A stretch of 32,000 bases of DNA from Moraxella nasovis (GTDB lineage: Bacteria > Pseudomonadota > Gammaproteobacteria > Pseudomonadales > Moraxellaceae): contig NZ_CP089976.1 of NCBI RefSeq assembly GCF_022701215.1, forward strand, positions 1,830,001-1,862,000. Direction: 5' to 3'. The notes under the pieces were generated by a model that was given only the letters and a program-made list of their open reading frames with translations, did not search any database and was not told the origin of the DNA. Shown here in pieces: positions 1-32,000 of the stretch. The number at the start of each line of letters is the position of its first letter. Positions within the stretch are counted from its first letter, which is position 1. The translations under genes and the position numbers were made by a program.

Positions 1-720
1 TGACAGCACGATGTCAGGCGATAACCCTGCTTTTGCAAAAGTCTTATCAATTGCTCCACGTCCAGTAAAGCCACCGTGATAGGTAATGATAGGGTAGCTT
101 GCCAAGTTTGGTAGGTCCACACCATCTGTCACGCCTGCAAACTTGGCAAGCTCATGATTTTTTGGCACGACAACAACGTGCGACCAGTCATAATAACGAT
201 GGCAACGAAGCACGCTGTTATTAAGTAGGCTTTCGGTGGCAATACCAACATCTGCTTGTCCACGGATTACCATGTGGGCGATGGTCTCAGGATCAGCTTG
301 TTGTAGAACAAGATTCACCTTAGGGAACTTATCACGAAACTGCTTGACGATTTTTGGTAGAACATAGCGAGCTTGGGTGTGTGTTGTTGCGACGATGAGC
401 GTGCCTTCTTCGGCGTTATTAAAATCAAGGCTAAGATTCTCAATGGTGCGAATCTCAGCAAAAATCGCTTCAATGTGCGGCAAAAGCTGCTTGCCAATCG
501 GTGTTAAGCCTGTCAAACGCTTGCCTTGGCGGGTGAATACATCAGCTTTTAGTTGACTTTCAAGGGCGGCAATCTGCTTGGATAGGCTAGATTGACTCGT
601 GTGAAGCAGGTCGGCAGCTTGGCTAAGATTATAGCTGTTTACGACCGTATGCCAGACGGTTTCAAGCTGCTTTAACTGAATTTGTAAATGTCTTTGGTTA
701 ATAACAACATCAATTGCCAT
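1..720 (-). CDS. cysB: LysR-family transcriptional regulator, CysB/Cbl-like (N-terminal 240 codons; C-terminus lies beyond the window start)
   Basis: Absent from the ORF track because it runs off the window. My translation of the minus strand from the ATG (plus 'cat' 718-720) stays open for all 240 codons: MAIDVVINQRHLQIQLKQLETVWHTVVNSYNLSQAADLLHTSQSSLSKQIAALESQLKADVFTRQGKRLTGLTPIGKQLL...LIVATTHTQARYVLPKIVKQF...ITYHGGFTGRGAIDKTFAKAGLSPDIVLS. The wHTH, the 'ATTHTQARY.LP' block and the 'TY..GFTGR..D..F..AGL.P.IV' block resemble E. coli CysB. Confidence 0.8.
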   Translation of the reverse strand, partial: MAIDVVINQRHLQIQLKQLETVWHTVVNSYNLSQAADLLHTSQSSLSKQIAALESQLKADVFTRQGKRLTGLTPIGKQLLPHIEAIFAEIRTIENLSLDFNNAEEGTLIVATTHTQARYVLPKIVKQFRDKFPKVNLVLQQADPETIAHMVIRGQADVGIATESLLNNSVLRCHRYYDWSHVVVVPKNHELAKFAGVTDGVDLPNLASYPIITYHGGFTGRGAIDKTFAKAGLSPDIVLS

Positions 721-842
721 AAAATGCCTAGGTGGTAAAATTTACATTATCCAAAAAATATCATCATAAATCAAGCAAATAAATTGCAACAAATTTAAGT
801 ATCGTCTAATATGTGCATATTTTAATCATTGTGTGAAATCAG

Positions 843-2639
843 ATGAAAAACTTTATCTCTAGCCAAGCTAAGCCTACGGGCTTGACTGCCTTTAAGGTAG
901 CTTATTTAAACCGTGAAGCGTTATCGCTCTTATTTTTAGGCTTTAGTGCAGGCGTGCCGATATTACTAATTTTTAGCAGCCTTGGGCTTTGGCTAAGAGA
1001 AGCTGGCGTAGATAAGAGTACGGTTACAATGTTTAGCTGGGCGGCTCTTGGGTATTCATTTAAGTTTATTTGGTCACCACTTGTGGATATGTTGCGATTG
1101 CCCATGCTGTCAAGCTGGCTTGGACATCGGCGATCATGGCTATTAATCACGCAGATTTTTATCATTTTGGCGATTGTGCTGATGGCGATGACCGACCCAA
1201 CGGGGATAAATCTAAGCGTGATGGCAGCAGGGGCAGTATTGCTTGGATTTTCGGCAGCCACCCAAGATATTGTCATTGATGCTTATCGAATCGAATCGGC
1301 TCCTAGCGAAATGCAGACCGCTTTATCAGCAAGCTATGTGGCAGGCTATCGTATCGGTATGATCGTCTCTGGGGCAGGGGCGTTATATTTGGCGGACTTT
1401 TTTGGCTCAAGCAGTGAAGTTTATAATTATCTAGCATGGCAAAAAACTTATCTGATTATGGGGCTTGTTATGGGGCTTGCTATCTTGACGACACTGACCA
1501 TACGAGAGCCTTATGCTGTCTTTGAAGGCAAAAAGCAGACGCTTAATGAAAGGATTGTGGGCATCTATATCGGACTACTTTGTGTGCCTGCCTTAGTGGT
1601 TGGCATACCATTTTTGGTGTTGAAAATTGCAACATCTTTAGCGGGTGGCGAGATTGCATTACCGAGCGTTATTGCCACGGCTTTGATTTATTATTTTGGT
1701 GCATTATTGGCAATTTTACCCATCTTAATTGGATTTTTAATGATAAATCAAGCTAAGTTTCATCAAGTTTTACCAATAGCTTTAGAGCAAAAGCAATACC
1801 GATTTAGCAAAGCCGATTATGTGCGACTGGTAGCCGTTTTTGCATTGTCTGTCATTGGTTTTATTGTTAGTTATCGTATGATTGGTAGCGTTTTGCCGAG
1901 TGTTGAAGATGTGGCTGTGAGTTTTTTGTTGGGCTGTGTGCAGTTTATTGGCAGCATCTTGGTGATGGCAGGCTTAGGAACAATACTTGTAAAAATGGGT
2001 GTGGTCCGCTCAGAAGTTGCTAAAGTAACTTGGCTGACTCCTGTAGCGGACTTTTTTGAAAGATATGGTAAAAAAGCGTTACTACTACTGGCGTTAATCG
2101 GTCTGTATCGCATTTCTGACATTGTAGCAGGCAATATCTCAAACCTGTTTTATCAGGATTTAGGCTTTAGTAAGACGGATATTGCCAATGCGGTTAAGCT
2201 TGTCGGCGTGGTTGCAAGCATCGGCGGTGGGTTTATTGGTGGCTGGCTTGCCCAGCGATCAGGCGTTATGCGATCGATGATGATTGGGGCATTGCTTGCG
2301 TGCGTGACTAATCTGCTGTTTATTGTGCTTGCTAATATGCCAAGCTTACTGATGATGTATGGGGCGGTGATCGCAGATAATTTGGCTGGCGGTCTTGCCA
2401 GTGCGGTCTTTATCGCCTTTTTATCTGCTTTGACATCCATTCGTTTTACAGCGGTGCAGTACGCACTCTTTTCATCCTTAATGACGTTACTGCCTAAAGT
2501 TCTAGGCGGTTATAGTGGGTCGATTGTCGAAGCGACAAGTTACCCTGTGTTTTTTGCCATCACCTTTGCCATCGGTTTGCCGATTTTATGGTTGGTTTGG
2601 CTTGTTGATAAGAAAATCCCATTGGATAATAATGAATAG
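843..2639 (+). CDS. ampG: AmpG-family muropeptide MFS permease
   Basis: 598-aa polytopic ORF. The N-terminal block LLFLGFSAGVPILLIFSSLGLWLREAGVDKSTVTMFSWAALGYSFKFIWSPLVD matches the AmpG signature (LGF.SGLP...L..W.......I......G..Y.FKFLWSPL.D). It is longer than the roughly 490-aa E. coli AmpG. Confidence 0.85.
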   Translation: MKNFISSQAKPTGLTAFKVAYLNREALSLLFLGFSAGVPILLIFSSLGLWLREAGVDKSTVTMFSWAALGYSFKFIWSPLVDMLRLPMLSSWLGHRRSWLLITQIFIILAIVLMAMTDPTGINLSVMAAGAVLLGFSAATQDIVIDAYRIESAPSEMQTALSASYVAGYRIGMIVSGAGALYLADFFGSSSEVYNYLAWQKTYLIMGLVMGLAILTTLTIREPYAVFEGKKQTLNERIVGIYIGLLCVPALVVGIPFLVLKIATSLAGGEIALPSVIATALIYYFGALLAILPILIGFLMINQAKFHQVLPIALEQKQYRFSKADYVRLVAVFALSVIGFIVSYRMIGSVLPSVEDVAVSFLLGCVQFIGSILVMAGLGTILVKMGVVRSEVAKVTWLTPVADFFERYGKKALLLLALIGLYRISDIVAGNISNLFYQDLGFSKTDIANAVKLVGVVASIGGGFIGGWLAQRSGVMRSMMIGALLACVTNLLFIVLANMPSLLMMYGAVIADNLAGGLASAVFIAFLSALTSIRFTAVQYALFSSLMTLLPKVLGGYSGSIVEATSYPVFFAITFAIGLPILWLVWLVDKKIPLDNNE

Positions 2640-2646
2640 TGAGAAT

Positions 2647-2670
2647 GCACAGCTTTGGCTGTGCTTTTTT
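2647..2670 (+). terminator. Rho-independent terminator of ampG
   Basis: Stem gcacagc (2647-2653), loop tttg, stem gctgtgc (2658-2664), then T6 (2665-2670), starting 8 nt after the ampG stop. Confidence 0.75.
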
Positions 2671-2683
2671 AATAGGATAATAA

Positions 2684-3652
2684 ATGACTGCGTATCAAGC
2701 AAACTACTTTAACTCATCTGATTTAAAAACCATTTTGCATTCTAAGCGTGCTAATATTTACTATTTAGAATATTGCCGAGTTATGCAAAAAGGTGGGCGT
2801 GTGCTGTATCTTACTGAATCTGAAAAGGAAAATCTGTACTACAACATTCCCATAGCCAACACCACGAGTATTTTATTGGGTACAGGCACGTCCATCACCC
2901 AAGCTGCCATGCGAATGCTGTCGCAAGCAGGCGTGCTTGTGGGTTTTTGTGGGGGTGGTGGTACGCCGCTGTTGATGGGAGTGCAAATTGAGTGGCTGAC
3001 CCCACAAAGCGAATATCGCCCAACTCAATATGTGCAAGGGTGGCTGTCTTGGTGGTGGGACGATGACAAACGTTTGCTGATGGCAAAACAGCTTCAAACC
3101 GCACGGCTTGCATTTATGAAAGACGTGTGGGGGCGTGATAAAGACTTGCGACAGTGGGGCTTTGATAGCAAAACTGAGCCAATGACAAGCTTATTAAGCA
3201 ACTACCAAACCCAAGTGCTTAGGCAAAATGGCGTGAATGATTTATTGACCCTAGAAGGGCGAATGACCAAAGAATTATACCGCATTGCATCAGTGAATAC
3301 CAATAATGCTGGTTTTAGCCGTGAACATGATGGTATTGATAAGGCAAATGCTTTTTTGAATCACGGTAATTATTTGGCGTATGGCTTGGGGGCGACCACC
3401 GCTTGGGTGCTTGGCATTCCGCATGGGTTTGCAGTCATGCACGGCAAAACTCGGCGTGGGGCGTTGGTATTTGATATTGCCGATATTGTCAAAGATACGA
3501 TTGTGTTGCCGCTTGCGTTTATTTGTGCGTCCGAAAATGCCACCGAATCAGAATTTCGCCAAGAATGTTTGAATTATTTTACGACTTATCAGGCGTTGGA
3601 TGTGATGTTTGATACGGTAAAAGCGATGGCGTTGAATAAAGAGTGGAGTTAA
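2684..3652 (+). CDS. cas1: CRISPR-associated endonuclease Cas1, subtype I-F
   Basis: 322 aa. SDLKTILHSKRANIYYLEYCRV, IPIANTTSILLGTGTSITQAAMRMLSQAGVLVGFCGGGGTPL, WLTPQSEYRPTQY and HGNYLAYGLGATTAWVLGIPHGFAVMHGKTRRGALVFDIADIVKD are near-identical blocks to P. aeruginosa I-F Cas1. An AGGA SD lies before the ATG. Confidence 0.97.
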   Translation: MTAYQANYFNSSDLKTILHSKRANIYYLEYCRVMQKGGRVLYLTESEKENLYYNIPIANTTSILLGTGTSITQAAMRMLSQAGVLVGFCGGGGTPLLMGVQIEWLTPQSEYRPTQYVQGWLSWWWDDDKRLLMAKQLQTARLAFMKDVWGRDKDLRQWGFDSKTEPMTSLLSNYQTQVLRQNGVNDLLTLEGRMTKELYRIASVNTNNAGFSREHDGIDKANAFLNHGNYLAYGLGATTAWVLGIPHGFAVMHGKTRRGALVFDIADIVKDTIVLPLAFICASENATESEFRQECLNYFTTYQALDVMFDTVKAMALNKEWS

Positions 3653-3664
3653 CAGGGGGTTAAA

Positions 3665-6600
3665 ATGCTAGTTACATTTATCTTGCAATGTGAAAAAAAG
3701 GCATTAAACCGCACTCGGCGGATTTTGGATGCTTTTGCCAATCGGATTGGCGATCATGTGTGGCAAACGGCAATTACTGAAGATGGTTTAAATACCGTCA
3801 AAAAATTATTACGTCAATCTGCGACCAAATCCACAGCGGTGAGCTGTCATCGTGTCCGCACTCGTAAGCGAAGTCAATTGCTATGGGTGGTAGGTAATCG
3901 CAGGCGATTTAATGAACAGGGGGTGGTGGCGGTTAATCGCACTAAACGTAATATTTTAAACAGTGAATGGGAAAATAACTGGCAAAATCTCAACGCCATG
4001 ATGATTGTTAGTACCTTATCAGCATTGTTGCACGATATCGGCAAATCCACTGTAGGTTTTCAACAAAAATTGCTTCACTCTAGCAAATTGGGCGACCCCT
4101 ACCGCCATGAATGGATTTCGTTAAAACTATTGGTTTGGCTCATCAAAGACTGCCAAACGGATAAAGATGTTTTTCATAGACTGCAAAATATTGATGTATT
4201 TTTGGCGACACATCAGCCGACTTTGGCGGATATTCAAGGCAATATCGAAAAGTCAGAATTTGACAAATTGCCAAGCGTTACCCAATGGATAGCATGGCTC
4301 ATTGTCACGCATCACCGCTTACCTTATCTGGCAGGATATTTTTTTAATAGTAAAAAAAACAGAAGAATATCTACAACTTAATCATTTGCATTTTAAACGC
4401 AAAATAGATAGTTATTATAAAAAGTATATTAAGCCATTTGATTATTGGGTCAAAAATCCAAAATCGATTGAAGAAATGACGGATAAACAAAAACAGCAGT
4501 TTTTTAGTTTTGAAAATTTGGTATTAAATAGCCCAGATTGGCAAAAGCAAGTCAAACGCTATGCCAAAAAGGCAGAACAAGACATCGTATTGACTCAATT
4601 TGGCGAGCAAAATCAGGCGATTGCCAATCCTTTTTTTACTCATGCTTTCTCGCATGAGTGTCATGGTTGCCGACCATAATTATTCTAGCTTAAAAGACAA
4701 TCTAGACGATAAAAAACGCCGAGTACAAGGCAGTAAAGACTGGGTAGAAAAATTGGTTGCCAATACCGACCGTAAAACAGGAAAAATTAATCAGCCATTA
4801 GATGAACACTTGCTTGGCGTGGCACGTTTCACCGCAGAATTTTGCCGTAAATTACCAATTTTACACGAAAAATTACCCAGACTGGTTAATCACGAACATT
4901 TGATAAGAAATACGAATGAATCTTTGTTTGCTTGGCAAAACAAAGCCTTTAAATTGGCGTTATCTTTGAGCGAACACAGCGAAACACATGGCTTTTTTGG
5001 GGTTAATATGGCTTCAACAGGCTGTGGCAAAACCATTGGCAATGCTCGAATTATGTATGCTTTGTCCAATCCCAAAAAAGGAGCAAGGCTAACAATTGCC
5101 TTGGGGTTAAGGGTTTTGACATTGCAAACAGGGAAGAGTTTTCGCAAAAATTTGAAGCTAAACGACAGCCAATTGGCGATTTTGGTCGGTGGTTTGGCTC
5201 AAAAGCAATTGTTTGAATACAATCAAAATCAAACCGATGATAATACGCAAATCGATGATGACAATACGTTGTCTAGATTTGGCAATGAATCGGCTGATTG
5301 TTTGATTGATGAATACGTTGATAGCGATAACTTTGACGGTGTTTTGGACGATTTGCAGTTGGATACAGTCATTGAAGATAAATCCGCTTGGCAGTTACTC
5401 GCTTCGCCGATTGTCACTTGTACCATTGACCATCTGATGCAAGCTTGCGAGTGCAAACGTGGGGGCGGATATATCGCTCCGATGCTGCGGTTGTTTAGTG
5501 GTGATTTGATATTAGATGAGCCAGATGATTTTGACCAAAACGATATGCCAGCGTTATCAAGACTTGTGCATTTGGCAGGGCTGTTCGGCTCTCGTGTGCT
5601 GTTGTCGTCTGCGACTTTGCCACCTGATATGCTGTATGGGCTGTTTCAAGCCTATGTGGCAGGGCGAAAAATTTATAATGAACAATTTGGTTATGGCAGT
5701 CCGCACATAAGCTGTGCGTGGTTTGATGAAAATAATGCGATAAGCAAAAACTGTCAAACGCTTGATGATTTTAACCAAACTCATCAAACTTTTATCCAAA
5801 AACGTGGTCAATTTTTGCAAAAACAACCGATAAGACGTATGGCAGAAATTTTGCCAATCAATGCCACTTATCATGGCGAAAAACAAGCCCAATTTTATCA
5901 AGAAATCGCCAAGCAGTTATTAAGCCGTGCCAAAAAATTTCATGATAATCATCATGTGACGGCGAATAATAAGAATGTGAGTGTTGGCTTGATTCGTATG
6001 GCAAATATTCAACCATTGATGAAAATTGCCCAAGCCATGCACCAATTACAAACATTAGATGAAAGTCTTAACCAAAATGCGACAAGTCAAAATGACACGC
6101 ATTTTTACCTGTGTTGTTATCACTCACAACAGGTTTTGGCTTTACGAAATCGTTTAGAAAATCGTCTTGATGGTGTGCTAAATCGCCATCAATTCAATGC
6201 AGACGAATTTGTTAAGCGTCAAGATATTGCCCAATTTATCGCCAAAAACCCCACCAAAACCAATCATGTATTTATTGTGCTTGCTACCCCTGTGGCGGAA
6301 GTGGGGCGTGATCATGATTATGACTGGGCAATGGTTGAGCCAAGTTCGATGCGGTCTATTATTCAGCTTGCAGGGCGTGTATGGCGACACCGAAGTGAGT
6401 TGGTGGCAAGTACGCCAAATATTGGCATTTGGCAATATAATATTAGAGCATTAACAAGCCGAGTGCAACAAAACAGTCAATCTGCGGTATTCAACAAACC
6501 TGGTTTTGAGAGCAAACAATACCTACTTGATACCCATGATATGGCGGAATTGATTGAACCTACTACTTTGCAAAAAATTGATGCCATGAGCCGTATTCAA

Positions 6601-7089
6601 AAACCAACAATGCTCAATCCCAAAACAAGCTTGGTAGATTTAGAACATCAAGTGATGGCAGATTTGATGAATAATTCGCAATTTAATGTGGTCAATGCTT
6701 ATTTCCAAGACAGCCAAACTTCCAATCGTAGCCATGTACATCTAAGTGCATTAACGCCATTTCGGGCAGGACGAGCCAACATTGAATACATCGTCAAACC
6801 TAGCGATGATACGTTTAAGGTGTATCATAGCGAAAGTGTGAAAGAGTACACTTTATACCATGCAAATACGCTAAATAGCGTGATTGAGCCGTATGAAGTG
6901 CCGACCAATAGCCCATTGGTGGATGTGTGGCTTGATAGCCGATTGGATGATGTGTTGGCAGAATTGGAGCAAAAATTCGTGGAATTAAGCTCAAATTCGG
7001 TAGTGATTCGCTTTTCCAATGTCGCCTTAGCCGAACATCAAAGTGGTTATTACTTTGATGAACGCTTTGGCTGTTGGAAAAAGGATTGA
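3665..7089 (+). pseudogene. cas3: Cas2-Cas3 fusion (Cas2/3, subtype I-F) split into three ORFs by two +1 frameshifts
   Basis: ORFs 3665-4381 (frame 2), 4302-4679 (frame 0) and 4600-7089 (frame 1) join into one protein. It has an N-terminal Cas2 domain, HD motifs (LHDIGK, HEW, THHRLP), the linker ...AIANPF|LLMLSRMSVMVADHNYSS, and SF2 helicase motifs: ASTGCGKT (I), LILDEPDDF (II), SSATLP (III), ATPVAEVGRDHDYDW (V) and QLAGRVWRH (VI). The frame changes coincide with T7/A8 (4339-4359) and T7 (4631-4637). Identity confidence is high. Whether it is a true pseudogene or an assembly error is unresolved. Confidence 0.85.
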
Positions 7090-7159
7090 TAAGCCACCTA
7101 TGCGGTGGTAAACACATTTTAAAATCATATAACTTTCTAAGCCACCTGTGCGGTGCAAC
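7086..7159 (-). ncRNA. Degenerate mini-CRISPR (psiR1, 20-nt pseudo-spacer, psiR2); candidate crRNA-like regulatory RNA (CreR/CreA-like)
   Basis: Read on the minus strand: gttgcaccgcacaggtggcttagaaa | gttatatgattttaaaatgt | gtttaccaccgcataggtggcttatcaa. Both flanks are clear derivatives of the array repeat gttYaccaccgtataggtggcttagaaa. The 5' handle cttagaaa and the hairpin stems are retained. psiR2 overlaps the cas2-3 stop codon (7087-7089). Confidence 0.8.
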
Positions 7160-7162
7160 TGC

Positions 7163-7191
7163 ATTTTATACCATAACAATACAATTTTCAA
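7163..7191 (-). promoter_or_regulatory. Predicted sigma70 promoter driving the mini-CRISPR
   Basis: Minus strand: TTGAAA (plus 7191-7186), 17 nt, TAAAAT (plus 7168-7163). The predicted start at about 7157-7155 falls at the first nucleotides of psiR1, upstream of its hairpin. Confidence 0.55.
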
Positions 7192-7197
7192 AAATAT

Positions 7198-7219
7198 TAC
7201 TTTTATAATCAAATAACGG
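7198..7219 (+). promoter_or_regulatory. Predicted cas8f (csy operon) promoter -10 region, which is also the PAM-flanked target of the mini-CRISPR pseudo-spacer
   Basis: A perfect TATAAT sits at 7204-7209, 40 nt upstream of the first cas8f ATG. I see no convincing -35, only A/T-rich upstream DNA. The minus strand 7219->7198 reads CC|GTTATTTGATTATAAAAGTA against the pseudo-spacer GTTATATGATTTTAAAATGT. Positions 1-5, 7-11 and 13-17 match. Confidence 0.6.
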
Positions 7220-7248
7220 TTGATTAAAAAAGGCAACTGTGGTTTAAT

Positions 7249-8667
7249 ATGATTAAGTCATCAATGAAGGATAAAAAGTTTATGATAACAAGCATCACTG
7301 AGCGACAAATCAAAGATGCAGTTCAAGCGTTTTTGACGGCTCAATATGACAAAAAGACAGAGAAAGAGCAAAAGCAACTTGCCAAAGCCATTGAAGAGAA
7401 TGATGTGGCAAAAATTGCTGAAATTAATGCCATTTTGCAACCGTTTAAAGATAAATATCAAAAATCAGCTTGGCTCATTGAAGCCAAAAAAATGGCGGAG
7501 CATGTCCAAGTTGGCACACACGTTTCTAAGGGGGTGCATTCTAGTTCTCGTGGTGATAATGTCAATTTTAATCAAGCAGTTGGGCATGATTTTGTTAACA
7601 CAAAAACGATTGAAAGTCGGTTTTTAGATGCTAATAGCCCACGGGGTGCGATTGATTTGCCGTTGGTGTCATTTTTTGAATGGGAAATTGCCGATACAGG
7701 CGTGAAAATGCGTGAAGCGATTTTGCAAAATTCATCTGCGGTGCAAGCCTGTTTTGCCGATGATTTGGACTTATCCAAGCAATTTCAGCAAACTTTTTTG
7801 GATTGCTTAAATAATCAAATCAAGCAACCTAAAACCCACGAAAGCAATAAACAAATTTTATGGGCATTGACACAAGATACTGATAGTGCTGATGATGGTA
7901 ATGGTTATGTGACTCTTGTCCCATTATATCCTGCTGTTCTCGCCCATGAATTTTTTCAAATGGTGAATCAAAAACGGTATTCTGATGAGAATAAATTGGC
8001 TCGTGATAATCGCACCAAAAAAACAGCCAAACAACAGCCGTATTTGACTATGAAAGACATGGCAACCGTTCAACTTGGCGGTACAAAACCACAAAATGTC
8101 AGCCAACTGATGAGCAAGCAAGGCGGACGCAATTATTTATTACCGTCTATGCCACCGATTTTCCGCCAATCGCAAGGCATTCGCCTATCGCCGAATGAAG
8201 CCAGTATCTTTGCCACTAAAGCGTTGGAATACAAAGCAAAAGACGCACTCCAATCCTTATTTAATCTTATCAAAACCAACTACAACAACGTCAATATTCG
8301 TGATGCTCGCAAAGCAATTTTGTCAGACATTGCCTATCAAGTAATTAGCATGGGCGAAACCTTGCAAACGGTACGTTCTGCAGGTTGGTCAAAAGATTAC
8401 CACAATTTATCTATGAACCAAAAATATTGGCTTGACCCAAAACGTGCCGAATTGGACGGAGAGGAAGAATTTAAATTGGCAAGAGAAACTAAAGATTGGC
8501 GGGCAGCGATTGAAGTCGATTTTGCCAATTGGTTGCAAGCAATTTTTAGACGTGAATTTAAAGCGATTGCCCATGACTTTGCCGACCCAGAGCACCTTGA
8601 ATGGCGACGTGAAATGGAAGATGAAATCAAAAAAGCCCTTAGATTGGGTAAAGGAGGTTTGGCATGA
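7249..8667 (+). CDS. csy1: Cas8f / Csy1, large subunit of the type I-F Cascade (Csy complex)
   Basis: 472-aa ORF in the canonical position directly after cas2-3 and before csy2-csy3-cas6f. The call rests mainly on synteny and size. There are three in-frame ATGs (7249, 7264, 7282). Only 7282 has a good SD (GAAGGA 7266-7271), so the true start may be 7282 (MITSITERQIKDAVQAFL...). Confidence 0.85.
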   Translation: MIKSSMKDKKFMITSITERQIKDAVQAFLTAQYDKKTEKEQKQLAKAIEENDVAKIAEINAILQPFKDKYQKSAWLIEAKKMAEHVQVGTHVSKGVHSSSRGDNVNFNQAVGHDFVNTKTIESRFLDANSPRGAIDLPLVSFFEWEIADTGVKMREAILQNSSAVQACFADDLDLSKQFQQTFLDCLNNQIKQPKTHESNKQILWALTQDTDSADDGNGYVTLVPLYPAVLAHEFFQMVNQKRYSDENKLARDNRTKKTAKQQPYLTMKDMATVQLGGTKPQNVSQLMSKQGGRNYLLPSMPPIFRQSQGIRLSPNEASIFATKALEYKAKDALQSLFNLIKTNYNNVNIRDARKAILSDIAYQVISMGETLQTVRSAGWSKDYHNLSMNQKYWLDPKRAELDGEEEFKLARETKDWRAAIEVDFANWLQAIFRREFKAIAHDFADPEHLEWRREMEDEIKKALRLGKGGLA

Positions 8668-9602
8668 GTTTTATTTATTCAAATCTAAGCTGTATCGGTT
8701 ATGTATTGATTAAAAAAATCAAGATTATCAACGCCAATGCCATTTCTAGCCCATTGACTTACGGTTTTCCTGCGATAACGGGCTTTACAGGAGCGGTTCA
8801 TGCGTTGAGCCGAAAAGTGAGCCAAATTGACGGCTTGGACGATGTGCGTTTGGACGGTGTGTTAATCGCTTGCCACGAATGTCAAGTGCAGACCTACCGT
8901 GAAAGCAGTTATAAAGATTTTACCTTTATCCAAACTCGCAATCCGCTCAAAAAAGATGGCAAAACTGCGTCTATCATTGAAGAAGGGCGGTGTCATTTGA
9001 CGGTGTCATTGGTTATTGGCATCTATGCTGACGATTACTTGGAAGATGAACAAGTTGAATTATTAAATAATAAGGTTAAAGATTTAATTCAACAACAACG
9101 TATCGCTGGCGGTAGTGTCATGGGTCTAGATAAATTTGAGCCTGTGAGTTTTCTAGAACAAGAAGATATTTCTAAATTCGTGCCAAAACTATTGCCTGCC
9201 TTTGTTTTGACCGACGCTCACGACAGCCTGCAAGCGATTACCCAACAATTACAAGCCAAAAATCCTAATGCCACCGCTTTGGACGCTTTATTAGAAACCG
9301 CTACGTTGCACCATGTGCCAAACGATGAACACGGCTCAAGCTGGTCGGTAGAAAGCGTCAAAAAAGGACGTGGGTGGCTTGTGCCAATCCCTGTGGGTTA
9401 TCAAGGCATTTCGCCAAAATTTGATGCAGGTCAAATGCAAAATGCTCGCAATAGCGAATACCCAAGCCAATATGTGGAAGCCATTTATAGTTTGGGTAAA
9501 TGGGTATTTCCTTATTCAATAGAAAAACTTGCAACCGCCCTTTGGTATCAACGCTATGATGAAACACAAGATTTATATTTGGTTAGTCATAAATCGGATT
9601 AA
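8664..9602 (+). CDS. csy2: Cas5f / Csy2
   Basis: 312-aa ORF overlapping the csy1 stop by 4 nt (ATGA coupling). Position and size fit I-F Csy2. The call rests on synteny. Confidence 0.85.
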   Translation: MSFIYSNLSCIGYVLIKKIKIINANAISSPLTYGFPAITGFTGAVHALSRKVSQIDGLDDVRLDGVLIACHECQVQTYRESSYKDFTFIQTRNPLKKDGKTASIIEEGRCHLTVSLVIGIYADDYLEDEQVELLNNKVKDLIQQQRIAGGSVMGLDKFEPVSFLEQEDISKFVPKLLPAFVLTDAHDSLQAITQQLQAKNPNATALDALLETATLHHVPNDEHGSSWSVESVKKGRGWLVPIPVGYQGISPKFDAGQMQNARNSEYPSQYVEAIYSLGKWVFPYSIEKLATALWYQRYDETQDLYLVSHKSD

Positions 9603-9669
9603 CTATAATCAGTTTTAACCAAACCTTTAACAAAATCGTAATTTAACGCCATTTCATAGGAGAATTAAC

Positions 9670-10680
9670 ATGGCAAAAAATGACTTAAAAACCGCATCAG
9701 TCCTTGCTTTTGAGCGTGTACTTGATATTTCGGACGCATTTTTTTGGCAAAAAGACAGTCAAGATAAAGAAAGCAAAACATCCATTGTCACCGTTCAAGA
9801 AAAATCGGTGCGTGGTACGATTAGCAACCGCCTAAAAAATGCGATTGCCAATAACCTTGTCAAATTGGATCCCGAAACACAAAAAGCCAATTTGCAAAAA
9901 GTTGATGCCAGTAGTCTTGATGAAAGCAATGACACATTGGTAGCAAAATTTACTTGCAAGGTGTTGCCATTTACAGGTAAGCCGAATGTGTGTAATGACC
10001 AAGATTACCAACAAGCCTTGATGGCGGTGGTGCAAGATTACCAACAAAATCAAGGCGTGGGCGAACTTGCCAAACGCTATGCGACCAATATTGTCAATGC
10101 TCGTTGGCTGTGGCGAAATCGTGTGGGGGCAGAAACCATCACTGTGATGGTGAGTTTTAACGATGATGCGTTGATGTTTAACGCCAAAGATTTTGCGTTA
10201 AATACCTTTAACCACGATGATAAAGATTTAGCCCAATTAGCTAAATGGATTGAAAGCGGTTTGACAGGCGAAAAATTTGTGATTTTATCGGTTGTCGCTT
10301 ATGCCAAAATCGGCTATGGTCAAGAAGTGTATCCATCACAAGAGCTTATCCTTGATACAGGGAACAAAAAAAGCAAGGTGCTGTACCGTGTTGGCGATGT
10401 TAGTAAAAACCATGCAGGAATGCACTCGCAAAAAGTCAGCAATGCCATCCGCACGATTGATGATTGGTATCCAGATGCTAAGTTTCCGATTGCTGTTGAG
10501 CCGTATGGAGCAGTAACGACTTTGGGAGTAGCGTTCCGCCAACCTAAACAAAAACAAGACTTTTATAGTTTGTTTGATAATTGGGTGCTAAAAGGTGAAG
10601 TCCCAGATATCAATCAACAGCATTATGTCATGGGCGTGTTGATTCGTGGCGGTGTGTTTGGCGAAAGTGGTAAGGAGTAA
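9670..10680 (+). CDS. csy3: Cas7f / Csy3, Cascade backbone subunit
   Basis: 336-aa ORF with an AGGAG SD. Position and size match I-F Csy3 (about 340 aa). Confidence 0.88.
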   Translation: MAKNDLKTASVLAFERVLDISDAFFWQKDSQDKESKTSIVTVQEKSVRGTISNRLKNAIANNLVKLDPETQKANLQKVDASSLDESNDTLVAKFTCKVLPFTGKPNVCNDQDYQQALMAVVQDYQQNQGVGELAKRYATNIVNARWLWRNRVGAETITVMVSFNDDALMFNAKDFALNTFNHDDKDLAQLAKWIESGLTGEKFVILSVVAYAKIGYGQEVYPSQELILDTGNKKSKVLYRVGDVSKNHAGMHSQKVSNAIRTIDDWYPDAKFPIAVEPYGAVTTLGVAFRQPKQKQDFYSLFDNWVLKGEVPDINQQHYVMGVLIRGGVFGESGKE

Positions 10681-11286
10681 GTGATGAATTTCTATCAAGA
10701 AATCACACTGATACCTGATGCTGAAATCTCGCCTTACTTCCTATGGAGTAAGGTGTATCATCAGCTACATATCGCCCTTGCCGATGTCAAAAATAAGCAT
10801 GGCATAGATGGTATTGGGATCAGTTTTCCTAACTATCGTTTTGAGGAAAAAGACGGCAAAACCTTTGCCACGCTTGGCACAAAGTTACGCATTTTTGCCA
10901 ATACCGAAGATGAACTAATAAAGCTTGATGTGAATTATAGGTTGGAGCGATTGACCGACTATGTTCATATCAAGCCAATCCGAGAAGTTGGCAGCCAAGC
11001 AAAAGGCTATGTGGTGGTAAAACGCCATCGCTACAAAAATTTTGACAAACAAGTGGCGAAATTTGCCAAGTTTAAAGGCATAAGTTTGGAAGAATCGCAC
11101 GCCCATTGCCGTGAACACAAGCAACCGATAAAGTATTATCCGTTTATCACCCTAAATAGTGAAACCACCCAACAGCCTTATCAACTGTCTATTTGGCAAG
11201 AAGCGGTGGATTCGCCTGTGGCAGGAAAGTTTAATACATATGGACTAAATAGCCTATCGGGCAGCGTAACTGTACCGCATTGGTAA
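10681..11286 (+). CDS. cas6f: Cas6f / Csy4 crRNA endoribonuclease
   Basis: It aligns by eye with P. aeruginosa Csy4: YQEITLIPDAE~YLDIRLRPDPE, IGISFP~IGVSFP, LRIFA~LRIHA, PFITLNSETTQQPYQLSI~PFVTLRSQSTGQHFRLFI, and C-terminal GKFNTYGLNS...VPHW~GGFTCYGLSKGGFVPWF. The track start at 10681 is GTG. ATG 10684 is better placed after the AAGGAG at 10672-10677. Confidence 0.95.
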   Translation: MMNFYQEITLIPDAEISPYFLWSKVYHQLHIALADVKNKHGIDGIGISFPNYRFEEKDGKTFATLGTKLRIFANTEDELIKLDVNYRLERLTDYVHIKPIREVGSQAKGYVVVKRHRYKNFDKQVAKFAKFKGISLEESHAHCREHKQPIKYYPFITLNSETTQQPYQLSIWQEAVDSPVAGKFNTYGLNSLSGSVTVPHW

Positions 11287-11314
11287 AAGAGTAATGCCAA
11301 ACTTGTAACCTAAA

Positions 11315-11341
11315 ATAGGGGTGAATAACCCTTATTTTTTA
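11315..11341 (+). terminator. Rho-independent terminator after cas6f
   Basis: Stem atagggg (11315-11321) pairs with cccttat (11329-11335), with one G-U pair and the loop tgaataa. A T-run follows (11335-11340). Confidence 0.55.
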
Positions 11342-11458
11342 TTCAATAAAAACTTGTATAAAATTCAATGAGTTATAGCAGGGCTGATTTTTTAGGGTAA
11401 AAATAGGTTTTTACTTGCTAAGCCTTGCTATATGTGGCTTGTTTGTGTTAAAGTTCTA
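11342..11458 (+). promoter_or_regulatory. CRISPR leader
   Basis: A/T-rich, non-coding 117 bp between the cas6f terminator and repeat 1. It contains a -10-like element 'tgtataaaat' (11355-11364). The position is typical of I-F leaders. Confidence 0.7.
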
Positions 11459-13829
11459 GTTCACCACCGTATAGGTGGCTTAGAAAATTGACACACAGGG
11501 CAATGACGGACATGGCAGGTTCACCACCGTATAGGTGGCTTAGAAACGTCTGATTTGCTCTCTGGTGGCGTTTTAGATAGTTCACCACCGTATAGGTGGC
11601 TTAGAAATTACCGCCAAAAAATTGCCCCATAAACGAGCTTGTTCACCACCGTATAGGTGGCTTAGAAAAGATTAGCAAACTTGCCAAACAAGCAGGGATT
11701 GTTCACCACCGTATAGGTGGCTTAGAAATATTTGGGGCATGACTCATACGTTCAACGTATGTTCACCACCGTATAGGTGGCTTAGAAAATACACCACGCC
11801 CATACGCAACGCCATACACCGTTCACCACCGTATAGGTGGCTTAGAAACCCAAGTGTCAAGGTAGTATTTTGGGCTTCGCGTTCACCACCGTATAGGTGG
11901 CTTAGAAACCAAATTTAACCAATGAATTTTCTGACCCTGCTGTTCACCACCGTATAGGTGGCTTAGAAACTTACGCAGGGGGGGGGATTTTTAGGCTATC
12001 GTTCACCACCGTATAGGTGGCTTAGAAAACCAAAAAGCGTAAGCCCTTCACTTGGCGGAAGTTCACCACCGTATAGGTGGCTTAGAAATTGACACTCGGA
12101 AGTGGTGTGATAAAAAAAATGTTCACCACCGTATAGGTGGCTTAGAAAGATAGCAAATGTTCTAAAATCATTTGCTTTTTGTTCACCACCGTATAGGTGG
12201 CTTAGAAATGTGGTGAGTGCGGTTTCAATTGTTTGTAAGAGTTCACCACCGTATAGGTGGCTTAGAAAGTTCATAGCGTACCGCCTTATTGCCCCTGTCA
12301 GTTCACCACCGTATAGGTGGCTTAGAAAAATTAAACACAAGCTAAACATTAAACCCATTTGTTCACCACCGTATAGGTGGCTTAGAAACAATTGCCCTAG
12401 AACGCAGAAAGCAGGACGAGGTTCACCACCGTATAGGTGGCTTAGAAACTAATGTATAAATACAAGTAGAAACCCCCCAGTTTACCACCGTATAGGTGGC
12501 TTAGAAATGCATGAATGGCGGTATGTAGCAATTTTACCCGTTTACCACCGTATAGGTGGCTTAGAAATACTGCACGATTAAGCACGGTTGAGCGATAACG
12601 TTTACCACCGTATAGGTGGCTTAGAAAGTCCCTTGTGCGTTCTGAATACATTAAGTGCAGTTTACCACCGTATAGGTGGCTTAGAAAAAATAAAGTCAGT
12701 GAAATCAAGGGTTTGTAGAGTTTACCACCGTATAGGTGGCTTAGAAAGGTACTATATGCTTTTGAAAGTTTTGCTTTAGGTTCACCACCGTATAGGTGGC
12801 TTAGAAAGCCCATGCCAAATGCGGCATCTTATTGATTTTGTTCACCACCGTATAGGTGGCTTAGAAAAAAGAGGAAACCATTATGGCAAAGTTCACCAAG
12901 TTCACCACCGTATAGGTGGCTTAGAAACGCTTTTTTGCTGTTTTTCGCCCGCCGCGTCGCGTTCACCACCGTATAGGTGGCTTAGAAATATAATAATGCT
13001 GTACTATCAACAACAAAACAGTTTACCACCGTATAGGTGGCTTAGAAATGATTTTATATCTTCATCAGTCATTGGCTCGCGTTTACCACCGTATAGGTGG
13101 CTTAGAAAATGCTTTTTTGACGCTGTCTGACTGAGTGTTAGTTTACCACCGTATAGGTGGCTTAGAAAATGCTTTTTTGACGCTGTCTGACTGAGTGTTA
13201 GTTTACCACCGTATAGGTGGCTTAGAAACCAACGTGCGTTTAATTTTGTCAATGTTCATTTGTTTACCACCGTATAGGTGGCTTAGAAAATACTGCACCA
13301 ACACCTGAGCAGATGAAACAGGTTTACCACCGTATAGGTGGCTTAGAAAACTTGGCGAACATGGCAGGGTCAGGACAATATGTTTACCACCGTATAGGTG
13401 GCTTAGAAAATCATGTGCGTTTCTATGACTTTTTTTGACTGGTTTACCACCGTATAGGTGGCTTAGAAATTAAAATTAGAGCGTGAACGTCAAATCAAAC
13501 AGTTTACCACCGTATAGGTGGCTTAGAAAATTGAATCAACAAGATTTCTAGCAGATGGGTTGTTCACCACCGTATAGGTGGCTTAGAAATTCAGTAAACA
13601 CTCAACTTTTTACACTAACTGGTTCACCACCGTATAGGTGGCTTAGAAAATGATTTGTTTAACAATACCGTTTGGCACACTGTTCACCACCGTATAGGTG
13701 GCTTAGAAATTCAATGTATTTAGCAGACTGCGTAAAGCGTTGTTCACCACCGCATAGGTGGCTTAGAAAAGATGATTTAAGGTGGTGTTATGAGCAACAA
13801 TGTTCACCACCGCATAGGTGGCTTAGAAA
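11459..13829 (+). CRISPR. Type I-F CRISPR array with 40 repeats of 28 nt and 39 spacers (38 unique)
   Basis: The repeat is gttcaccaccgtataggtggcttagaaa, the I-F family (compare P. aeruginosa GTTCACTGCCGTATAGGCAGCTAAGAAA). The unit period is 60 nt and spacers are 31-33 nt. Repeat starts: 11459, 11519, 11580, 11641, 11701, 11761, 11821, 11881, 11942, 12001 ... 13742, 13802. The variants are gttC (R1-17, 23-26, 36-38), gttT (R18-22, 27-35) and gttC with t12c (R39-40). Confidence 0.99.
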
Positions 13830-13941
13830 GTTCTTTGCTTGATGTGTCGTTTTATCAACGTCTTTTAATGCTTTTTGTAATCTTGTTAGTTCATCTGCAT
13901 TTTTCACATCAATAGTAATGCTCATGCGTTTATCTGACATA

Positions 13942-14343
13942 TTACCCCCTTACAAACTCATCTAACTCAAAAACCACATCATCAATCAGCCACCTTGCCA
14001 TAGCGATAGGATTTACTGTTAGCACATCGCTAATATCCTTAACCAACAAAGGTAATGCCACGTCATGATGATAACGCCTAGCACGGCTTACTAATACAAA
14101 CACACGCATAACATCATCAAGCAGTGGATTTGCCACCACTTCATCAGGCAGTGGCAAATTTAACCTTTGGTAAATCTCAATCCGCTTTGGGCTTAATTCT
14201 GACTTTGTTTTTTGCCATTTGCAGTGCTCGATGGCTTTTTTCACAGATTGCACCTGCTCACTGTATTCATGCATCATTTCGCTAAACGTGCTAATTAGCG
14301 TAACTAAAAACTCAGGTAAATCATCACCGATATTATCTAACAC
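13942..14343 (-). CDS. Hypothetical protein, possibly a 5'-truncated gene fragment
   Basis: 133-codon ORF with a GTG start in the track. The frame is open upstream only to a stop at 14380-14382 and has no ATG before codon 23. I recognise no family. It contains a weak Rx4H string (RARRYH). It lies between the array end and the degenerate repeat remnants. Confidence 0.4.
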   Translation of the reverse strand: MLDNIGDDLPEFLVTLISTFSEMMHEYSEQVQSVKKAIEHCKWQKTKSELSPKRIEIYQRLNLPLPDEVVANPLLDDVMRVFVLVSRARRYHHDVALPLLVKDISDVLTVNPIAMARWLIDDVVFELDEFVRG

Positions 14344-14394
14344 AATCAGTAAGTTATCACCGCTAGGCTCTAAGGTTTGCTATTAACTTTGATA

Positions 14395-14476
14395 GTTAAC
14401 CACACAGATGGCTCAGAAAAATCACTGGTTAATTCATTTTCCATCTCCGTTCACCACCACATAAACAGGCTGAAAG
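14395..14476 (+). repeat. Two degenerate CRISPR repeat remnants flanking a 29-nt spacer-like segment
   Basis: 14395-14419 gttaaccacacagatggctcagaaa and 14449-14476 gttcaccaccacataaacaggctgaaag, compared with the consensus gttcaccaccgtataggtggcttagaaa. They have the same orientation as the main array and lie about 565 bp beyond its last repeat. Confidence 0.55.
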
Positions 14477-14748
14477 CTTAAGTTGTCTGATATTTGGTAA
14501 AATAGCTGGTATGTTATAATAACTTTTTTGATATGTGAAATTTTACTGTATCTACTTTGGTTTAAAGTGTTAATGCTAAAAGAGTGGCGATTTTAAATAA
14601 TTTAGTTTGATGATACAGTAGGATAAGCATATGATTAATTGATGTTTTTTATTGGCACTAAGATAGTTAGTATGCTATAAACCGATAAAAGCAGGATTTG
14701 GACTGCCTAAAACTGTGCTATAATACCCCATTTACCTAGGATAAACCG

Positions 14749-15414
14749 ATGAAGTATAATAACGAGATTGTATTTATTGACGCCCCAATGGGCAAGCTTG
14801 AGGTGGAAGTGATTCGTCAAGCAGGCGAGCGGACTTCACAAGATTTTTTGGCAGTAATTTGCCACCAAAATCCAGCAGGCGGCACGATGAATAATAAGGT
14901 TGTCAGTACGCTATTTCGTTTTTGTCGTGATGCAGGTATGGATGTGGCACGGTTTAATTATCGAGGTGTGGGGCGATCCACAGGCGTATCTGACTATGGC
15001 GATGGTGAGTTTGTAGATACGCAGACTGTATTGCATTGGTTGATGGGTCAGACTAAGGCACGGAATCTTTGGCTTGGCGGTTTTTCTTTTGGTGGATTTG
15101 TGGCTTGTCGTATGGCGGATTTATTGCTTAATGGCGGTCAAGGAGAATTTGACTTTAATGAGATTAACTTGCAGAGCTTGGCGTTAATCGCACCATCGGT
15201 GGAAAGAAATGACGCAAGCTCATTGAATGTTGCAACACCAAATGCTTTTATGATTTATGGTGACCAAGACAAGCTTGTAAGCCCTGATGTTATGAAAGAT
15301 TTTGCGACATCAAAAGATATTGACACGACAGTCATGCCAGAAGTTGGGCATTTTTTTCACGGTAAGTTAGTTGAGCTAAAACACGCTTTAGCAGAGCATA
15401 GTATTATAAAATAA
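14749..15414 (+). CDS. Alpha/beta-fold hydrolase
   Basis: 221 aa with the GFSFGG nucleophile elbow (G-x-S-x-G) and an overall small serine-hydrolase layout. An extended -10 'tgctataat' lies at 14718-14726. Confidence 0.75.
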   Translation: MKYNNEIVFIDAPMGKLEVEVIRQAGERTSQDFLAVICHQNPAGGTMNNKVVSTLFRFCRDAGMDVARFNYRGVGRSTGVSDYGDGEFVDTQTVLHWLMGQTKARNLWLGGFSFGGFVACRMADLLLNGGQGEFDFNEINLQSLALIAPSVERNDASSLNVATPNAFMIYGDQDKLVSPDVMKDFATSKDIDTTVMPEVGHFFHGKLVELKHALAEHSIIK

Positions 15415-15422
15415 GGATACTC

Positions 15423-16523
15423 ATGACCAATAAAAGCCCATTACAACGATATAATGAAGCCCTTGCGACAGGTAACTTTAGTCAAGATGATGTACAGGCT
15501 ACGGCAGTGGCATATTTAGATGAGCTGTATCATACGATCGTTGCAAATAATAGCGAACAAAACCAAGGATTTTTTGCTAAGTTATTTAAGTCTAAGCCTA
15601 CTGCTCCAAAGGGTCTGTATATGTGGGGTGGGGTGGGTCGTGGCAAAACGTGGCTGATGGATATGTTTTATGACAGCTTGCCTATTGAGCGTAAGATGAG
15701 AATGCATTTTCATCATTTCATGCAGTTTGTGCAAGCAGAGCTGGTAAAGCTACAAGGGCAATCTGACCCGCTAAATAAAGTAGCGGACATTATCCACGAT
15801 AGGGCGGTGGTGATTTGCTTTGATGAGTTTTTCGTGTCTAATGTGTCTGATGCGATGATTTTAGGAGATCTATTTACCATGCTGTTTGAGCGTGGTATTA
15901 CATTGGTTGCAACGTCAAACATCGCTCCAGAAGGTCTGTATAAAAACGGCATTCACCGTGATCGTTTCTTGCCTGCCATCGCCCAAGTTCAAAAGCACAC
16001 CACTGTGATGAACATTGATGCTGGCACAGACTATCGCCTAAGATTGCTAAAGCAAGCTAAGCTTTATAGTTCTCCTTTGGTTAAAGAAACTAAAGATTGG
16101 CTGTCTGAGCGATTTGATGCCCTTGCAGGCGGTCAGAAGGTTATGACAACGCCCATCACAGTTGCTGGACGCAAGATTGATGTGATTAAACGTACCGAGA
16201 CCACGCTGTTGGCAGATTTTCGTGCTTTATGTTTACAGCCGCGTTCAGCAAGTGACTTTATTGAGATTGCCAATAATTATAGCACTGTGATGGTTGATAA
16301 TGTTCCTGCTTTAACAGATGTTTTGGCAGATCCAACTCGCCGATTCATCTATCTTGTGGATGAGTTTTATGACCGCAGAGTAAAGCTGTTGGTGCGTGCA
16401 GAACAGTCAATTTTAGAGCTGTATCAAGGCGAGAAATTGGCATTTGAGATTGAGCGTACTCGGTCACGCTTGCTTGAGATGCAATCAGAAGATTATTTAA
16501 GCCAAGAGCATCGACTGGACTGA
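15423..16523 (+). CDS. zapE: Cell division protein ZapE (AFG1-like ATPase)
   Basis: 366 aa. The Walker A GLYMWGGVGRGKTWLMD, the Walker B VICFDEF and the size are typical of ZapE/YhcM. Confidence 0.88.
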   Translation: MTNKSPLQRYNEALATGNFSQDDVQATAVAYLDELYHTIVANNSEQNQGFFAKLFKSKPTAPKGLYMWGGVGRGKTWLMDMFYDSLPIERKMRMHFHHFMQFVQAELVKLQGQSDPLNKVADIIHDRAVVICFDEFFVSNVSDAMILGDLFTMLFERGITLVATSNIAPEGLYKNGIHRDRFLPAIAQVQKHTTVMNIDAGTDYRLRLLKQAKLYSSPLVKETKDWLSERFDALAGGQKVMTTPITVAGRKIDVIKRTETTLLADFRALCLQPRSASDFIEIANNYSTVMVDNVPALTDVLADPTRRFIYLVDEFYDRRVKLLVRAEQSILELYQGEKLAFEIERTRSRLLEMQSEDYLSQEHRLD

Positions 16524-16538
16524 TCATACGGAAAATTC

Positions 16539-17111
16539 ATGGTAAATTCAATCATTGAAACAATACAAAAACGCCGCAGTATTGGTAAGCTTTATTCGCC
16601 AATGCCAAATAATGAAGAGCTTTTTACTGCAATTGGCTGTGCAACTGTCGCTCCTGATCATAAGCAGCTACAGCCTTATCATTTTACAGTTTTGACAGAT
16701 GTTAAGCTTGAAGAATTTGGACGAGTGTTATTGCAAGCAGGCGAGCAAAGAGCAAAGCGACTTGGGGAGGGCTTAACTAAAGCTGCTCGCCAAAAATTTA
16801 TCAATATGCCAAACCGTGCTCCGATGATTATCGCTGTAACAAGCTGTTATCGCACACACGATAAAGTGCCTAAATTTGAACAAATATTAGCGATCGGTGC
16901 GTCAATTCAAAACTTACTTTTGGCATTCACCAGTATGGGCTATCAGAGTATCTGGCGGACGGGTGATTTATGTAATGAGTCTGCTGTGAAGCACTATTTT
17001 GGAGTGGATGATGATAATATCGTCTGTGGCTTTATCTATGTCGGTTCAAGCGATGTAATTATGCCAGATCGTGAGATATCTGATTTGCATGACATTGTGA
17101 CGATAAAATAA
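16539..17111 (+). CDS. NAD(P)H nitroreductase, YdjA-like
   Basis: 190 aa. RRSIGKL, APDHKQLQPYHF, NRAPMIIAV, KVPKFEQILAIGASIQN, IWRTG and IVCGFIYVG parallel E. coli YdjA. Confidence 0.85.
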   Translation: MVNSIIETIQKRRSIGKLYSPMPNNEELFTAIGCATVAPDHKQLQPYHFTVLTDVKLEEFGRVLLQAGEQRAKRLGEGLTKAARQKFINMPNRAPMIIAVTSCYRTHDKVPKFEQILAIGASIQNLLLAFTSMGYQSIWRTGDLCNESAVKHYFGVDDDNIVCGFIYVGSSDVIMPDREISDLHDIVTIK

Positions 17112-17122
17112 TATAGCAAGGA

Positions 17123-18400
17123 ATGATGATGAAATTACCAAAGCAAAACGTCAAAAAACTTGCCGAAGTTGCCTTACAAGGCAAAGATACGATGCTTGCC
17201 ATCGCAGGTGAGAGAGGTATCTTAGAGCAGCTTAAAGGCTTTACACACCGCCAAGCCAAAAAACAACAAGCAATTCAAGAAGAAAGTGACACACCACCCT
17301 TAAGAGTGACGTTTATTGGTGGGGGTAGTTTTGGCACAGCGATGGCAAATTTAGCCGCTAAAAATGGCTGCGATGCAACGCTTTGGGTGCGTGATAAACG
17401 CAGTGTAAAATCCATGCAAAAAACGCACATCAACAAAAAATATCTACCAGAGCATAAGCTAGACGAGCGTCTAAAATTTAGCCATGATTTACAAAGTGCT
17501 GTTAGGGGTAAGGATATTATTTTCATGGCAGTGCCAAGTTCGGCATTTCGTGAGATGCTTGGAAAAATCCGCCCATTTATTACGCATCAGGCGGTTGTTT
17601 CTTTGACTAAAGGCATGGAGAAAGGCACATTTGATCTAATGAGTGATATCATCACCGAAGAGCTGCCGCAGGTGAATTTTGGGGTGATGAGTGGACCAAA
17701 CTTAGCGGTAGAAATCATGAGTAATATGCCATCAGCCACGGTTATTGCTTCATCATCACCACTGCTAAGAAATGCTGTCCAAGAGGCATTGCACGGTGCA
17801 TTTTTTCGGGTGTTTGCATCCGACGATGTCAGAGGTGTGGAGCTTGGCGGAGCATTGAAGAACATTTATGCGATTGCCATGGGTATGGCAGCTGCCTATG
17901 AAGTGGGCGATAATACCAAAGCCATGTTACTGACTCGAGCCTTGGCAGAGATGAGTCGATTTGGCGTAGCAGTAGGGGCAAATCCGATAACTTTCTTAGG
18001 TCTGTCTGGTGTGGGCGATTTGTATGCCACGTGTAATTCGGTGCTTAGTCGTAATTACCGTATTGGTAAAATGCTAGGTAAGGGTGTTAAGCTTGAAACC
18101 GCCATTAAAAAGTTAGGTCAAACCGCTGAAGGGGTAAATACCATTCAGCAGGTGCATGAAAGAGCACAGCAGCTTGGTATATATATGCCAATCACCCATG
18201 CATTGCACGCTATTTTATATGAGAATAAATCGGCACTAGGTGTGGCGTTAAACTTAATGGAGACAGGCTTTAGAAGCGATGTAGAGTTTGTCATGCCCCA
18301 TGATGAGAGCAATGTTAAGCTGAGTCAGGAGTTTAGCGAAGTATTAAAAGCGAGTGCTGATAACACCAAAAGACCACAAGATGATGCAAGCGAGTTGTAA
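17123..18400 (+). CDS. gpsA: NAD(P)H-dependent glycerol-3-phosphate dehydrogenase
   Basis: It carries the Rossmann motif VTFIGGGSFGTAMANLAAKNG, then GPNLAVEI, GGALKNIYAIAMG and EGVNT. At 425 aa it is about 60 aa longer at the N-terminus and about 30 aa longer at the C-terminus than typical GpsA, so the start codon is uncertain. Confidence 0.9.
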   Translation: MMMKLPKQNVKKLAEVALQGKDTMLAIAGERGILEQLKGFTHRQAKKQQAIQEESDTPPLRVTFIGGGSFGTAMANLAAKNGCDATLWVRDKRSVKSMQKTHINKKYLPEHKLDERLKFSHDLQSAVRGKDIIFMAVPSSAFREMLGKIRPFITHQAVVSLTKGMEKGTFDLMSDIITEELPQVNFGVMSGPNLAVEIMSNMPSATVIASSSPLLRNAVQEALHGAFFRVFASDDVRGVELGGALKNIYAIAMGMAAAYEVGDNTKAMLLTRALAEMSRFGVAVGANPITFLGLSGVGDLYATCNSVLSRNYRIGKMLGKGVKLETAIKKLGQTAEGVNTIQQVHERAQQLGIYMPITHALHAILYENKSALGVALNLMETGFRSDVEFVMPHDESNVKLSQEFSEVLKASADNTKRPQDDASEL

Positions 18401-18401
18401 A

Positions 18402-18881
18402 ATGAAATTGATTTTTATACGACATGGGCAAGCACACCCCATAAAAGACACCGATGCTGTGCGAGAGCTGACCGCATTTGGTCGCAAGCAAGCATCCAGC
18501 ACTGCCGATTGGCTTAGTGTTCACTATCAGATTGATCTAATTATCTCAAGCCCTTATACTCGAGCAATACAGACTGCTGATATCATTGCTGATAAGGTAG
18601 GCAGCCCCCAACGCTTGCAAATAGATGGCATTACACCTGATGATAATCCGATGGCAGGTGTGCAAGCGATTGATGAAGCGATTTTGCAGTATTTTGATGG
18701 AAAAGCAGATGATAAAACGGTGGCAATCGTTTGCCATATGCCTATTATCTCTAGCATGGTGGCGATACTAGATGGTAACACTCCTACATATTTTGACTTG
18801 GCAGCGTGTTCTGTATTAGATGCTATGGTTGTGGCACCTGAATATGCTAAGCAGATAAATAGGTTTATACCTTCTCAATAA
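18402..18881 (+). CDS. sixA: Phosphohistidine phosphatase SixA
   Basis: MKLIFIRHGQA...(RHG motif)...CHMPIIS. I place the start at ATG 18402, 1 nt after the gpsA stop, rather than at the track's 18354, which overlaps gpsA. Confidence 0.85.
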   Translation: MKLIFIRHGQAHPIKDTDAVRELTAFGRKQASSTADWLSVHYQIDLIISSPYTRAIQTADIIADKVGSPQRLQIDGITPDDNPMAGVQAIDEAILQYFDGKADDKTVAIVCHMPIISSMVAILDGNTPTYFDLAACSVLDAMVVAPEYAKQINRFIPSQ

Positions 18882-18895
18882 AATTAATTTTTTAC

Positions 18896-18924
18896 TTGTA
18901 AAATGATAAAATCTTTCGTATAAT
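18896..18924 (+). promoter_or_regulatory. Sigma70 promoter of ffs
   Basis: TTGTAA (18896-18901), 17 nt, TATAAT (18919-18924). Confidence 0.65.
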
Positions 18925-18926
18925 AG

Positions 18927-19040
<114 letters not shown>

Positions 19041-19127
19041 TTTTGTCTAAAATTTGCCATAAGCGATCAATTTTGCCAAAAGGACGAAAATTGGCTATAA
19101 TAATGCTTTATCATTACAGAGATTCTC

Positions 19128-19790
19128 ATGACAGATCCAAAACTTGCCCAAAAACAAGCTGCCGCCAAAGCTGCCTTGACATACATAAAAGATGATATGA
19201 TTTTAGGTGTAGGTACAGGCAGTACCGTGAATTGCTTGATTGAACTTTTAGGGCAAGTTCGCCTAAAAGGAGCGGTTGCTTCATCTTGTGTTACAGAAGA
19301 TAAGCTGCGTGCATTAGGTATTGAGATTTTTGATTTAAATTGTGTTGGTGAGCTTGATTTATATATTGACGGAGCTGATGAGATTGATGGGCTTGGCAAC
19401 ATGATTAAAGGTGGGGGCGGTGCCTTGACACGTGAGAAGATAGTCGCTGCTGCGTCTAAGCGTTTTATCTGCATGGTTGATGACTCAAAAACCGTAACCA
19501 AGCTTGGCGTATTCCCTGTTGCTGTTGAAGTACTGCCACAAGCTCGTTCTTATGTTGCTCGTGAGCTTGTTAAGCTTGGTGGTAGCCCTGTATATAGATC
19601 AGGTTTTGTGACAGATTACGGTAATCTAATCCTTGATACCTATGATTTAGACATCAGCAATCCAGCGGAACTTGAAGAAAAGCTTAATAATATTGTTGGT
19701 GTCGTCTGTAATGGCATATTTGCTAAGCAAAAAGCGTCTGTAATGCTAAAGGCGATGGACGGACAAGTTTTGAGTGAGAATTTTAATTAA
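19128..19790 (+). CDS. rpiA: Ribose-5-phosphate isomerase A
   Basis: 220 aa with the RpiA hallmarks [15 protein letters not shown] and [13 protein letters not shown]. Confidence 0.95.
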
Positions 19791-19807
19791 TTTAATCTAT
19801 GGAGTAA

Positions 19808-20023
19808 ATGATGATTGATACATTAACCTTAAGAGTTGAAGGAATGACCTGTGATGGCTGTGTTTCTTCTGTGTATAACGCAATTAATGAATTGGCAGGC
19901 GTAAAAAATGTTGATGTCAATCTCCCACTAAAAACTGCGGTGATTGACTATGATGATACTCAGCTTGATAAGATTGAGCTGATTAATGCGGTGGAAGAAG
20001 CAGGATTTTCAGTAACGCCTTAA
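19808..20023 (+). CDS. Heavy-metal-associated (HMA) domain metallochaperone, CopZ-like
   Basis: 71 aa with the MTCDGC (MxCxxC) metal-binding motif and the size of a ferredoxin-like fold. Confidence 0.8.
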   Translation: MMIDTLTLRVEGMTCDGCVSSVYNAINELAGVKNVDVNLPLKTAVIDYDDTQLDKIELINAVEEAGFSVTP

Positions 20024-20063
20024 ATCATAAAGTTTTAAACCATAAAACTTTAAACCACACAAT

Positions 20064-20096
20064 AAAAAAAACGCCCAAAATGTTGGGTGTTTTTTA
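20064..20096. terminator. Bidirectional rho-independent terminator between the convergent copZ-like and PLD genes
   Basis: An A-run (20064-20071), the stem acgcccaa/ttgggtgt (20071-20090, loop aatg, one G-U pair), then a T-run (20091-20095). Confidence 0.75.
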
Positions 20097-20128
20097 TTTG
20101 TCAGCTTACCCATTTGACATAAAAATGT

Positions 20129-21703
20129 TTATAACAACCAATCAATCGGTAATAAGCTTAATGTATATGTGATGGCACGGTCTTTTTTGGTGGTATTTGG
20201 TTCTGTATCGTAGGTAACGATTTTGCCATCTTCTATGGTCTGCCAGATGATTTTACCGTTAGGGTTAAGGCTTAGTTTATAGGCGATATGAAGCATATCT
20301 TGACTATCTAGTCCTTGGTGTAACTGCGTCGCTAGTGATTCATCATCAATAACCACGCCAAGCTCGGTATTAATATTGGCAGAACGAGGGTCGATGTTGT
20401 ATGAGCCGATAAAGACCTTGTTATCGTCTATGGCAAATATTTTAGCGTGTAGGCTTGTATTGGAATGATGAGCGGTTCGCCACAATTTATTAGTCTGTTG
20501 GCTTGCAGTACTGGCAGTGGATTTAAGTTCGTACAGGCTAATGTCTGATGATAGTAAGTCTTGACGCCAGTGAGCATAGCCAGAATGCACAACACCGACA
20601 TCGGTAGCATGAAATGAGTTGGTGAGAATGTTGATTTTTACGCCGCTATTAGCAAGTTTTTGTAGGGTTGCCACGCCTTGTTGGGTAGGTACAAAATAAG
20701 ATGAAATCATACTTAGCTGGCGATTCGGTGTACCGATGGCTTTACGCAACTTGGTTACAAGCAACCCATCTTGGGTGATACTTTTGTCAAGCTTACCAGC
20801 GTCATCTGCAAAAAATCGGATATTTGCCCAGCGAAAGGGCAGTTTTTCATCACGCAAATCGGTGCCGATGGTGGATTCTTCTACTGCTTTACGATAGGTT
20901 CTTAGTGCTTTATCGTCAATACTGAGTTTATGGCTGTTTTGAATCTCCATTAGGGTATCTTCTTTTAGCACCGATAAAAAATCATCCGTAGTTGGCTTGA
21001 CTAGTGTCTCAATGTCATAACTTAGGCTTGATGCCCAATAGGTCTCAAAGCTGTCAGTAATCTCATGCACAACAGATCCTGTGAGCATGACATCAAGATC
21101 TGCAAAGGTGTTGTATTTATCGTTATTTAGATATTCGTTGCCAATGTTGCGTCCACCGATGATGCTGATACTATCATCAAAGGTCATGCTCTTGTTGTGC
21201 ATACGCACGTTTGTGCGCAAAGGATTGGCGATGTAATTAATGGTTCGGTTTTTACGATATACAAAAGGGTTGGCTAGGCGAACGGTGATATTTGGGTGAC
21301 TAGAAAAATACAGCAACACTTGATCTAGACCTTCTGAGCCATTTAAGTCATCTAGTAAAAAACGCACCTTGACCCCGCGTTCGGCAGCTTCCCACAAGTC
21401 TTTCATCATCAGCTGTCCTGCTTCATCATTATGCCAGATATAGTACTGTATATCGATACTGCGTGTGGACATATCCGATAAAATACTGCGGGCAGCAAAG
21501 GCATTAGCCCCAGTAGAAAGCGGGTAATAACCAGACCGATCTGACTTAAAGCGACCTTGACGACTTTGTTTATGTAGCTGCTGCACTTTTTGAGTTAGGG
21601 CGATACTGTCAGCTAGGTGTGGGTTTTTTGGCAGGCTTTGACAGCTCATTAGACCAAAGCCCATTGCTATTAATAAGCCCGCTTGGCACAAAAATTTTGT
21701 CAT
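20129..21703 (-). CDS. Phospholipase D-family lipoprotein with two HKD motifs
   Basis: The HKD motifs are HNKSMTFDDSISIIGGRNIGNEY and HAKIFAIDDNKVFIGSYNIDPRS. I prefer the start at ATG 21703-21701 (MTKFLCQAGLLIAMGFGLMSC, lipobox LMSC) over the track start at 21724. The track start overlaps argD by 20 nt, whereas 21703 sits 1 nt after the argD stop. Confidence 0.88.
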   Translation of the reverse strand: MTKFLCQAGLLIAMGFGLMSCQSLPKNPHLADSIALTQKVQQLHKQSRQGRFKSDRSGYYPLSTGANAFAARSILSDMSTRSIDIQYYIWHNDEAGQLMMKDLWEAAERGVKVRFLLDDLNGSEGLDQVLLYFSSHPNITVRLANPFVYRKNRTINYIANPLRTNVRMHNKSMTFDDSISIIGGRNIGNEYLNNDKYNTFADLDVMLTGSVVHEITDSFETYWASSLSYDIETLVKPTTDDFLSVLKEDTLMEIQNSHKLSIDDKALRTYRKAVEESTIGTDLRDEKLPFRWANIRFFADDAGKLDKSITQDGLLVTKLRKAIGTPNRQLSMISSYFVPTQQGVATLQKLANSGVKINILTNSFHATDVGVVHSGYAHWRQDLLSSDISLYELKSTASTASQQTNKLWRTAHHSNTSLHAKIFAIDDNKVFIGSYNIDPRSANINTELGVVIDDESLATQLHQGLDSQDMLHIAYKLSLNPNGKIIWQTIEDGKIVTYDTEPNTTKKDRAITYTLSLLPIDWLL

Positions 21704-21704
21704 A

Positions 21705-22886
21705 TTAAGCCTGTAACGTGTCATTTATAACCGCTATAAGACGTGCAATAAGCTCGTCTGCATCAGTACGACTAAGATTTAGGGTGGGTAGTAAGCGAAT
21801 GACATTGCCACCTGTGACATTTATGATAAGCTTATAGCGATCTCGAGCATAATCAACAATACGTGTGCAATCTGTGCCATCTGGCATAACCACACCAATC
21901 ATCATGCCTTTACCTCGTACGTTAACGCCTTGGCTACTAAATTCATCTTGGATACGCTTACAGATATAATCACCTTGGTTGGCTGCATTGGTCAGTACTT
22001 CGTGTGTAAGATTGTCATACACTGTGCAGACAATACGGCAGCCAAAAGGCGTGCCGCCATAAGTTGAGCCATGAGAACCTGCCCCAAATAGGTCTGCTGC
22101 TTTGTTTGCCACCATACATGCCCCTACAGGAAAGCCATTGCCAAGCCCCTTGGCGGTGGTAATTACGTCAGGCTTGACGTTGCTGTGTTGATAGGCAAAA
22201 TATTTACCTGTACGCCCATTGCCTGTTTGTACTTCATCTAGCATAAAAAGCCAGTCGTTGGTTTGGCAAATATCAGCAACTGACTCTAGGTAGTCATCAG
22301 ATGGAACGTGTAAACCGCCTTCGCCTTGGATTGGCTCAAGTAATACAGCACAAATATCAGTATCATCTGAAAGTCGTCTTATCGCTTCAACATCATTAAA
22401 AGGCACTCTAATAAAGTCGTTATCTAAAGTGAAAAACCCTTCACGTGCTTTAGGGTTTGCGGTGGCGGTTACTGTAAGTAAGGTGCGTCCATGAAAGGCA
22501 TTTTGCATGACAATGACTTTTGGATGTGATTTGCCTTTATTATGAGCATACAGACGAGCCAACTTTAAGGCACATTCATTGGCTTCAGCTCCAGAATTAG
22601 CAAAGAATACTTTTTGCATACCAGCGGCACGACATAACATCTCACCTGCCTTTTCTTGCCAAGGAATGCCAAATAGATTACTGGTGTGAATAAGCTTACT
22701 TGCTTGGTCTTGTGTCGCCTTAGTAATGGCAGGGTGGCAGTGCCCAAGTCCACAGACAGCAATCCCTGTCAAGGCGTCTAAGTATTCTACCCCTTGGTCG
22801 TCGCACAGGTAGCTTCCTTGACCTTTTACAAAGTTTATAGGCTGACGAGCGTAAGTTGGCATTAGATAACTCATTATTTTCTCCAA
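21705..22886 (-). CDS. argD: Acetylornithine aminotransferase (class III PLP aminotransferase)
   Basis: 393 aa. MPTYARQPINFVKGQGSYLCDDQGVEYLD...GIAVCGLGHCHP, FFANSGAEANE, DEVQTG.GRTG and TTAKGLGNGFP (PLP lysine region). Confidence 0.88.
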   Translation of the reverse strand: MEKIMSYLMPTYARQPINFVKGQGSYLCDDQGVEYLDALTGIAVCGLGHCHPAITKATQDQASKLIHTSNLFGIPWQEKAGEMLCRAAGMQKVFFANSGAEANECALKLARLYAHNKGKSHPKVIVMQNAFHGRTLLTVTATANPKAREGFFTLDNDFIRVPFNDVEAIRRLSDDTDICAVLLEPIQGEGGLHVPSDDYLESVADICQTNDWLFMLDEVQTGNGRTGKYFAYQHSNVKPDVITTAKGLGNGFPVGACMVANKAADLFGAGSHGSTYGGTPFGCRIVCTVYDNLTHEVLTNAANQGDYICKRIQDEFSSQGVNVRGKGMMIGVVMPDGTDCTRIVDYARDRYKLIINVTGGNVIRLLPTLNLSRTDADELIARLIAVINDTLQA

Positions 22887-22955
22887 AATTTCAGATTGCT
22901 GATGATAAATGGCATTTTAGGCTGGGGATTTTTATATGTGATGAGTTTATGATAT

Positions 22956-23144
22956 TTAGGTTTTTTGATCATCAATCTCATCACTAAAAGGCGTGTCAGC
23001 TGCGGCAATCTTATATTCTTCAGCTGCCCACGAGCCAAGATCAATGAGCTTACATCGCTCTGAACAAAAAGGCTTATTTGGGTTATCTGTCCATGTGGCA
23101 GGTCTTTTACAGGTAGGGCATGGGTATGTTGTTGGTGTTGTCAT
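22956..23144 (-). CDS. yacG: DNA gyrase inhibitor YacG (zinc finger)
   Basis: 62 aa. [10 protein letters not shown]...[24 protein letters not shown] is the YacG C4 zinc-ribbon signature. Confidence 0.9.
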
Positions 23145-23329
23145 AACTTAAGCTAAAAATGGTGAAAAATAACTTTTGCATTGTAGCATAATTTTACTTT
23201 GATGATGAGTTTTGGGTGATAAATTAGGCTTGGAGCGTTTAGCTTGGTTTAAAGCTGGTTTAATGGCGAAAATAGTACTTTTGTGGTAAAATTGGCAGTT
23301 TGTGTTGATAATAATAAACGGATTAAGAC

Positions 23330-23893
23330 ATGAGCATTGCGATCATCTATCACTCTAACTATGGGCATACTCGCCGAGTAGCGACAGCCATTGCTAAGGG
23401 TGTGTCTTGTCATACACACGCCCATTTGGTGGATGTAACCAATCTTAGCGATGAAGATTGGGCGTATATGGATAATGCTGATATGCTGGTATTTGGTACA
23501 GCCGTCTATTTAGGCGGTGTAACAGCGGGCTTTAAGATGTTTATGGATGCCACTTCTAAGCGTTGGGTTACTCGAGACTGGCAAGGCAAGCTATCGGCAG
23601 GATTTGCCAACTCTGGCGGGCTGTCTGGTGATAAGCTGGCAGTGTTACAGCATTTATGTTTATTTGCCATGCAGCACGGAATGAACTGGGTTGGTCTGCC
23701 ACTACTACCAACAGGCAGTAGCGAAACTGATCTAAATCGTTTATCTAGCTTTCTTGGTCTGATGACTCAGTCAAATGACGCCCCTGCTGAAGTAACGCCA
23801 TGCCAAGGTGATATTGATACCGCTGTTTGGTTTGGCGAGCATTTGGCAAAAACTGTCATAAATTACCATTCAAATCAAACACAAAGCCACTAA
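23330..23893 (+). CDS. Flavodoxin-like fold protein (WrbA/NAD(P)H-quinone oxidoreductase-like)
   Basis: 187 aa. The N-terminal IAIIYHSNYGHTRRVA (FMN-binding loop) and FGTAVYLGGVTAGFKMFMD resemble the WrbA/flavodoxin family. Confidence 0.7.
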   Translation: MSIAIIYHSNYGHTRRVATAIAKGVSCHTHAHLVDVTNLSDEDWAYMDNADMLVFGTAVYLGGVTAGFKMFMDATSKRWVTRDWQGKLSAGFANSGGLSGDKLAVLQHLCLFAMQHGMNWVGLPLLPTGSSETDLNRLSSFLGLMTQSNDAPAEVTPCQGDIDTAVWFGEHLAKTVINYHSNQTQSH

Positions 23894-24180
23894 AACCAGC
23901 TTTCTAAAATAAAAATTCTATCAATGAGTTTGTTGGTAGATTTTGCGAGTTTTGGTGTTGATTTAGATGGTTTTTTGGCTGATTTTGTTGCTTGTTCTGC
24001 TGCTTTAGAATTATCAGGTGGCACAGAAGAATTAATACCATCAATAGGTAATGGACTTTGATGATAACTGACAGCCTGACAGCCTGATAGCAGCTGTAAC
24101 AGCACCACGAATAAAGATGCAGCTAAACTGCGATATAAACAGTGCTTTATTAAAGCTGGCAAATAGCGTGTGACGTCCAT
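23890..24180 (-). CDS. Small putative lipoprotein
   Basis: 96-aa ORF with a hydrophobic segment ending in the lipobox LLSGC, followed by a Lys/Ser/Pro-rich low-complexity tail. It is convergent with the flavodoxin-like gene, and their 3' ends overlap by 4 nt. Confidence 0.45.
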   Translation of the reverse strand: MDVTRYLPALIKHCLYRSLAASLFVVLLQLLSGCQAVSYHQSPLPIDGINSSVPPDNSKAAEQATKSAKKPSKSTPKLAKSTNKLIDRIFILESWF

Positions 24181-24302
24181 AGGCTATATTGGTGATGAAA
24201 TGGGCTGATTATATCATATTTTAATTAAGTGATATGCTTTAGTTTGACCATCACAAACCCCTTAATACCTTAAAAACTGAACCAAATACCAAGTTAAATA
24301 AT

Positions 24303-27300
24303 ATGCTAAATTATAAAAATACCACCATACTGGCTAAAGATCGCTATTTTTTAAGTCGGTTGGCAAAAGAGCTAAAAGGCGACTTGCCAGCTCAATTAAA
24401 AGCCAAAAAGCAAGCCAAATACGATCAAGTGCTATCGCATTCTCAAAGCATCGCCCAAAAACGAAAACAAAGCATTCCTACTCATGTGCGTGATACGCTA
24501 AATGCCGAATTGCCAGTGGTAGCCCAAGCTGATAAGATTATCAAGGCAATCCAAGACCATCAGGTGATTATCGTGGCAGGCGAGACAGGCTCTGGTAAAA
24601 CCACGCAGCTACCTAAGCTTGCTATGCTTGCTGGTCGTGGCATTACAGGGCAGATAGGGCATACGCAGCCTAGACGACTTGCTGCTCGCTCTGTCGCCAC
24701 TCGTATCGCTGATGAGCTTGGTGAGAAGCTTGGCGAAACGGTGAGCTTTAAGGTGCGTTTCACCGAAGAAGGGGGCAGTCACTCTATCATTAAGCTGATG
24801 ACAGATGGCATATTACTTGCGGAGATGGCACATGATAAATTCTTAAGTCGATATGATACCATCATTATTGATGAAGCCCATGAACGCAGCTTAAATATTG
24901 ATTTTATCTTAGGCTACCTAAAACGCCTATTGCCAAAACGCCCTGATTTAAAAGTTATTATTACGTCCGCCACCCTTGATACGGCACGCTTTGCCAAATA
25001 TTTTGGACAAAGTGAGATGACCCCTATCATTAGTGTAGAGGGTCGCAGTTATCCTGTTGAGGTTCGTTATCGACCGATTAGCGAACAGATTATCCAAAGC
25101 CATGATGACGATGCGTTTAACGAAGCAGAAGATAATTTACCTTATGCCTTAGTAAGTGCGGTTAATGAATGCTTTAGCGATGCACATGCTAAAGGTAGAC
25201 CGCACCAGTCGGATATTTTGGTTTTTGCCAGTACAGAGGCACAAATTAGAGAACTTCAAGATATTCTCACCAGCCACAACTTACCGCATACCGAAGTTTT
25301 ACCACTATTTGCTCGCCAAAGTTACAGCGAGCAACAAAAGATTTTTAGCCCAAGTGGTAAGGGCCGCCGAATTATTATTGCCACTAACGTCGCTGAGACG
25401 GCATTAACTGTACCAAATATCTATTATGTGATTGATTTGGGTTTTGCTCGTATTAGTCGATACAGTTATCGTTCACGCATCCAAAGGCTACCGATTGAAG
25501 CGATTAGCCAAGCATCTGCCAACCAGCGTAAAGGTCGGTGTGGACGCTTGGGCGATGGCTTATGCATTCGCTTGTATTCCAAGGAAGACTTTGAGATGCG
25601 TCCTGAATTTACCGAGCCTGAGATTTTACGCACCAATTTGGCAAGTGTTATTTTACAAATGGAAAACTTAGGGCTTGGTGATGTCGCTGAATTTGATTTT
25701 ATTACACCGCCTGACTTTCGCTTAATTAATGATGGTAAAAAACTACTTCACGAGCTGGGGGCGATTAGTGAGAAACCCACCAAGACTGCTCATAAAAAAC
25801 GCCGTATCAGCTCAAGCAGTCTGACCGCTATTGGCAAGAAAATGGCAAAAATGCCTATTGATCCACGCTTAGCTAGAATGCTAATTGCAGGCGATGAGTT
25901 TGCTTGTCTATCTGATATGCTTGTGGTGGTGTCTGCTTTAGCGGTGCAAGATGTTCGAGAAAGACCTAACGATAAGCAGACCCAAGCCGACCAAAAGCAT
26001 GCTTTGTTTAAAAAGGACAATTCAGACTTTTTATTTTATATAGAGCTATACGATGTGCTGTTTAATCAGCATGAAATGCATCAAGGCGAGAGACTGACAG
26101 GCAATGGACGTAAAAGTTTTGCAAAAAAACATTATTTAAGCTTTGCTCGCATTAAAGAATGGCAAAAAACACATGAACAATTAAGCCAAATGATGGCAGA
26201 GTTGGGTTTTGTGATTGAAAAATCCACTCAAAATCAGACTGTCGCAACCATTGAAGACTCACCAAAAAGCGTGAAGCATCCAAAAAATCAAAAGCTGAAT
26301 AAGACTGCCCAAAAACCGCTTAGCGAGAATGAACAGCAGGCGATACATTATGCCAACTTGCACCGTGCGTTATTAACCGCACTGCTGTCTTTTGTCGCCC
26401 AAAAGACAGACGTTAGGGGCGAGTATATGATGGCTCGCAACCAAAAAGCACGCATTTTCCCAGCAAGTACTATGTACAGACAAGGTGCAGATTGGGTGAT
26501 GGCGTTTGAGGTGGTAGAGACATCACAAGTATATTTACGCTGCGTGGCAAAAATTGAACCATCATGGGTGATTGACGCTGCAAAAGGACTACTAAAGTAT
26601 CATTATTTTGAGCCGCATTGGTCTAAAAAAGCAGGGCGTGTGAAGGCGTATATGCAGGTGAGCTTATTTGGCTTAATTTTAGTGCATAAAGAGCTGGTTA
26701 ATTATGAAAATATTGACCTTTTTGCCAGTCGTGAAATCTTTATCCGTGATGGTTTGGTGGCGAACAATTACCCAAAACCGCTGAAGTTTTTGACGCATAA
26801 TGAAAATAAGCTACAAACTGTCTTAAAGACAGAAGATAAGCTGCGTCGCCGTGATTTATTGGTGGATGAAGAAAGACTGTATCAGTTTTATGACACCAAA
26901 ATTGATTCATCAGTTGCCAATGCTAAGTCGCTAGAAGACTGGCTTGGTAAGATGGCAGATGATGAGTTTTTATATTTTAGCGATGAAGATGTACTAAATG
27001 AGTCGGCTAGTGTCGGTAACCAATTCCCTGAACATTGGCAGATCGGTGCTTTAAAACTACCACTGTCTTATGTCTTTGACCCAAGTTCATCCGATGATGG
27101 CGTGAGTGTGCGTGTGCCTGTTAGTGCCTTATCGCAGCTTGATGGCGTGGATTTATTATGGGGAATTGCAGGGTGGCGACAGGCGTTGGTAACAGCGTTA
27201 TTAAAGACGCTACCTAAAGACATTCGCCGAAAAATCGTACCGATACCTGATACAGCGAGCCAAATTTTTGATGATTTGGACAAGGGCAAAACCGCAGGCT

Positions 27301-28457
27301 TGCTAGATCAACTTTGCCAAAGTCTATTAAAATTAGGGGTGGCGGTATCGCCCAATCAGTTTGATGTAAGTGCGATTGATGAGTATTTAAAACCACTCAT
27401 CTGTGTACTAGATGATAAAAATCGTGTGCTGGATAAAGGGCGGGATTTAACAAAACTCCAAGCCAAATATAAAAGTAAGGTTAAGGCTGTGGCGGGGGTG
27501 AAAACAGGGGTACACGATAACTTTCCTGAGCATTTTATCTTTGTTAAAAATAAGCACACCGCAGGCGTGATAATGCAGCAGTTTTGTGCGTTATCGCCGA
27601 TTGAGGATAATGGTAAGTTAAGTGATGGCGTGGCAATTTTTGAGCTAAGTGATCTGCCTAAGGCAATAGCTATGCATAAAAAAGGCGTGCTAACTTTAAT
27701 TAAGGGCAATCTAGGTGCTAAGCAAAAGCAGCTTGCCAGCCAAATTGATAAAGCATTTAAACTTGCTTTTGCTCCTTTGGGAGACTTAGATAAACTAAAA
27801 AATATCGTGGTTGACGCTACCTTGCAAGCGACTTTAGATGTGCATGGTGTAAACTTCGCTAAAGATATGGCATTGTCTCAGACACACACACGGCAGGTTT
27901 TAGACGATTTGCCAAACAACCTAACACCAAGCCAAAACGCCTTATTGGATAAGTTGCCACTTACCAATGATGAGTTTAAGCTGACAAATGAGATGGTTTT
28001 GACAAACTTTCTGCTGATGGGTCAATCAGTGCTAAAAGCCCTAAAACACATCTACACCACTTGGCAGACGGTGCGTGGACAGATGCTTATGCTTGATCGT
28101 GATATTTTTGGCGAAAGTATTGAAGACATCGAAGATCAGCTTGATGATTTATCGCTTGCCGATTTTATTTATCGTCATGATTATGATCGATGGGTGCAGT
28201 ATGGTCGCTATCTAGACGCCTTAAAAGTGCGACTAGACAGACTGCCACACAACCTAGAAACCGACCTAGATGGTATTTATGCTCTTGATGAACATATGGA
28301 AAGGCTTGCTCAAGTTGTGCATGATGTTCGATTTGCTGAATATCGCTGGCTTGTTGAAGAGTATCGTATCAATCTATTTGCTCAGCCCATGAAAACCGCT
28401 GTGCCTGTATCACCAAAACGGCTACAAAAGGCTTGGGATAAAGCTACCACATGTTAA
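24303..28457 (+). CDS. hrpA: ATP-dependent RNA helicase HrpA (DEAH-box)
   Basis: 1384 aa. GETGSGKTTQLPK (motif I), IIIDEAHERS (DEAH), TSATLD, TNVAETALTVP and QRKGRCGR (motif VI), plus a long HrpA-type C-terminal region. Confidence 0.95.
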   Translation: MLNYKNTTILAKDRYFLSRLAKELKGDLPAQLKAKKQAKYDQVLSHSQSIAQKRKQSIPTHVRDTLNAELPVVAQADKIIKAIQDHQVIIVAGETGSGKTTQLPKLAMLAGRGITGQIGHTQPRRLAARSVATRIADELGEKLGETVSFKVRFTEEGGSHSIIKLMTDGILLAEMAHDKFLSRYDTIIIDEAHERSLNIDFILGYLKRLLPKRPDLKVIITSATLDTARFAKYFGQSEMTPIISVEGRSYPVEVRYRPISEQIIQSHDDDAFNEAEDNLPYALVSAVNECFSDAHAKGRPHQSDILVFASTEAQIRELQDILTSHNLPHTEVLPLFARQSYSEQQKIFSPSGKGRRIIIATNVAETALTVPNIYYVIDLGFARISRYSYRSRIQRLPIEAISQASANQRKGRCGRLGDGLCIRLYSKEDFEMRPEFTEPEILRTNLASVILQMENLGLGDVAEFDFITPPDFRLINDGKKLLHELGAISEKPTKTAHKKRRISSSSLTAIGKKMAKMPIDPRLARMLIAGDEFACLSDMLVVVSALAVQDVRERPNDKQTQADQKHALFKKDNSDFLFYIELYDVLFNQHEMHQGERLTGNGRKSFAKKHYLSFARIKEWQKTHEQLSQMMAELGFVIEKSTQNQTVATIEDSPKSVKHPKNQKLNKTAQKPLSENEQQAIHYANLHRALLTALLSFVAQKTDVRGEYMMARNQKARIFPASTMYRQGADWVMAFEVVETSQVYLRCVAKIEPSWVIDAAKGLLKYHYFEPHWSKKAGRVKAYMQVSLFGLILVHKELVNYENIDLFASREIFIRDGLVANNYPKPLKFLTHNENKLQTVLKTEDKLRRRDLLVDEERLYQFYDTKIDSSVANAKSLEDWLGKMADDEFLYFSDEDVLNESASVGNQFPEHWQIGALKLPLSYVFDPSSSDDGVSVRVPVSALSQLDGVDLLWGIAGWRQALVTALLKTLPKDIRRKIVPIPDTASQIFDDLDKGKTAGLLDQLCQSLLKLGVAVSPNQFDVSAIDEYLKPLICVLDDKNRVLDKGRDLTKLQAKYKSKVKAVAGVKTGVHDNFPEHFIFVKNKHTAGVIMQQFCALSPIEDNGKLSDGVAIFELSDLPKAIAMHKKGVLTLIKGNLGAKQKQLASQIDKAFKLAFAPLGDLDKLKNIVVDATLQATLDVHGVNFAKDMALSQTHTRQVLDDLPNNLTPSQNALLDKLPLTNDEFKLTNEMVLTNFLLMGQSVLKALKHIYTTWQTVRGQMLMLDRDIFGESIEDIEDQLDDLSLADFIYRHDYDRWVQYGRYLDALKVRLDRLPHNLETDLDGIYALDEHMERLAQVVHDVRFAEYRWLVEEYRINLFAQPMKTAVPVSPKRLQKAWDKATTC

Positions 28458-28470
28458 ACTTAAAGCTTTA

Positions 28471-28500
28471 AGCGTGATATAAAATCAGCTGTATCACGCT
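28471..28500. terminator. Hairpin between the convergent hrpA and nitroreductase genes
   Basis: A 9-bp perfect stem agcgtgata (28471-28479) / tatcacgct (28492-28500) with a 12-nt loop. The T-run is weak, so terminator function is tentative. Confidence 0.45.
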
Positions 28501-28573
28501 TTGAGTACACGTTTTGAGTGGTTTATTAAGTTTATATTATGGCTACGCCACCTAAATAGCAAAATAGATTGCC

Positions 28574-29296
28574 TTATACTTTATGATAAACCTCATCAAA
28601 AGGCACACGATAGCGTTCGCCCCATACGCCTTTTTCGCTTCTAATACCGCATGAGATTACCATATTTACTTCACTGTCTTTGGGTAGGCGTAGTAGCGTC
28701 TTAATCATCTCACCATCAAACCCCTCCATAGGGCAAGTATCAAGCCCCTGTTCGCTCATCGCTAGCATAAATGTCTGAGCCACAAGACCGCAGCTTTTAT
28801 GCATAACAATTTTGATGTCATTGGTTGAGACATCAGCTTGAATGGGGCGAAATTTTTGAATACCACAGGCTAAGGTTTTTCGTGCCGTGCTGATTAAAGG
28901 TACGTTTTGGGCATATAGTAGCGGCATTAGACGGTTATAATAGTGGTCAAACTTCTTTATGCGAGCGGCAACTTTCTCGGCTGGACTGTATGATTTGATG
29001 TTTTGTTTTTCAAACTCAAAGACCATCTGAGCGTGCTTGCGGTGTAAATCAGGACGAATCACAAAAACCACCATTTCTTGGGCGGTGGTTGCAGCACTTT
29101 GGGATAAGCAGGCTTTCGCCAGTGTGGCAAGTGTCGCCTTATTGGTAATGTGATAAAACTCATATAACTGCATATTAGAGCTTGTAGGGGCAAGCGTGGC
29201 AAGACGTAAGCAGTCGGTTACGATGTCACTATCAATGGGGGTGGGTAGATAATCACGCACAGCACGGCGATGATGAAGTAAGTCAGCTAAGCTCAC
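28574..29296 (-). CDS. Nitroreductase-family protein
   Basis: 240 aa. LLHHRRAVRDYLPTPI...APTSSNMQLYEF matches the nitroreductase N-terminal FMN-binding pattern (RRS.R.F..P......L..A...APS..N.QPW.F). Confidence 0.75.
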   Translation of the reverse strand: MSLADLLHHRRAVRDYLPTPIDSDIVTDCLRLATLAPTSSNMQLYEFYHITNKATLATLAKACLSQSAATTAQEMVVFVIRPDLHRKHAQMVFEFEKQNIKSYSPAEKVAARIKKFDHYYNRLMPLLYAQNVPLISTARKTLACGIQKFRPIQADVSTNDIKIVMHKSCGLVAQTFMLAMSEQGLDTCPMEGFDGEMIKTLLRLPKDSEVNMVISCGIRSEKGVWGERYRVPFDEVYHKV

Positions 29297-29481
29297 ATGG
29301 TTCTCCTATGTTGAATGGTGCGATTATAGCAAAGATTTTTTATAATGTATGCTAAGCTTATAAAGCTTTTTGTATTTGCAATAAAAAAATAAGAAAAAAT
29401 TGCACGTTTTTTAAGAAAACAATGTAAGTTCTGTCGTTATGTTATTAGATAAGTTTTTAACCAAAAAAAACTCAATCATTT

Positions 29482-29530
29482 AACCACTTAATCACTTAAG
29501 TTTATTTCAACTTAAGTGATTAAGTTGGTT
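29482..29530. repeat. Long near-perfect inverted repeat (21/22-nt arms, 6-nt loop)
   Basis: aaccacttaatcacttaagtt (29482-29502), tatttc, aacttaagtgattaagttggtt (29509-29530). There is one extra T in the right arm. It lies in the 357-bp A/T-rich intergenic region upstream of the nitroreductase gene. Confidence 0.8.
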
Positions 29531-29610
29531 GAGTAGTCATTTTTAATGCAAAAACAAAATATTATCAGTGATTTTTATTAAAAACGTTATAACGATTAAT
29601 ACACAATACT

Positions 29611-29638
29611 AAAAAGCAGCCCAATTAGGCTGCTTTTT
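29611..29638 (-). terminator. Rho-independent (bidirectional) terminator after oppF
   Basis: A5, stem agcagcc (29615-29621), loop caatta, stem ggctgct (29628-29634), T-run to 29638. It lies 16 nt downstream of the oppF stop on the minus strand. Confidence 0.8.
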
Positions 29639-29653
29639 AGTACCATAAGTCGG

Positions 29654-30643
29654 TTAAGTTTGTGGCTGTCGCTTTAGACAAGCTACTTGATGGTTGATTG
29701 AACCTTGTAAAGTAGGCTTGGTTTGGGCACATTCATCAGAAACGATAGGACAGCGTGTGCGAAATACACAACCAGACGGCGGATTAATAGGGCTTGGTAA
29801 ATCACCTGGTAACAGCTGAATGACTTTATTGTGCTCAACTTCAGGGTCAGGCACAGGTACAGCACTCATTAAAGCTTCGGTATAAGGGTGCGTTGGGTGG
29901 GAGTACACAGCTTTATCTGTTCCGACTTCTACAGCATTGCCTAGATACATCACAAGCACACGGTCTGAAATGTGTTTAACCACTGATAAATCGTGAGCGA
30001 TAAAAATCAGTGCAAGCCCCATTTCTTGTTGTACATCTTTTAGTAGGTTAATCACCTGTGCTTGGATAGATACGTCAAGTGCAGATACAGGCTCATCACA
30101 GATAATCAGCTTAGGCTTTAAGATTAAAGCACGAGCAATACCGATACGCTGACATTGACCGCCAGAAAATTCATGCGGATAGCGGTTTACTAAGTTTGGC
30201 AGCAGTCCCACTTTTTTCATCATGGCACGCACTTGTGATTCCACTTCAGCCTTAGCCATGCTGGGGTAGTATGTGCGTAAAGGTTCGGCGATAATATCAC
30301 CAATTGTCATGCGTGGATTAAGGCTGGCTAGCGGGTCTTGAAAGATCATCTGAATGTCTTTTCTGGCTTCTCGTAAGGATTTCTTATCCATATTGACAAG
30401 CTCTTTACCGTCAAATAAGATGCTGCCTGATTGTGCCTTAACCAGCCCGATGATGGTGCGTGCTAGAGTGGATTTACCACAGCCAGACTCACCAACCACG
30501 CCTAATGTTTCGCCAGCATTTAGAATAAAAGACACGCCATTAACGGCTTTTAGGGTTGCAGGTTTTTGCCAAAAAAACCCACCTTTTACAGGAATGTCGA
30601 AGACGGTTTTGACATCATGAACTTGTAATAAAGGGCTGGTCAT
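29654..30643 (-). CDS. oppF: Oligopeptide ABC transporter ATP-binding protein OppF
   Basis: 329 aa. Long blocks are near-identical to E. coli OppF: [95 protein letters not shown] and [18 protein letters not shown]. Confidence 0.95.
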
Positions 30644-31644
30644 ACTCGAATCTCCTTGATAGCTGTTTCAGATGCCAAAATGTCGCTCGGTTTCCAATAA
30701 CAGGCACGTTGACGTTCGTTTGGTAGAAACTCAAGCGGTGGCGGACTTGTGTGGCAGATATCCATAGCATGCTCACAGCGAGGTGCAAAAGGGCAACCTT
30801 TTGGTAGATTTAGCAGGTTTGGCGGGTTGCCAGCGATGGTTGATAGTCTTTCTGATTCGCCATCAAGTCGTGGAATAGCACCAAGTAGTCCAATGGTATA
30901 AGGGTGGCTTGGTCTATAAAAGATTTCATCTGTCTTACCATAAGCCATCGTGCGTCCTGCATACATTACAAGCACTCGATCACAAGTGCCTGCTACTACG
31001 CCAAGATCATGCGTAATCATGATGATGGTGGTGTCAAAATCACGCTTAAGATCATTTAACAAAGCCATAATCTGTGCTTGGACGGTAACGTCAAGAGCGG
31101 TGGTCGGCTCATCAGCGATGAGCAGCTTAGGACGACATAGTAGTGCCATAGCAATCATCACACGCTGACGCATACCACCAGAAAACTCATGCGGATACAT
31201 ACCGATTCGCTTTGCTGCTTCTGGAATTTTCACAGCGTCTAGCATATGAATGGCTTCTTGCCACGCTTGAGCTTTACTCATGCCTTTATGCAAGATTAGC
31301 ACTTCAGCAAGCTGGTCACCTACTTTCATATAAGGGTTTAGACTTGTCATCGGGTCTTGAAAGATGATGGCGATGTCATTGGCACGAATTTTATTTAATT
31401 CACGCTCATGCATGCCGACAAGTTCGGTGCCATTAAATAAAACTGAACCTGATGTTTTACCATTTTTAGCAAGCAATCCCATCATGGCAAAGGCAGTTTG
31501 TGATTTGCCAGAGCCTGATTCACCAACGATGCCTAAAGTTTCGCCTTTATGCAAGTTGAAATTTAGCCCGTTAACAGCAGTTACGATACCGTCTTCTGTG
31601 GAAAATTGTACTTTTAAATCTTTGACTTGCAATAAATCATTCAT
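30640..31644 (-). CDS. oppD: Oligopeptide ABC transporter ATP-binding protein OppD
   Basis: 334 aa. [98 protein letters not shown] and GNPPNLL.LPKGCPF.PRC resemble E. coli OppD. It overlaps oppF by 4 nt. Confidence 0.95.
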
Positions 31645-31672
31645 AATTAATCCTTAAATTAGCTATCCTTGC

Positions 31673-32000
31673 TTAGCGGTCTTTAGGGTCAAGTGCGTCA
31701 CGCAGACCATCGCCTAGGAAGTTAAAACAAAACAGCGTTACCACCAAAAATACCGATGGAATTAGCAGCTGCCAAGGGGCGATTTGCATGGTTTTAGAAC
31801 CATCTTGTAATAACGCACCCCAACTGGTCATCGGTTCTTGAACACCCAGACCTAAGAATGACAAAAAGGATTCAAATAAAATCATACTTGGAACAAGCAG
31901 TGAAGCATATACCACAACCACGCCTAAGACGTTTGGTACAATATGACGCATAACGATAGCAAAGCCTGATACACCACCTACTTGAGCGGCTTCGATGAAT
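31673..32000 (-). CDS. oppC: Oligopeptide ABC transporter permease OppC (C-terminal part; continues beyond the window end)
   Basis: The frame is open from the stop (31673-31675) to the window edge. My upstream translation is ...FIEAAQVGGVSGFAIVMRHIVPNVLG... (EAA loop motif of ABC permeases), followed by C-terminal TM segments ending DALDPKDR. Confidence 0.88.
   Translation of the reverse strand, partial: FIEAAQVGGVSGFAIVMRHIVPNVLGVVVVYASLLVPSMILFESFLSFLGLGVQEPMTSWGALLQDGSKTMQIAPWQLLIPSVFLVVTLFCFNFLGDGLRDALDPKDR

Follow-up and report, generated by a model that had tools for sequence, protein, structure and literature searches.

The window, by which we mean the whole 32,000-nucleotide stretch of Moraxella nasovis DNA analyzed here, contains a type I-F1 CRISPR-Cas locus, and a mini-array lies between its genes cas2-3 and cas8f. 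The genes and the main array are arranged as follows:

2684-3652, cas1f
3665-7089, plus strand, cas2-3, convergent with the mini-array
7282-8667, plus strand, cas8f (csy1), first gene of the Cascade operon
7282-11286, operon of csy1/cas8f, csy2/cas5f, csy3/cas7f and csy4/cas6f, matched by NCBIfam Csy1-Csy4
11459-13829, plus strand, main CRISPR array, 40 repeats of consensus GTTCACCACCGTATAGGTGGCTTAGAAA with spacers of 31-33 nt

The 461-aa Csy1 has an exact match in Moraxella nasovis, UNU73184.1, which fixes the start of cas8f at 7282 and not at 7249, where the open reading frame begins. Homologues of cas8f begin at the same position as the 7282 start, whose Shine-Dalgarno sequence AAGGA lies at 7267-7271.

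The main array has some internal structure of its own. Two adjacent spacers (13109-13140 and 13169-13200) are identical (ATGCTTTTTTGACGCTGTCTGACTGAGTGTTA), and TRF reports 100% identity over 13081-13228. Repeat variants are grouped in blocks (12480-12747, 13021-13529 and 13742-13829), with GTTT replacing GTTC in two of these; the last two repeats have GCATA in their loop. In the region 13830-14477, the last intact repeat is followed by an insert of ~560 bp and then by two decayed repeat-like sequences, at ~14396-14420 and 14450-14477. The insert carries two minus-strand ORFs, one of 133 aa (13942-14343) with no match in Pfam, NCBIfam or PADLOC, and a second, small one that begins near 13940 and extends into the last repeat. 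The insert resembles a cassette that entered the array at its old trailer end. We considered the decayed repeats at ~14396-14477 as a second mini-array and rejected them, since the window holds no PAM-flanked seed match for them, and they therefore look like old trailer repeats. Elsewhere in the window, 18938-19034 corresponds to the Bacterial small SRP RNA (Rfam RF00169, 68.7 bits).

The mini-array consists of two repeat-like sequences around one spacer, apart from the main array, and is read on the minus strand from 7159 to 7086:

7134-7159 (7159->7134), minus strand, psiR1, degenerate upstream repeat, 26 nt, GTTGCACCGCACAGGTGGCTTAGAAA
7114-7133 (7133->7114), minus strand, psiS, pseudo-spacer (guide), 20 nt, GTTATATGATTTTAAAATGT
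7086-7113 (7113->7086), minus strand, psiR2, downstream repeat, 28 nt, GTTTACCACCGCATAGGTGGCTTATCAA
7094-7141, minus strand, predicted mature CreR RNA, 48 nt: CUUAGAAA, the 20-nt guide and GUUUACCACCGCAUAGGUGG
7163-7191, minus strand, predicted creR promoter: TTGAAA (7191->7186), 17 nt, TAAAAT (7168->7163), 10 of 12 matches

The coordinates and sequences of the three parts agree with those of a first-pass annotation of this DNA, which had also remarked, correctly, that the element departs from a canonical array: its spacer has 20 nt, against 31-33 nt in the main array, and its orientation is opposite to that of the cas operon and of the main array on the plus strand. To this can be added that the repeats are degenerate and only two in number.

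Aligned with the array consensus, psiR1 shows a 2-nt deletion and three substitutions. The deletion, the intact handle and the 4-bp stem had all been described before, together with a count of two substitutions that holds against the GCATA repeat variant from the array end and not against the consensus. The psiR1 hairpin pairs C7155-C7152 with G7146-G7143, the predicted Cas6f cut falls between G7142 and C7141, and the 8-nt 5' handle (CTTAGAAA, 7141->7134) follows. As the stem is only 4 bp long and its closing C-G is replaced by G-G, Cas6f processing may be inefficient at this repeat. Regarding psiR2, four positions differ from the consensus, two of which are variants present in the main array; it has both GTTT and GCATA. 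Its first 20 nt (7113->7094) represent the 3' hairpin handle, while the last 8 nt are degenerate and include the stop codon of cas2-3 (TGA 7087-7089, plus strand), an overlap already pointed out in the first-pass annotation. Folding gives -5.6 kcal/mol for the 4-bp hairpin of psiR1 and -8.6 kcal/mol for the 5-bp hairpin of psiR2, the latter being the same as that of the array repeat. The hairpins and the handle, that is the parts relevant to processing and loading, are consequently all present in the element. Outside the array, psiR1 and psiR2 are the only repeat-like 28-mers in the window, and the Rfam model CRISPR-DR4 finds them on the minus strand only, with 27.2 bits (E 4e-4) for psiR2 and 17.4 bits for psiR1, both scores being below the gathering score of 35. 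The similarity of the two sequences to the array repeat is not due to chance.

Cas6f cleaves at the 3' base of the repeat hairpin. From this position, the mature CreR RNA would measure 48 nt (8 + 20 + 20), slightly less than the 50-60 nt anticipated earlier. The I-F CreA of Acinetobacter has the same 8 + 20 + 20 form by sRNA-seq (PMC10097628). The predicted creR transcript begins at about 7156, which is the base of the psiR1 hairpin; the degenerate 5' end of psiR1 would thus be left untranscribed and hence free to decay. The position of the predicted creR promoter is conserved in a multi-locus alignment, and in two related loci (L038 and L039) a promoter scan finds a counterpart, TTGACA-16-TAAAAT (11 of 12 matches), upstream of psiR1.

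The target of the guide had been missed in the first-pass annotation. We identified it in the same intergenic region, 65 bp from the mini-array and next to a candidate promoter of cas8f:

7198-7219 (7219->7198), minus strand, CreR target: PAM CC (7219-7218) and protospacer GTTATTTGATTATAAAAGTA (7217->7198)
7220-7248, plus strand, predicted cas8f promoter: -35 TTGATT (7220-7225), 17-nt spacer, -10 TTTAAT (7243-7248)

On the plus strand the PAM reads GG (7218-7219), and CC is the PAM of type I-F systems (PMC10120712). psiS and the protospacer match at 15 of 20 positions (1-5, 7-11 and 13-17) and mismatch at 6, 12 and 18-20, so that pairing spans positions 1-17 (7217->7201) save 6 and 12. In type I Cascade, every sixth base of the guide is flipped out and left unpaired (PMC10120712), and the mismatches at 6, 12 and 18 thus reproduce the type I pairing pattern. 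This partial complementarity, with a PAM-proximal seed at a CC-flanked chromosomal site, stands out from the background: among the CC-flanked sites of the window, the runner-up reaches 12 of 20 matches and lacks the seed, and there is a single occurrence of CC followed by the 10-nt seed. By chance, the intergenic region would be expected to hold ~4e-5 sites with CC and seed and 2e-7 with the 15-position match, and among simulated whole windows 11 of 2000 had any seed hit.

We then compared related loci, eight of which (L001-L008) came from Cas8f scans of genomes and metagenomes and the others (L038-L049) from a protein search with contig look-ups. A mini-array with this location and orientation is present in 16 loci including the window, from Moraxella osloensis, other Moraxella, a Neisseria MAG, Psychrobacter and metagenomes. 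These correspond to 13 independent psiS/target types (the window, L001-L003, L038-L042, L044, L045, L047 and L049), so that the element, whose conservation in related I-F loci the first-pass annotation had suggested checking, is now found in 12 further independent loci. In all 13 types, 9-10 of the 10 seed positions match a site that is flanked by CC and lies 58-75 nt, mostly 61-62 nt, upstream of the cas8f ATG. The pseudo-spacers themselves are mutually divergent (on average 9.7 of 17 positions identical), and over the pairing positions each matches its own target at a mean of 14.6 of 15, against 9.1 of 15 for the targets of other loci. Of the differences between loci, 425 have a matching change in the target and 30 are uncompensated. 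Per position, matching is ~100% at 1-5, 7-11 and 13-17, drops to background (15-31%) at 6, 12 and 18, and stays at that level beyond position 18.

In 12 loci, pairing in the psiR1 hairpin amounts to 90%, compared to 22-47% in slid controls, and these loci show 10 double-sided changes, a number reached in none of 500 shuffles; the aligned sequences indicate that the psiR1 hairpins are kept through compensatory changes. Moreover, four G-U pairs in these hairpins are compatible with a minus-strand RNA only. Conservation as a whole tracks the boundaries of a mature crRNA, namely handle, hairpins and seed.

These data bear on two readings in which the element would not be a guide RNA gene. According to the first, the mini-array would have no function and be the relic of an old inverted CRISPR array, decaying by drift, as the degeneracy of both repeats, the deletion in psiR1 and the short spacer might suggest. 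Furthermore, the element is absent from three related loci (L007, L046 and L048) and apparently decayed in a fourth (L043). However, degeneration is limited to the parts that the mature RNA does not include, 13 independent loci show covariation of seed and target, compensatory changes preserve the hairpins, and promoter and spacing are conserved, all of which makes a remnant extremely improbable. Selection rather than decay had been put forward in the first-pass annotation, and the PAM-flanked target by the cas8f promoter, together with the 12 further loci and the psiS/target covariation, bears this out. The patchy presence of the mini-array among related loci agrees with published descriptions. 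Among the loci that lack it, L046 (Rappaport israeli) has an intergenic region of 72 bp, and its csy3 (6909-7927) is called as two ORFs of 114 and 224 aa, possibly owing to a frameshift. In L040, a cassette (3696-4350) with a HigB-toxin gene and a partner ORF lies between the mini-array and the target, and the target still adjoins cas8f.

According to the second reading, the repeat likeness would be incidental, and the sequence would act as a plus-strand terminator for cas1-cas2-3 or as a minus-strand antisense to the 3' end of cas2-3. The psiR2 hairpin is indeed stable on either strand and lies directly after the cas2-3 stop, followed on the plus strand by an A/T-rich stretch, and a minus-strand transcript would enter cas2-3. 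Yet the T run is short and 9 nt away from the stem, a terminator scan found no terminator there, and the G-U pairs favour a minus-strand RNA. Since the handle, psiR1, the PAM-flanked target and the covariation are left unexplained, we regard both versions as very unlikely, although a secondary role of psiR2 as terminator or roadblock is possible.

A phage-borne mimic can also be considered, as viruses carry solitary repeats (Racr) and mini-arrays (Cracr). The element of M. nasovis lies inside a chromosomal cas operon. A scan of IMG/VR for handle plus seed returned 29 matches, none of which has a repeat hairpin upstream, so that all appear to be chance matches, and a blastn search with the intergenic region found no match among phage records.

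The PAM of the target lies 62 nt upstream of the cas8f ATG (7282) and adjoins the predicted cas8f promoter, whose -35 follows directly. The 17-nt spacer of this promoter ends in TGG (extended -10), its -10 TTTAAT is without the usual A at -11, and a leader of ~27 nt including AAGGA precedes the ATG. The promoter scan proposes an alternative 4-5 nt off (TTAAAA 7224-7229 / TATGAT 7248-7253). In the alignment, all 13 loci show GG, then TTGATT, TTGAAA, TTGACA or TTTACT, 17 nt and a TG-extended -10, and in L039 the scan itself recovers this promoter (TTGAAA-17-CATAAT with TG).

The target may be under a second constraint. On the plus strand, the hexamer adjacent to the PAM is TAnnnT, and thus -10-like, in 9 of 13 loci, the window being an exception (AATAAC, 7212-7217), and target position 6, which is unpaired with the guide, is an A in 10 of 13 loci including all nine with TAnnnT. 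The target may therefore contain a second or alternative promoter, and the sequences suggest that either a promoter or an UP element constrains the target; a promoter so placed would still be occluded by Cascade. As for TATAAT at 7204-7209, we rejected it as the regulated -10, because its position is not conserved and the window offers no -35 suitably spaced from it; it counts only towards the possible alternative promoter.

Taken together, we consider it highly probable that the element is a CreR-type autorepression mini-CRISPR of the type I-F1 system, which guides its own Cascade to the cas8f promoter. The likeness to CreA/CreR mini-arrays had been recognized in the first-pass annotation, and can now be narrowed to the CreR (Cas-autorepression) type as distinct from CreTA.

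The CreTA reading deserves particular attention. It holds that the element is a CreA antitoxin, whose guide represses a small toxin RNA or mini-ORF located between the target and cas8f and thereby makes the cell dependent on Cascade. The position between cas2-3 and csy1, the orientation, the 20-nt pseudo-spacer and the CC PAM match those of the CreTA of Acinetobacter sp. WCHA45 (PMC10097628) and of P. aeruginosa CreTA1/2, and the elements found at this same position in Acinetobacter and P. aeruginosa turned out to be CreTA antitoxins. In CreTA1, toxin and cas genes are under a common promoter, and the 5' leader could conceivably encode a toxin that is very small or non-canonical. However, the 62 nt between the PAM and the cas8f ATG are filled by the promoter elements and the ~27-nt leader, and the intergenic region has 192 bp, compared to ~400 bp in Acinetobacter. 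A unit of Shine-Dalgarno, mini-ORF and hairpin is conserved nowhere among the 13 loci: the upstream ATGs of the window (7249 and 7264) share the reading frame of cas8f, L001 has just a 3-codon ORF, L002 and L003 have none, and there are no mini-ORFs with consecutive proline or rare codons. We accordingly rejected a toxin in the leader, as neither a mini-ORF nor a hairpin unit is conserved across loci. Judged on sequence, then, no toxin gene lies directly downstream of the target; with the 62-nt gap filled and no conserved mini-ORF, we classify the element as CreR-type and hold a CreA antitoxin to be very unlikely.

In the CreR-type circuit, we infer that transcription, processing, binding and repression would take place with no cleavage of the target DNA. 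A sigma-70-type promoter on the minus strand would drive transcription from the base of the psiR1 hairpin, and Cas6f would cut after each hairpin to release a 48-nt crRNA-like RNA with a 20-nt guide. Together with Cas8f, Cas5f, Cas7f and Cas6f, this RNA would form a complex on 7219->7198, with 17 nt paired and positions 6 and 12 unpaired. Such pairing would permit binding and is probably too short for Cas2-3 recruitment and cleavage. The bound Cascade would cover the upstream/-35 region of the cas8f promoter, and because the PAM adjoins the -35, it would block RNA polymerase and repress its own operon. The crRNAs of the main array would compete with CreR for the Cascade proteins, and if Cascade were titrated by these crRNAs or inactivated by anti-CRISPRs, derepression would follow and more Cascade would be made.

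Several of these steps have experimental precedents in other systems. In P. aeruginosa, an I-F1 mini-array located at the corresponding site repressed the promoter of the Cascade operon and did not need Cas3 (PMC10120712), while CreR autorepression, as well as its response to crRNA load and to Acr proteins, was demonstrated in I-B, I-E and V-A systems (10.1101/2023.03.10.532045).

The state of the whole system is made uncertain by cas2-3, which is apparently frameshifted. Two homopolymer runs (T7/A8 and T7; 4339-4359 and 4631-4637) each carry a +1 shift, which divides the gene among three reading frames, and residues 231-325 of the M. osloensis homologue align to it in another frame. In neighbouring genes, seven other runs of at least 7 are in frame. 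The shifts may reflect either a real pseudogene or a sequencing error. The CreR circuit is intact, as are the Cascade genes and the 40-spacer array. Should the shifts be real, DNA cleavage has possibly been lost, and a self-limited Cascade may silence its targets instead of cutting them. That the locus persists as such a natural binding-only (CRISPRi-like) system is, however, unlikely. A separate idea of similarly low probability is that the single Cascade footprint, which would lie only ~6-9 bp from the -35 of creR, represses both divergent promoters at once.

The closest known counterparts are the cas3-cas8f mini-arrays of I-F1 systems (Shmakov et al. 2023, PMC10120712), which belong to the same subtype and lie in the same intergenic region, in an orientation opposite to cas3. 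As in the M. nasovis element, their promoter-proximal repeat is the more degenerate one, the spacer is short, the PAM is CC, every sixth position mismatches, and the target lies at the cas8 promoter; their presence among related loci is patchy as well. Published examples include P. aeruginosa YL84 (reporter-tested), Moraxella osloensis and Acinetobacter loci (PMC10120712). M. nasovis differs from these as another species with its own psiS/target pair, and its Cas8f is 79% identical to that of M. osloensis.

CreR (Liu et al. 2023, 10.1101/2023.03.10.532045) is likewise a toxin-less degenerate mini-CRISPR with partial complementarity to a cas promoter, and the predicted autorepression in M. nasovis would share its sensitivity to crRNA load and anti-CRISPRs. 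By contrast, I-F was not among the systems tested in that study, and the M. nasovis guide has 20 nt with 17 nt of pairing; bacterial I-F CreA/CreR pseudo-spacers typically have 23-27 nt (10.1101/2024.10.29.618823).

With respect to CreTA, the system of Acinetobacter sp. WCHA45 (PMC10097628) occupies the same intergenic region and has the same 8-nt handle, 20-nt psiS and 20-nt 3' handle and the same CC PAM, and P. aeruginosa CreTA1/2 (10.64898/2026.06.02.729485) agree in intergenic region, mini-array design and CC PAM. Both also share with M. nasovis a divergent target promoter. In these systems the guide represses a small RNA toxin between the target and csy1 (PMC10097628; 10.64898/2026.06.02.729485), made of a Shine-Dalgarno sequence and a mini-ORF (PMC10097628), plus a hairpin in P. 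aeruginosa (10.64898/2026.06.02.729485). M. nasovis, unlike them, has neither the room nor a conserved toxin-like unit, and its target adjoins the cas8f promoter itself.

In the literature searched, we found no publication on the M. nasovis element, whose protein accessions presumably postdate the November 2021 database of Shmakov et al. Non-canonical, partly complementary guides that make the effector a transcriptional repressor include tracr-L of type II-A and scaRNA of type II-B. These work with the class 2 effector Cas9 and differ in RNA origin and architecture, so that their likeness to the M. nasovis element is functional only.

The kind of element described here is already published for I-F1, in this exact layout and with M. 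osloensis examples (PMC10120712); the arrangement in M. nasovis is therefore no oddity and raises no new question, and the element adds to a known kind. It represents a well-supported addition to the CreR/regulatory mini-array class. What the natural variation of the 13 loci brings is a pairing limited to positions 1-5, 7-11 and 13-17, and a PAM that is fixed directly next to the Cascade promoter's -35 and whose distance to cas8f is nearly constant (61-62 nt). These features help annotate such elements, which gene callers and Rfam thresholds overlook, and may aid prediction of how Moraxellaceae I-F systems would respond to anti-CRISPRs.

Follow-up and report, generated by a model that had tools for sequence, protein, structure and literature searches.

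A mini-CRISPR array predicted to guide Csy-mediated autorepression of the cas8f operon in the type I-F1 locus of Moraxella nasovis

Between cas2-3f and cas8f of the chromosomal type I-F1 CRISPR-Cas locus of Moraxella nasovis lies a two-repeat mini-array, encoded on the minus strand and separate from the main CRISPR array. We consider it quite likely that a Csy complex loaded with the RNA of this mini-array binds a site at the promoter of the cas8f operon and represses the operon without cleavage, in the manner of CreR elements. The guide of the mini-array matches this site non-randomly, guide and site have changed together in related loci, mismatches at positions 6, 12 and 18 are neutral, promoter-like elements beside the site are conserved, and no toxin was found between the site and cas8f. 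Autorepression of this kind had been proposed in a sequence-only reading of the same DNA, and the proposal now appears strongly supported by the comparative covariation together with published experiments on the same class of element. For transcription, processing, binding, repression and the lack of cleavage, we infer the behavior of the M. nasovis element from the published homologous I-F mini-arrays.

The window, which is the whole 32,000-nt stretch of DNA that was analyzed, contains the cas genes and the main array listed in Table 1, flanked by the housekeeping genes ampG, zapE, gpsA, rpiA, argD, and hrpA. The cas2-3f gene is distributed over three reading frames, with shifts in an A8/T7 region (4339-4360) and at a T7 run (4631-4637) that may be a sequencing artifact or a real inactivation; its frame status is irrelevant to the proposed regulation, which needs the Csy proteins only. 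The genes cas8f, cas5f, cas7f, and cas6f, all four of which are intact, would constitute the regulated operon and would supply the carriers of the mini-array RNA, and the main array would be the source of the crRNAs that compete with it. Csy1 of the window is 100% identical to the M. nasovis database entry. Because that entry has 461 aa and its homologues have 450-462 aa, ATG 7282 is taken as the real start of cas8f; ATG 7249, which is in frame with cas8f without an intervening stop and is not conserved in orthologues, was ruled out as the start by the homologue lengths and the N-terminal alignment. In an Rfam scan, the CRISPR-DR4 model matched the 40 repeats of the main array and an SRP RNA was also found; at the gathering score there was no match at 7086-7161, for either repeat of the mini-array.

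Table 1 Features of the M. nasovis locus, numbered within the window, and guide/target pairs of M. nasovis and three relatives.
Feature	Position	Strand	Sequence or remark
cas1f	2684-3652	+	
cas2-3f	3665-7089	+	three reading frames, shifts at homopolymer runs; stop codon 7087-7089
psiR2, downstream repeat	7113->7086	-	GTTTACCACCGCATAGGTGGCTTATCAA
psiS, 20-nt pseudo-spacer	7133->7114	-	GTTATATGATTTTAAAATGT
psiR1, upstream degenerate repeat	7161->7134	-	CAGTTGCACCGCACAGGTGGCTTAGAAA
Predicted creR promoter	7163..7191	-	-35 TTGAAA 7191->7186, 17 nt, -10 TAAAAT 7168->7163
Protospacer-like target	7198..7217	-	non-target strand GTTATTTGATTATAAAAGTA; contains TATAAT (7204-7209, + strand)
Type I-F PAM	7218..7219	-	5'-CC on non-target strand (GG on +); abuts predicted -35 of cas8f promoter
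Predicted cas8f-operon promoter	7220..7248	+	-35 TTGATT 7220-7225, extended-10 TG 7240-7241, -10 TTTAAT 7243-7248
cas8f (csy1)	ORF from ATG 7249; likely start ATG 7282; end 8667	+	SD AAGGA 7267-7271
cas5f (csy2)	8664-9602	+	intact
cas7f (csy3)	9670-10680	+	intact
cas6f (csy4)	10681-11286	+	intact
Main CRISPR array	11459..13829	+	40 repeats GTT[C/T]ACCACCGTATAGGTGGCTTAGAAA, ~32-nt spacers
Guide / target, M. nasovis			GTTATATGATTTTAAAATGT / GTTATTTGATTATAAAAGTA
Guide / target, M. osloensis			ACTGTTTTATTTTAAAAAAT / ACTGTATTATTTTAATAGGA
Guide / target, L002			ATAATTTGGTTTTAAAAAAT / ATAATGTGGTTCTAAAAGCT
Guide / target, L003			ATTACGTTACCGTAAACAATA / ATTACTTTACCTTAAATATGT

The mini-array has retained the elements for Cas6f processing and Csy loading, namely the 8-nt 5' handle and the 3' hairpin. 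The upstream repeat, psiR1, differs from the array repeat at 8 positions, which all lie in its 5' part or in the loop; its 8-nt 5' handle, CTTAGAAA (7141->7134), is unchanged from the array repeat, and it folds (-5.6 kcal/mol) into a 4-bp version of the Cas6f hairpin, which leaves the efficiency of its processing uncertain. The downstream repeat, psiR2, carries 4 mismatches and has an intact Cas6f hairpin of a 5-bp stem and a 5-nt loop, with the same stem and the same folding energy (-8.6 kcal/mol) as the array repeat; its degenerate 3' tail overlaps the stop codon of cas2-3f. With a repeat spacing of 48 nt, the pseudo-spacer psiS is 20 nt long, and the mature RNA would extend over 7141->7094, comprising 48 nt in an 8-nt handle, a 20-nt guide, and a 20-nt hairpin. 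A normal I-F crRNA has 60 nt, and the 48-nt prediction follows the established I-F processing rules. A canonical CRISPR array was ruled out, as the element holds a single 20-nt spacer and this spacer matches the host's own locus.

The plus strand at 7198-7219 reads TACTTTTATAATCAAATAACGG, the reverse complement of which is CC GTTATTTGATTATAAAAGTA. Direct comparison with psiS confirmed exactly the match that had been described previously: behind the CC PAM, guide and target are identical at positions 1-5, 7-11, and 13-17 and mismatched at 6, 12, and 18-20 (five matches and one mismatch, twice, then five matches and three mismatches), so that 15/15 of the non-sixth positions over 1-17 are paired. 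The A/T richness of both sequences had been held to raise the likelihood of a chance resemblance. When we compared 20,000 composition-preserving shuffles of psiS with all 2,730 sites of the window that are flanked by CC, 1/20,000 reached 15/15 non-sixth positions at any of them, and about 3e-7 such matches are expected in the intergenic region (120 nt with 5 CC sites) given its local A/T-rich composition. These figures speak against that concern, and the match is not explained by chance or by A/T richness. The next-best CC-flanked site in the window, which lies within csy2 (minus strand, 8781->8760), has only a 5-nt seed and 8/20 matches in total; it contains a CCGTTAT, and the earlier statement that the window holds no other ccgttat/ataacgg seed has to be amended by this one occurrence.

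Alignment of Cas8f yielded 78 loci from species-representative genomes, a set that does not include the M. nasovis contig, to which four metagenomic contigs were added to represent closer relatives. A minus-strand mini-array upstream of cas8f was present in ~24 of the genome loci and in 4/4 of the metagenomic contigs (about 28 in all), distributed over Moraxella, Psychrobacter, Acinetobacter, and Endozoicomonas and mostly with the 48-nt repeat spacing that leaves a 20-nt psiS. The pseudo-spacers vary between loci, and for nearly all of them a partial match flanked by CC is found close by. In the eight relatives of the Moraxella clade (L001, which is M. osloensis; L002; L003; L004, which is M. 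oculi; and L084-L087), the target occupies the homologous position, and wherever the distance was measured, the PAM precedes the cas8f start by ~62 nt. Among the first five Moraxella-clade loci compared, guides matched 14-15/15 of the non-sixth positions in their cognate targets vs 8-12 in non-cognate ones.

The sequence-only reading had called for a comparative test of covariation between pseudo-spacer and target in related I-F loci. To carry it out, each guide was linked with its target strand to form an artificial hairpin, and paired positions were counted for 23 guide/target pairs. Paired cells amounted to 86.1%, compared with 56.6 +/- 1.7% in column shuffles, a level that 0/500 shuffles reached and that is inflated somewhat because each target was initially taken to be the CC-flanked site with the best match within ~1.5 kb; the targets so picked are nearly all at the homologous, independently recognizable position. 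The covariation score was 0.742 vs 0.207 in the shuffles (0/500 again reaching it), and sliding the register by 1-3 columns left 32-53% of the cells paired and scores of 0.12-0.15. Changes had occurred on both sides at 19/20 positions. Unpaired cells were concentrated at positions 6 (8 cells), 12 (10), 18 (13), 19 (9), and 20 (9), with 0-3 at each of the others. Type I complexes hold the guide with every sixth base flipped out and unread, which is established structural knowledge cited in PMC10120712; the periodicity of the mismatches is therefore independent evidence that the RNA acts within the Csy complex.

A promoter of the cas8f operon is predicted immediately downstream of the target, with its -35 directly 3' of the PAM complement GG (7218-7219) and a 17-nt spacer. 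The orthologues show the same arrangement, in which GG is followed by TTGAnn or TTTACT and, after 17 nt that include the TG, by TTTAAT or TTAAAT, while the spacer sequences themselves have diverged. The pattern GGTT[GT]ANN-N14-TGN-T[TA][TA]AAT occurs 19 times in 1.45 Mb of related loci when both strands are counted, and all 19 occurrences are at the PAM upstream of cas8f or of a cargo gene. From this promoter, transcription of cas8f is predicted to start at ~7255, giving a 5' UTR of ~27 nt that contains the Shine-Dalgarno (SD) sequence AAGGA; such a start is consistent with the 461-aa database protein and the homologue lengths, and it would place ATG 7249 outside the transcript. Relative to the predicted start, the protospacer would extend from about -57 to -38 and the PAM would occupy -37/-36. 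Since the PAM directly adjoins the conserved -35, the target is placed just upstream of this hexamer and does not cover the predicted -10; a bound complex would occupy the UP-element region, its PAM-recognizing end against the -35.

This geometry revises the earlier placement of the promoter, in which the paired segment was thought to cover the -10 of cas8f in the form of the TATAAT at 7204-7209. The hexamer is indeed present and perfect inside the paired segment, but its assignment as the cas8f -10 is probably wrong, since it lacks a -35, is not conserved in position, and is followed by a TTGATT-17-TTTAAT that is conserved in 19 loci. Its distance of 40 nt to the first cas8f ATG is correct for ATG 7249 and not for the real start at 7282. 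Likewise, the remark that no convincing -35 could be seen is right for the TATAAT, and the conserved -35 TTGATT at 7220-7225 serves another promoter. As the target is adjacent to and upstream of this -35, a transcription start from the taatat at 7245-7250 would not contradict the regulation.

Autorepression might still operate through the TATAAT itself, with a start at ~7216 and an R-loop that melts or occludes the -10 or forms a roadblock at the start site. We regard this variant as improbable, though worth keeping in mind: the perfect hexamer lies inside the paired segment, TAnnnT hexamers occur in the A/T-rich targets of several orthologues, and in the CreTA module of Acinetobacter WCHA45, which provides the only mapped I-F start site in a close family, transcription begins upstream of the target. 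On the other side, a consensus scan called no promoter with the TATAAT at 7204-7209, which has no -35 hexamer within 16-18 nt; its position is not conserved, and L002 and L003 lack it at that place; A/T-rich sequence yields -10-like hexamers by chance; and it is the downstream TTGAnn-17-TGnTTTAAT that is conserved in 19 loci. The only plus-strand promoter called by the scan, TTAAAA-18-TATGAT (7224-7253), overlaps the conserved promoter with an offset of 4-5 nt; the scan demands A at the second position of the -10 and so cannot call TTTAAT.

On the opposite strand, the mini-array has a predicted promoter of its own, termed creR here, that matches 10/12 consensus positions. The motif TTGAnA-16/17-TAAAAT recurs in 8 Moraxella-clade loci, always 28 nt away from the PAM. 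Transcription from it is predicted to start at ~7156, inside psiR1 and just before the psiR1 hairpin, which would account for the degeneration of the 5' part of this repeat. The two -35 hexamers are thus arranged back to back across a 28-bp gap, in which the PAM and the 20-nt protospacer leave only 6 bp free.

The autorepression that we favor would proceed as follows. The mini-array would be transcribed from its own promoter, antisense to cas2-3, and cleaved by Cas6f at the two repeat hairpins to yield an RNA of ~48 nt (CUUAGAAA, the 20-nt guide, and the hairpin), which would assemble with Cas8f, Cas5f, Cas7f, and Cas6f into a shortened Csy complex. This complex would read the CC PAM at 7219-7218 and form an R-loop of ~17 bp over 7217-7201; Cas2-3 would not be licensed to cut, because both the pairing and the guide are short. 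Positioned directly upstream of the -35 and touching it (TTGATT 7220-7225 / TGgTTTAAT 7240-7248), the complex would block the loading of RNA polymerase. A negative feedback would result, in which the promoter is released whenever free Csy complex drops, be it through anti-CRISPRs or through many competing crRNAs. As only 6 bp lie between the target and the -35 of the divergently oriented creR promoter, the same bound complex may also damp creR.

Elements of this class are known. Mini-arrays of I-F1 systems located between cas3 and cas8, antisense to cas3, with a CC PAM, sixth-position mismatches, and targets in the cas8 promoter region were described by Shmakov et al. 2023 (PMC10120712), who report that repression requires Cascade and the RNA but not Cas3, that no plasmid restriction takes place, and that examples exist in Acinetobacter, in M. 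osloensis, and as prophage copies. The M. nasovis mini-array resembles those described in that paper in its two repeat-like units with one side degraded, its short spacer, and its PAM-proximal pairing. In M. osloensis (L001), the orthologue is built in the same way and lies at matching coordinates with respect to cas8f; the guide/target pair of M. nasovis differs from that of M. osloensis, with cross-matches of 10-11/15 vs 14-15/15 for the cognate combinations. We found no mention of the M. nasovis element in the literature, and neither the PAM abutting a conserved -35 nor the back-to-back creR promoter was found in the searched passages of PMC10120712.

The name CreR was given to toxin-free elements that sense crRNA load and anti-CRISPRs (Liu et al. 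2023, 10.1101/2023.03.10.532045); these were validated experimentally for types I-B, I-E, and V-A, with I-F examples listed only (Figure S7 of 10.1101/2023.03.10.532045). Like CreR, the M. nasovis element is a stand-alone degenerate mini-CRISPR without a detectable toxin, and its guide can pair in part with the effector-gene promoter; it would be expected to have the same outcome, an autorepression that senses crRNA load and anti-CRISPRs. Viral Cracr RNAs, which are phage mimics of CreR and CreA (10.1101/2024.10.29.618823; median psiS 19 nt in viral vs 25 nt in bacterial elements), share the mini-array form and a short psiS, here of 20 nt. Unlike them, the M. nasovis element is chromosomal, lying inside the cas operon between cas2-3 and cas8f with housekeeping genes on either side. 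A scan of IMG/VR for CTTAGAAAGTTATNTGATT as a phage mimic of psiS gave 5 matches, none with repeat hairpins and all attributable to chance.

The closest experimentally studied I-F relatives are CreTA modules. That of Acinetobacter sp. WCHA45 has a 20-nt psiS with 17 pairs, validated by compensatory mutations, in an intergenic region of ~400 bp with a mapped start site upstream of the target (PMC10097628). In P. aeruginosa, the I-F mini-arrays reportedly guard a proline-codon RNA toxin, and CreTA1/2 repress from a site upstream of the mapped -35, which lies ~30 bp downstream of the target and so offers a precedent for the geometry predicted in M. nasovis (2026 preprint, 10.64898/2026.06.02.729485). 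The M. nasovis element shares with these modules the location between cas3 and csy1, the CC PAM, and the unpaired 6th and 12th positions; Csy-dependent transcriptional repression, shown for WCHA45 and P. aeruginosa, is predicted for it by analogy. The P. aeruginosa element had first been called autoregulatory, and subsequent work showed that it controls a tiny RNA toxin, a precedent that warns against calling such elements toxin-free from sequence alone.

Could the M. nasovis mini-array, then, be part of a CreTA addiction module, its RNA being an antitoxin (CreA) that silences a small toxin encoded between target and cas8f, such that loss of Csy kills the cell? A CreA-like mini-array with a PAM-flanked partial target is present at the locus, the published I-F CreTA occupies the same cas3-csy1 intergenic region with a 20-nt psiS (PMC10097628), toxins can be as small as an SD, a 15-nt ORF, and a hairpin, and related loci with long intergenic regions do carry a gene behind the same regulated promoter. 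The CreTA reading is nevertheless unlikely, to the point of being a slim prospect, because the locus offers neither space for a toxin nor anything that looks like one. From the PAM to ATG 7282 of cas8f there are only 62 nt, and with 29 of these taken up by the predicted promoter, a 5' UTR of ~27 nt is left, whereas known CreTA modules need intergenic regions of ~400 bp. The known I-F toxins consist of an SD, a mini-ORF (15-33 nt), and a hairpin, or of a small protein (CreP, with a KilAC domain), and WCHA45 and P. aeruginosa carry an SD, mini-ORF, and hairpin between target and csy1; in M. nasovis, the regulated promoter is followed directly by cas8f. A search of 7220-7300 for an SD with a mini-ORF and stop and for hairpins found none, nor was an ORF conserved there in the orthologues: the segment 7255-7290 folds with -2.5 kcal/mol and has no GC-rich hairpin, and ATG 7249 opens into cas8f, in frame and without a stop, and is itself unconserved. 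A toxin-free CreR is thus the reading we prefer over CreTA.

In five loci (Psychrobacter L011, L012, L053, and L066 and the Acinetobacter MAG L021), ~420-450 nt lie between the same target/promoter module and cas8f, and the space is filled by a 77-aa DUF2188 gene. The module is therefore common to toxin-free and cargo-bearing versions. An identity of this cargo with the published CreP was considered and rejected, since CreP has a KilAC domain and the cargo a DUF2188 domain; the 77-aa protein of the Psychrobacter and Acinetobacter loci was not found in the literature on CRISPR-repressed toxins. As a tentative extension, one that we hold to be possible rather than probable, a single Csy-CreR complex might repress both the operon and its own guide in a dual feedback that fixes the ratio of guide to protein, and the junction of PAM and -35 might be a socket of the Moraxellaceae into which cargo has repeatedly been inserted, turning CreR into a CreTA-like guard.

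Two further readings concern the guide as such. Its main task might be elsewhere, with Csy directed to promoters outside the CRISPR locus and the local site secondary; short seeds permit many sites, and Shmakov et al. state that other targets cannot be ruled out (PMC10120712). We judge this highly improbable, in that the next-best CC-flanked site within the 32-kb window has a 5-nt seed only and every lineage shows covariation between the guide and the local site, which would be hard to maintain if another site were under selection. Regulation of host genes by such a guide is exemplified by the Francisella scaRNA. That the element is a non-functional relic of a decayed second CRISPR array, resembling nearby sequence without any role, is scarcely credible: psiR1 is degenerate, psiS and target are both A/T-rich, and relatives sometimes carry full or three-repeat arrays at the same place (PMC10120712), but the chance probability of the match is very low, PAM and geometry are conserved, and in many lineages changes in the guide have been accompanied by changes in the target that preserve pairing, with mismatches placed where Cascade does not read.

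Returning to autorepression by a toxin-free CreR, the class of element has already been published, the M. nasovis case is well supported as a further predicted I-F1 regulatory mini-array, and no concept is changed by it. The analysis contributes the test for covariation, a corrected geometry of the promoter, and the placement of the target between two predicted divergent promoters. The element provides a compact I-F example of Cas autorepression without a detectable toxin. The one I-F 'autoregulator' that was tested experimentally (P. aeruginosa mini-arrays of the kind studied in strain YL84) seems meanwhile to have been reinterpreted as guarding a toxin. The Moraxella loci amount to naturally orthogonal guide/target pairs, and their geometry, with the PAM touching the -35 and the guide promoter 28 bp away, leads to clear predictions on how Cascade would block RNA polymerase from upstream. 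Elements of this kind determine the native expression level of I-F systems and their response to anti-CRISPRs.

The arrangement predicted for the cas8f promoter, in which a CRISPR mini-array (two degenerate repeats around a 20-nt guide) lies beside a target with its PAM, -35 and -10 elements, recurs with a second gene behind it. In Psychrobacter loci and one Acinetobacter metagenome-assembled genome, this module is located ~420-450 nt upstream of cas8f, and downstream of it is a gene for a 77-aa DUF2188 protein (Pfam E-values of 5e-21 to 9e-23), followed on its 3' side by a hairpin. The module is predicted to drive the DUF2188 gene in L011, L012, L066, L021 and L053, which are among the related loci retrieved for comparison. 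The published CRISPR-repressed protein toxin, CreP, contains a KilAC domain, whereas the Psychrobacter and Acinetobacter cargo belongs to DUF2188; a literature search found no paper linking DUF2188 to CRISPR mini-arrays. The DUF2188 protein is a candidate for a new CRISPR-repressed cargo or toxin.

Coordinates of the DUF2188 cargo (within each related locus) and of the SRP RNA (within the window)
Feature	Location	Position	Strand	Remarks
DUF2188 cargo	L011, L012 and L066	~3680-3915		
DUF2188 cargo	L021	~3672-3905		
DUF2188 cargo	L053	~3640-3870		
Bacterial small SRP RNA	window	18938-19034	+	Rfam RF00169, 68.7 bits; between gpsA and rpiA

The site upstream of cas8f takes other forms as well. Some Psychrobacter loci contain three repeats there (L019, 3762-3870; L059, 3754-3862), with a normal 32-nt spacer first and the 20-nt regulatory spacer second, and these look intermediate, part second array and part mini-array. 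The conserved GG (PAM), -35, TG and -10 elements also precede cas8f in L024 (~2393) and L052 (~3931), stretches that have no detected main-array repeat and hence fall outside our repeat-based mini-array detection. These two loci may have kept the target with the guide absent, in which case they resemble the hosts of the prophage mimics that Shmakov et al. (PMC10120712) describe.

At positions 6 and 12, a guide G often lies opposite a protospacer A (in the pairs of L085, L086, L032, L074, L084 and L087, among others), so that the apparent mismatch is often an rG:dT wobble; among the guide/target pairs there are 6 G-U cells at position 6, and position 12 has 7. The target side remains A/T at both positions; the target may also be constrained as promoter or UP-element DNA, leaving the guide free there. 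Elsewhere in the window, CCGTTAT occurs only at 8760-8781 (minus strand), inside csy2; this site shares no more than the 5-nt seed with the guide (8/20), a resemblance that is almost certainly due to chance.

The main array (11459-13829) is a mosaic of blocks carrying either a GTTCACC... or a GTTTACC... repeat variant, which suggests internal recombination or duplication. It includes a duplicated spacer, with two neighbouring repeat-spacer units 100% identical (13081-13200). GTTTACC is the variant present in psiR2, one of the mini-array repeats.

cas2-3f (3665-7089) is divided among three reading frames. A comparison to M. osloensis, whose 1124-aa protein is intact, puts the two shifts near 4339-4360 and 4631-4637, both at homopolymer runs (T7/A8 and T7). 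An error in the assembly or phase variation could account for the split, or cas2-3f could be a true pseudogene. Were the split real, the CRISPR system could bind but not cut.
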